Positions 1-64,000 of a stretch of DNA of 64,000 nt are shown here, piece after piece (position 1 is the first letter of the stretch; the number at the start of each line of letters is the position of its first letter). A model generated the notes under the pieces. That model was not told the DNA's origin. It saw nothing but the letters and a program-made list of their open reading frames with translations, and made no database searches. A program made the position numbers and the translations under genes. The stretch lies in assembly GCA_035221665.1 (NCBI GenBank), contig CM069132.1, forward strand, positions 61,814,001 through 61,878,000. The letters are read 5' to 3'. Source of the DNA: Okamejei kenojei (lineage: Eukaryota).

Positions 1-128
1 CTAAACCTCTTCTGAAATTCCATCTAATCTCTGATGCAAACTTTGATCTGATTTAATAGTAAGATTAAATGAGAACTTACCAAGTTCAAAGGTTGATCTT
101 TATTTTATGAGGAGTTGCGGTGAGGGAT

Positions 129-163
129 TTCGTGAAGATCCCGCCAGCACGCATGCGCGACAT
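129..163. repeat. DIRS inverted terminal repeat core (partner 5306-5340)
   Basis: TTCGTGAAGATCCCGCCAGCACGCATGCGCGACAT is the reverse complement of 5306-5340 with one mismatch. Confidence 0.92.
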
Positions 164-280
164 CCTTCAAAGCAGCGGTGTGGAATCACAGAACGCACCA
201 TGACTGAAAATAGTAAGATGAAGAACGTAGAACTTCCCAGTTGACCTTATGATAGAGGGTGGGAGCGGAGGGCCTAACCT

Positions 281-328
281 TAATCTTACTATTTTACTTC
301 GGAGTCACGCGAGTGACTTTGTGAAGAT
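281..328. repeat. DIRS internal complementary region (ICR)
   Basis: 281-293 is complementary to the left terminus (55-67 AATAGTAAGATTA). 290-327 is complementary to the right terminus (5331-5368). The two are joined through a shared AATA. Confidence 0.88.
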
Positions 329-497
329 TTCAAAGCTCTGTGATTTCACGCCCTGGACAACGTCCATGCAATCACACTGCCGCAATCCTGATGGAGGAAG
401 GCTGTTAATGCAGTTCTGTCGAAACAGGCTGAAAAATAATGCATATTTATTAACCAAATAATAATAAACAAATAACCCCTAATTCGGGGACAAACAT

Positions 498-1550
498 TCA
501 CTGAGCGGCTCCCAGCACAGCATCTGCGAATGTCGCGGGGGTGACCAGTGGTTTATTGTAGAACCTTTGGAAGGTTGCTTCACTGGCCCAGCTCGCGGTG
601 GTGAGGATGTGGTCCATGGGCATCTCCATGGCCCTCGCCGCTGATGTGGATGCAGCCCTAGTGGAATGAGATTTTAAAATGTTAGTAGCGACTCCTGCTG
701 CACCCAACACCGCCCTGAGCCACCTGGCGATAGTCTGTACAGTCACCCGGTGATGCGGAGGTTTGTGGCTGATGAGGAGCCCCTGCTCCTTCTTCCTGAT
801 GGTTCTTGTAATTCGGATGTAGTGGTGGAGATGGGTGACTATGCAGAGGGTCGCATCAGTAGGGTATGCCCGAGACTCCAACTGCAGCCCATGAGCCCCA
901 GGCCTGTGCTGCTTCAGTAAGTCCTGGACAAAAAAATTCACCTGTGTAGGGGTGGAGACCATGCTATCCAGCTGCAGCTTTTGTAATGCCTGGACTTATT
1001 GAGCCATCAGCATCACCACTTTGAGGGTGAGCTGTTTGAGTGGTAACTCGTTCATTGGAGACCAGCTCCTCAGTAGGGTCAGAACAATCCCTACATCCCA
1101 GCTGAAGGTGTATCTGGGCCGTGGAGGGTTGGTGTTAAACACTCCCCTCATGAATTTAGCCACCAGGTGGTTTGAGCCTATACCTATGTCCAGGTATGAG
1201 GATAGTGCACTCCTGGCGCTGTTGATGGCACTGTAGCTAAGGCCAGCATCAAAATGAAGGCCAGCTAGGAATTCCAGGACATCAGGGATTGTTGCCGTGT
1301 TGGTAGTCATGTTGGTACGAGAGCAGAATGCCTCCCACTTCCTGATCTGTGTGAGGTACTGCCTCCGGGTTGATTCTCGGCATGATGCTGAGATGAGTTC
1401 CATGGCTCGTGGTGAGATGCCCGCCTTGATGAGTGGTCTTTTTAGAACCTGCAGGCCAACAAGTTTAGGTGACCATGGCATGGGTGACTGTCCACCGTAA
1501 TGGGGTGTGTAATTAATTTGGGGTGTTTCCCAATCGGAAGCCATGGTCAT
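498..1550 (-). pseudogene. DIRS tyrosine recombinase, split by a stop at 996-998
   Basis: N-terminal 'LSYSAINSARSALS' binding domain; C-terminal HSTR (H-x-x-R) and W..EATFQRFY catalytic-Tyr motifs. The stop falls about where the first catalytic Arg is expected. Confidence 0.88.
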
Positions 1551-3448
1551 TTCAAAATTTTAAGGACCATCGGGTACCATAGCTGTGTAGGCCAGTCGGG
1601 AATGATCAATATGCCAGTTGCAGAGTCCAGTTTAATTTTCTGCAATACCCGACTGATGAGGCAAAATGGGGGAAATGTGTAGCAAAACCATTTCCCCCAA
1701 TGGATAGAAAACGCATCCATTGCTATTGCCCCAGGGTCTGGTTCCCAAGACACATACGTTGGTATCTGATGGTTCAACCTGGATGCAAAGAGGTCAATAT
1801 CTGGTGTCCCATAGTGAGCTATCATGTCTCCAAAAATTTGGGGGTTCAACATCCACTCGATGTTGTCATTGAATACTCGTGACCTGGTGTCCGCCACTGT
1901 ATTAAGCTTCCCTGGCAAATAGGTCGCTGTAACCCAAATATTTCTCTCGATGCACCAGTGCCAAATTGTGTTTGCCAATTCATCACAAGATAGCGACCTG
2001 ATACCACCCATATGATTGATATAAGCCACCACCGTTGTGTTATCTATTTGGAGGCGGACATGTAAGTCCCGTGAGTTAGTACAGTTAGCCCGCAGTCCAT
2101 GAAAAGCCCCTAAGATCTCAATATAATTGATCCCTTGTGACTGAAGGTGGATAGATTCTTAAGAGTCCCATCTGCCACCACAACTGGACATGGTGTCAGG
2201 TGCACTCCAGCCTTGTGCGCTTGCGTCAGTCTGTAGCACGACGGATGGGTTGCTTACTATGATGGGTCTGTGACACTCGCTAATATTGTCAATCCACCTT
2301 TGTAGCTTGGCTAGCCTTTGGTGGTAATCGGAGTGGTCGATCAAAGTGCCCAGCATTTGCTTTTAATGCTGCGATCTTCGTTCTTTGTAAATTTTGGTAA
2401 CGTAATGGGCCGAATTGCACAGCTGAGAATGTAGCTACCAGTTTCCCTATTACTTTTGCCGTTTGCCGGATGGTCGGTACCCTGGCGCAAACAAGGCTGT
2501 GGCACGCTTCTTTTATAGCTATAGCTTTGTTGGTTGGGATGGTGATCATCATTAAGGTTGTGTCTAGGGTGAACCCCAAATAATCCATAATTGGAGAGGG
2601 GTGCAGTTTAGACTTGTCTGGATGGATTACAAATCCTAGCTTCTCGAATAAAGGTTTAGTCGCTGTAACCGCCCGCGTGGCCAATTGGAGGTTCTGACCC
2701 ACAATAAGGATATCATTTAAATATGCCATGACAATGTAATTTTGTTGTCGGAGGAGGGCCAATATAGGTTTCACTAATTTAGTAAATAGTCTGGGGGCTG
2801 TGGTGAGACCATTGGCAATGCTTTGTATTCCCACAACTGTTCCTTCCAGACAAATTTCAGAAACTTTCTGTGAGATTCAGTGATGGGCATTGTATAGTAT
2901 GCACCTTTTAAATCGATGCAGGCCATAAAGTACCCCGGGTAAAGCATCTGCATGGCTGTTTCAAAGGTATCCATTTTAAAGTGGGTATATTGTACAAAAG
3001 TGTTCAGCTCAGTTAGGTCTATAATAACTCGGCACCCCTCATCATTTTTGGTTTTGGTGAAGATGTTGGACACAAACTCAAGGGGTTCATGCGTTGCTTT
3101 CCCAATCACCCCTTTTTCGGCAAGCCGTAAAATTTTGGCATGTCCTGCTTCAACCTCTTTTTGAGAGAGTGTAAATTTTCGATGAGGCGAATGCTGGGTA
3201 GGGGAATTTTGACCAACAATGAATTCTATGACATAACCTTGAACACTTTGTAAAATAAACTCGTCAGTGGTGATAGTGTCCCAAATTTCCCAAAAGGCCT
3301 GCAACCGTCCACCAATTTGTGCAGGAAGGGATGCTACTGTCCGAGATGAACCAGGCCCCTTTACCTCCATGGTTAACGGCGGGTCCTGGCGTATGGCGCT
3401 TTGGGAGGACGTTGTGGAGGTTGTCGGGATGGCGGCCGCATCTTCCAT
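1547..3448 (-). pseudogene. DIRS pol: reverse transcriptase, RNase H and DNA adenine-methyltransferase-like domain (frameshifted)
   Basis: RT motifs RVIIDL..LN, IDLKGAY, APRLFTK, YLND (from YLDD), YLGF; RNase H TDAS..GW and VAYINHMGG; MT-like DLFAS...FPPF; spread over ORFs 2774-3448, 2289-2834, 2159-2356 and 1547-2032. Confidence 0.9.
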
Positions 3449-3514
3449 GCAGGCCGCTGTTGGCCTTGCCCTAAAAACGGCCGCTGTGGTTGGGGAAGTG
3501 GAGGGGGATAGGTT

Positions 3515-5200
3515 CTATCCGTGCCACAGCGTCCTATCCGTCTGACGTGGTTTCCAGTTGGTGTATGGTTGTTGCCGGTGGTATGGCTGGGGTCTAGTCG
3601 TAGGAGGTTTCATAAGGCCCGCTGTTTTGGCCTCCTCGTCTAGTTCCTTCACTTGTTTGGATAGATCTGTTCCAAACAGTTGATGAGGCGGTGGAGCGGT
3701 AGATGGACGGCACAACCCTGCAAATTTGGGGTTGAGAGTGGGCTTTATGGAGCTCTTGCGCAGGCAGTTGATTTCGTACTAGGCGTTGCATAAGAGTGAC
3801 AGAGCATCCTGTTGCTCGCTGGACACAATGTCCCCATCAAGGGGCCTAGCATACGCCGTTATGCCCGTGGAGAGGACCTTCAGGATACGCTGGAGGCGGA
3901 CATCCTGCATCTTGGTGGCCGTGCTCAAATGTCCCCAGATCTGAGCATTGACCAGGGGAACACTGAGGTTGATGCAGTTCTCAGGTGGTTTTATTTTCTC
4001 CATTGCCTCATTGAGTACCTGACCCTGAAGTTGGTGAGTGGTCAGGTAATCAATGGTGCCCGCCAGTTTGTGGTGCAGGGGTTCCCCTGTTTGTGTGGTC
4101 GTGGCAAACTTGCCCACCACGTCCAGCATATCCTCCTCGTGCTCTGGTTCTGCGGTCTCCGGCAGTCCCGGACCGTCTTCGAAAACAGCGGCCGGGCAAC
4201 TGCCGGCACTTCTGGCTGGTGAAGACGAGAGACTGAGTGGACTCCTGGTGCGGCTTGTGAATGCCCGCGAGTCCCGTTCATCCCGGTCCCTGTCCCGCTG
4301 GAGGAGTTGTTCCACTAAGAGCTCCAACCGCTCTATGCGACCGTCCCTGCTATGTGCAGCGGACAAGCCGACTTCCCCAGGTCATGCGATTTCACTGGGG
4401 CTTCCACCATCGGACCACACCTCCGTAAGGTGCTGACTAGGGTCCGCTGGCAGGTCGTCGTTTGAGCCTACAACCGCCCAAGTAGGCTCATACGACTCCC
4501 GCACGGACTCTCCGCTAGTCTGTCTTCTCGCAGACTGTGGCGGCCCACCTGTCTGGTACGAAGGCGGGTGAGTTGTATCGGCGCCGGCCCCCGGAACCTG
4601 GCTCCCCGGAGTCCGTGCAGGCTTACCTCCACTGTCGCCCAATAATCGGCATGGAGGCGCATGGTCGGCCGCTCCCAGAGCTAAGCTGACCGACCGTCTA
4701 CTGCTGCCACCAACGCCCTTGACCACAGCCTGACGAGAAGTTTTGCCGGCAGCACCTGCACCTGCAGGCCTGCTCGACGCAGCAGTAGTTCTGCCAGACT
4801 GCCCTATGACAGATATCTCTGGCAGTTGTACGTGGCGGCGTGCAGCTGCAGGACTCCCCTGCAGCGCAGCTGTCCCCCGGCCCAGTCCCCGTGGGTCTGC
4901 TGGAACTCGGGGTGAGGTTGCTGGTGACAAGCGAGGCTCCTTCCCACGTACCTGTTTGCCCCCCCTCTTCCTGGGGGATGGGGGCTCGAAGTCTGGGTCA
5001 GCAGGCTCCAGCTCCGGTGCGGTGAACCATTCAGGTGATGAGTCGGGCGCTGGTGTAACGGGAGCTCCTGACTTCCGCATTCTTACCCCCACACGTCCCG
5101 AAGCTGCCGGTGGTGCTTGCAGCTCCGGTGACAAAGGCCGCTGGCTGGTCGATGCCCCGCGGCTCCTGGAGAGCGTTGCCTTCCGTTTCCCTTTCTCCAT
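3515..5200 (-). pseudogene. DIRS ORF1 (gag-like), broken by stops
   Basis: Consecutive minus ORFs 4382-5200, 3779-4366 and 3515-3715 lie upstream of RT; includes DIRS ORF1-like 'PENC..L.VP.VN..IW' and 'LFG.DL'. Confidence 0.7.
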
Positions 5201-5489
5201 CCTGTAGGAGTAAGTTTCTACTTACCTGACGGTCCTTATGAAGGAGCTGGTGGAGAGAGCGCACTGCCCCCCCCCCAGCTTGTCGGTGCTAATGCGCGCG
5301 ACGATATGTCGCGCATGCGTGCTGGCGGGGTCTTCACGAAGTCACTATTGTGACTCCAAAGTAAAATACAACATTTGTGCCATGTTTGATTTCACGATGA
5401 GTACCAAACTTCCATGCAGTCGCTTGGAATGCATATTTTCACCTTTGCTACATCGCACGTTCCCACGCTTATCCAATTTTCACTGCTGC

Positions 5490-5790
5490 TGAAATATTCA
5501 TCGTGTCCTTTGCCACTTCAAGAATTGACTACTCCAATACATTCTTGTTGGTCTTCTCCATGACATATCCATAATTTTAGGCACAACTGAGATTCTATAT
5601 TTTATGTCCTGACACACACCCATCATTCCACTACTCTCTGATTTACATTAGTCTTTTTAAACTTCTCATTCCACGTTCCATTCTCTTCATAGCCTCATCC
5701 CTCTCTATCCCTGAAGATCATTCCTAGACCCATTCAAGATATCTGTGCTCCTCCAAAATTCCTCTTGCAAATTCTCATTTTAATTTAATC
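5490..5790 (+). mobile_element. Old L2-like LINE remnant
   Basis: AGAATTGACTACTCCAATACATTCTTGTTGGTCTT resembles the L2 RT C-terminal 'RLDYSNALLAGL' segment. Confidence 0.45.
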
Positions 5791-6529
5791 ACAATAGGTA
5801 ATTTTGCTTTCATTGCCAGTGTTCAGTCCTCCCCAAAACTCTTCACATCTCCACTTTCTTCCATGCTTTCTAATATTCATATCACTTACCTGGATTTTGG
5901 TCATATGCTTTAATATCTTCATTTGCAATTCAATGAAAAACTTTGAATAGCTATTCATCTGTGAAAGACCATGTAACATTTCGGAATGCAGTTTATGACT
6001 GCAGACTGCTGTTGATTTTTATCTCCCAACACTGTACCTGAAGCCATGCTCATTTTTATTTCTGGCAATCACTCTATCACATTATTACTGATGTACTCCA
6101 GGTGATTTTCCTGATCATATTCCAGGTGATGCATCAGACGATTCCCATACTAGAGCCTATATGGTCTCCCATCTTAATGCATAATTATATACCCCATTTG
6201 AGACACAGTTTGAAGTGTCTTAGAGAAGCAAAACAATTATTGATCCAGTCAAAGCACCAACAATTTACAAGCTATATTTTAGATAATGACATTACATAAA
6301 ATTGGCCTTAAGTTTGCAAGTTGCTAGTGTTCATCACTGACATGCAAGAAAATATATATTCTGTCATTATTTTCATGTCCCATTGAAAACATGCAATGCT
6401 GGCCCTAGTCTCAGTAACTTTTACCTGCAGGGTACCACGATCTTACCATTTGTTCAAAAAATGAAAACAACTAAAATGGTCAAAATCATACAATTAACAC
6501 AATTGGACAATTAAGAAATTTAAAAAAAA

Positions 6530-7235
6530 CAGAGACACAAGAAAGTGCAGACTGTGGATTCGAGTGCTGGAGGAACTCAGCAGGTCAGGCAGCATCCATG
6601 GAGAGAACCTACCGATGATGTGTCAGGTTTAGACCCTTCTTCAGCAGGAGGGAGAAAGCTGGAAAAGAGCAGTGGAGGTTCAACAAAGCCTGGCAAGTGC
6701 GAGGCAGAGATAAAAGGAGCTGCAGTTGCTAGCATAATGAGCAATACACAAAGTGTTGGAGTAACTCGGAGGACCAGGCAGCATCTGTGGAAGGAATGAT
6801 CAGGTCACAATTTGGGTCGGCCCATTTTCAGGATAATACAGGTGAGCAGGATTGATTGGCAGATGGGTGGAGTAAATGACAAAAGCAAGAGATGAAAAGG
6901 AGACAAAAATGTGTCAGGTATAGAAAGAAGAGAAGGGATGCAATGTAAAGCTGTGGGAAAGATTAAGGGAGGAAGAGGTGGGGAGGGTAAAGGGAGGGGA
7001 TAAGAAATGTGGGACTCAGAGATAGAAGCGGAGTACAGAGGAGAAGAAAGGAGCAGGGTGACCAGGATGATGGGGTGGGAGAAATAGATGCACATGAAGG
7101 TGGGGGGGGGGGGGGGGGAGGGAAATTGGAGGAGATTAGCGAGTGTGGAGGAGAGATTGTTACTTGAAAATGGAGAATTCAATTTTCATACTGCTGACTT
7201 ATAAAGTACACAGGAGGAAGATGAGGTGCTGTTCT
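6530..7235 (-). mobile_element. Penelope-like element 3' remnant with pseudo-LTR copies
   Basis: GCTGGAGGAACTCAGCAGGTCAGGCAGCATC pLTR motif twice, a purine-rich spacer, and the end of the endonuclease region near 7165-7235. Confidence 0.55.
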
Positions 7236-7790
7236 GAAACCAGTGCTGCTCAGGTTCGGCACAAATTGTTCACCCAGCATAAATGCCAGAGAATTGTGTC
7301 AACCTTGTCCTTTGATGGAGGAGTCCAGCATTGGAATGTGGACAAGAAACCATTGGAATTTTTCTGCCGAAATGTTCAGGTCTTCCATGGTTACTTCACC
7401 AGCACAGCTTTTCCTATTATTCCGCTCATCTTTTCCAGTTCAAAAGAATACATCTAGGCATGATCATGGGTTATGTAGGACAATATTGTTTCAGTTCTAT
7501 TCAGAGCCCACTCTCCCCAATTATTTTCCAAGTACTTTCTGGTACATTATGCATGCAAGTTAAACAGGCAAGGAAAGCAATTTTCTTTCCCTGAAGGACT
7601 GAAACAAATTATGCAGTTCAGGTAGAATCAGTGTGGAGGGAAACAGCATTAATGAATTTAAAATAGAAGCTCCAAAGAAGCACTTAGCAGGCCATGCAAC
7701 ATCTGTAGAAAGATCAACAGATAAACAGTTAGTCTCAAACATTAACTCTACACTATTCCTCTTTCTACACAATCTACCTGACTTGCTCAG

Positions 7791-8010
7791 CGCAGAGGGA
7801 GAACAAGGAGGGAAGAGACAAAGACTAAGACTTTTGCCTTCCATCACAGTGAGGAGGTGTTTGGTGAACTCACTGTGGTGGATGTTAATTTTGTGTTTAT
7901 TGTGTGTTTTTGTTACTTTTATTATATGTATGACTGCAGGCACGAAATTTCGTTCAGACCGAAAGGTCTGAATGACAATAAAGGTAATCTAATCTAATCT
8001 AATCTAATCT
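7791..8010 (+). mobile_element. Young 5'-truncated non-LTR retroelement 3' end with (TAATC)n tail
   Basis: Stem-loop TTCAGACC-GAAA-GGTCTGAA (7953-7972), then TGACAATAAAG and a (TAATC)5 tail; flanked by near-duplicated TGCTCAG/TGCTGAG. Confidence 0.6.
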
Positions 8011-8339
8011 TGCTGAGTATTTACATTATTTTCTATACTTATCTCCTTGGTTCGCAGCAATTTTGTTTTGATTATCAACAGAATAAATGATTTTTGTTGA
8101 TGACCTTTCAAAAGAAGATCTAATTAATAACCGAGGTCTCTGTTTACTACTCTGTTAACATATCATTGTTTCCTTCCAAGTAGGTTGGTTGGAAAGTGGC
8201 TTTGATGTGGAATGTTGGGAGGAACTGCAGGTGCTGGTTTAATCCGAAGGCAGACACAAAAAGCTAGATTAATTCAATGGGTCAAGCAACATCTCTGGAG
8301 ATAAAGAATAGGTGATGTTTCGGGTCAAGTCATTAAGCT

Positions 8340-8560
8340 GAAAAGGGGCCTCTCCCTCAATGTCAGCAAAAGGGAGGAATTAGTCATTGATTTCAGGAAA
8401 TGAGGTAGAGTACACAATTCAGTGAGCATCAATGGTGCTAAAGTGGAGATGGTCAAAGCTTCATTTCCTGGATGTAAAGATCACCACCAATTTGTCCTGG
8501 TTCAACCATATTGATGCTATGACCAAGAAAGCCCATTGCCACCTACTTCCGCAGAAGACT
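8340..8560 (+). mobile_element. Rex-Babar-like LINE RT remnant
   Basis: Translates to 'NVSK.EELVIDFRK' and 'FLDVKITTNLSWFNHIDAMTKKAH'. Confidence 0.6.
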
Positions 8561-9070
8561 AAGGTTTCTACAAATGAACCATGGAAAACATCCAATAATC
8601 ATACATCATCCCAGCCACACTGGTGGCTGGGATGATGTCTGGTGCTTCTACAGGGGATGCTGCTCTGGATTGCTTTACTCCATTTCCTTTTCCAACATCT
8701 GCCTCAGCCCACATGCTCCTCACAATAACCTGCTGATGCTTTCAACCCCAGCTTCTTTCTTCCTCTCTCCCTCCCTCAACAAGTTAAGCAGAATATACCC
8801 ACAATTAAAGATGTCATCACTTGATCTAATGGTCACCAGTTCTAGCTCAGCTATTGACCATCCAGTCTTTACAGTGCAGTGCGAGACAAGTCCAGCAGGG
8901 GTTCAACCACTGCAATGATCAATGTGCACATCAATGTGGATATTTTAGCAAATGGGTGGAAAATGCATGTTTTTATTGTGCTTGCTCCACAAAGATAGGA
9001 ATTCCTGGCACACAAACTGCATATGGTGACGCACCGGGTTTCACAACAGGATATGGAACAGAAAGACCAG

Positions 9071-9234
9071 GACAGATACAAAAAGCTGGAGTACTTCGGC
9101 GGGTCAGACAGTATCTCTGGAGGAAAGGAATAGGTAATGTTTCGAGACAAGACCCTTCTTCAGATCCGAAACATCACCTCTTCCTTTTTTCCAGGAATGC
9201 CGCATGACCCGCATTCCAGCTTTTTGTGTCTGTC
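9071..9234. mobile_element. Palindromic (head-to-head) Penelope pLTR-derived element
   Basis: GACAGATACAAAAAGCTGGA at the start pairs with TCCAGCTTTTTGTGTCTGTC at the end; the arms meet at CCCTTCTTCAGA/CCGAAAC. Confidence 0.65.
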
Positions 9235-9863
9235 ATCAGCTTTGCTACGGAAGTGGATTTCTTTTGAAATTCAGTTGGAGGTACAGACAAAATTGGAAGT
9301 ATTGAATTGCATGAAGCATAATCTTGAAATAATGAATGTAGATGGAGGCAGTTTCATCCTCCAGCACTGTCAAGTGATAAGGCCATATACTTTTCACAGT
9401 TTGTATTATGGTTCATTTGTGCTACCTTATTTTATACTCAAAGATCAAAATTGTATCAAATCTCTTGCGACATTTGTAATGAAAACTAGCTGTGAAAAGA
9501 GCTCAAGAGAACATTTAATACAAATCTCATGGATAGAAATGCTGATATTTCTATTCATTCTGAAAAAGCAATTCCTTTAAGGCTAATTTAACCACTGATT
9601 GGCCCTGATATTAGGTATGGGGTTCCAAAGAGCGATGGTTAGTGGCTGGGAGAGGGTTGGGCTGGTGCATGAATTGTAGATTCGAATCTTTGAATTTAAG
9701 TCGATTCTTCACCTGATATGGAAGTTGGGACAATGAACATCAACTTAATACAACCAAATTGTCTCTTTATATAGGCAAAACAAAAGGAAAAGATTTAATA
9801 AGAGAGAATGAGAGGTATTTATCATTGATACAGGATGATCAAAACCAATATCCAGATTTAATA

Positions 9864-9990
9864 GTCTGAAGAAGTGTCTCGATTCAAAACGTCACCCATT
9901 CCTTTTCTCCAGAGATGCTGCCTGACCTGCTGAGTTATTCCAACATTTTGTGTCTATCTTCAGTGTAAACCAGCATCTGCAGTTTCCTAC
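9864..9990 (+). mobile_element. Solo pLTR-type repeat with decayed hammerhead core
   Basis: CTGAAGAAGTGTCTCGATTCAAAACGTCACCCATTCC...GAGATGCTGCC...TTTTGTGTCTATCTTC. Confidence 0.6.
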
Positions 9991-10987
9991 GTATCAAGAT
10001 TTAATAATATTTCCCATGACCAGAAGACACAGGCGCAGAATTAAGCCCTTCAGCCCACCATCCACTCTGCCATTCAATCATCTATTTTTCCACTTTCCCT
10101 CTCATCCCCATTGTCCTCGACTTACCTTGACTTACTGCGGGGGAAGACAATTTTCTCCAGAATTGGGAGGACGAAATTTGCGTTCTCATCAAAATAATGG
10201 AAAGTAGCAGAGGAGGTGAGCAGCAGAAATATTCTAACTGTATCCTGAACGCAGGCAGGTAACTGGCAGAGCAGGAATAGCGCATTAATTTGTATATATA
10301 TGGATCTCCATCCTCCCTGCAGTCTTTCTTGGGAGTTTGCCCCACCATCATGCACAAACGTAGACAACACACATATACTTTGTCACAGATTTTAAAATAT
10401 AATTGTTATCTTGCTGACTTTATTTCATTATTGAATAAACCTGGAAGATTGTTTTAATTGAGCTATCACGATCTTTGCATCTTTGACAATGTCAGCAATT
10501 ATTGGCCCTCTGATTGTCCTTGAGACCATGATGGTGAGGCACCTTTGTGAAGCATTACAGTCCTGATGAAGGTAGCCTCCACAATACTATTGAGAAGGGA
10601 GTTCCAGGATTTAGATCTAGTGACGACAAATGAATTGCAATGTATTTCCAACTCAAATGGTGCATAACTTGCATTCTGTAATATTCCCATGCATCTGAAG
10701 ACCTTGTCCTTTTTGTAGCTGGAAGTGAGGTATATTTTATAAATGATACACACTGCATTCATGGTGGAGGGAAATAATTTTAAGGGTGTTTGATGGAGCA
10801 CAAACAAGCAGAATATTTTATTCTGGTTAGCATTGATGGTATTTCAACAAACTCCTGACATAAGCAATGTAAGTGGTGGAAAGACTTTGAGGAGACAAAT
10901 CACTTGCTGCACCATACCCAGCCTTCTTGTAGATGTAGTATTTTTGTGGTTGGCCCATTTGAGTTTTTGGTCATGTTGCTCTCTGTT

Positions 10988-11305
10988 TGGCAGGTAGAGC
11001 AGCCACCTCACAGTTTCTGTAATCCAAGTTTGATCCTGATCTTCAGGGAAGTTTGCATGTTCCCGCTGTGACTACATGGTGTCGTCTGGTTTCTTCCCAC
11101 AGGCTAAAGACAGTGAGTTTGTAATTAAATGACCACTGTAAATTATGTCTTGTAAGTAGCAGAGTGGTGGAAGCTGGGGAGAGTTGATGAGAATGCAGAG
11201 AGAATAAAATGGAGCTTGTGCAGGATTTGTGTAAATAGGTGCTTTGTGAACAGTGCAGATTTGTTGGGCTGAAGGGGCAGTTTCTGTGCAGTATGATTCA
11301 TTGAC
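10988..11305 (+). mobile_element. tRNA-derived V-SINE-like element (decayed)
   Basis: Decayed A/B-box head, GAAGTTTGCATGTTC V-domain-like core, and CR1-like tail GGGCTGAAGGGGCAGTTTCTGTGCAGTATGA. Confidence 0.5.
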
Positions 11306-11561
11306 TCTCTCAGAATGTTGATGGGAGCTCGATGACAGTAATATCATTCAATGTCAAGAGTAGGTGGTTCAATTTGTTGAGATGGTCAATTTTTGGTATT
11401 TTTGTAATATTTGTATCATTACCCACGTATTACTCTTTGCCTAATTGTGTCCCAGAACTTGGGCTGCTTCATTTGTAGATCATTATAGATCATCAGTGAA
11501 TATTCCCACTTCTGACATGATAGAAGGAAAGTGATTGACTAAGCTGTTGAAGATTGATGAA

Positions 11562-12721
11562 GATTGAAAAAGCACTTCCCTACCATTCCTTGACCTCGCC
11601 ATCTCCATTGCAGGGGATACACTCCTGACCGCCATCCACTATAAACCCACTGACTCCCACAGCTACCTGGACTACTCTTCCTCCCACCCTGCTTCCTGTA
11701 AGGACTCCATCCCCTATTCCCAATTCCTCTGTCTACGCCGCATCTGCTCCCAGGATGAGGTGTTCCACACCAGGTCATCACAAATGTCCTCATTCTTCAG
11801 AGAACGGGAATTCCCCTCCCCCACTATAGATGAGGCTCACACCAGGGTCTCCTCCATACCCGCAACACCGCCCTCTCTCCCCATTCCCCCATTCGCAACA
11901 AGGGCAGAGTCCCCCTGGCCCTCACCTTTCATCCTACCAGCCGGCACATACAACACATAGTCCTCCGCCAGTTTCGCCACCTCCAATGTGACCCCACCAC
12001 TCACCACATCTTCCCATCTCCCCCCCTGTCCGCCTTCTGCAAAGACCGCTCCCTCCGCAACTCCCTTGTCAATTCTTCCCTTCCCTCCCGCTCCACCCCT
12101 TCCCCGGGCACTTTCCCTTGCAACCGCTAGAGATGCTACACTTGTCCCTTTACCTCCCCCCTCCACTCCTTTCAGGGACCCAAGCAGTCCTTCCAGGTCC
12201 GACAGAGGTTCACCTGCACCTCCTCCAACCTCATCTACTGCATCCGCTGCTCTAGATGCCAGCTGATCTATATCGGTGAGACCAAGCGGAGGCTTGGCGA
12301 TCGTTTCGCCGAACACCTCCGCTCGGTCTGCAATAACCAAGCCGACCTCCCGGTGGCTCAGCACTTCAACTCCCCCTCCCATTCCGTATCCGACCTCTCT
12401 GTCCTGGGCGTCCTCCACGGCCAGAGTGAGCAACACCGCAAATTGGAGGAACAGCACCTGATATTCCGCTTGGGGAGTCTGCATCCACTTGGTTTGAACA
12501 TTGAATTTTGTCAATTCTGTTAACCCTTGCTGTCTCCTCCCCTTCCCACCTCTCCCTCAGCCCTCGGGCTCCTCCTCCTCCTTTTTCCTTTTTTCTCCCT
12601 GCCCCCCCCCCCCCCCCACCTCCCATCAGTCTGAAGAAGGGTTTCAGCCCGAAACATTGCCCATCTCCTTCGCTCCTTAAATGCTGCTGCACCCGCTGAG
12701 TTTCTCCAGCTTTTTGTGTAC
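11562..12721 (+). mobile_element. 5'-truncated Penelope-like element (RT thumb, GIY-YIG endonuclease, pLTR)
   Basis: Reads PFLDL...HYKPTDSHSYLDYSSSHP..CKDSIPYSQF, then FTCTSSNLIYCIRCSRCQLIYIGETKRRLGDRFAEH...HFN; ends in a pLTR; 14-bp TSD TGAAGATTGATGAA at 11548-11561 and 12722-12735; inserted in an older LINE (~10500-13340). Confidence 0.9.
12631..12660 (+). ncRNA. Minimal type I hammerhead ribozyme core in Penelope pLTR (decayed copy)
   Basis: CTGAAGA-A-GGGTTTCAGCCC-GAAAC: CUGANGA box, stem II, GAAA box. Hammerheads in PLE pseudo-LTRs are an established feature. Confidence 0.6.
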
Positions 12722-13629
12722 TGAAGATTGATGAACTCCTGCAGTGATGTCCTGGGGCTAGGATGATTAACTTCCAACAACTATAATTATCTTCCTTTGT
12801 ATGAGGGAGGGCTCCAACCAATGGATTATCCAACCATTGGACTCTTTCCCTGGATTTATATAAACATAAAAACGTATATAAACATATAAATTTTACTAGG
12901 TTTCCTTAATGCTGCACTTAGTCAAATGCTGCTATAAATACAAATGCAATCACTTTCAATTCCTCTCTGTCATTCAGATCTTTGGTCCATGTTTGCACTA
13001 AGCAATAATGTCTGGAGTCAAGTGATCTTGGTAAAACCCAAACTGGGAATTAGTGGTAATTAAATTATTGATAATTAAGTTCCACATGATTGTAATATGG
13101 GTCACATCTTCCATCATGTTGCTGATGATTGAGGGAGTGGACTGATTTGGGCAATATATAACCAAATTGAATTTGTCTAGCTTTTTCTAAACATGGTATA
13201 TCTAAACAATTCTCCACAGTGTCAGGTAGATAGCTGTGTCATAACTGTACTTTAAAGAACTTAGTTACATGGACAATTCATTCCAGGACAAGGTTATTCA
13301 GTACTACAGACAGAATAATGCCCGGTCCCAAAGCATTAGATATATCGGCTTAATTTTTTGTTTCTATCACTTTAAATAATCAAATTGGGTGAAGATTTGT
13401 TTCTGTAATAGTGAGGATCTTCCTCCCATCAGAATGAAGGTCAAATGTAATATACACAGAGATGTTTTGACTGTGTATGGTTCCCAATACCTTGTTCTAG
13501 TAGCCATATGCTGGGCCCACCATTTCTGAGGATGGGGATGTTGGAATACATGGAAAAATAATTTACTCCAATGGCAGTAGCAGGGACAAGATGAGGGGGA
13601 AGATGGAAAATAAGACAGAGCGATATGCA

Positions 13630-14950
13630 GACACAAGAGGAGACTGCAGAATCTGGAAACTGGAGAAAAATATTAAACTGCTGGAAGAACTCAGCAGGTA
13701 AAGCAGCATCTATGTTGGTAAGGATGTAGTCACTGGGGTGAGACAGAGGTTGAAAAGTGGTAGGTGGAATCAAATGAGAAGAGTGTAATGAGCAGATGGA
13801 GCTGGGTTGGGAAGAGGAGGGGTAAGTGTTGAAAAAGAGGCTAGAAGGTGCAAGGTGAAAACATAAGATACAAAATAGAATATTTTATACAGATGGAACC
13901 GGGTGAAAGAGGGGAGAGGGAAGGACAGAGATAGAGGCTGGTAGGTGATAAGTGGAACCATATAAGGAAGGGATGAGAGACAGATGGGACCAATGCGGAA
14001 GGGGATAAGAAAGGTGAACCAAGGGAGATGAAACAGATAGAATCGTACGTGGGTGATGAGCAGATAGTACTAGGTGGGAGACGGTGATGAGTTGCGTAAT
14101 GAGGCAAGAGGGATTGAGAATGGAGGTGGACTGCAGCAGTGGGAAAGGAACAAAGAGGAAGTGGATGAACTGAAATTGGAAAGTTCAGTGTTCATATCAT
14201 TGAGCTGTAAGTGACCTGAATATACTACACAAGCAATGTGAGGTATTATTCTTCCAGTTTGTGTTTGGCCTCACTGTGACAATGATGAAGGCTGAGGAGG
14301 TGTAGGAATGGGAAAGGGTGTTGATATGACGTGCAACTGGATGCTCAAGAAGACCATTGCAGATAAAGTGCAAATGCTTTTTAAAATGGCTGCCTAATCT
14401 ATGCTTGGTCTCACCGATGTAGAGGCCACATTGTGAGCACAGAATACTATACACCAGGTTGGAGGAGCCGCAGGTAAAGATCTGCCTCACCTGGATGAGC
14501 TGTTTAGGTCCCAGGATGGTGGTAAGGAGGAAGTGAAGGACAGGTGGTGCACTGCGTACAGTTGCAGGCAAAAGTGTTTGAGGACGGGACAGGATGAGTG
14601 AGAAGGGATCAGTGGATCATTGAGTTACAGGGAAAATGGTCCCTGTTTACCACTGAAGGATGTAGGAGAGAGGTGTTGTTAGTTGGTAGTGGCATCCGGT
14701 TGTAGCTGCCAGAAGTCACAAATTGTGATATGCTGCTTGTGGGCACTAGTGGGGTGAAACTTGAGACCTCTACTGCTGTTCTGTCTTTGACTGAGAGACT
14801 GGGTGTGTGGGAAATGGAGGAAATGTGAGTGAGGTTTCCATTAACTATGTAGAGGGGAAACTATGTTTCTGGAAAAAGGAGGACATATCAGAGGTCCAGG
14901 TATAGAAATTCTCATCTTAAGAGATGTGGCAGACACTTCTGAGAGAAGGT
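13630..14950 (-). mobile_element. Older Penelope-like element remnant
   Basis: ORF 14197-14571 'QVRQIFTCGSSNLVYSILCSQCGLYIGETKHRLG' (GIY-YIG); pLTR motif at ~13640-13715. Confidence 0.8.
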
Positions 14951-15129
14951 GATGGCATCCTTAAAGGAGATAAGATAGGAAGAGAGAGAGTCACGGTAGG
15001 TGGAAATGGACATGAAGGAAGAATGAGAAGTGGAATCATATGACTGAAGTCAATGGAGAACCAGCAACTACAAGAGTGACTTTGTTTTGATGAGATGGTG
15101 TACGATGGCAACCGAACCATCCCATCAAC

Positions 15130-15373
15130 AACAAGAGAGTCTTCAGTTACTATTTACCTCCTTGGAGACCTCACACTATCTTTGATCGGATTTTACTGGA
15201 CTTAATCTTGTACTAAGCATTCTTCATATTATTTCCTTTATCATGTATTAGTACACTGTGGATGGCTCGATTGTAATCATGTATTGTCTTTCTGCTGACA
15301 GGTTTGCAGCAACAAAAACTTTTCACCGTACATCGATACAGGGTTCAATAAACTAAACTCAAACTAAAACTCA
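15130..15373 (+). mobile_element. Rex-Babar-like LINE 3' end; related minus-strand copies at ~27390-27590 and ~31795-31920
   Basis: GTACACTGTG...TTGTAATCATGTATTGTCTTTCTGCTGAC...AATAAACTAAACTC tail; reverse complements recur at the other two sites. Confidence 0.55.
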
Positions 15374-15999
15374 AGGAAGATGTAAAGGATTGTGAAGTTC
15401 ATGTATTTGCCAGCAATCACACTTTGATGGAAAGAAAAACCTTTCTTCTGACGAATAATCTTGGTTCATTAATGGTACATGGAGTACATACAGTTCACCA
15501 GTATGTATGAATTCAATGCTCGCTCATTCTGGTCTGGTCATTGTTGAGGAAGTTGATGTCCTGGCATAGCATGCCTAAGTGAAAGATGGGTGTCCCGTAA
15601 ATTGAGGTGTGCTCCGTTCCGAGAATTCTACATCTCTGAGCCAAATTCCACCTAAACATGGAACACAATTGCTCCTCCAGATGGTTTTGTTTTATCTTTC
15701 ACCGGTTGATAATCTTTTTCAGCTTGTTATTATTTTTGGTTATTTTCAAATGCCATTTCATCAGTTTGGAAATGTGGACCCAAAGTATATGCACTTTCCT
15801 GTGATTATCACCAATATTTAAAAAAAAACACATTTGTCAGAGATGTGCATAGATCTAGATCATATTCAAGCGCTATTTATAAAATTACATCACATGGACA
15901 CATTGAAAACATTCTTATCCTGGATATAAATATAGGAGAGCAATATTCCTCTCTTCAAGCCTCTCTAAATTTTGGGGATTGTTCTATTATATCGAAGTA

Positions 16000-18290
16000 G
16001 CGAAAGAGGTAACACAGGAGAGGAGAAAAGCTTGCCTGTGATGTAAATGGTTCTCCTTCTGGACAGATACAAGATGTGCCATTGGGATCGTTGTTGAATT
16101 TTCAATGTTTTAGTATTTTTAAAAATTGACTTCAAAAGATGGAGTCCGCAAAGCTATGGCTTGCTAAATTTGCCAATGACACGAAAATATATAGGGAAGT
16201 GAGTTGCGAAGAGGACAAATTGACGTAGATCGGTTGAGTAAATGGATAATAATTTGGCAAGTGGTTAATGTGTGAAAATGTATTTTTAATGTATTAATAA
16301 GGAAATTATTTAAATGGTGAAAAATTGCAGTTCTGAGGTGCAGAGGCAGCTGGTTGTCGTGTATGTGCTAATTTATGAGTAGCAAAAGGCTAATATGACA
16401 TTATAGCAAATAATTATGATAGCTAATAGAATGTTATTCATTGAGAGGGGCTTGGACAAAACTGTAGGTTATGTTACAGTTAAATAGGTGAGAGCACATT
16501 GTGCCAAAAACCTTCCTTCCCACCCTGTCCATTTGTGACACCACTTTCAGGGAACTATGTACTTATACTCCTAGATGCCTCTGCTCTACAACAGTCCCCA
16601 GAGCCCAACCATTCACTGTGAATGCCCTGCCCTTGCTTCACTTCTAAAATTCAACACATTACACTTATCTGAATTAAATTCCATTTGCCATTCCTTGGCT
16701 CACTTACGCAGCTGATCAAGATCCTGCTGGAATTATTGATAATCTTCTTCATTGTCCATGATCACCTGTTTTGATGTCATCAGCAAAGTTACTAATCATG
16801 CCTTGTACATTCTCATCCAAACAGGTGATATATTTGACAAACAGCAAGTCCAACACAGACCCCTGATGCACACCACTAATCACTGACCTCCAATCCGAAA
16901 AACAACCATCCACCATCACCCTGCTTCCTACTGTCAAGCCAATTATTTATCCAATTTATCCAATGAAGAAGATCAGCCATGATCATATGATCAGCCATGA
17001 TCATGTTGAATGGCAGTGCTGGCTTAAAGGGCTGAATGGCTTACTCCTGCACCTATTTCCTATATAGTCAGCTCTCACTGGATCACATGCAATCTAACCA
17101 TTCAGAGCAGCCTACTATGTGGAACCTTAACAAAGGTCTTGCTGGTCCAGAGAGTCTACATCTATTGCTCTATCCTCATTGACATTCCTGGTTATTTCTT
17201 CAAAAAAATGCGATCAAATTCATGAGGTACATGAATCGAATGAAACCATGCTGACTATCCCGAATCAACCCTAACTTTCCAAATCCATGTATAACTTATC
17301 TTTCAGATTTCCCTCCAACAATTTACCTACTGCAGATATTAGGCTTACTGATTCTGTGGAATTCTCTGCCTCAGAGGGTGGTGGAGGCAGGTTCTCTGGA
17401 TGCTTTCAAGAGAGAGCTAGATAGGGCTCTTAGAAATAGTGGATTCAGGAGATATGGGGAGAAGGCAGGAACAGGGTACTGATTGGGGATGATCAGCCAT
17501 GATCACATTGAATGGCGGTGCTGGCTCGAAGGGCCGAACAGCCTACTCCTGCACCCATTGTCTATTGATCTATAATTTACAGATTTCTTTGCAGCCGTTC
17601 TTAAATAAAGGCACAAAATTACCCACCAGAACCTTACATGTGGCAGCGATTATATCACTATCGCCTACAATTTCTTCTCAAGCATCTCACAATGATCTTG
17701 GCGATGCCTGATCAGGCCCTGGAGATGTTGTTACCTCATACATAGCACATAGAACAGTACAACATAAGAACGGGTTCCTAGGCTTACAACATCTGTGCCA
17801 AACATGATGATAAGATCACCTCTTATCTAACTATACATGACCCATTTCCCTCCATTCCCTGTACATCTATGTGTCTATCCAAAAAGTCTTTAAAATGCCA
17901 CTAACATATTTGCCTCAATCAGCACCCATGGCAGTGTGTTCCAGGCACTCTCCACCCTCTGTGTAAAACATTTGCCCCGCACATCTCGTTTAAACTCTGC
18001 GTCTCTCAACAGAAAGCTACAGTATGCCCTCTAGTATTTGATTTCTCCATTCTAGGAAAATAATTCTGACTGTGTTAAGACATATTCCTCTACTGTAATG
18101 TGGGCTACCCCCAAGACATCTACATTAACTTTCCCTCAATTTTTGGCAGCAGGGGATGGGTGGCGGAGGGTGGTTGGGAATAGTTATAGGGAATAGACAA
18201 ATATGTGTATTTGAGGTTTTAATCAGATCAGCTATGATCCTATTGGTGGATGGAGCAGGTGTAAGGGGCTAAGTGGCCTCCTTCTCTAAA
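16000..18290. mobile_element. Pile-up of CR1 LINE fragments in both orientations
   Basis: RT segments 'SGVHQGSVL..LF', 'ISNFADDIK' (16749-16937, -) and 'KFANDTK' (+); CR1 3' ends GATCAGCCATGATC..TTGAATGGC at ~16970, ~17490 and ~18225. Confidence 0.75.
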
Positions 18291-19789
18291 ATTGTATCCC
18301 ATATATTTCAACCATCCCTGCAGAAATGTAGAAATATTTAACATTAAAAAATATTTTAACAATTCAACTGCGTACAAAATCTTCAGGCAATTGAAACGAG
18401 ATTAAGCAAATCCTATATTATGCAAACCCAGTACCTTTAAAGAGCCATTGATTCTTAAGGTGCCCATTTAATGCTACAGCAGCATCAGAATTATATGACT
18501 AAACCATCCGTATGATATATAAACATTTGAGAAAATTGACATTGATGAATGATATAGTGTTGTGGTTTTGTTGAAAGAGGAACACAATGGCAGAGATTGA
18601 AAGATACATTTTCCACAAGAATCAAGTTTAAACTTAATAAGAATAATTGGTGTTTGGTGTCACTCAGCTGACATTTGCTGGGTGATGTCATTGCTTGTAA
18701 AAGCATTAGGCTGACAAGATGTACGTCTCAATGTTTGGTCAGTTATCACAGTCACAGTACAAGAAATACAAATGGTGAATTCGAGGTATGGTGAATTTCC
18801 TGGCTAACTCCTTTTTATTTTACCAAAATCAACACATTTCTTCGGAAAATTATTTAAAGGCACAGAATTACGACAAAAAAGTAAATAGGAGACTGTTTAT
18901 TCAAATGGTCACCCTGTGGATTGATTCTCCTGAAAGACCTGTACACATATATGCATTTGCAAATACTTGAGGATCAGCAAGAATGTACACAAGAGAAGGC
19001 AGGCCAACGCTCTTTCCCATCCCCACCAATCACTGTGCAAATCGAGGATGGGGATAGATGCAGTTATTGTGCTTAATGGGGCAGATTTCAGATCTCTGGA
19101 TGTTGCTGAACAGAACTGTTTGTGTGCAGCTGCTGTCTTGCTACAAAAACAGCGGTAAGTTAGAAACTGCCTTGAACACACTGTCAAACATTTAAAAAAA
19201 TACGGCACACGGGCACATTAAAAACTATTAGCTTGCATGGATGTCCAATGCAACTTGATGCCTCTCTGCACAAGCTATACCTAATGCACGTTCAAGACCC
19301 CACTGTTCATTAAGGTTTATAAGGCAAGATATCAGAAGCTGTTATTTTTTTCAGTTACATTGCTTCAATATAATATTTTGCAATTACTTGCAAGTATTTT
19401 GAGACCATTTCATGTTCTCTTTTTTGAAACATTTAAAGAATTTACAATTTTTTAAATTTCAACTTTAACATTTTAAAATTGTTTCTTAAGGTCCCTTTAG
19501 CCCCTTGGAGTGGGAGATTGCAACCTTCACACTGTCCACCCTGTTTCGACGAATGCAATCAACTTGGCGTGCACAAACAGAAGATCAAACAGAACAAGTT
19601 GTCTTACAACTTTAGGCTGTGTGCGCCATACGCAAGAAGAAGAAGAAGCCCCTTGAACCTGCTCTGCCATTTGATAGGATCATAGCTGATCCAATCTTGG
19701 CATCAGAGGTACTTCCGACTGCTCCCCTCATATCTTACTGACTTTGTGGTACAAATGTCTGTTCATCTCTTCCTGGAATCCAACATCTA

Positions 19790-20564
19790 TCTATATATTG
19801 TTAAAAGTCTCGTCTTGTTTGTCTCTGTCCGTGAGATCAAGGAACTATGCCAAAGTGGTAGACAATACCGCAAAACATTTGCAGAATCTTACTCAGCTTT
19901 TTACTGTGGTCGTTACTATCAAGTTTCTTCACATTTGCTGTTATATTTCACAAGTTATTGATGTTTAAAGATTTAAAAAAGCAAGCTTTGAAAATAATAA
20001 CTTCCTGAAAGAACTGCAGATGCTGGAAAAATCGGTATAAAAAAATGCTGCAGAAATTCAGTGGGAGAGACAGCATCTATGGAGAGGAGGAATAGGCGAC
20101 GATTCGGGTCTAGACACTTCTTCAGCCCCAGACAGGCCCCGCCTGAAGCTGCCCACCTCCCCCAGGTGCAGGATGCTCCCCCTCCCCCACCAGCCCCCGT
20201 CAACCCCACCTGAAGAACGCAACAAGAGACGCAACACATACACACCTCCCTTCCCTCCCCCTCCCCCCACACCACTCTCTCCCGCCCCACCTCCACCCCT
20301 TGCCCACACACACACCCACTCCCGTACACCGGCCTCCCCTCCCACACATGAAGAGGAAGGGGCGGGGGAGTGCTGGCAGATGAGGGGAAATCAGCCACGC
20401 CTGTGCAGTTAGGGGCTATGGGTGAGTGATGGAATATTGCTTTGAGGGAAAGGGTTGCAATGGGGAACCGGTGAGTGGTGGAATATTGCATTGGGGAATG
20501 GGTTGCGTTGGGGGGGATCAGGCCTTCCATGTGACTGGGACCAAATGGGTCCCATTTTGTCTAG
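19790..20564 (+). mobile_element. Non-autonomous Helitron-like element 1
   Basis: 5' A|TCTATATATTGTTAAAAGTCTCGTCTTG; 3' hairpin TGGGACC-AAATG-GGTCCCA (20536-20554), then CTAG|T; contains a pLTR fragment (~20010-20125). Confidence 0.7.
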
Positions 20565-20567
20565 TAC

Positions 20568-21245
20568 ATAACTAACTCTCTCATCTTGTTAGCTCCCAAT
20601 TTGCGTTGTTTTTTTTTTTATTTGCGCAATATTGGTACATGGTAGCTTTACAATTTTTTACCACCTTACTCACCATTCCCCTGTGCTGCAAGTGCACCAA
20701 GTTTTGTTCTGATCGGTGAGGAGGGAGTGACGGAGGGTAGGGGAAAGGAGAGGTGAGGGAGGGATTGGGGGGGGGGGGGTAGGAGGAGATGGGAAAGAAG
20801 AGGGAGGAGGTGAGGAGGGAGAGTGGGGGAGGAGGGAATAGAGGGGGAGGAGGGGAAGTGGGAGAGGTAGGGAGTGGGAAATAGAGGGCGAGGAGAGCAA
20901 TGGGGGGAGGTGTGGGGGGATAAGGGAGGTGAGGAATGGGGAGGTGGGGGATAGAGGGATAGGAGGGGGTAGGGAGGGGAGAGGAGTTATGGAGGGAGGG
21001 AGGAAGTGACTGAGGGTAGGGGAAAGGGAGGGAGGGAGGGATGAGGGAGGGATTGGGGAGGGGGGGGGAGGGGAGGAGGCGAGGAGAAAGAAGGGGGATG
21101 GTGAAAGGGAGGGGGAGAGAGTGCTGGGGATGAGGGGAAATGAGCCACGCCTGCGCAGTTATGGGCTATAGGTGAGTGGTGGAATATTGCTTTGGGGGAA
21201 TGGGTTGCATTGGGGGACCAGGCCTATGGGTCCCACTTAGTCTAG
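20568..21245 (+). mobile_element. Non-autonomous Helitron-like element 2 (tandem)
   Basis: 5' ...CTCTCATCTTG, G/A-rich interior, 3' ~125 bp homologous to element 1, ending GGGACC...GGGTCCC-ACTTAGT-CTAG|T. Confidence 0.7.
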
Positions 21246-21389
21246 TATTTCAATAAAAGTATCTTTTATTCCTGCATAGCCTAAAGTGTAGGTTCAACAT
21301 GCTCAATATTTCTTCAGACATTTATTCCTCCATCCCAGGAATCAACCGAATGAATCATATCCTTCCTGAAACTATGGAGGCTGGATCTG

Positions 21390-21717
21390 TACACATCCAT
21401 CACACGCACAAACACACCCTCCATGACACACACACACACCTACACCCACATACGCACACACCCTCCATCCAGCTCACACACACACACACCCTCCATCTCA
21501 CACACACACCCTCCATCTCTCTCTCACACACACATTCACACCCACATATAATCTCCATCACACACAGTCACACCCACGCGCACACTCACACCCACATCCA
21601 GCCACACACCCTCCATCACACCCACACCCTCCTTCACACACACACATACTCCATCAAACACACACACTCACACACCCTCCATCTCACACACTCACACACC
21701 CTCCATCACACTCACAC

Positions 21718-21751
<34 letters not shown>

Positions 21752-21755
21752 ACCC

Positions 21756-21789
<34 letters not shown>

Positions 21790-21790
21790 C
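21390..21790. repeat. Imperfect (CA)n / CACACACCCTCCAT microsatellite
   Basis: Visible tandem repeat; explains the His/Thr-rich ORF 21299-21955. Confidence 0.9.
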
Positions 21791-22039
21791 GTGACCTCTG
21801 GACTGAGCGAGACTTTCAGAATGAATGCGACCTCTGGACTCAGCCGCGGCTGGTGGGCTCACAGTTCACTCAGCACACGTAGATTAACAGTTCACTCAGC
21901 AAGGCGTAGACTCTTCAGTCACTCATGGCGTAGACTCACAATTCACTCAGCGTAGACTCACAGTCCTGGACTCAACTCTGACTCACGACCGGCCTCCGGG
22001 GCTTTATTTTCCTGCCCCCCATCATGACTGACAGGCAAG

Positions 22040-22237
22040 AAGACCAATCTGCTGATCTCACGATTTTTTAAACCTTCATAACTTTTCTTTTATTTCGCTG
22101 ATCGGAACAAAATTTGGTGTCTTGGATTAGAGAACAGTGAGTAAGAGAGCAAAAAAACCATAGCGATATAGGGTAGCGTTTTTGCGCAAATATATTTACA
22201 ATGTAGATCAGAAGTGGTCAAGATGAGAGTTTTAGAG
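22040..22237 (-). mobile_element. Helitron-like 5' end, opposite orientation
   Basis: Reverse complement reads TCTCTAAAACTCTCATCTTG...ATTTGCGCA...CTTACTCAC...CACCAAATTTTGTTCCGATC, homologous to 20570-20715. Confidence 0.55.
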
Positions 22238-23456
22238 ATAGGCAGACAAACAGATAGATGCTCGAGTGAAATAATTGCCATTTTTTTATGTCTCTGCTCC
22301 AAACTAAAGCCTCTCACACTGGCATATTGTGCATTTGTAGTCTTCAGCCAGATTTATAAAAACCCGACAGGGTAAATAACAAGAATGACAACAATTATTT
22401 TTCAAATGCAGGGCAAAAGGAACTGTTAATCCAATTTCACTATGCTCTTGATCCATGTAAATGAATACTCTCCATAGATGCTGCCGCACCCACTGACTTT
22501 CTCCAGCATTTTTGTTGACTTTCGATTTTTCCAGTACCTGTAGTTCTTTCTTAAACATATATAAGGATGAGGGTCAGTGGGAGTAAGTTGATTCTGCATC
22601 TAATTTTGAAGGGAATAATTTCACAACATTCAATAATACCAAGGTTCATAGAGGTAGAGAGCACCCCTGATTTTATACGAACCTTCGAAGTGTTAACAAA
22701 TCACCATAAATGGAGCAGAGATGATTGAGCTGAAGGATTCTTTTCAAGGTTGAGCACTAAAGTATGCCCTGCGTTCTCTCACCCGGACAGTATAGGCTAT
22801 GCAATTGTAAGGTGTGCTATTCTTAGCTGCTTATGATTTAATGACTTAAGCACACAGATATACATTTATAAACAGCAGAAAGCTTCATAATGTAAATAAG
22901 ACAGAAATGGCTAAATGGCTAAATGGACCTGGGTGAGGCATGTGGTGTCTCTCTCATAAGGCTTTGAAATCTTTCAGAGTTTATTGTTTAAAACTTTGAT
23001 CAGAGGAATAAGCCAAGTAATTCATCATTGTAATTAAAAGGCTGCTGAAGGGGCACTGCATGCCAGGGATCGATGTGGTTATAGGTTTGCTGCTGCAAAA
23101 TGCACTAGCTCCAAGGCAATGTAAAATACAGAGTGGCCAGGCCTGCACTGGCCTAGGAGAGTCAGAGCTCTTGTAATCGGGGCGCTGTGGGAGCTGGATA
23201 TCAGGAGAATAGGGCCTGGCAAAAACTGTGTACCTGGATGGAGGTTTAGTGGCTGATGTTTTGGGGCTAGGATGTGGGGTGGGTAATTATGTGACAAGAG
23301 ATCAAACACTGAGTTCAGGCTATTTCAGAGTGAGGTGGGTATTTGGAAGATAGTGGAGATGAGGTGAGATTGGGAGGGTCTGCAGAGTTGTGAAAGTGGA
23401 GAACATGAGGAGATTAAGGCAGGTTAACTTAGGGGAAAGGAAACTGAAAAGAGTTA

Positions 23457-24135
23457 AGGGTCTGTCCCACATAGGGGACTTTTTCGGCGACTGCCGGCGA
23501 CTGCCGGTGACTGTCACAGTCGTAGCAGGTCACCGAAACAGCGGCGATTGGATCCCCCTTATGACAATGTCTACGACAACCTATCACCTGTTCGGCGTCA
23601 AGCTACGGCAAGGTACTAACAACCCAATCATCGTGACTTAGGACGTCCACCTACAACCACACATACGACAACCTACGACTACACAGGCGACAACCTACGA
23701 CAACCAAAGTCAACCTACGTCCACCCGCAACAAGCTACGACAAGCAACAATCCTGTCGGCGACAACTGAAGACAACTGAAGACAATTCCGTTGCCGGTAC
23801 CTGTCACTAATTGACGTAGGTTGACGTAGGTAGTCTCCAATGGCATTCACCGAAGTCAGCACCCGGCGACAACCAACGTCACCTGGCGACAACCCGCGTC
23901 ATCCTGGCAACAACCTACAACAGCACCTACGACAGGAGAAGAAGTGCTACGTCCAGCCCACAGTCGCCGAAAATTTTTGAACATTTCAAAATCCAGCAGC
24001 GACCAGAAAAACGTTACAACTCTTTAGGCGACTTGAGGAGACTACTCATGACCATACAGGCGTCACCCCGCGACCATGTGAAAACAGCTTAGTCACCTGT
24101 AGTCACCAAATATTCGCCTAATTGGGACAGGCCCT
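23457..24135. mobile_element. PIF/Harbinger-type MITE
   Basis: TIRs AGGGTCTGTCCCACATAGG / AGGGCCTGTCCCAATTAGG (reverse complement); TTA TSD at 23454-23456 and 24136-24138; internal CGACAACCTA repeats. Confidence 0.85.
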
Positions 24136-24609
24136 TTAGGCAATGTGATGGGTTCACAGTGTTGGGTGGGGTAATCTCCCTGAGGCCTTTCTAAGTCACA
24201 TGTCTGCCTCTGCAGCATGAGTGTAATGACCAGTGATGGCCATTCCCAGGACCATCACTTGTGCATCCTATTTGTCTCCCACCATTCGAGACAAGGATAG
24301 GTTCCTGAGTGCAGCTGGCAAATTGCATCATTTGCACAAGGATGTGATGAAGACAGATATGCCAGTCCAATTTTTAATTCAACCCATTCATGGTTGTGAT
24401 CATGTTTTACTCCAAACAAACTCCATTTTCAATTGATATTGAGCAATATTTTATGGAGAAAGGCTATAAAGCTAAACTCAAAACATGACAGAGTTACTCT
24501 AAATATATGCACTGTGGGTGGAATAGGTTTGTTTAACTGAAACCTGTGTGATAGCATTCTTAGCTGATGATTGGGCAAGCCACAGGTAAGTGCTATTGTC
24601 TAGGACGTA

Positions 24610-24785
24610 ACTGCAGATGCTGGTTATACACAGAAGATAGACACAAAATGCAGGAGTAACTCAGCAGGGCAGGCAGTATCTCTGGAGAGACACTTCTTCA
24701 GAAGAAAGGTCTTGACCCGAAACATCACCCATTCCTTCTTCCCAGAGATGCTGCCTATCCCGCTAAGTTACTCCAGCATTTTGTA
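24610..24785. mobile_element. Palindromic pLTR-derived element interrupted by Tc1 (resumes 26275-26282)
   Basis: GAAGATAGACACAAAATGCAGGAGTAACTCAGC arm; opposite arm AAGTTACTCCAGCATTTTGTA, continuing as TCTATCTT after the Tc1. Confidence 0.7.
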
Positions 24786-26272
24786 CAGTGCCCTCCATAA
24801 TGCTTGGGACAAGGACTCATCATTTATTTATTTTCCTCTGTACTCCACAATTTGAGATTTGTAATAGAAAAAATCACATGTGTTAAAGTGCACACTATCA
24901 GATTTGAATTAAGCCTATTTTTATACATTTTGGTTTCACCATATAGAAATTACAGCAGTGTTTATACATAGATCGTCCCCCCCCCCCCCCCCCCCCCCCC
25001 CCACTTCAGGGCACCATAATGTTTGGGACACAGCAATGTCATGTAAATGAAAGTGGTCATGTTTAGTATTTTGTTGCATATTCTTTGCATGCAATGACTG
25101 CTTGAAGTCTATGATTCATGGACTTCACCAGTTGCTGGGTGTCTATAGAGAGAATTCTTCTGTCATCAGCTATGGAGGTCTTCCTTGGCCTGGCAGTCCC
25201 TTTGCGATAAGTAAGCACACCAGTGCTCTCTTTCTTCTTAATGATGTTCCAAACAGTTGATTTTGTTAAGCCGAAGGTTTGTCTGATGTCTCTAACAGTT
25301 TTATTCTTGTTTCTGGAGTATTGTGTACAGTTTCGGTCTCCAAATCTGAGGAAAGACATTCTTGCCATAGAAGGAGTACAGAGAAGATTCACCAGATTGA
25401 TTCCTGGGATGTCAGGACTTTCATATGAAGAAAGACTGGATAGACTCGGCTTGTACTCGCTAGAATTTAGAAGATTGAGGGGAGATCTTATAGAAACTTA
25501 CAAAATTCTTAAGGGATTGGACAGGCTAGATGCAGGAAGATTGTTCCCGATGTTGGGGAAGTCCAGGACACGGGGTCACAGTTTAAGGATAAGGGGGAAA
25601 TCTTTTAGGACCGAGATGAGAAAACCATTTTTTACACAGAGAGTGGTGAATCTCTGGAATTCTCTGCCACAGAAGGTAGTTGAGGCCAGTTCAATGGCTG
25701 TATTTAAGAGGGAGTTAGATGTGGCCCTTGTGGCTAAAGGGATCAGGGGGTATGGAGATAAGGCAGGTAAGGGATACTGAGTTGGATGATCAGCCATGAT
25801 CATATTGAATGGCGGTGCAGGCTCGAAGGGCCGAATGGCCTACTCCTGCACCTATTTTCTATGTTTCTATGTTTCTCAGTCTCATAATGGCTTCTTTGAC
25901 TTTCATTGGCACAACTTTGGTCCTTATGTTGATAAACAACAATAAAAGTTTCCAAAGGTGATGGACAGACTGGATGAGGACTCAGAGCTGAGAGCTGTCT
26001 GCCACCTGCATTAAGGAGGCTGTGCAATTACAAACACCTGTGAAGCCATGTGTCCCAAACATTATGGTTCCCTGAATTGTGGGGACTATATATATACACA
26101 GCTGTAATTTATACATGGTGAAACCAAAATGTATAAAAATGGCCTTTAATAAAATCTGACAATGTGCACTTTAACCACACGTGATTTTTTCTATTACAAA
26201 TTTCAAATTGTGGAGTAGAGAGGCAAATAAATAAATGATGGGTCTTTGTCCCAAACACTATGGAGGGCACTG
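24786..26272 (-). mobile_element. Internally deleted Tc1/mariner transposon, IR/DR type
   Basis: TA TSDs (24784-85, 26273-74); ~250-bp TIRs starting CAGTGCCCTCCATA, with inner direct repeats (~25005-25033, ~26049-26078); transposase HTH 'KSTVWNIIKK..GRPRKT-like' fused to C-terminal 'LVKSMNHRLQAVIA..ATKY'. Confidence 0.92.
25315..25869 (+). mobile_element. Young CR1 LINE 3' end inserted in the Tc1 transposase
   Basis: Open frame LEYCVQF.SP...EGVQRRFTRLIPG...RLRGDLIETYKI...FFTQRVVNLWNSLP; (TTTCTATG)n tail; TGTTTCT duplicated at 25308-25314 and 25870-25876. Confidence 0.92.
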
Positions 26273-26789
26273 TATCTATCTTAAGAGTTATTGTGTCTGG
26301 TTATTCAGTGTAGCATAAACTGAAGCACAATTTGGCCCTGTTCCTGAGAAAACATATATTCCCCAGTTGACTTGACCAAGATATTAAACATAATACGCCA
26401 ACAAAATATTGCATAGTTCCTTCTGTTCATTCAGATGCCCCGTTTTACTCTCTTTGTAAAAAAATAATAATTGTATACATGAGCATGCAGTATCAACAGC
26501 ATTCACATAATGAAATGTTAATATATTTAGTGTAAATGTCATCTATCTTTTTCACATTAGTATACTACAGACGTTCACTGTCAAATAATTTTCATGGATT
26601 AATGCAAGATACTTGGCAACTAAAAATACCTTTCTCTACTTTAAAATTTATAAATTTAGCATGCTTAACCAATTAAATAATTTTCACCACACAAGAAATA
26701 AACTGGTCTCCAACTGGCATTCAGAATACATAGCATTTACTTATTACTCGATTCCTATGCATCTGAATTCACATCCACTTTTACCACAG

Positions 26790-27128
26790 ATTCAGAAAGA
26801 TGTGGATTCAATTCCTTCCCAGTGACTTTTCAGAATCTAGCATGACAGTCCTAAGTACGAGCATGGAAATGCTGCATTGTTGAAGGTGTTGTCTTTTGGG
26901 TAAGATGTTAAAGATTGTATTTTTTTGGCAGTTATCCCCAGTATCCTGACCAATCAATAACAGAGATTAACTGGTCATTAGTTTTATTTATTTGTCTTTG
27001 TTGTGTGCAAATCATTTATTGTACTCCCTACTTTGCACCTGTGACTGCACTTTCAAAATGAATTCATTTATTTCAAAGCACTTTAAGTTAACCTGAACTT
27101 AAAAAGTCATACTGTAAATACAAGTATT
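26790..27128 (+). mobile_element. DeuSINE (SacSINE1/AmnSINE1-like) remnant; another at ~30950-31080
   Basis: ATGCTGCATTGTTGAAGGTGTTGTCTTTTGGGTAAGATGTTAAA resembles the Deu domain, followed by an L2-like tail. Confidence 0.5.
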
Positions 27129-27619
27129 TTATATAATTTATCATGTTATCATCTATTTGATACAATTAATTTTGACAACTTCCGCATGAAAATATACACT
27201 TCTCAGATAAATGGCAATCATATAAAAATGTAAAGGACTAACATTAAATAGACATTGTTGAAATAATCTATTCAGTTTTATTTTAAGGAACAAAGTACAG
27301 AAAAGGTCAGCTAAGGAATGTCGCTATAAGCCTTGCCACTTGATTTCACCTATTTACTGCCTCTGGGGCATTCTTCCAGTCACGTGACTTTGAGTTTGAC
27401 TTTAGTTTATTGTCACGTGCACGGAGGTACAATGAAACGCTTCTGTTGCATGTTAACCAGTCAGCGGAAAGACAATACATGCTTACAACCGTGCCAGCCA
27501 CAGTGTACAGATACATGATATAGGGAATAATGTTTAGTGCATGAAAAGGTCCAGTAAAGTCCTATCAAAGATAGTCCGAGGGTCTCCAATTATGGCAATG
27601 TGAACTCGAGATACAGTGA

Positions 27620-28790
27620 TTGCAGATGCTGGAATCTGGAAGAAAATACAAACAGCTGGAGAAACTCAGCTGGTCAAGCAGCACATGATGGGCAAAGGGA
27701 TGGTCATTGACATTTCAGTTTGAGATCATGCAACAGGACTGAGAGTGTAAAGGGATGATATCTCTATAAAGGAATGGGGTACTGATTCTGGATGATCAGC
27801 CATGGTCATATTGAATAGCAGTGCTGGCTCGAAGGGCTGAATGGTCTACTACTGCACCTATTTTCTTTTTCTAAGTTTCTAAATATGTGAGAGGGAATGA
27901 GAAAGAGGTCAGCATGTGGCAAGTAGAATCAGGTGGATTTGGGGGTGACAGGCAGATGGAGCTAGGTGGGGAGAGGGAGGGGTTGTAACAGAGGCTTGAG
28001 GTGATAAGTAGATAGAGATAAGGAAAGAAAAATTGAGCAGTGTGATCCAGATGAAGGAAGGGCATAGGAAAGGTAGGTCAAGGGAGAAAAAAAACATGGA
28101 TAGGTCTATGCAGATGGGCAATTGGACATCAGAAAGGTGATAAAATGGAATGTGAGCCTAGATTAACTGGTAGGAGTGAGAGAGCAACACAGGAAGAGTG
28201 GCTTAGCTGAAACTAGAAAAGATAATATTCAAAATATTGGGCAATAAGCTACCTGAGTGGAGGCCAAGGACAGACTGGTCAGTGTGTGAATGGGAATGGG
28301 AGTTTCAGCCTTTCACCACACTAGCCGCTGCATCTAGCATATCATTCTTCACCACTGCATCAGCTCAAATGGAATCCTGCTATCAGAAATATTTTCCTTC
28401 CCCCACCCGCACCCCCCCCCCCCCCACCCCCCCCCCCCCCCCCCCCACACCATTTTATTTCTGATTTCCATAGGACCTATCTCTCCATGAATTTCTGGTT
28501 TGCTCATCCCTCCACAGCTACTACTCCCCATCCTATGGCACTTTCCCTGCAAACATAGGAGATGTGAAACTTGTCATTACACCTCCTCCCTTATCATTAT
28601 CCAGGAACTAAAAAGCCTTTCCTGGTGAGGTGAGAGATTCACGTAATCCCTCCTTCTACCCTGTCTATTACACTTGGTCTTCTCAATGTGGCTTCCTCTA
28701 CATCGGCAAGACTAAGTGGAGACTAAGTGACTATTTTGCAGAGCACCTGTACTCAGTCTGCAACAGATATCCTAAGTTCCAATTTCATGG
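27620..28790. mobile_element. Penelope remnant with inverted segments; CR1 tail inserted at ~27770-27870
   Basis: Minus pLTR/endonuclease end at 27620-28300, followed by plus-strand 'GFLYIGKTKWRLSDYFAEHL' (28630-28815 ORF). Confidence 0.65.
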
Positions 28791-29344
28791 CATTCCCACT
28801 AAGTCGGAGTGCTGAAAACCTTCCCAGTTGCTTCGTTGTCTGTGTCAGCTGACTTCTGCAAAGAATTTCAATGAGTGCAGGAGGATATTACTTATTTTGA
28901 AGGAGACGTTGAAAAAATATTTGAAGCAATTTCTTACAAATAGCTAATTCTTCAGATCTCAGAGGTGATGGTTTACTTCAGGAGTCCGCTGTTAGAAATC
29001 CAAACAATGTGCCTCATTCTACAAAACTGCTTGAATGCAATTAGAAACTTGTAGCTGGGGATGTTAGCCTGGGAGAAGATATAGACATTGTTTATCTATC
29101 CGATCGATGGATTTGGAAGTTTTTTTCAGAGCTAATGTTGTTGGTACCTCCATAGCACATTAAGATGTCTATGGCAAGTTGTTCATTTTTCCAATACACA
29201 CAGGTGGGTTGGAGATCACTGCAGCCTGGGAAGCCATGAACTTGAGGGTATGGTCAAGGAAAATGTATTTCTGCTAGGATAGAGGGAAATATGAACACAC
29301 AATAAACAGTATTAACTTTCCCTTCGACTAAATGAGGGTGTTAT

Positions 29345-29557
29345 TATCTGCCACAGAAGGTAGGTGAGGTCAGTTCGCTGGCTATATTTAAGAGGGAGTT
29401 AGATAGATGTGGCCCTTGTGGCTAAAGGGATCAGGAGGTATGGAGAGAAGGCAGGTAAGGGATACTGTTGGATGATCAGCCATGATCATATTGAATGGCG
29501 GTGCAGGCTCGAAGGGCCGAATGGCCTACTCCTGCACCTATTTTCTATGTTTCTATG
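29345..29557 (+). mobile_element. CR1 LINE 3' end, same family as 25315-25869
   Basis: Near-identical to 25664-25872, including the TTTCTATG tail. Confidence 0.88.
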
Positions 29558-29933
29558 TAATGGAAGTAAAATTCAAACCACATTATATTTTTTGAGGCAA
29601 ACATATGCTCACTGAAAATAATACATTTTCTTGGAAATACTTGGATATTCTAATGTGATGAAATGCAAAGGGACATGGGTTGCCTTGTGTAGAACATAAT
29701 CATTCATACATACCAACTCAGCAGAATACTATGAACTCATTTTAGCTCAATTAATGCCTCAGAATCAGGTCCAGCAGCATATTTAACATTTTCCTGCTGG
29801 CCATAATCTCATACAAACATTGCAAACATAGTTACCCATAGGGTAAATATGGTAAGGTCTCACAGATAAAAAAATACTGTGACATAAGCTAGCTGCATGG
29901 TACACTGTCATGTGTTTAATTGTCATTCATATT

Positions 29934-29976
29934 GAATTGCTATCAATGTGAATACAATTCACATTGATAGCAATTC
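29934..29976. repeat. Perfect 20-bp-arm inverted repeat
   Basis: GAATTGCTATCAATGTGAAT-ACA-ATTCACATTGATAGCAATTC. Confidence 0.95.
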
Positions 29977-32900
29977 CCGTTAACATTACATAGAATGCTT
30001 CTTTTTCATTTATATTTACTATTGATTTTCATGACATTGAATCTTCCCTTAGTAAATGCAATTGATTAATTTAAATAATCCTGCATGATTGGCAAATAAT
30101 GATAAAATATTAATGAATTATTTTATATACACCTTTTACTCAATTGTACTATTGCAGATGACACTATCTCACCCACATCCCAGGTCATATCAATTAAAAG
30201 TAGAAAGTCAAATTCAATTCAGATATTTTGAAATTAATCAATGCAATTGTTTACATTTAATTTTGAAATGTGGCTCATTATTGCACAAAAGAATTGACAT
30301 GATTAAATATAAATGGAAATGTCAAGCAGAATATTCTGCAGCTCAAGCATTGTACATCTTCCATTCTGAAATTGAATCAATTATTCGTATTCTTCAGATT
30401 CTGGCTCAGAAAGGGCAAGATGATAATGACAGCAGTAAAACTAACAATGACAACAATAATAGCTAAAGCAAAATGAATTATGCACAGCAGCAGCAGTAGC
30501 AACAAGATGCACACACACATTCCTCCTGGTGAATTAAAAATGCATAAAGCAAAACAAAACATTTGAAGTCCAATTCTACTACATTCAGACGTTTAAATTT
30601 GATGCTTTCTGCGTTGATCCAGCATTCCTTCAACTTTAAATGGTTCTCTTTGCACCTGCAAGCTAGTTTTTAATGATTTCTGTACCTGTACCCTAAAGGC
30701 TGATCCTGCACTCCCAGCAGGGAGCAGCAGTCACAGGAAGCACAATGCAGGAAATTGTAGGTGCACAGTCGGTGATTTTCCATCTATTAAGATGAATGGA
30801 TGAAAAACCACAGGCCCCATGTACACAATTTCCCACATTGCTGTCCCTGTGGATGTTGTTCCCTGCTAGGAATAGTGAGCATGGAATCAGCTCTTAAATC
30901 CTTAAGCTCGTTTACTATGTGTCAGATTGGCTGAATTTTTAGCATTTTCCCCTTTGAGTCAGTAGGTTGCAGCCTCAACATCCGTTACAGATTTTAACAA
31001 ATAATCTCGGCTGACATTTCAGTGTAGCACAGAGCATTCTTAGCATCCTTTGGAGGAGACATTAAGCCAGTGTTTCTTTCGCTAAATACAATGATCAAAT
31101 GATATTGGGCCAGATTACACATACTTTTGCCAGCAGATGGTCAAACTTTGAAAGGAAACTCAGTACTGGTGTCTGATATCTCTGCAGTGAATGGCTAAAT
31201 GTGTCCGTTTACTCCATAGAAGTGATCTCCTTAGAATTCAACCACAGATCCAATTTTTGCTGGGATATCCTTGCACTGCACAGGGAAATGGTTATTCAGA
31301 TCAATTATCTCAATTGTTTCAGTGGGAATTGCAGAGGAAACATTTGGGTGGCAAGAGAGAGGGTAAGTTTAAAACAAAATTATTGTGCATTATTTTTAAG
31401 ATTTTAATTATTTATGCACATTTTGCATTTTAATTAACTTACTTTTTATTTTAAAATATGTACATTTAAATTATTTATTTCAATTTTAATAATATTTATT
31501 TAAATTAGTCTGAATATCTGACATTTTAAAGGTGTTAAAATTACTGAACCCATTTACAGCCACTGAATGTCAGGGGCTGTCAAAGGAGTTTTGGAGTAGG
31601 GACCTCCTCACAGCACCACCCAAGGCCCTGTCACCACGTGCGCTAAGCAGTTGGACTCCAGGCTGTGGACAGCAACCCACATAGATCCTCTGCATTTGCA
31701 CCAGATAATTACAGGCAGGGACAGTGGACACCAAATCTGGACAGGGTGAGTGCGTTTGCACGATCAAGGGGTTTCCCCTCAATGCATCACATTTGAAGTT
31801 CAGTTCAGTTCAATTGTCACGTGTGTAGTGCAGGTACAGTGAAAAGCTTTTGTTGTGTGCTAACCAGTCAGCAGAAAGACAAAAACATGATTACAATCGA
31901 GCTGTTTACAGTGCGTAGATCACGTAATCTTTCAGTTTCAATTCTTCTGTGGAATTGTTCAGCTACGATACAGCAAAGAAACATGTCATTCAACCCATCT
32001 TATCCATGCTCACCGTTGGCACCCAGGCTGGTCCTATTCAGAATGCAAGACTCTCTCCTTTCTGTCTCTGCAACCTCATCAGGTTCTACAACATTCCAAG
32101 CTCCACCTTTGATCAATTCTGGCTTCCTGTTCATTTATTAGTCATTTGGAAATTGCACCTTTAGCCCAAAGGGCTCAAGCTTTGACTCTTCCTCCCTCAG
32201 CAGCTTGGCCTTTCTATTTCCTTTCATTAGAATCTAATAATCTCCTACTTTGACCAAGCAGCCCATCACCTTCATTGTCTCTGTGTCTGTCGTTTTATCC
32301 AACAATGCTCCTATAAAGCAGTTTAGGACATTTGAATAATTTAATTGTAATAAGGAAATGCAAGCAGTTGTAACAAGCAGGCATGAGATTGGACAAGCAC
32401 CCTAGCTGGTTCTCATCCAATAACTGTGGATGGGTCTTGGCGCATATTAGTTGTATTCCCGACTACTCATCCAGTACATGGTCTGTAGGGTTGGTTGGAT
32501 ATTAGTCATCTTCCCTCTGGATCGATTCTAATTGTACACGCTTAATTAGTTCCCCGTGGTAACAGCTGGTGACAAGGAAACAGTCAAATGGACACAACAC
32601 ACCGCCGAGAGTGTCATTTTCAGATTCCCTCCAACAGGGAAGATCTTTGTAATTGAAAGAAATGCATGTATGCTTTATCTAAATCACATGTTTATGGTTG
32701 GAGAAAAAAAACATATTTTGCGTGTAGTTGCAAAGCTGTCATGTTATATATAATCATTCAGAAATATATGTGCAAAACCGCACATTGCATAGTAGACTTC
32801 ACAAAGCAGTAAAAAACGAAATCACATTAGTCAAATGTGACTATAAACAACATTTCTATAATAGCCACCGTGTTAAATTATATCTGAAGCAGCGAATAAA

Positions 32901-35900
32901 ATATGTACAACAAAAGGCGATGCGTATATATGTTTCGAGGTGAAGTAAGATCTCTGAATATACTGTGGAAGAATTAGAATGAGGCGAGCAACACGCCAAC
33001 CGTTGATTGCCTGCTGTTTCAGAAAACTCCAGAAGCTCTGGCTGCATCTGTGTTTCACGCCTCGCAGAGCTCCACGGGTGCTCTAGTTGCCACTCGCTGT
33101 CCTCTTGCTCCCCCTCCTGTTGTTTCACATTACTACCCCATAATGGTACCGAACCCCAGTTGGCAGAGGCTACGTGCCCCGTATTGCACCTTTCCCTCGC
33201 ACAAATTGAACTGGGTTTTTTTTTCTCATAAACATTTCCTTTTTCTGTCACGAAAAATAATTTATTGCTTTTTTTCCCGAGTTTTTGCACGTCATTGTGG
33301 TTGACAAAGCAATGTATTAACCTTTTCCTTAATTTTTAGACTACTATCATTCCATTCTATATTTTTGCGGTAAGATACAAAAACAATGAAAATATACTTG
33401 GTATTGATATAACTCTGATGGTTCGTTTTTTTTCGGGAACATAAAATGATCGTGACGTTAAGCAACCGAACTCAAAACGGAAATAAAGGAATTTCGCAAT
33501 TTATTTAAGAACCACTGGAATAGCATAGAAGCAATGGTAGAGGTGGGTTGTGATTTGATTGTTGACTATTTCGGGAATAAATTTAATGGATATTAAAGAT
33601 TTTTATATAATTACATTTGCTTCTCCAACTGAACGAGTAAGTGATCTAAATATAAAACGATTGACTTGCAGTGTGAAATAGGCTAGACTGTGTCATTTTT
33701 AAACTGGTTTTCATCTTCGTTTAAACTAATTAAAGCACGCGTATTTACGCAAGTTTGCTTGCCTTGTAAAATCTACAGGTTTAGGTACTTGCGTTGTGAG
33801 CTAGGAGTTTAAGAAAAAAACGGTGACTTACCTTATAGAAAATGTTAGACTTCTCGCTGGGGGGCCTTGCGCTTGTCGCGGCAGCATTTTCACAAGTGCC
33901 TTAAATCTGTAGTTAATTGAAAAATGAGGATGCGTTCGACTGTGTTATGTCGAAAGAGTCTTAAGATTTCTAACATTACCATTTCGAACCAATGTACATG
34001 GATACAAGCGTAACGTTAACACGATTTTCAAAAGACATAGAGCAAAATCCACGGGATTTTTTTAATCGGTACCTTACAGCTTTAGCATTATTTAACATGT
34101 TCAGTTTAAAAACAACACACCCACAATGATTAAACCAACGTTAAAATAGTCCAATTTCATTTGCACTACACACTGACATTAATCTTGGTAATAACTCATG
34201 GTTTTTAGTGCATTTTTATGGTCTATAATTGTCACTGGGGATATTTTTGACTTCCTGGAATGGAAAGCAGTGTGACTGTGACCGTGCCTTTGAACTACAA
34301 ATACTATTTGTTCAAATAATTTACCTGCATTATCTGAAATGGTATAATTAACAAATTCTCGAAAAGTGGAGGCAAGGTAGAGCCAACTAAAACACGTATT
34401 TGGCAATAATAATTGCGCACTAAAGTATGTCAATTAATGGGCATAAGCTTATTAGTTTTGTGACACGAGACCAGTCAAACATTATTAGGTTTTGAGAGGT
34501 TGGAGTGCAGCTGATAAGAAGCATTGGAGAGGATGAAAGGAGCAATATGCTTTATACCGTGGCCTTTACTCCAATCTGCCCACAACACACTCAAGCAATG
34601 AAACACCTCCGGGAAGTGGTCGAATGCTTTTAAACCAATCAGCTGCCAGTTGACTTGCCAGCACCCATATTTCGATCGAGTTGTTTTCGGGTTTATTTCA
34701 AGCAATGCATCCTTTGGATCTAACGAAATCAACGGGAACATGAGTTTATGCATGCAATGATCAGATGCGCTCAGAAAAAAAAAAATTGCCCCAGCCGACC
34801 AAACCAAGTTGAGGCTTGGTTAATTTTAGAGTGAGCTGATCATTGTTCCCAGATATCTTCCCCCCTTACCACCACCTCGACCCCCAGCCCGGGCGATTAT
34901 ATGTTGAGAGACCACACCCGCTTAGCTCGTTCCTGTTTCCGACAATGATTCGTTGAAAACGATATGATTTAAAATAATTCAGAGATCCAGCTAAACGTTT
35001 CAGGATATCAAAAACTTGAAACGCAGTCCTTATAAAAATAAATTATTGTTTAAAGAAAATATTTAAGGTGAAATACACGTTCAGCAATTTCTGGATTCGT
35101 TTCACTTTCCTATTCCCTTCGAACATTTGGAATGATTTATTTCACCGCGATCAATGAAATCGAACACCAAAGCTTAAGTTAAGTAATGATGCAGTAATAT
35201 TTATAGAGCGAAGAGCACTGATGAAAACATCGACAGATGAAAACGATGTAAAATTGAAAGGCACAATATAGTTTCGGTAGAAGGAAATGCTCGCTCTGTT
35301 TTATTAGAGATATTTGGGGTGGGGATTTTGGTGAAAGAACGTCGTGCAAAAAAATCGGCAATGCCAACTAAAAAGTACGAGAACGGGAGGGGGGGGGGGA
35401 TTACTACTTTGGATAGTTTTAACTAGCTCAGGACACCAAGGACACTCCTTTTGTTCGGCACTAAGCATTTTATTGCTTCGGGACTAAATATTTGTTTAAA
35501 AGTAATTTAGGTGCCTTTGATGAAAGCCTAGGTGCTCTGCCAGATGTAATGGTCAATACATCTCAAACTTCCCGTGTCCTTTTGCTAAATTAGCTGGAGC
35601 AGAGCCATTTGTCCAACCATATTTCATATATTCAGTTTCAGCAAAGAATGTCCCTCTGCAGGTAAACTGCGCAAATCTACTGCAAAGTAAATGTAAATCT
35701 TGAGTTCGATGGAAATAACATTTCTGACGTTGGCTCATATTCTGCATCTGGCAATGTAAATCTGGCGACTACCTCGCTGTTCTTGCTTCGAATACTGGAG
35801 GCCTGTTTGCAGTTTTACCTTTCTATTTCAACACAGTTAGTGTAACATAATGATGCAATTGTATAAGCGAAGGATGCGTCCTGTTTCAACATCGACAACT

Positions 35901-37423
35901 TTGTGCAGCGCGTTAAAAAGATTGAATTCTGCATTCATGTGTGCTGTTCAGCCAGGTCCAGGTAAACACAAAACCAACAATCAGCTAACAGCAACGATGC
36001 TTGTGGGCGAAACTCCTAATTCGGGAAAGAACGGCATTCTTGAAAGTCTCCCATTTAACTTTGAAGACATCTAGCGGCAAAGTTGTGTCACTACAATGCA
36101 GTTACAGGGATAATTTGGCTCAGAAATATGAGCTGTACGTATATAGCTTTTACTTCTTCCCAAAGTGACAGTGACTATTTTTATTGGTCACTTCTCCGGC
36201 ATCTCAAAGATTTGATGTGACTCCCTACGGTTGTGATCGAATTTTCGAGTCAAGAGTTTGTATAGACCCTGCTCTTGAGTATCTAAATAGTTGAGTTGCA
36301 GTCATTCCCGAGAGCTCCTTGACTGGCCTGGAACTTGGCTGAACATGCAAGGGTCAGACAGGGTATCTGTGGACATATAGAGACTCATCGGTTTTCTCAT
36401 CTGACTGGTCAGATTAAGAGATATCCCGATGAAGAAACTGACGACATCCTGGTGGCATCCCTGATTCTTTAATCCAACGGAAAATAATTCATAACCTGCC
36501 TTCTGTCGGTATGGTGGGGATGCACATAGAACGAGTTAGTCACTGGAGACAGTTTACGGTCGATTTAAAACATTTTCAATCAAACATTTTCAGGCTATAT
36601 TAATTTAGAAAGATTCAGTAAATTGTCGATCAACCAAAAACAAAAGCCAAATAAAATCATCTGTGTTGCGTTTTTGTAGAAATAAATGCAGTGTTTTGTG
36701 TTAATTAAAATAATTTGCCATCTATTAAATAGTCGGAAAATATGCAATACATTTGCGAATCATAGCAGTCTCATCTTTTCCTTAAATATTATCAAATATA
36801 ATACCTCACATGCTATTGGACTCCGCTGGCTGATACCAGCTACCTCGCGCAAACACTCAATTAATTTTCGACATGGAAGACTTCATTTGGATCCTCTGAT
36901 TATTGTAGTTTCACGCTGCCTCCATGCAGCAGAAAGAGCGCCAGTCTACGACTATAGGACCGAGTTTAGTACCAAGTCGATCGTGTTTTACATTTGGGGT
37001 ACATAAACTGACATAAAGAAGGGATTTGGTCTAAAAGCGACCGTACAATGTAATAGTAACATGTTATCATTATGTTATGACAGTTTTTCAACAGCCTGTA
37101 GGTAAGCTGACTAGCTACAGCTTACTACCCAGGAAACATCTTTGTTGGAGAAAGAGGAAATAATCGGACCATCCTTTTGTGCAACCTTTATCGGAGGCAA
37201 CTGTAAACAAGGATTTGCAGATGTTTGTTTCGAAATGTTTCCACATGAATTCAAAGACCAAGCCCGTACAAATTACAGGAGCAACGATTAATTGGTTTTG
37301 AATAAGTATTCGTTTGGGAATTCATTTAGCTATTACCTAATGGAGGTGCACCGTAAACAATTGCTGGATAGTATACAATGCGACGATTCTCCAAGAATTA
37401 ATGATTTATTAGCACGGAAAAAC

Positions 37424-37583
37424 NNNNNNNNNNNNNNNNNNNNNNNNNNNNNNNNNNNNNNNNNNNNNNNNNNNNNNNNNNNNNNNNNNNNNNNNNNNNN
37501 NNNNNNNNNNNNNNNNNNNNNNNNNNNNNNNNNNNNNNNNNNNNNNNNNNNNNNNNNNNNNNNNNNNNNNNNNNNNNNNNNNN
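37424..37583. other. Assembly gap (160 N)
   Basis: Run of N; a pLTR fragment starts right after it (37586-37640). Confidence 1.
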
Positions 37584-38634
37584 CCGAAGATAGACACAAA
37601 AGGCTGGAGTAACTCAGCGGCACAGACAGCATCTCTGGAAATTTTATATATCTATATATATATCGCAGATGTCCATTCTCGATTTTGCAATCACAAATAT
37701 GCGTTCCAATAACCGGGAGTTAAATATTAGATATGACATTTTCAAGATATATTAATGTCCAGAACTAGTTCATATTTTCAGCTTACCAATATAGTGTATA
37801 GGAAAAAAAGCGACAGTAAGTAAAGTTAAGAACCATAGTTATCAATATATTAAATATTTGCAATTAAGGTACATGTTGTACTAAAATCAATGCTAATGCA
37901 ACAGTACCAAATGAATGACGTGTCCTAATATCGTCCTAGACATTTACAATGAATTATACCAAAGTACCTTTGGCGTTTAATCTACCTTCACACTTAATAC
38001 ATGTATACAATGCATAAAATGTTGATTTAATATAGTGCGGGTACCAGTTACATTACATCACAAAAAAACCTATTTTCATTTTTAATGGTAATTCATATAT
38101 ACTTAAATCTATTTATGGGTCTTAACCTAGGGATGATTTTTTAAATTTCCATAATACTTGAATCGTTTTCCTTGAGTTTATTATGAGTGTAGACAGGAAG
38201 ACAGAACTCCACATATATGTATGTAAAACTACCTAAGGAGTTTTAGCTATTAGTTTATAGTTTACAGACAATTGAGACGAGATTCGGTACCTCAAAGCTG
38301 ATAGTTACAACTCTGATAAACCTTCTTTGTCTATCAAAAGTGCACATATTGTACATTTTGGCCCATTGAAGCAAAATAATGCATTAAATATTACCATGTA
38401 CTTTTAATCGCTGGTTGTGATTTTTTAGGTAAGAATAAAGCTTTACAAAAGTCATAGTGAATATAACAATGGCTTAATTGTACTTTATTGTCATGTACAC
38501 CTAAGTGCAGTGAAATGCATTTCCCATTCAATTCAGTGACGATCCTATTATACATTAGGCACAATCATGCTAAGCAAAAGTCTATAAGACAGTAGACCAA
38601 TTAAAACAAATAATTAAGTCTTATTCATTCGCAG

Positions 38635-39045
38635 CTCGAAGCAATGATTCTCCCTGGCCTGGCCACCCAAGAACTCGGTTAAAAGTAGGGAATCCATAAT
38701 ATCAATTTCCAGATGGCAAAACCCAACAGTTCTGTCGAGGAAACCTGTTTTCTGACCCCTGAAGTACAACGACAAAACGAACATGCAAAATTAGTAGCGA
38801 TTATGGTGCGTTTGTCTCTGTTTCCTGGGGTATGGGCGAGGGTGTGGCAGTGGTAATGGTGACGTTTGGGCAGGACAGCAGACGAACAAACCAGGGAGGG
38901 TTGCAATTAGAATAAGGAGCAAAAGCGAAAATATGTCTTAAAGGGGTCCAAACTTTTTTGTTAAATGGGAGTAACATTTTGTAATGGCAGACCGAATTCC
39001 GATTTCGGGAAGATCTGCGCCAGAGAAGAAAAGGCTCGTTAGCTT
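38635..39045 (+). pseudogene. HoxA14: HoxA14 pseudogene: relics of the two homeobox exons
   Basis: Acceptor TTCATTCGCAG at 38634; RTR...P* then QMAKPNSSVEETCFLTPEVQRQNEHAKL (38710-38793) matches the Hox14 pattern Q..ELE..FEENRFLTPEVR.N...KL; donor GTGCGT at 38806; acceptor at 38990, then decayed WFQNQRQKEK-like CGATTTCGG..CGCCAGAGAAGAAAAGGCTC; 6 kb 5' of HoxA13, same strand. Confidence 0.7.
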
Positions 39046-39097
39046 CCAACTAACTGGAACTAATAATGCAGTTATGACTGCAGTTCCAAAACAAAAT

Positions 39098-39190
39098 CCG
39101 AAGAAAGGTGTCGACTCGAAACGTCAACCATTCCTTCTCTCCAGAGATGCTGCCTGTCCCGCTGAGTTAGTCCAGCTTTTTGTGTCTATC
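39098..39190 (+). mobile_element. Solo pLTR-type repeat
   Basis: CCGAAGAAAGGTGTCGACTCGAAACGTCAACCATTCC...TTTTTGTGTCTATC. Confidence 0.75.
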
Positions 39191-42100
39191 GTTACACAGA
39201 AAATGTCCTTTTATGTACCTTTGATGAATGTTTACGAAGAGCGTCCTCAAGACGAAAAAAATGACATTATAGTTAGGTTTAAAGTATAAAATGTGCACCC
39301 CCCCCCCCGCCCCAAAAGGTATAAACAGATGGCTAAACGTTTAAATTAGCGGCAAATTTCGAATAAAACAAAACATGTGCACAACTGGGTTTCTTATTAC
39401 GCATAGCAAGTTGTTTGATAAATAGGATTCCTGTTGTACTTCGTTATAATACATTTGCAGAAAAGACGATGTGTTTTCTTTGCAAATTGCGTTGTTTAAT
39501 TAAAGGGCTAATTTACATGTAATAATATCAATGATAGGTAATGGTTATTATGAAGAAGTTGGCAATGTGCGACAACTACATTTTTTTCTAAATGTTCACC
39601 CATTTCAGATGGCAACATAGGCAAATACACACACTATGCATAAATAGGGTAATACCATATGTAAACAGCTCCCTCCTCACGCACATACCCGCGCGAAAAA
39701 ACAAGTAAAGTACATATACAAATGTAATTATTACATTCATTCTAATTCAATAAGTTGTATCCTTAAGCTATATTTACCAATGTAGGTGAATGACATTTTG
39801 TGTTGAATATTGGACTGACATTAATAAATGTGGATTAAATGGGAATTGTTAGTTTGAAACTTGTCAATGCTTCACAGTGACCAATACGATACAAATTCCC
39901 ATGTAAAATATGTGTGTATTGCTGTACAATAAGATTGACAATTCCAGCAATGCAAACGTTTATGACATATACGTATTCCTTGCCAAATCTGAGTTTCACA
40001 AGTGATGGTGATTCTCTCAGTGATATCCAATATATCTATAACGTCTATCTTGACGACATGTTTCAATATAACGATGAATGCATGTTTCTTATATCTATGT
40101 ATTAAGCGATGAAAAAGGAACCATGTTCAATCTGTATTGTACATACAATTATTGATACAAATGTTACCATTTTGCAAAAATTGTTCATGGGCAGCAAAAC
40201 AAATTAATCATTTTCTTTGATCTCACTTAGTCTCCAGGATATTTCAAAATATTTCAGAAAGGAATCATGTGCAGGGTCTTTTGAGTTATCAATGTGCAGT
40301 GCTGAATAAACAATCGTATAGATATCCCAAATATGACTCGTACGATGCACACACAGACATATAAAAAGTATTGCAAGTTAACTGATTTAGGAAATACCAC
40401 CACATATGCTACTGCAATTAATTCGGCCAAAATGGAGAAATGACTTTATTAAATGTAGTACATGCATAATTGAGCAGCACAACGTTGTTTTTGGTGGATT
40501 TAACACATCGCCTTACTTTTATAAACAGGAGTATAAAACGATATGAGTTATTTCTAGGAGCAGTGAATACATTATGATTGTAATTTATAAATAGAATATC
40601 TTACCATATGACATTTGTGACAGAAAATCTGATATCGAATTGTTGCCCAGTAAATTATTTATCAAACAACTATTAGATTGGTCATATGTAATTTGCAGCA
40701 TTAATTAACAATAAAGGTGGGAGAAAAAAAGCATGCATGTCGATTACCCCTTTAGTCCAGAGAAGAAGTGAGTGATATTTCCCCTTTAAAGGCATAAACC
40801 AGGCAGATTTTCCCTAAAGAACAAACTAAGCAGTAATTTTGAGAACGCATGGTCTAAGCATATTTTTATGGCATGCTGCAATTAGTTTTAACTCTGCAGA
40901 CTTTGGATAGATGATTTAAAATGTAGGAAAACTAAGTTCTAACTGCCACGTAGTATTGATTCAAAGAGCTATGACAGATAAGTGCCCAGAGATATTTGAC
41001 TAATGCAATTTGGAGATTTAATAATTACTGGATCACGTAAACATTTTTATTATTCGAAAATGGAAAATCAATTTACCAATGAACCCAACCACCCCCAAAA
41101 AATGTTGGAAATGAAACTGACAAGTTAATGCTACGAATCGAGTCTTCAAACTAATATTCTTATTGGAAAACAGTTGTTGACGTGTTTTAGCGGTAGCGAT
41201 TTATTAACCCATTAATTAGTATTACATTCTCACAACTTGATTTCTTTAAGTTTTGCTTCTACGATAGTTTGGTTTGCAGACACACATTCTGAGCAATTAA
41301 GCTATTATTCACAACATCATTCCGAAAAGACAAACCAAAAAATTGGTTAACACATTGCAAATATCGAGGTTGTGTGCTTACGCATGAAAGACTGTTAAAT
41401 ACTGGAAAGCAAAACAGTAGACAACGATTATACGACTAAATTGATATTTTGCCTGGTTCTAAAGATACCTTTCCTACGAGACGTAAGCATTTACCTCTTA
41501 GACACGGTTACCTTTTAGACATGTCGATATTGCACATTGTCAGAATGTAAGCTTTTCATTGTTGATGTACGGATCCAATAATAGCTTGAAACCGTGCCCG
41601 GAGATAACTCCTGGCACCGCAGCATGGCCCTCAATACTTGGCGCAGTGTTCATCAGTATAGTTAAGCGTGTTCCGATTGCCCCTACCTTTCCAAGTGACA
41701 TAGACGTGCCTATAGTGCACTCAGTTCAAAACAAGAGCTTTCGTAAACAGTGCATTTAAACCGGATGTAATGTTGTATAATTTGCAATGTATCTCAAAGC
41801 GACTGCATCCATTTCACATCCTTTACCAACCATGCAGAAACAGCCTGGAAATGATGACGGTATGGTCAGTGGACTTTTTTTCATTTAGAGGGTTGTGAGT
41901 GAAAACAAAAGAAAACAAACAAAACGGTAATGAAAAAGTCAATTCTCACGGCGTGCCTTTATAAGAATTCAGACATGGTCGTCAACGCGTGAATGACAGC
42001 ACTCACTTTGGCTAGACGGCAACTTTCAACTTGACCTTGGCCTTTAGCCGTGTCTAACCCGTATGTAAAAGAGCTGCCCATTTGATTGCTGCCATTTTGT

Positions 42101-42249
42101 AGCATAATCTGCAATGTGCCAGTTTGTATATAGTGCAGAATGTACTTATTTCGCACCCTTTCCTTAAAATAATACTATTTGAAAGCGGAAGACGCTGAAG
42201 ATCCAACCTACACAGAAGAGGGCAGAATGTGGTTGAATTCAACGTGCAT

Positions 42250-42288
<39 letters not shown>

Positions 42289-44894
42289 GCAGTCAACACG
42301 ATTAATTAATGCTCAATTGAACATTGTCGCCGTATAAAACTTTTTATTTTTTTTAATGAATTCAGGTTGAAACATATTCCAAAACAAACCAGTCTTTCAC
42401 AAACTTACCTATTTATCAGATAAATGTATATTCCAGTGGAACAAATACTACATAATTAAATGTAATCCATCTTCGGTATAAATGATGAGATTAACTGAAC
42501 AGATACGGTGTTATTAAGAATTATCGTGGAATCAACATGTTTTTTTAAAAATATTGCAAAATTAGAACAAAGTTTAAAAATAATATTTTTTGACAATGTA
42601 TGGGAAAATGTAATCAATGCTGATACTAATGAGATCGACCGAGTAATAATTATGGAAGGAAGCGAATCTTTGTCAGTCAATGACAGATACACACGAGTAC
42701 CAATCGCCTTATCACATAATAATCACTGGGGTATAAATTAAACGATCCCCCACCGAGTTCTCTGGTCAAGGATGTGAAAGAATAATCGCCCAAGACCTTG
42801 TGAGAAAGTCCTAATTTAACTTGCCTGCAGCACTGTATCTTTTGAATTAATTTCAATCCATTTTCGGCAATTATAAACTGGAAAACTGTTGAACACTTTG
42901 GATACCGAAAGGAAAGCTAATTCATAATATCTCTGGACGGTTGAAAGACTATGTTTTAATTATATGATTTGATGCAACGGGAACCGACGGAGAGTATTTA
43001 CTGCCTATAATTGGAATATCAGCCTCTCTGCCGAAATAACGATTGTCTGCATCTGAAAGCGTCCACAAATACTTAGGCTTCGTATTACTTCCACTTTCTA
43101 AAATAGGATTAAATGAACGCCATTAGCTACTCCTTTGGCGATTGCCTGACCCCTGTATAAGAAGCGTACGATAACAAGACAGAGAGAGAAAATAAAGAGA
43201 AGAGCAAGTAAAACAGGAAAGAGAGCGATAGAGGGATAGTGACCGCGGGGGAGGGTAAGGTGGTGAATATAAAGAATAAAAAGCATTTCAATAGTAAAAA
43301 GATTGTTCGAGACAGCTGCATCACTTAAGGAACTAGGTCTTCAGCCAGAGACCTAAGACCAACGACTCTGAAACAGGGTTGATGAGGTCACTCATCACGA
43401 TATGGGTTTGATTCCACTTACCGTAAGGTCCCATTAAATGGCTAAAATTGAATTTAAAATCACTCTTTAGACGACCTATTACAGTCGAATAGTATTGGTT
43501 ACCGTTGTTTCCATTTTATCAGCCGCTCTTCTTCATCATGTGATATCTGCGTTTAGTAGGATGGATTATGGCCATGCTTTCCGCCAAATTTCACCGTTAA
43601 TTCTAAATGCATCGCCTATTTAGGCGTATATTTATCCAATAATGCTTTTAATAACGCGATAGATGTTATAAAATAAATAATATTTATAGTTTTAGTAAAT
43701 TCACAGATGTGGCAGATATTAAATAATTCGCAATTCCATCGCTTCACCGTGTACTTGAATGTGCCAGTTACTCGTAAAATACATTCATTGATATTTTAAT
43801 GTGAAATCCAATTATGCGAATGCTATTGTTCAGAATGTTCAGAGAATCTACATTTTGTAGCAAGCGAGCTACCACGAACAGATTGCAATAGCGGGGGAAG
43901 AAAGAATTCAGATATTTATATTAAAATGACAAGAAAATATTTCGTCAATATTCCTATCTGTGTTATAAATGTCCTTTGATGTTAAATGTATTTTTAAACT
44001 AGTTGGAAATTTCACCATTACTGCTCCAGGTAAATATCTCAATTGTTCGGGCGTATGGAAATACAAAGTGACTTGTTCTGCAATATTTCAAAAATTGAAA
44101 ATGATTGATTTCATCATACACTACTCCGGGGTTTATTTTATTCACACATATTATAGCGAGGGTGATCAGATGGATTTTTTTTTTCAAATGATTATCACTT
44201 TTTAGCAAACATCCACTTCAGTATAAATTTGGACTTTGCTTGGGCATTATTACTATTTGCTTTAACGAGTTATGTCATGAAGCAATATAAAGGTCATACA
44301 GATGTTTCCTTTTCACTATAAAATTGCTGCAGCTACCTATTTCTCCAAACGTTATTTTCCTATTAGTTAAAAACACTTCGTAATTTTATTTATACATTGT
44401 AAGGTGTGGCGCTAACCCATCCTAACGCCCCGCTTTGGTTAACTGAGAGCCTGTTTGACAAAGAAGGCCGAATTTAATTGATAGGAGATACGTTCGATAA
44501 CAAGGATGAACCGTAAAATCATCTAACCAAAGAGAAACTAAACTTCGCCTGATAATCGGGCGCAAACACAGAAAGCCGATATTTTAAACATTTTACAGCG
44601 TAAAGTCAATAAATATGATTAATTTATTTTGCTAAACGCAGCAACAACATATTTAACATCGAGCATTTGTATGTGTGTGCAAAATATTGCTATTTCCAGC
44701 ATGGTCAGGCATTTTCATGTAAACCCACCTCTATCAATCCCATAAACTGGTTTATTTTGTGCACCGATGGCATTTCAATATTTTGATATACGTATTTAAT
44801 TCCAATTACTGTTTCTCCTAAATGCCCCAACGTTACTATATTAGACGAGTGTAGCATCTACCTTTTTAATTCTTCAGATGTTTATCGTCTACTT

Positions 44895-45042
44895 TGCATA
44901 TCACGTGGAAAAGTAGCAGCCAATGAGGAGGCGGTTTTCAGCGACACTGGCGCGTCAATGCTGGTAAGTCTGAGAGATTCAGTATCTCTTTTCAGTCTTG
45001 GGGGCTTTTAAAACGGCCACTAGTCTCAATGTTGGACGTGAT
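44895..45042 (+). promoter_or_regulatory. HoxA13 proximal promoter / 5'UTR
   Basis: CACGTG E-box 44902-44907, CCAAT 44920-44924, TTTTAAAA ~45006-45013, directly upstream of the ATG. Confidence 0.55.
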
Positions 45043-45691
45043 ATGACAGCGTCAGTGATACTTCATCCCCGCTGGATCGACACGGTGATGTTCGTCTACG
45101 ACAATAATTTGGATGAAATTAATAAAAGCATGGATGGATTTTCAGGAGGGAACTTCACAGCAAACCAATGCAGGAATTTGATGGCCCATCCAGCATCCTT
45201 AGCCCCCAGTTCTGCCTACTCGTCGAGTGAACTACCAGCCTCTGGCATTGTTGAACCTGTCAAACAATGTAGTCCTTGTCCAGCTGCTCAAACTTCCTCC
45301 AGTGCTTCTCTTCCTTATGGATACTTTGGGAGCAGTTACTATCCTTGCCGAATGAGCCACCATAGCAGCATTAAGTCCTGTGCGCAGCCCTCCACCTTGT
45401 CTGGCTATCCTGCCGACAAGTATATGGACACGTCCGCCGGCGAAGAATTCACCAACCGAGCTAAGGAGTTTGCTTTCTACCAAGGCTACGCGGGGCCATA
45501 CCAACCAATGCCCAGCTATTTGGATGTACCTGTTGTCCCCACGATCAGCGCCCCGGGAGAACCGAGACACGAAACATTATTACCCATGGACAGCTACCAG
45601 CCCTGGGCAATTACCAACGGGTGGAACGGTCAAGTCTGCTGTTCAAAAGAGCAACCTCAAGCCACCCACCTCTGGAAGTCGAGTCTGCCAG
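45043..45691 (+). CDS. HOXA13: HoxA13 exon 1
   Basis: [21 protein letters not shown]...VKQCSPC...[18 protein letters not shown]...[11 protein letters not shown]...WNGQV...HLWKSSLP; donor G|GTAAAT at 45692. Confidence 0.97.
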
Positions 45692-46091
45692 GTAAATATA
45701 GATAAAACGTAATCTAGTCCCCATAACCGAAACCCGCCCAATGAAGGGGGAAAGCATTCTGTCTGACTTGCAAATGCGTACGGGTAACTGAATGATATAT
45801 ACATTAAACCACAGTTAAGAAATAATATTCCGGATGTGCCCAACATAAATGTGCCTTTCACGTTTTTAATGTACTGCCTAAACATATTTCTTTTTAAAAT
45901 ATCATTCATTCAACTTACTACGCATTAAAATTACATTTGCTGGTATGTCATTTAGTTCAGTAAATAAATTCCAGTAGTTTCTCCACGCACTGATGTTGAA
46001 CTTGACACCAGCGACATTCTCTGTTTTTTTTTCCTGTCGACGGGCGTTAAACTGCAAAGGAGAGTAAAGGTGTGTTTTATTTTCTTTATAG

Positions 46092-46336
46092 ACGTCGTTT
46101 CTCATCCTTCGGATGCGAGCTCTTTTCGGCGTGGAAGAAAGAAAAGGGTGCCTTATACCAAGGTGCAATTAAAAGAACTTGAACGGGAATATGCTACCAA
46201 TAAATTCATCACCAAGGACAAGCGAAGGAGGATATCGGCATCAACAAACCTCTCAGAAAGACAAGTCACTATTTGGTTTCAAAACAGACGAGTCAAAGAA
46301 AAGAAAGTCATCACCAAACTGAAAAGTAACAGCTAG
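46092..46336 (+). CDS. HOXA13: HoxA13 exon 2 (homeodomain); spliced protein 297 aa
   Basis: Acceptor TTTCTTTATAG; [49 protein letters not shown]...[11 protein letters not shown]; phase-1 join is in frame. Confidence 0.97.
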
Positions 46337-47414
46337 TGCGACAATTCCAGAAACACTCGGACTTACTTTGCAAATGTTTAGAACATATTTAATCTCAGCC
46401 TGGAGAAAAAATAATCCATCTCAGCTCATTTTCTTGATGCTAGATTTTTTTTACATTTCTGTCTGCAGGTTATTTTTCTTAAAACAATCCAAAACAACTC
46501 ACAGATAAAATTTCAAGAGAGATATGGTGCAACTGTCTTGTTAAAATCGTTTAAGATTCGCCAGAAATAAATCAACCCCATTATGGAATAATCTAAAGGG
46601 TTTCTATTTTCAATTGAGGCAAAAACATTGTCGAGTGCATATAGACAGAAACACTCAAAAAGAATAATCATATAACTTTGATTCATACTGTTCCTTCGCA
46701 TAAATGCAATCAAAGCACCTAAAGAAAACTTGCTGAAAGGGTTTTAGTTGATAAAAACGCTACTAGAGTGCATGCTTTTTTTTGTTTCCTCAGGTAAGCT
46801 ATGGGACATACCGTGAAATGTATAATAAGAATGTTTACGCACTAATGTTTCTTTGGAAGGGATACGCTATCTCTAAAGATATTAATGTACAGGTAGAAGG
46901 GAGAATATATTCTAAATAGCAGTGTATATGGGAACGTGAATGCGTACAATTTCAGCACTACGTTTCGTCTTATGTACATACCTAGGAGCATCCTTGCCTT
47001 TCGTAATTAAAATGCAGTTTCTACAGAGCGGAAAAAAATATCTGATTGCAAACGTGGAAGACCCAATTCCGTGAAAATGAACTCAATATGAAGCCTTTTT
47101 TTTGCCGGCTACTTATATTACACATCACACATTGCAATAATCTCCATGAAGTCTTAAGGCATACAGCCTCCTTCTTAAAGATGACAGCATTTGCGTGCAA
47201 TTGTATTTTTTTTTAAATACCGCATTGTTATACCTGCATGCCCCCCTCTTGCTTGGTATATATAAACCAATTATAGTTGCAACGTTAAATCAAGAATGAT
47301 AATCAAAGATTTAAGTAATGTCTTGCATTGCTATTATGCAGCTTTTAATCTGTATAGCCTATTGTCTTTTTTATCATCTTCTGAATTATTTGCATTAAAA
47401 CAAATTATTTCACG

Positions 47415-47420
47415 AATAAA
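47415..47420 (+). terminator. Candidate HoxA13 polyadenylation signal
   Basis: AATAAA ~1.1 kb after the stop, at the end of an AT-rich 3'UTR-like stretch; other AATAAA exist nearby. Confidence 0.35.
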
Positions 47421-47920
47421 AGTCTTCATAAACTACAGCGTCGCATATTTTTATGAAGAAACATGAGACCGGCTAAGAACTTCAAAACAAAAAAAAAGTA
47501 TTTTTAAATGGGCTAATTAGATTTCTTCCTGTTGTGTGGCAAGTTATTCAAGATGTGTGAAAACAGAGCTTTCATTCTAAGAAACAACCAAGGAACTTAC
47601 AAAAAAATAAGAAGTGTTAGTAAATATATCCTGCCTTTTTTTCAAGGAAAACATCACCACCCGATAAAGATTCGGGACGTTGATGAAAATATTTTAGGTT
47701 ATATCTAAGCATGTATTAAAATACTGAATGTTTTAGTGTAGTAAACTAAACGCGTTTAAATATTCAGAATAAAAATACATTCTCTGCCATTGCTTGGCTA
47801 TGGTTGCAGAGCGACGGGGGTGAGGGAAGTTTAAACCTTGACCTTGACGAAAACAGATAGTCTTTGACCTTGACGATTAACAGCTCATGAATAGTCATGA
47901 GGTGTATATGTAGAACAAGT

Positions 47921-47936
47921 ACGCCATCTACTGTTA
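47921..47936 (-). promoter_or_regulatory. Candidate CTCF site between HoxA13 and HoxA11
   Basis: Reverse complement ACAGTAGATGGCGT is close to CCASYAGRKGGCRS; a CTCF site in this interval is known in mammals. Confidence 0.55.
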
Positions 47937-49072
47937 CATCTGCGGAGAATCATTCATAAGTGCTTTGAACACACAACCAACCGAACGTGGGTGTTTCAAT
48001 AATGAGCATGTAAAGTTGAACAAGGACTATCAAATATAGGTCAGTAACTGTACCGAGTATTACGTATTGTCGAAATTGTGGAAAGGTTCAGCTAAATTAT
48101 TTTAAATGTTTGAATTTCAATGACTAATCATGAATTGCCCAGCCAAGCTTTAGTAATTTACTAACATCACCAAAGCTTAAATTTATAATCCAAATGTGAA
48201 TATTGGTATATGGCTGCAATTTTGTAAATTAACTTTTAGCTGCATCTAAATTTTAAACTGTGCAACCAATAAAAGAGTAGATAAGTTGATCAAGTAAATT
48301 GTAGCATTCATGAACCGTATAAAAGGCATTTAGTCAACTTTATGTTATCTATGATCAGCCGATCATATGATCATATGATCAGCCGATCTCTTACGTGTTT
48401 GTTATGATGTAACCAGCATTTTACTTTTATCTACAGCTGTATGTAACTGCTCTGGATATAATGGTTATTCACTTATATTCTGTACACTGTATCTGGTCAA
48501 ATATTTGCGAAATTTCGCTTCTAATCTTGCAAAACTAAAGGAATTACCGAGCTGTTCTACACAATATTTGAGTAAGGAATTTTACGCTGCATTTTTAGAA
48601 TTTTATATCATATAGTCTATATACGTTATAAATAGGAAGCACAGGAAATTGTGTGTGGTATTGCATAATTCGTCTTTCGCTGAGGGCTGTGGACGTGTAA
48701 AGCTAAAACTTGATCTGCACTAAAAATATTAATTTCCTCAATTTTTCATTTCAAAATATAGAATTACAGATAAATTCCACAGTCATGCAGAGTACTCTGA
48801 TTTATCTTGGATATTACAGAAAGTGGTCTCTTGAAAGTGGTCTACCTTGAAATTATTATTTGAGAGGTAAGCAAATTTATTGAAGTCTCCGATCTATTTT
48901 GTTGCATATACATCTAAATAATGTTGCACTTCTAAAAGTGAACCTTAAACCATACTTTATTTTTCTAGTGCCTTTTTCCTAATGCACGCGAATCAACAAC
49001 TCGGGGGCTGCTGTTTGCAACATGCAAGCTGATTTGTCAAAATGTCGTGGGATTATAAAATACTACATTCAT

Positions 49073-50136
49073 CACATGACGCAGCGAACCAATCACGGCA
49101 TCCTATTGCAACATTCATCCGTGCGCTGGTTGGGAAATACTCGAGGAGAACCACCCACATTGTCTCTGATCAAGGCTGGTCTAATTATTAGATTCTACTT
49201 TTCTACTGCATCTTGTGTAAAAAAGGCGATTTTTTTTTGTTTACGAGGAAATGAGAACCAAACACTGTGTTATTAGCTAACAGTAATCATTGATGCAGAC
49301 TAAGCAGGTATAACCAACAGTTATCAGTATCTCCAAATAAATAAATTCAGGGCAAATTTTTACTTCGGTTATTATCCGTTTTGCTCCAGTCTTAAGTATC
49401 TCAAATGCAAGAACAATAGTGCGTCTTCAAACAATCAGATTTATCTCGTCAGACTCTCAGATTTGACTCGCCATTTCTTGTTATTTATGGCAAAATATAT
49501 ATTCAAGCAAAATTTACCATACAGTCAACATTAACACCAGCATAACCAAACATAAAACATTGCTACAACATAGAATTGGCGTTCCATAATGTTAATTTAG
49601 CTTCGGCTCTTCCGTTCTTCTGTTGGTGCATATGATTCGCCGTGAACCGTGCATCTTTTGCGTAAATTATCGTAATTTAATGTACTTCTAGTGGATTCAG
49701 CGCAGCCCCGAGCGAATAAAATAATTTATTGGGAAAACGAGAATGCATCCCCCCCCCCCCCCCCCCAAAAAAAAAAAAATTGCCTTAAGGAATAACGCCA
49801 GCAACCTTGGGTTAGTTCTTAGGGATAATTTCGCATGCGTTACTGCAGACTGTCAGTAAAAAAATATTATGATAATTTAATGCACGAAGCTAAACGCCAG
49901 GAATCATGTTTAAAGACATTTATACGCTGTATAATCTACAATTGTAACAGAGCATCTCGTTACACGATTAAATCTATAAGCCATTTCCGAAAACCAAAGC
50001 CGTATTAAGGCAGAGATTTGGATTTAATTTCGCTGAATTCCACTTTTTAGAAGGATTTATCCATTCACATCACAGATTTTGTATGTTCTGCCTGCAGTCG
50101 GCACGCTCATTTGTCTTGGTAAAATTGTTTACTTGA
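49073..50136 (+). pseudogene. Possible relic of HoxA12 (tentative)
   Basis: CACATG+CCAAT promoter-like block; SLIKAG...FYFS resembles Hox12 N-termini; ~850 bp on, RKPKPY*...EF..F I...VKLF at near-homeodomain spacing. Confidence 0.35.
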
Positions 50137-50657
50137 ATTGTTCCTTCTCTTCAATCGAGTGAAGCCGTATTAACAATTCTAAGGGGAAGCAATATGCACT
50201 GCAGGAAGTGGCTACACTTGCATACATTTGTATGAATCCCGCAAAGCCCGTTTTTCTTTGCGCTCACTGTTAAGCATAACTTCCCATCATGAAATTAATG
50301 TGTATACAAAACTATTACTTTTCGCAATAATAGTCCCCAAAATGTACTTTTAATATTTATTGAGAATTACTCCAATCGAATGTGTAATGCCAAATCCATA
50401 CCGAATTCAAACATGAATTCAGAATTAAATGAATTGGATTTTAAATAAATGTACGCTGTACCTAACTTGCTTATGTGGCTCTTTGCAAATCACGCCAAAT
50501 TGACTTCAAAATTGTTGAATTAACTTTAAAAACAATATTAAATACTATTGCGCCACTCCAATTTGAAACTAAATGTATTATTCAAGTGGTCGTTTTATAT
50601 TATAATTGGATCAACGGTACTTCAATGCACATGAGCAAATTGTTCGTTGTTTTAGAA

Positions 50658-52378
50658 TAAATAAAACCAAACTGAAATGCTGAAATCACGTTGAATGTCA
50701 ACAGCAGGGCACGCCTGCGACTGCCTAGGTTAGGGATTTATAATGGACTATTCATAAGTACAAAGATAACATATATTTGGTTTGACATTACTGACATTAT
50801 AGATCGTAATATGGAACTATTTGTAAATAATATGTAATGGCATTCCAATGCTAAATCAGCTACGTAACTAATGTTTGGTGCAAACAACGAAACATCTTCA
50901 TAAAACAGAACATTATATCACATACAAACCTAGACATTTGAGTTTGCGGTTTATGAGGTACCGCAGCATAATAGTTGAAAACAATGACTCTCTGCTTTGT
51001 AATAGATACATATCAACAAGTAGACAAACATTTTATAGATTAACATAAAATATTTGTTTATTCATATGCACCCACAAAGTTGCGGCATTTGAATTAATAA
51101 CGGTTACATTATTATTTTTGGCAAATAAGGTCAAAGGGAATTTCGTGTGTAGAATGTGTTCGTTCTTGTACGACCAACTGGTGCAATTTTTTACAATTTC
51201 CAAATAACATTTGGAACGATTAAGATTACATGCGTCTTATATATTATGAGGTATTCAGAAGGAATATATTGTATATATTATATAATATTCATATACAAAA
51301 TATAATTTTACTTCATGTTCATATTTCACTTCACTAACATAGTGTCCGATATTAAATTAAAACAAAGTATACATATAAACGGAAGATAGACACAAAATGC
51401 TGGAGTAACTCAGCGGGACAGGCAGCGTCTCTGGAGAGAAGGAACGGGTGACGTTTCGGGTCGAGACCCTTCTTCAATTATATCAGTGTAATCGCATTAA
51501 CAATATAAATTTTCACAGCCACAATGTTTAAAGTGTATTTTATATTCTAATTTTGAATTTCTTTGAAATTAAACCTAACTATTCAATGTACGAGATTTTC
51601 TTTGCTGAACAATAATGGTTAGTTTCAATTACAATATTGTTAATTCCAACGCCAAATGCATGCCCTGAATAATCTGGATGATACCTAAGGAAACATAATT
51701 TATTAAAATATACGTGCACAGTGTTTCTGGAAGTAAATCTAATTTCCAGTAAAGATTACGAAATATTGGATGTTTTTACATTATACATTTTTATATATCG
51801 TCTTGCAAATCAGTTGTCTAGTAGGGTAGTGGTGTTCTTTGATGTTTTACAAAATATAATAGATAGCAATGCTCCTCCTAGTATTCAACTTGGAAGCTTA
51901 GTCTACATATTTATTGTTGTGAAGTGTTATGTTGTTGAAACCCAATTCGGAATGTGGAAAAGCTTCATTCGTTGTTTTAAAATAGTTCATGAATTAGCAA
52001 GGAAATGTTCACTTCCCTTATCCAAATGGGATAGATAGCTGGGTGTAAACAGATCAAATAAAAGTTCCAATGGTCGCTGAGTTCACAGCTCTGTGAGCAA
52101 GTGTTCTTCAAAAAACTGAAATAGCATATAGTGCCCATTATGCTTCAAACATTTATTACGTTCTGCAATTGGGGGTAGAAAATAATATGCATTCAGAACT
52201 ACAATCATTCAAATTAATTTACACAACTAATCAACAAAGCAATGAATGCAGTTGAAATTCGTTAATTTTAGCTTTCATGATATAACATTGCTGACTCCAT
52301 CCTTCACGCACGCAGTCGCGGGCCTGCCCTGATGTTGACACTTCACGTATTTTCAGCATTTCACTTTGATTTTATTTA
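50658..52378. repeat. Pair of ~67-bp diverged inverted repeats (50658-50724 and 52312-52378)
   Basis: TAAATAAAACCAAACTGAAATGCTGAAA...TGTCAACAGCAGGGCACGCCTGCGACTGC vs reverse complement TAAATAAAATCAAAGTGAAATGCTGAAA...TGTCAACATCAGGGCAGGCCCGCGACTGC. Confidence 0.85.
51382..51476 (-). mobile_element. Young solo pLTR-type repeat with hammerhead core, inside the HoxA cluster
   Basis: Reverse complement TGAAGAAGGGTCTCGACCCGAAACGTCACCCG..., CpGs intact. Confidence 0.85.
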
Positions 52379-55300
52379 CTCCACGGTGAAAGGATTAAGA
52401 CATTTTGCCGCACCGCAGGGTTAGTGGGCATATGCGGGACGAGTGTGCGTCCCGAATGTTCATCTGGGAGACAATTGCATCGCGACTTTCTATATTCTAA
52501 TTTCCCAAAGACTCGATGCAAATAGACTGTTGCCTCGTCTCTGTTTATCTAAGTATGCCAAATGGGCATACTTATAGCATGAGACTGCGGGAAATGTTCT
52601 GAGCCCAGCATATCTGAGGCGGCGGCTATTTATTGAAAGGCAAAGCATAAGAAAGCTGGAAGAATCCATCGTAAAACAGAAGGAATCGTTACAGGCGAAT
52701 GGAGTGCATTTAACGAAATAAGTTCTGAAATTCCGGTCTGTGACAACAAGCCAAGTTCAACGTAAGCTTTCAAGTTCAAATTCGACAGTTCGGATACAAT
52801 TTCCCATACCTGTAGATATTTCAGTATTCATTAATACATAAGAATATATAACGGCTAATATATTGAAATCAAATAGTGGGCCGATTAGCATGGAACATCA
52901 CATTTTTGTGTAAATTCGTGAAAAATATATTACCGAAAATCACTACAGAACTAGTGATGGGTTTGCTGAATTATCTTTATCTTTATAGTCGAGGACTCTT
53001 GCCTTTGAAATCCTTAACATAGACCTGAAACGCTATTGTGTCTAAAGGGTAGTTCTTCAACTTGTCAAATTGTGTGTGCCAGGATTCAATCTATCCCGTG
53101 AACTCAGCAGTACATTTCAAATACGCATGTCTTTGAAAACGATAATGGATTAGTTCTAAATAAATTCGCAGATAATAGACTAAAAAAATGCTCGGAAGCG
53201 AAACGAAGTGCTTATTTGTAAATAGAATGCTAATTTTTTCCATGGCCATTTATAATTGCGCAAAAAGAGAAGCCTCAATATTAATTAACGAGTCATTTAT
53301 TATGCCGAGGTGTGCTGAAAAACCACCGCTGATGGCTTTTTCGCCCTGCATCACTGAACAACTTCATACCGTTGAGCTCCACGTTGTGGGATTTAGTGTT
53401 AAAAAAGGCACAAAATGGTCACAATGAAACTTACCATTCATTTTCTGTAATTTTATTGGGACCATCGGTAGGTTAGAAATTGGAATCTAGCTAATCTAGT
53501 ATTTATCAAAATTGAAGTATTATATTCCGGATAGTAAATATGACAGAAACATTAAAAAAAAACCCTTCATTACACAAAAAAAAAAACGATTTCGGAGAAT
53601 AAAACAAAGTTTAACGGAAATGGTTAAAAGATATAAAATGTTAATTTTCGGCGAATGGTGCGGAGTGCGTTTTTCTTTTATTGCCGAACTTGACTAAATA
53701 TACGTCCATTGCGGTGTTTCACTGGTTTTCATAGGGCAAAAAAAAGGTATAATAGAAGAGCAAATTTTTCGCTTAAGTAGGGCCATAATATTCAATGTGC
53801 ATGATATTTGATAGTTAATTTCAATAACCCCACTGCGGGTCAACAAAATCTGAATAAACCAAATCGATACAGATCTAGCATTGTTTTCAAATTCAAGTAC
53901 AACAATCCGCTTGGGATCTCAACCCTATTAATTCTCGACGTATTTTCACATCTTAAAAGACTGACTTTTTAGCAATTCAACTCTTCGTTCGACTAAGGTA
54001 CAAGTTTCTGCAAGTATTTAACTGAACTTTACAAAATTTCGGAGACATCAGGCATAAAAATGGCCGCCGGTTCCCGTTGTCTTGTCACTGTCAGTGCCAC
54101 TGAACTAGAGGACAAAACAACCCTGCACACAAAAAAACAACACGATTTTCGTTGAAAAGTAACGCACTCATTTGAAACCAGTGATTTTTCACTTTATATT
54201 TTGAGATTCGTAATGTCTGTGGTTGAAAAAAAAAGGAAAATAAAGACATTGCATGTCTCCCAAACCCCACGACCAAGAAGGAATTTGTTTTTATTTGATT
54301 TGGCCTAGAATGTAGATTTTTTGGGGGGAGTTTTTAAGTTTCACAGTTTATCGAACTAAGTCCAAAATCAGTTTATTTTTGACCAAGTTAATGAAGGCAG
54401 ATATTGCATTGAATAGACGAATACCGTTAAAGACGGTGGTTCTTTAAAAAAAAAAATCCAGATTGTAACTTCATATTACAGCAGAAACTGTCCGTTTCCC
54501 TTTAAGCACGAAGATGCTATTTTCATTTATCATCCAGGAGGGCAAGGGGAGATATTGCAGAAATGAGCGGAATCATCCCATGTTAGAGAAATGGCTTGGG
54601 GCGTAATATAGCAACATACTTTGTTGTTACACGCAATTAAAACCTATGTTGCTTCATTTGCCAACGATAAAATTAGGGTCTAATGTAATTCGTGGGAGAA
54701 ATTAAGAAGTAATGCGGATACTATCCCTTATAAAACCTGCAGAGAACAATATGGCTGGCCGTTTTCATCCCACACTGGTTTACAGTGACAATATAAGTAT
54801 GCCAGCTGGAAGTACAATTTTCAGCTTTTAACCCGTGGATAGTGAGACATCAAAATGAATGAATCTAAGCGCGACACAGTGTATTTCCCTTTACTTTTCC
54901 AGGCCGTCTCTTTTAATGACACAGTCGACACCGCAAGTGGCGGAAGGCCATGATCGTTTTTTTTTACAAGACGACCAATATATTTAAGATATTTTCCTTT
55001 CATTAAACCTTTAACTTCGCATGATACAAATCTTGTTTTTGTCAAGTATGTACATTTCGCGTGCGCAGCCTTTTCCAAAGTTGAAGTTCAATGTTAAGTC
55101 GGCTGCGAGCTCTTAAGCGTAAATTCCTCACAAAATTCAGATGTAAACTTTCCCTAACCCTTGTCTTATTTGAGTACTTGTTTTTGTGTTCAAACCTTCA
55201 CATGAACAGTTTTAACCCGATTTCGTTTTTGACAATATCTTCAACAAAGCTTTAAAATACACATCAGTGTGAAGAAAAATTAACTTCATCCGGGTCTCAG

Positions 55301-58279
55301 CTCTCCCACGGAGTTGGATTCCTGCAGGAAAATAGCCTGCGCCGCAATAATTCACCGATCTTCTTAAACTTCGGTATTTACATTAGATTTCATTCACATC
55401 AAATATCCACCAAATGGCCAGAGTTTGCGTTAAATAAAAGATAAACAAGGTAGGTACTTTTATTTTTTAGTATTAGCTCTTGGGCATTATTTAAATGTGT
55501 TCCCAAAGGCTGCAATACAACTAAAACGAAATTAAAAAGTCAAATTGATCCTAAATCTATAATTGAAAATCAGCTATGAGAAAGGGCGATACTTGCTGCA
55601 AAGATAGTATGATAGGTGAGAAATACATACGATTAGAAAATGGCGCAGCGATAAAATAGTGACTGTATCTAAGATCATTTTCGGCTTTTATTTAAACGGA
55701 AATGCCATCGCCAGCTTCCTTTTTTAATTTGGAGGTATATTAAATAGTTGTTATTTTGTTTATCTTGTTCTTCTAACACTGTTATAGCAGATTGCGTTGT
55801 TTGGGAAATTGCATAGCAATTCATTCACGTATAATTCAACCTTTCGGTAAGAAAGAAAAAATACAAGAAAGTAGATTCTGTGCCACTGGTGGTTAAAACG
55901 TGCAATGTCCGGCTAAAAAGCTTACTCCTTCAAATTTCAGCCCGATTTTTATCAGACAAAGAGCGCGTCCTTGTCGCTTTTGGGAACGCCTGATTGCTCA
56001 CGTTAGCTGGGAATGTCAGGGATTCCATGTAGGTGGCGTCTTTAGCTAACCCCTGGTCGGCTACAATGTCTATGCGGGCGTCTGGTGAAGCTGGTTGTCA
56101 AAACTGCTATTAAAACCACAGGTCAAGCTAAACCGCTCTCGGTTCTCGTAGGCGTATTATATTTAATTATTTTATGGAAAGCGCTGTATCGGAATTTGTC
56201 CATCCGTACAGGGACAAATCGTGTCAATATCCTCCTGGACTTCACTTTGGTTTTATTTTAACACTGTAAAATTTCAGATTTTACATTTGCAGTTTTGACC
56301 ACAGTTACTAAACGTCCCAATGCGAATCGTTTTTTTTTAAACGACTGAACATGAATTAATTTGGATCTTAATTTAGAATTGCGATTTCACAGTATGGCTT
56401 CGCAGTTTCGTTGTATTCGGTGCATATAATTTTTTCAATATTTGTATGTACATATACGTTAAATAAAATATAGATATGTTCTATAGTGTAATATAAAGAT
56501 AGCCGGATTGCCGAACGGTTGAATGCCACAAAGAATATTTACACCGAGTATTGCTGGTCCTTATTGCAAATTATGGCATCGAAAATCCTATTAATATCCT
56601 TAGTGTTTCCGGAATCTACTGTTATTCATTTATAAGATGGCCTTATTTTTACAACGAGTGATTTATTCGGTTGCGCGGGCCAGAAAAACAAATAAAATCT
56701 ATATTTCGAGTATTTTGTAGACCTTTTCATATCATTGCTGTATGCTTATATCAAAGAAACAATTAGAAAAAAATATTAACTTTATTAACTTGCAACTAAC
56801 ACGGTTGCTCGTTAAGAGTATTTTTGTACGTGAAACAATTCAGTGTAAGGTCTTTCTGGCAAATGTTTATGGCAAAGGTCCTTATCCCCAGGAAACCTGT
56901 TTGTTTTGGCACTGCGCAATTGTTTTTGGAACAGCAATAAGCTAATATGTGACAAATTCTTAAAGCAAAGTTTAACTTCAACTCTTATCTATGGCACCAT
57001 TCTTTTCAACAGCATCGGAATTCATTGCGTGACTTTCAAACTCCTAGTGTGCATTTAAACCATATAGTTTGTTAGATGGCGCTAATATATCTAAATAAAA
57101 TGCACTTTTATTGGTTGTTCTTTAATTAATCTTTCCCTGGCCAAACTAAACTATTGTTATTTAATCCTAACCACAGTAAATACAAGTCCGCTTCATATTC
57201 ATAGGACTTTGTTGAGATTTCATTGACATACAGAACAATGTGCCCACGGCCAATGTCAAATGGATTTTATTCCGTTTTGTTCACGCCTGTTTCACCTAAA
57301 CATTTTCAAATATATAATTACCAGTGTTCTGTCGTGAATAAGAACTCCGCCTGAAATATAAAGCTGATTCAACAATAGACTGTTTTCGAAAATATTTCCT
57401 GAAATCCAGCTAAATGGCATCTAGCTTAGAGAATTGTATCGAGAGGGCGATGGTTTTGTATGTGGTGTTGAACGTGACCATGCCCATTTGTCCTCAAATT
57501 AGAAGCACCGACACACATTTATGAAACACAATGTGGCAGTTTCGTGCGGATTCAATTTTTATGAGGAAAATCACCTAAAAGCTATTCGGCTACACTCACT
57601 AAGACACAAACAAGCCAATATTCAATTCCGGACCTGTAGTCAGTCTAACTCATCTTCCCCACGGCTTTTATGGGGGTCTACAAATGACTGTATGCTTCCG
57701 TGGTTTATTTCTGTTGAGTGGGGAAGTGGAAGTGAGGGTATTCGGGTTGAAAACAGAGAAGATATAGGTAGATAAATCATGATTTATTCATTTAAAAAAA
57801 TCCGCTCCCACTTCACGTCTCGGGAAGATTCTTACATAGTTTGCGATTATTCGTCTATAGATACACACATTCTCTGCTGGTGAAATAAATATTGTGTACG
57901 TTATTTTTCATTAAAATGACAAGACAAAAAGATAAGGGGAGTATTTTCCAACATAATGTAATTTTCTGGGGTTTTCCTCCTAATAGATCTGTGTGCGTAA
58001 TAATTCAAAAATCGCCCTTAAAAAAAAATTCTGTGTTTGACATTTTTGCTGCGGAAATGGTTATAAGTTCTTTCCATGTCTACTCTTGATTCAAGTCAGC
58101 TTGTTGGAGCGGCATGGAGTAAATGTGCCAAATGCGTCTCTGGTGTGAAGCTTGAACACCTTCACAGTATTATTCGAGCTTTCCTTTCCCCGTTTAGAAA
58201 TGTGCAGAGCTCAGTTGTAAAGAGCTTTGCGCTCCTGGTGCGAGGGGGGAATCCAAAGTGATGCATGTCAATTTCTCCA

Positions 58280-58456
58280 GGCATCTGGTCACATGACCGG
58301 CTGGTTCCTGCGATGTATGGAGATACATTTCCACGTCAGCTTACGTTTCCAAATTTTTACTCCGCGGATCAGCTTCAAAGAGGCAGCAGCATCTAAGGAC
58401 CATGTTTAGCTGTGCGAATGCAAGCTATTCTTGCGCTAGGGGACCCCAAGAAAGCG
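58280..58456 (+). promoter_or_regulatory. HoxA11 promoter / conserved 5' leader
   Basis: GGTCACATGACC palindromic E-box, CCACGTCA, and CGGATCAGCTTCAAAGAGGCAGC, which resembles the tetrapod HOXA11 leader. Confidence 0.6.
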
Positions 58457-59066
58457 ATGATGGATTTTGATGAGCGGGTTTCTTGTGGCTCTAATCTTTA
58501 TTTGCCTAGCTGTACCTATTATGTCTCCGGTCCGGATTTCTCCAGCCTGCCTTCATTTTTACCCCAAACACCGGCTACTCGTCCCATGACATATTCTTAC
58601 TCGTCTAATATCCCCCAGGTTCAACCTGTGCGAGAAGTTACCTTCAGAGACTATGCCATCGATCCTTCCAATAAGTGGCATCACAGAAGCAATCTCCCCC
58701 ACTGTTATTCCGCAGAGGAGCTGATGCACAGAGAATGCCTGCCTGCCAGCACCATGGGCGAGATGTTAATGAAAAATAGCGCCAGCGTTTACCACCCCAG
58801 TTCCAACGCGACTTCCAGCTTCTACAACCCGGTGGGTAGGAACGGTGTCCTGCCGCAAGGATTTGATCAGTTCTTCGAGACTGCCTACGGTTCTAATGAG
58901 AATCAGCAGTCGGAGTATTGCGGGGAGAAGAGCCCAGGTAAAGTGCCGTCTGCGGCAACTTCAAGTTCGGAGACTTCCAGGGTGTCGGTGGAGAAGGAGA
59001 CGAGTCCCGGGAGCAGCAGCCCGGAATCTTCTTCCGGCAACAATGAGGAAAAAAGCAGCAACTCTA
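58457..59066 (+). CDS. HOXA11: HoxA11 exon 1
   Basis: [39 protein letters not shown]...[11 protein letters not shown]...[19 protein letters not shown]; donor A|GTAGGT at 59067. Confidence 0.97.
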
Positions 59067-60218
59067 GTAGGTAGAATCAGTGCCTACTTATGAAGGAAAG
59101 TTTTGCGATCTCGCGCGCTGCTGTTAAAAATTTTATGTGCTGTTTTATAAGCATATAAGGGGGTTTATGGATGGCCTGTAGATTTCCCAACAAAACTTTT
59201 TTTTTAAATAAATGACAGGATCACGTGTTCCGCTCTGAAATTGGCCGTGAAATAACACCGGCCAATCCCTGCATTAAAATAGCTCATCTAGCACCTCTAA
59301 ATGTGAAATTTGGATTAAAAATATGGTCATTTAAATTATTAGGTGTGCATTCATAAAAACATAGCAATTTGGCCGTTGTGATCTACGCGTGTATGAATAC
59401 AGCACACGAATTCTATAAAACACGTGTTGACACAAAAACTCTATTTATAGGTTGTATTCAGTTCCATAAGTAACCGCTTTAAAACATAACAGGGTAAAAT
59501 GACATTTTTAACAGCAACATAAATAGTACAGTACCTTTAGCACAGAGGTTTCTATCATAAAAACTTATTTCAGATTGAGTGACCATATTTTATTTAATAA
59601 TCACATTTTATAGCTGGACGAGCGATAAGCACAGCTTTAACAGTAGTACTTCTGGAGCATGCCTATGTCGACTTTTACAAAACGGAATATCTACACAACA
59701 AGACCCCCTCCCTTAAGAAAACCAATTCATGTTCCCAGCACCTTTATAATGACAGGGCGATTGTGTCATGCTTCAAATCCTTTTAGATTTAACACTCTAA
59801 ATTAAATAAAACGTCGTGCTCTTCGCTTATTTTCTGTCTTTAATGCTCTTATACTCGGGCGTTTCATCTGTAAAAATCATTTAGCTTCCCAATGTGGGTA
59901 GTTCCTGGGTATGGAAATTTTTGTAATTTCAAGTACTCTTTGGAAGGGGAGTATCACAGCTTTAACTTAAGAAGTTCCACAACCATTATGGTAACCGAGG
60001 CAGCCATCTTATGTTTCAAGACCCATTCAACATGTTAAAATGCGCTTTAAAGCTTAGCGAAGTCTTCTGTATATCGTCATTGGTGGTAGATATTGCTGTG
60101 TAAAATGTATGAATTATGTCGAGGTGCTCCGAATTACAGCAAAGTATATGTTGCTCCTTAGAAAAACATTGGATATTCTTACTTATCAATGTTTTAACGT
60201 ACTGTTTACCTGTTACAG

Positions 60219-60451
60219 GTGGCCAGCGTACACGTAAAAAAAGATGCCCCTATACCAAGTACCAGATCAGGGAGCTGGAGAGAGAATTTTTTTTCAGTGT
60301 CTACATCAACAAGGAGAAGCGCCTGCAACTTTCCCGCATGCTCAATTTAACCGACCGGCAAGTTAAAATTTGGTTTCAGAACAGGAGGATGAAGGAAAAG
60401 AAGTTAAACAGGGACCGCCTTCAATATTACACTACGAATCCATTGCTCTGA
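60219..60451 (+). CDS. HOXA11: HoxA11 exon 2 (homeodomain); spliced protein 280 aa from the first ATG
   Basis: Acceptor CCTGTTACAG; [62 protein letters not shown]...YYTTNPLL. Confidence 0.97.
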
Positions 60452-63400
60452 GATTAGACTGAGTTTACAAAGAGGCATTCCACCTTCCTAACTTCTACGA
60501 TGAAATCGGCCAGGCCAGAAGGCAGAGGTAAAAAAAAGCTCAAGTTCGAGTTTGTGAGCAGACACTTTAATACAACTCTGACGGGCCAGACAACTTTTCA
60601 AAACTAATGGGGACGTCTAGTTTCAACTTTAAAAAGTAACTGGAATTAATGCTCATCGTTGACTTCACACACAGCCACACACAGACGCACGCACGCACAC
60701 ACTTATTAATACACAGGCGGCTTCTATATATATCGTACACAGAGTATCTCTTGAGATTAACTTTTGAGATGTCAAGGTGAACGTTTGGACTTAGTTAAGC
60801 GAAACCGATTTTTTTTTTAAATTCAAGGCAGCTTCTATCCATGAACGGACATGTGTACTAAAGGTCTGGGAGAAGGAGTGGACTGTTGTGGACCAGCAGC
60901 AATATAAACGTATTTTTAAAAATAAGGCGATAAGAAGCGCATGCTTTAGATTAGGAACATTACAGTGGCCCTCATTGGATATATATTTGTTATCTTTGGT
61001 TACAACTAGTAGCAAGCAGTCTCGTTCTTTTGCAACGGAGCCTTCTGAAAGGAGGGAACGTAGCGCAGCAGTTCTACAAATAATGCCTGCTTATCGCTGT
61101 ACAGCATACTAAAACTCGTCTCTAGGAAAGGCAGATGACAACTTCCATCTCCACAATAGATCCACATTTATTTCCATACATATCAATCAGTACTCCCCAC
61201 CCCCACCTCCATTATTACCCCAAAAGATGACATGCATGCAAATATCCAATTTGAAATTCATAGCAAAAAGAAACACCGTTTCTAATGAGTGTGGAATTTA
61301 TACTAGTCATTAAAATAAGCAAGTGTGGTTAAATTCTGTTTAACATGTACAAATCTGTATATTTTAGCCGTTGGCCTCGATATATAAACACCTTACCATT
61401 TAATACATAGCTTGGAATAATAAGATATTTGAAAACCGGCTATTTTATGCTCGCTGAAGCAATCCGTGTGTGTTTATTTGTACTTGACCCATTGTGCTTC
61501 GTAATTTTCAAATGCGGTTTTTACTTTTCAATTTTCAAAAGGAAGAGATGCTACCCGTGATGGCATACTTGAGCACAAAGTATTGTAAATATGTCGCTCT
61601 TTTGGTACATTGTGAATGTGTATAGGAATTGGGTTTGAAAGCTGCTGCTCATGCATCTATCCTTTTCACGGATTCCTCCAAAGGGTGACAAGTCTGCAGT
61701 ATTCACCATTTTGAAGCCATCTTTATCCGTGTGAACCAAAGACAGAAAAGTATTTTCATTAAACACATAAGTGTGTTTATTGCACAATGGTAACATTTCC
61801 TGTACATTCACAATTTAAGCTTTTTTATAGGCCGATATACCTATAGGCCATATTGTACAAAAATCACCCACACTTTACCTAACAACATATACCAGCCTTC
61901 AAAATCACTTTTGTTTATTTTATCAGTTTAAATTCAATGTTTCGTTGTGGCCTTTGTCATTAACATCATCAAAATAGCTTATTTTATTGTTCATTCTCAT
62001 AAAATGACATATGACAGCGGTTGGCTGCTCGCCGTTATCTTTATTTTTTGTAATTCTAGTTTATTTTGCAAAACACTGAAATGTATTAAAAGGCTGGAAT
62101 ATGCACCACAGATGTGGTGTTTTTTTACATTAAGCATTTAGATTTTGAAATGTAGCACCAATTCTTTTACGAGCAATCGGATGCTGTTTTATTAAATGTG
62201 AAATCGACATTTGCTTAACATTTGTATATAATTTATATTTATCAATTTGACTAAAGTGGGGTAAATATGCATGTCCATGTTGAGAGAGCGCACAATTGGA
62301 AATCATGTTGAAAAAGTAATGAAGGTGCTTTCTCTTGAGGGCGAACTTCGTTGGGTATTCAAGCCGAAAACTAAAACACCTGCAAAGTATTGTAATATTG
62401 TTCGTTTCATGTACGTAATAAGCAACCATTAAAGCTGGATAACATTCATATCTGTCTACATACATTGGTACGTTTTTCTTTAGTTTGTTTTCTGGAAGCC
62501 AAGGCATTCATTATCAAATTTCGGACAATACAATTACAATTATCTTTCCCTTGGCACGGGCTATAGTCATTTCACATTGATAATCGCATGCTCAAATGGG
62601 AACAATTAGCCAATATGTCAAAAATTGTATTGGTTAGTACTTTATTCAGCAAAAATAACTCTCTTTGGGAAATTTTGTGAATCAAAACTCTCGGTTTGGC
62701 CAATAACCGACAACATTTGTTTGGGTACATAGGGGCGTACATTAGAAACAATTGCATTACATTGCAGTTGTATTATAATATCTTTAATGCCGATTTTCAT
62801 TCTGTTTTCCTGTTTGTTTCCTGGCTTTGAACTTCTGTTGCGCCGTGGACGTCACCTCTAACCTTGGGGGTGAAGGGATAATCAGCCCTGAAGCTTACAT
62901 TCTCTGGTTAGACTCCCGCCGGAGGTGACGGGAGACCAAAACAGATTATAAGAGGTTGATCAACTACATTGGCAGAGAAACTAGCGAGACATATTCTAGT
63001 ATCATGGAAGTTTAATGTTGCGTGTGAGGTTGTTTTAATAATGAGTGATACTGGAGGTGGTTAAAGATATGTGGAAGCTTTTATATCTGCAGAAGAGGGA
63101 GTTAAGACCAGTGAAGTAGCATATTAAGGGGCTGTGGCATTCAAGGCAAATGACATGGGATCGTCTCTGTTGCTGTGGTTACTAACAGCGGGACAAATCA
63201 TAAAAAAACTTTTAATTGTAGCTATCTGTTTTTTGAATATACACCGCAGTAGATTTTATAGTCCCAATGTCATGAACGTAAACATATTTTTGAGTTTAGT
63301 TCTTCTCCCTCTTAATGTCGTTTTGCGTTCGTTCAATGTTTCTGCACTGCTGCACCAGGGAGCTATGACAATGAATTCCTCCAGTTGGACACTCAGTCCA

Positions 63401-64000
63401 CATGGTGGCGCCATTTAGATCAATGTCAAAGCCGCTTTTGGGCAGCAAAATAATTATAATGAAAAATACTTTGTCGCTCTTCCAAAGTACGAGTTAAAGA
63501 GGTATGTTATTTTTTTTGAGGCAAAATAAAATAGTTCCTCTATGTTTGACAATTTAAATTCAATATTCATTGAATATCATAAAGAGCTCCAAAATATCTA
63601 ATCTTTCTAACAAAAGGTAGGTGATCTGGATCCATGTATATACGACATGGATTCTTGAATTGAGAAATGTGGCTTCACAATTATCAAAGAGCGGTTCGAC
63701 AGTGTACGTTACAATTAACGTGAGATTTGAATTCGGATGGAGTGAAAGTTATTTTTTAAACCGCTTTTGTTTCATTAAGAAAAAAAACCCTCCGGAAAAG
63801 GGAAAGTGCAGGATATTAATTTCAGAAACAGTATACTTTAATTGTCATTGAACATTGGTTAGAAAATACAATGTATTTGCTTCTTGAATAAATCACGGAC
63901 CACATTTTATATTTAGATACAATATGTGCACTATTCGATTTGCTGGTTAGGAAGAAAAGGTTTATTCCTGGAACTGGGTTGCTCATATTTGTTCTTTAAT

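Follow-up and report, generated by a model that had tools for sequence, protein, structure and literature searches.

A probable HoxA14 pseudogene with a decayed, split homeobox upstream of HoxA13 in a skate

Does the DNA 5′ of HoxA13 in a skate still hold the remains of a HoxA14 gene, and do the splice signals left in those remains point to a transcript? Hox14 genes have three exons and a diagnostic WFQNQR motif, and cartilaginous fishes are described as having HoxD14 together with pseudogenes of the other group-14 paralogues (PMC3509897, in the portion available). The available portions of further papers report A14 and B14 pseudogenes in the elephant shark (PMC3707753), a retained HoxA14 in lungfishes and the coelacanth (PMC3038165, PMC7875771), and a retained Hoxa14 in caecilians, with decayed exons in turtles and some crocodilians (PMC11600591). 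A 2009 paper on the little skate HoxA cluster states, in its available passages, that skate and horn shark lack HoxA14 (PMC2746220), and the word 'pseudogene' is absent from its whole text. The little skate genome paper names neither HoxA14 nor Hox14 in its text or in three searchable supplements (PMC10115646), and term searches of PMC1845163, PMC9456325, PMC3692103, PMC5054439 and PMC4184313 added nothing. We thus found no report of a batoid HoxA14 pseudogene in the literature searched, which covered texts and not figures; the skate copy may already be drawn in some cluster figure.

The window, the whole 64-kb stretch of DNA analysed here, is, as judged from its gene content, the 5′ end of the skate HoxA cluster. 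Two intact posterior Hox genes, Hox13 and Hox11, lie within it on the plus strand (Table 1). In the database, Hox13 exon 1 came closest to a chondrichthyan HoxA13 cluster (95%). In a comparison with 15 of the 23 members of that protein cluster, the window protein differed at 4 residues from Amblyraja and Leucoraja and at 7–14 residues from the other 13 chondrichthyan proteins. The DNA is therefore that of a skate, and the cluster is HoxA. No Hox12 homeobox was seen between HoxA13 and Hox11, and no Evx1 homeobox in the window, including the ~36 kb upstream of the relic. Repeats fill the upstream interval 1–38600, and Evx1 would lie further out. The CpG observed/expected ratio steps from 0.22–0.54 to 0.74–0.99 at ~32 kb, and in a self-comparison of the window the self-repeats become sparser past the same point. 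We read this step near 32000 (0.22 below, 0.77 above) as the 5′ edge of the Hox domain; the exon 1 relic lies ~4 kb downstream of it. A skate-specific non-coding RNA has been predicted upstream of Hoxa13 (PMC2746220, available passages).

Table 1. Coordinates of the Hox genes, the relic and an adjoining repeat, in positions of the window
Feature	Positions	Strand	Remarks
Exon 1 relic, N-terminal piece	36055..36096	+	14 codons matching HoxD14 residues 10–23
Exon 1 relic, core	36293..36433	+	HoxA14 profile positions 56–102; TGA in frame at 36320–36322
Intron 1, with the unplaced end of exon 1 (probably at about 36.5 kb)	36434..38634	+	Ends in AG 38633–38634
Exon 2 relic	38635..38805	+	Phase-1 start, pre-homeobox stretch, homeodomain residues 1–38 alignable
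Homeobox-splitting intron 2, 179–185 nt	38806..38990	+	Acceptor AG homologous, pyrimidine tract poor; donor uncertain
Exon 3 relic	38991..39085	+	Helix 3 decayed, then weak A14-like tail
Interspersed repeat fragment	39097..39190	.	Adjoins last alignable exon 3 codon; copies elsewhere in window
HoxA13, intact	45043..46336	+	Exon 1 45043–45691, exon 2 46092–46336; ~6 kb downstream of HoxA14 relic
Hox11, intact	58457..60450 (end approximate)	+	HoxA11 by position

Pfam and PDB searches returned no homeodomain for the read-through of exon 2 or exon 3; the best matches, RE_MamI (E 0.045) and a hydrolase (E 1.8), were taken as chance. A word-based homologue search with the exon 2 read-through listed 16 candidates, all of them with E above 10. 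Since these searches are blind to the homeodomain, real Hox14 sequences were needed as queries. Plain tblastn with Hox14 proteins reached E 0.06–10 at the relics among the matches listed, no better than noise elsewhere, and a frameshift-aware protein-to-DNA aligner was therefore purpose-written. It scores each codon by its likelihood as the decayed form, base by base, of a codon for the query residue, with parameters of our own choice. A profile of the relic and the window HoxA13 retrieved 101 proteins, three of them Hox14-like and one of these named HOXD14 at source. The final query set came from a second search with those three proteins, from which the relic was left out, and comprised 3 sarcopterygian A14, about 15 D14-type and 3 cyclostome proteins. 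Neoceratodus HoxA14, Heterodontus and Polyodon HoxD14 and Eptatretus HOX14I carry Hox14 names at source, and the other A and D labels are by similarity. Most of the intact Hox14 proteins (P0227, P0232, P0239–P0254) are misnamed at NCBI as Hox-B9a-like, Hox-D12-like, Hox-C10-like or hhex-like, which hides them from name searches.

When the whole window was scanned on both strands and the two intact homeoboxes were set aside, 18 of 19 queries had their best peak at the exon 2 site. Hox14 exon 2 queries scored 28.9–39.1 bits there, against a maximum of 22.2–25.4 bits in 60 local shuffles of 33.5–44.9 kb (0/60 for each of four queries, out of eight scored). Furthermore, among 299 distinct homeodomains, a panel rich in Hox13 and Hox9 with few Hox11/12, all 21 Hox14 homeodomains took ranks 1–21 over the 278 others (23.7–39.3 versus ≤18.1 bits). 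The earlier note on this DNA, which read 38635–39045 as a HoxA14 pseudogene, had named a missing Hox14 alignment or a transposon match as what would speak against it; Hox14 homeodomains outscored all others at exon 2, and a transposon origin of 38635–39085 was rejected, as the window holds no second copy. The landmarks that the note listed are also present where it placed them, namely FLTPEV at 38749–38766, the AG at 38633–38634, GTGCGT at 38806–38811 and the AG at 38989–38990. Exon 2 additionally carries SPWPGH at 38649–38666. It shows a net 8-nt loss at 38667–38683, stops at 38680–38682 (TAA) and 38686–38688 (TAG) and one extra codon near 38767. Its acceptor AG falls at the exact expected end of a phase-1 first intron, ranked first among 21 AGs with 4 of 5 queries and follows 12/20 pyrimidines; the actual 3′ end of the exon falls within 38805–38811.

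Some 180 nt of non-aligning DNA separates the last alignable exon 2 codon from exon 3. As a free local match exon 3 is weak, its score being reached in 6–58 of 60 shuffles, and in 3/150 and 11/150 when the search was kept within 1 kb. When matches were anchored to an AG, 38989–38990 was the best of the 104 AGs in the following 2 kb for all five queries (0–2/400 shuffles), and exon 3 begins directly after it, exactly before homeodomain residue 45. In helix 3, W48 reads R, Q50 reads R, N51 reads D and Q52 reads L, while F49, R53 and Q54 are retained, so that of WFQNQR only F and R remain; a single base change would turn the codon at Q52 into either Q or R, and Q54 is common to all Hox14 entries. 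The exon has gained 3 nt near 39009 and lost 1 nt near 39024. The earlier description of this exon as a decayed RQ-K-E-K stands for the R-Q codons at 39018–39023; the direct frame then reads RRK, and K-E-K-K appears only past the 1-nt gap. A by-eye reading of the exon 3 tail as diagnostic of A14 was dropped, the tail alone being not significant (81/300 shuffles).

When exons 1 and 3 were sought across the whole window against a fixed AT-rich background, spurious peaks arose in GC-rich repeats (the exon 1 site ranked first for 2 of 3 A14 queries, exon 3 outside the top four for 19 of 19), and nulls were therefore restricted to 33.5–44.9 kb. The exon 1 that the earlier note had suggested seeking upstream was found there, beyond the segment it described, as a core and an N-terminal piece in different frames. 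The core scored 46.8 bits with the A14 profile (0/150 and 0/300 shuffles), while the D14 profile stayed at chance level (14.2 bits, 200/300). The match of A14 residues 1–55 at the relic was not significant by shuffling, the stretch separating the two pieces found no placement, and the search for the exon 1 tail and its donor gave no significant placement (61/300 and 169/300 shuffles reach the score). Intron 1 contains a 160-N assembly gap at 37424–37583 and a repeat fragment at 37586–37640.

The N-terminal piece scored 22.2 bits with the D14 profile, a value reached in 0/300 shuffles of 35900–36292 and 2/150 of 35900–36700; over the 11.4 kb of 33.5–44.9 kb it was not significant (7/60 and 11/60). 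It lies 238 nt from the core, where the proteins, counted along the alignment, predict roughly 230–260 nt. No ATG stands at the expected start of the piece, and the ACG at 36031 may be a decayed start codon. The extension to which this piece corresponds is found in HoxD14 and lamprey Hox14 and is missing from the three annotated HoxA14 proteins and from the Callorhinchus D14 entry. Its absence from the A14 entries may be a matter of annotation: coelacanth and lungfish HoxA14 may have been annotated from a downstream ATG, or the extension may have been lost there. The piece suggests that ancestral HoxA14 had the extension. Just upstream, at 35741–35979, in the expected place of a promoter, a 239-nt contig matched with 5 differences; it came from one of the three sequencing runs listed, none of them given as RNA and the best with a share of 0.06. 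This run, probably of DNA, was tried on 35400–37420 and is silent on expression, and it gave no match over the exon 1 relic.

The homeobox alone does not discriminate between A14 and D14 (37.5 versus 36.9 bits), and neither does the exon 3 tail. The pre-homeobox stretch scored 18.6 bits with A14 (0/300 shuffles) and 11.9 bits with D14 (34/300). The three exon relics lie in order on one strand, at the right spacing and 5′ of HoxA13. Since the A14-specific exon 1 and the position of the locus agree, we identify the relic as HoxA14. The identity first read from the homeobox is thus borne out by position, by the paralogue-group comparison and by the A14-specific exon 1 and pre-homeobox stretch, and the pseudogene state by stops and indels. 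The relic is non-coding: it has three in-frame stops (36320, 38680 and 38686), exons 2 and 3 carry indels, and W48 and N51 are lost. Homeodomains need R5, W48, Q50 and N51 for fold and DNA contact, and all four are changed.

Of 37 near-invariant Hox14 positions, 15 are retained, 18 are one base away, four are two bases away and none is three away. Maximum likelihood puts the divergence at d = 0.40 substitutions per site (about 0.25–0.6), a value drawn from the best-aligned part of the relic that may be too low. As far as the codons tell, this one-base-off pattern is the signature of base-level drift after loss of protein function. Taken together, the relic is very probably an unprocessed, unitary pseudogene of HoxA14, decayed in place and neutrally, where neutrality is judged from one copy. 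HoxA14 would have been inactivated long ago in the cartilaginous-fish lineage, with its ohnologue HoxD14 retained, and would then have drifted without selection on the protein; Rhinoraja, a skate, has an intact D14-type Hox14 protein (P0244). The present relic yields no functional homeodomain protein and very likely plays no role by itself. That it can still be read would be due to the slow change of chondrichthyan genomes and to its place in a repeat-poor, CpG-undepleted Hox domain; low methylation and the slow chondrichthyan rate are the likely causes. A very high degree of conservation has been described between the skate and the horn shark (PMC2746220, available passages).

Intact coelacanth and lungfish HoxA14 proteins (P0254, P0250 and P0227, of which P0250 is named HoxA14 at source and the other two were labelled A14 by us) share with the relic three exons, a phase-1 first intron, an intron before residue 45, the FLTPE and RQ residues, a place upstream of HoxA13 and an alignable exon 1. 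They differ from it in that the relic has stops and indels, has lost W48, Q50 and N51 and has a repeat behind exon 3. A horn shark A14 pseudogene was reportedly described by Powers and Amemiya in 2004. The HoxA14 pseudogenes of other cartilaginous fishes match the relic in locus and in state and differ in lineage, the skate being a batoid; the relic is almost certainly their orthologue. The decayed Hoxa14 exons of turtles and crocodilians likewise have persisted for long in slowly evolving genomes, although they stem from an independent loss in tetrapods.

Next we asked what the splice signals say. The split-homeobox intron claimed earlier holds up on its acceptor side, both acceptor AGs sitting at homologous positions, whereas its donor is not pinned to 38806. 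GTGCGT at 38806–38811 is the best donor consensus nearby (7/9). However, codons counted onward from the last aligned residues place the collinear donor at 38812, where the sequence is TT; 38806 lies 6 nt upstream of it. A rough posterior, with donor frequencies drawn from general knowledge, gives 0.49 to a destroyed site at 38812, 0.29 to a GT at 38810 and 0.17 to 38806. At d of 0.25–0.6, neutral survival is 0.35–0.62 for one dinucleotide, 0.12–0.39 for two and 0.04–0.24 for three. Because two AGs are expected to survive in 12–39% of neutral histories, the splice signals do not count as evidence of transcription, and the sequence does not support the earlier suggestion of a spliced non-coding RNA; the exon 3 acceptor, moreover, has 8/20 pyrimidines as against 14/20 for HoxA13.

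The strongest competing explanation is nonetheless that posterior-Hox control still drives a spliced non-coding RNA from the relic, whether or not this RNA has a regulatory role. In its favour, and against a purely neutral relic, both acceptors survive together with a 7/9 donor near the expected place, a set of three dinucleotides that neutral histories keep in 4–24% of cases. The locus also belongs to the CpG-rich Hox domain, with HoxA13 6 kb away, and a 38805/38991 splice would carry a 51-codon frame from an ATG at 38713, without N-terminal arm, W48 or N51. There is a precedent in the bowfin, whose hoxd14 pseudogene, the one Hox14 pseudogene studied in embryos in the literature consulted, is spliced and expressed in the fin bud, vent and tail bud (PMC8423624, available portion). 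Like the relic, it is a Hox14 pseudogene with stops and a preserved split-homeobox junction; unlike the relic, it belongs to the D cluster and keeps WFQNQR, whereas the skate copy has lost the motif and is known from sequence alone. The gar hoxd14 pseudogene, according to the same portion of that paper, is without evidence of transcription. In addition to the TT at the collinear donor position, the poor exon 3 acceptor and the frequent survival of two AGs by chance, the exon 1 donor search gave no placement and no Rfam family matched anywhere in the window. On balance, we consider a spliced transcript from the relic quite unlikely. A broader proposal would be that transcription and splicing of the HoxA14 relic continue in the posterior embryo of the skate hundreds of millions of years after the protein was lost, so that Hox14 loci of two clusters, D14 in the bowfin and A14 in the skate, survive in two fish lineages as non-coding regulatory RNAs or as enhancers that tune Hox13; on the present analysis it is unlikely.

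Parts of the relic could instead have been co-opted, independently of any transcript, as cis-regulatory DNA, an enhancer or boundary for HoxA13. Preservation is uneven, a 140-nt exon 1 block and the middle of exon 2 being alignable where the exon 1 flanks are not, and the location within the Hox domain would suit such a role. Yet indels and distance to the query proteins also give uneven alignability, and five intact codons in a row among 37 at 40% retention are unremarkable, so that co-option appears very unlikely. That the relic is a later copy of HoxD14, B14 or Hox13, or a chance match, is scarcely credible: the homeobox does fit A14 and D14 equally and the N-terminal piece matches D14 proteins only, but the exon 1 core matches A14 only, the introns are present and exclude a retrocopy, the relic sits in the HoxA14 position, the 171 Hox13 homeodomains reach ≤17.7 bits at most, and the N-terminal extension also occurs in lamprey, is missing in Callorhinchus D14 and may be absent from A14 by annotation.

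The skate HoxA14 relic is thus most likely an ordinary fossil gene. HoxA14 pseudogenes are already known elsewhere and the skate copy adds to them; only if the locus turned out to be transcribed or regulatory would it come as a surprise to specialists. It fills a gap in the map of Hox14 losses, as a batoid with a readable three-exon HoxA14 fossil where the available passages of the little skate paper judged the gene absent (PMC2746220). A comparison of its lesions with those of shark and chimaera copies would date the loss of HoxA14 and tell a single from a repeated loss, a point left open in the available portion of PMC3509897.

Among the few repeats within the Hox domain are two that flank exons 2–3, at 37586–37640 and 39097–39190. 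They belong to the same family in inverted orientation (92% over 51 nt) and could pair in any read-through transcript; a further copy of the second lies at 51385–51475 (91% over 91 nt). Near the start of the window, minus-strand frames at 498–5221 show, by eye, reverse transcriptase, RNase H and tyrosine recombinase motifs and resemble a fragmented DIRS-type retrotransposon.

Follow-up and report, generated by a model that had tools for sequence, protein, structure and literature searches.

We identified a stretch of about 270 nucleotides between HoxA13 and HoxA11 of the skate Okamejei kenojei (49292-49560, plus strand; hereafter the core) that likely derives by decay from the 3' half of HoxA12 exon 1 and no longer codes for protein. 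Positions refer to the window, the 64,000-nucleotide stretch of contig CM069132.1 that was analyzed, unless another locus is named. The core matches nucleotides ~340-580 of exon 1 of the skate's own HoxD12 and ends where that exon ends; its reading frame is disabled by stops and frameshifts in the aligned stretch, and the GT donor is absent. We class it as a probable partial remnant and, on balance, favor its identification as a non-coding remnant of HoxA12, the homeobox of which was deleted or is unrecognizable. To our knowledge, the A12 position is empty for every jawed vertebrate in textbook Hox tables.

A homeodomain search of the skate's own genome placed the A cluster in the window, the D cluster (D13, D12, and D11) on contig C7, and the B cluster on contig C31, with no fourth Hox cluster among its 27 homeobox matches. 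Open reading frames and splice sites delimit the two exons of HoxA13 (45043-46336, plus strand; ATG at 45043, stop at 46336) and HoxA11 (58457-60451, plus strand; ATG at 58457). Queries and controls were drawn from 70 kb of HoxD, 140 kb of HoxB, and an additional 60 kb of HoxA from the same genome, in which D12 exon 1 shows 90-94% identity to shark D12 proteins. Elsewhere in the window, upstream of the HoxA cluster, lies a repeat-like open frame of 189 codons (25211-25777), which we take to resemble the end of a LINE. The A13-A11 interval contains no Rfam family and, at about 51390-51480, a repeat-like stretch that is presumably SINE-like.

The Hox12 slot is bracketed by paralogous sequences. 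The upstream bracket is a conserved non-coding element (47831-47952, plus strand; with a doubled TGACCTTGAC) that is paralogous to an element between HoxD13 and HoxD12 (80 of 121 positions identical) and follows Hox13 in clusters A, D, and partly B, its counterparts lying at about 5431-5554 of the HoxD locus L030 and about 8312-8335 of the HoxB locus L033. The element possibly corresponds to a known regulatory region between D13 and D12, and it carries, also in HoxB, what we assume to be a CTCF-like motif. The downstream bracket is the HoxA11 promoter region, which matches the HoxD11 promoter. When the A and D intervals were compared piecewise, 5 of 120 pieces gave at least 17 bits on the plus strand and none of 120 on the minus strand; these 5 fall at three collinear sites, namely the shared element, D12 exon 1, and the Hox11 promoter. 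The core thereby occupies the paralogous slot expected of a HoxA12 pseudogene, with paralogous neighbors on either side, and has the orientation of the cluster's genes. A further D12 piece, ending at 27814, seemed to match 48940-49139, a similarity that dissolved on inspection. No B12 counterpart was detected, as 25 pieces of 47600-51400 compared with the B13-B10 gap retrieved the shared element only. Within that same gap, homeobox queries from D13 (22.1 bits), D10 (20.0 bits), and A10 (15.8 bits) coincide on the minus strand at about 1050-1230 of locus L039, adjoining a CT-rich run; these matches probably reflect purine-rich low complexity or, less probably, an inverted B11/B12 remnant.

The similarity of the core to HoxD12 was measured in several ways. 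Using HOXD70 scoring and the whole D12 exon 1 against the 12-kb interval, the best match was 49292-49543, with a score of 1719 compared to a mean of 1442 and a maximum of 1802 in 40 shuffles. A custom pair-HMM, which models neutral decay, indels, and local base composition, placed its best match to D12 DNA inside the candidate region in all 6 parameter settings. With fixed settings over that region, D12 reached 14.7 bits (equaled in 1 of 40 shuffles) versus 5.6-7.8 bits for 10 other posterior Hox genes. The whole exon 1, a unit fixed beforehand, scored 18.0 bits, and its last 250 nucleotides, a segment picked after the HOXD70 alignment had been seen, scored 21.2 bits with an end at 49559. For this segment, the core was the top match in 264 kb of HoxA, HoxB, and HoxD DNA on both strands (next best, 16.0 bits), and reciprocally the query 49290-49560 found D12 exon 1 as its best match (22.3 bits vs 15.7 bits for the next). 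A genome-wide DNA search, which skips common words, indicated that the core is single-copy. As a positive control, the same pair-HMM recovered two Hox14 fossils by means of the D14 homeobox exons at 16.6-19.8 bits: the HoxA14 pseudogene in the window (about 38600-39055, with matches ending at 38775 and 39055) and a likely HoxB14 pseudogene remnant 2.7 kb upstream of HoxB13 (about 2050-2295 of L033, on contig C31 of this genome, G000).

The strongest competitor of the remnant interpretation is chance: the core would be ordinary intergenic or lncRNA DNA, its 21-bit match would arise from a few short AT-rich blocks, and a nearby E-box/CCAAT pair would be a working element unrelated to Hox12. We consider this possible, though rather unlikely. 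Shuffled sequences reached the observed scores in 1 of 450 cases for the whole exon and in none of 1200 (di-, tri-, and tetranucleotide shuffles) for the 3' half, and D12 was the only one of 11 queries to stand out, doing so in the expected slot and orientation, all of which speaks against chance. In its favor, nhmmer gave no match of the core to D12, and the best that blastn offered was a 21-nt block with an E value of 1.2, weaker than a chance match in HoxD at 0.06. The similarity to paralogue group 12 thus exceeds both chance and other groups with the custom pair-HMM on DNA only, and is missed by nhmmer, blastn, and protein profiles. A control with 33 Hox segments against 248 kb on both strands produced four other matches of at least 21.2 bits; three are attributed to the genuine B9 homeobox, whose edge was left unmasked; the remaining one, an unrelated match of 22.1 bits beside low-complexity DNA, also favors chance, as does a non-collinear D12 piece of 16.7 bits at 48795. 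With the longer query 49000-50250, D12 scored 13.3 bits, less than a number of other places did (up to 19.0 bits). Much of the score is carried by one 30-nt block, the shuffling of which lowered it from 21 to 12 bits, or from 24 to 16 bits when alleles from relatives were included.

Protein-level searches did not detect the core, another point on the side of chance. A comparison with HoxC12 and HoxD12 proteins had been proposed along with the original prediction of a HoxA12 fossil at this site; a profile of 21 C12 and D12 proteins (alignment A2), run as a frameshift-tolerant DNA model, found the candidate in none of 6 settings, its best matches being elsewhere and at the level of shuffles. None of nine lineage-specific protein models, built on the last 83 residues, exceeded its shuffles at the core, and no chondrichthyan C12 protein was present among the 120 matches listed in either protein search. 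The protein-only score of the core was 8.4, compared with 21.3 for DNA. At equal DNA score, protein-only values of 10 or less were seen in 0 of 56 decayed real paralogues and 12 of 102 simulated Hox12 ohnologues, and in 2 of 15 direct D12 copies (median 13.6) and 8 of 19 chance matches. Identity was also flat over the three codon positions (44/74, 41/73, and 44/73). The low protein-only score and the flat profile both resemble chance matches.

The same two properties bear on another explanation, according to which the core is a later DNA copy of HoxD12, created by gene conversion between paralogous positions or as a stray duplicated piece, instead of the original HoxA12. The core behaves more like a decayed direct copy in the simulations just described, the flat codon positions fit such an origin, and, in alignment A2, its best block is closer to shark D12 (QSPVTP) than to bony-fish D12 or C12. 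However, the slowly evolving shark D12 may simply be the nearest to the ancestor, nothing would direct a stray copy to the Hox12 slot and to the strand of the genes, and gene conversion from one Hox cluster to another is generally rare. We therefore judge a D12 copy improbable.

Returning to descent from HoxA12, this interpretation has to account for the missing homeobox. In simulations of uniform decay based on six real paralogue pairs, the core was never kept while the homeobox was lost (0 of 360), so a fossil origin requires that the homeobox was deleted or scrambled. A recognizable homeobox remnant, as might be expected of a HoxA12 pseudogene, was not found above shuffle level. The best-conserved parts of Hox12, its start and its homeobox, are the ones that score at chance here, which is the reverse of the A14 and B14 fossils and agrees with a chance origin of the core.

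The original prediction described a possible ghost of HoxA12, with a promoter-like block, a possibly decayed start, and a homeobox-like chain. Its letters and places were accurate (CACATGAC at 49073, CCAATCAC at 49089, SLIKAG at 49163, FYFS at 49193, and RKPKPY* at 49988), and so were the spacings given for the chain, with EF 32 nt past the Tyr codon (33 in D12), FI 21 nt further (18), and VK another 63 nt on (60). The place and strand of the proposed ghost look right, given the D12 exon 1 match between the FYF and KPY anchors; the evidence on which it was based is at the level of chance. The core itself had been missed, and that it falls between anchors picked without knowledge of it is a further argument against chance. 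At most, part of exon 1 is preserved; a whole decayed gene is unsupported.

The promoter-like block (49073-49096, plus strand) combines the E-box CACATGAC with CCAAT, and was predicted to resemble the promoters of A13 and A11. This holds for A13, which has CACGTGGA followed by CCAAT, and fails for A11, which has CACATGAC without CCAAT. The block occurs once in the window with 0.22 expected, and in 20 of 100 shuffles. Three of the five other matches to CACRTGAY-N3-16-CCAAT are the B13, D10, and D9 promoters, which carry a block of the same kind, and comparison with Hox promoters revealed no specific DNA partner past the two motifs. It is possible that the block is a relic of the Hox12 promoter or a reused Hox12 promoter.

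For the proposed start, SLI and FYF (49163-49204, plus strand) are spaced by 13 residues as in Hox12 (SLL and FYF in D12), ranking 4th of 11,911 plus-strand places; alone, the pair is not above chance. Aligned as a unit, the start piece, including the supposed decayed ATG, did not exceed chance either (6 of 100 shuffles reached the best of 28 tests). The same applied to the homeobox-like chain of KPY, EF, FI, and VK, which follows a CAG (49951-50130, plus strand) and remains unproven: K-KPY ties for first place, EF..FI is equaled or beaten at 148 places and VKLF at 65, and the best of 30 tests was reached by 11 of 60 shuffles (46 of 60 in another test). Both pieces were scored against D12 DNA, the 21-protein C12 and D12 profile, or a mixture of the two. 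A second register, obtained by forced alignment with a start near 49022-49045 and a homeobox at 49780-49950, was considered and rejected; since neither register is significant, such chains evidently form easily. The caution that AAGCCGTATTAA recurs at 50162 proved correct; in 5 of 100 shuffles the sequence likewise occurs twice when 1 mismatch is allowed. It forms an exact 12-letter direct repeat (49997-50008 and 50162-50173, 165 nt apart), the second copy of which overlaps a difference common to all four relatives at 50159; the pair is either the product of a small duplication in place or a binding site present twice.

Sequence variation among relatives was assessed by aligning four of their sequencing runs (X6, X11, X16, and X20) over 47600-51200. 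All four carry 7 extra letters at 49421/49424, where the earlier D12 alignment had opened a 7-letter gap (p about 0.02-0.03); this filling of a predicted gap again argues against chance. Among 266 places, the insertion ranks 5th, and its score was matched in 5 of 200 trials with random letters at that site. With the alleles common to the four runs, the score of the core rose from 21.2 to 24.0 bits (+2.8 bits), an increase equaled by 18 of 600 random edit sets, and 129 of 220 aligned columns were identical to D12 exon 1. Taken singly, three of the six allele changes raise the score and three lower it. These values derive from a partial allele set, covering 40 of 201 substitutions and 12 of 41 indels and close relatives only. 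In run X16, 48680-49738 shows 32 differences in 1059 places, compared with 119 in 2487 for the adjacent sequence (p 0.018), which hints at constraint. A short tandem duplication around GATCAGCCGATCATAT was also seen at 48320-48400, where 24 letters at 48350 are absent from X16 and X20.

The site likely lies within a spliced, sense-strand, non-coding RNA. One X6 contig skips 48040-48761 and 48867-48968, both of which are bounded by GT..AG on the plus strand, the second with textbook sites, whereas the DNA runs X16 and X20 read through both introns unspliced. The first piece seen (48010-48039, plus strand) is short and begins just past the conserved element at 47831-47952; its joint has an 8-letter ambiguity and is GT..AG when shifted by 8. 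A middle exon (48762-48866, plus strand; donor GAG/GTAAGC) is followed, directly after the acceptor TTTTTCTAG, by what appears to be a long exon of the same RNA (48969-49738, plus strand), pieced together from the overlapping X6 contigs 48969-49175 and 49146-49738. This third piece contains the promoter-like block. Another X6 contig extends over 49789-51006, and contigs from both X6 and X11 span the candidate. X6 is labeled "RNA? (probably DNA)"; none of the listed runs is recorded as RNA, a blank that carries no evidential weight, and the contigs give neither the start nor the level of the transcript, which at 48010-51006 may be a separate lncRNA or a 3' UTR extension of HoxA13. HOXA11-AS and HOTTIP are long non-coding RNAs of Hox clusters; like them, the X6 contig likely represents a spliced and apparently non-coding transcript of the posterior HoxA cluster, and it differs from them by its GT..AG junctions on the sense strand and its location over the Hox12 slot between A13 and A11. 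That the RNA is instead translated as a small protein, from an 84-codon frame that starts at ATG 49022, contains SLIKAG and FYFS, and lies within the presumed last exon, is very improbable, because indels at 49218-49272 shift this frame in three of the four runs (X6, X11, and X20) and its Hox12 signal is not above chance.

On the interpretation we prefer, HoxA12 would be the A-cluster copy of Hox12 that arose in the vertebrate genome duplications. It would have been killed by deletions (about 170 nt within exon 1, provided that the SLI/FYF anchor is genuine) and by removal or scrambling of its homeobox exon. What was left would then have diverged slowly within a Hox cluster that evolves at a low rate and contains few repeats, as the skate's HoxA14 and HoxB14 fossils have done, and, judging from the contigs of a single run, the site would now be part of a spliced sense-strand non-coding RNA. 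That the core outlasted the homeobox would be easier to understand if this RNA, or the E-box/CCAAT block, is under weak constraint. A more tentative possibility is that the core represents HoxA12's first physical trace and that the defunct gene found a new use: its promoter block would persist, with the 3' half of exon 1, in the spliced RNA, and both would have outlasted the homeobox for that reason.

The closest known parallels are the Hox14 fossils. For the elephant shark, one Hox14 pseudogene each has been reported in cluster A and cluster B (PMC3707753). The HoxA14 and HoxB14 pseudogenes of the skate resemble the core in being decayed Hox ohnologues in their own cluster slot, on the gene strand, with similar scores by the same method, and differ in that they keep homeobox exons, whereas the core is above chance only in the variable 3' half of exon 1. 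HoxA14 is intact in the coelacanth and lungfish, according to a paper that also covers D12 losses (PMC3038165); unlike HoxA14, no intact HoxA12 was found in our searches. The skate's own HoxD12 shares with the core the DNA match to nucleotides ~340-580 of exon 1, the position between Hox13 and Hox11, and paralogous flanking elements. In contrast to HoxD12 and HoxC12, the core has no open frame, splice donor, or detectable homeobox, and it does not match C12 protein models.

Earlier work touches on the region. An account of the skate HoxA cluster notes high non-coding conservation and, in its first half, reports no A12 (PMC2746220), and the skate genome paper holds 0 occurrences of "hox12" or "pseudogene" (PMC10115646). 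The single use of "hoxa12" in PMC8713815 is unrelated. The order of the clusters is given as (A,B),(C,D) in PMC5054437. No paper on a HoxA12 pseudogene was found in the literature searched, which did not include the primary papers on the horn shark, the elephant shark, and shark genomes; their supplements may bear on the question.

A genuine remnant would mean that Hox12 persisted in the A cluster following the genome duplications. Its loss would then be datable, the order of events being readable from shark, ray, and chimaera genomes, and a third copy would become available for reconstruction of the ancestral Hox12. If, in addition, the stretch is a working RNA exon or regulatory element, a lost Hox gene would have been reused within its own cluster.
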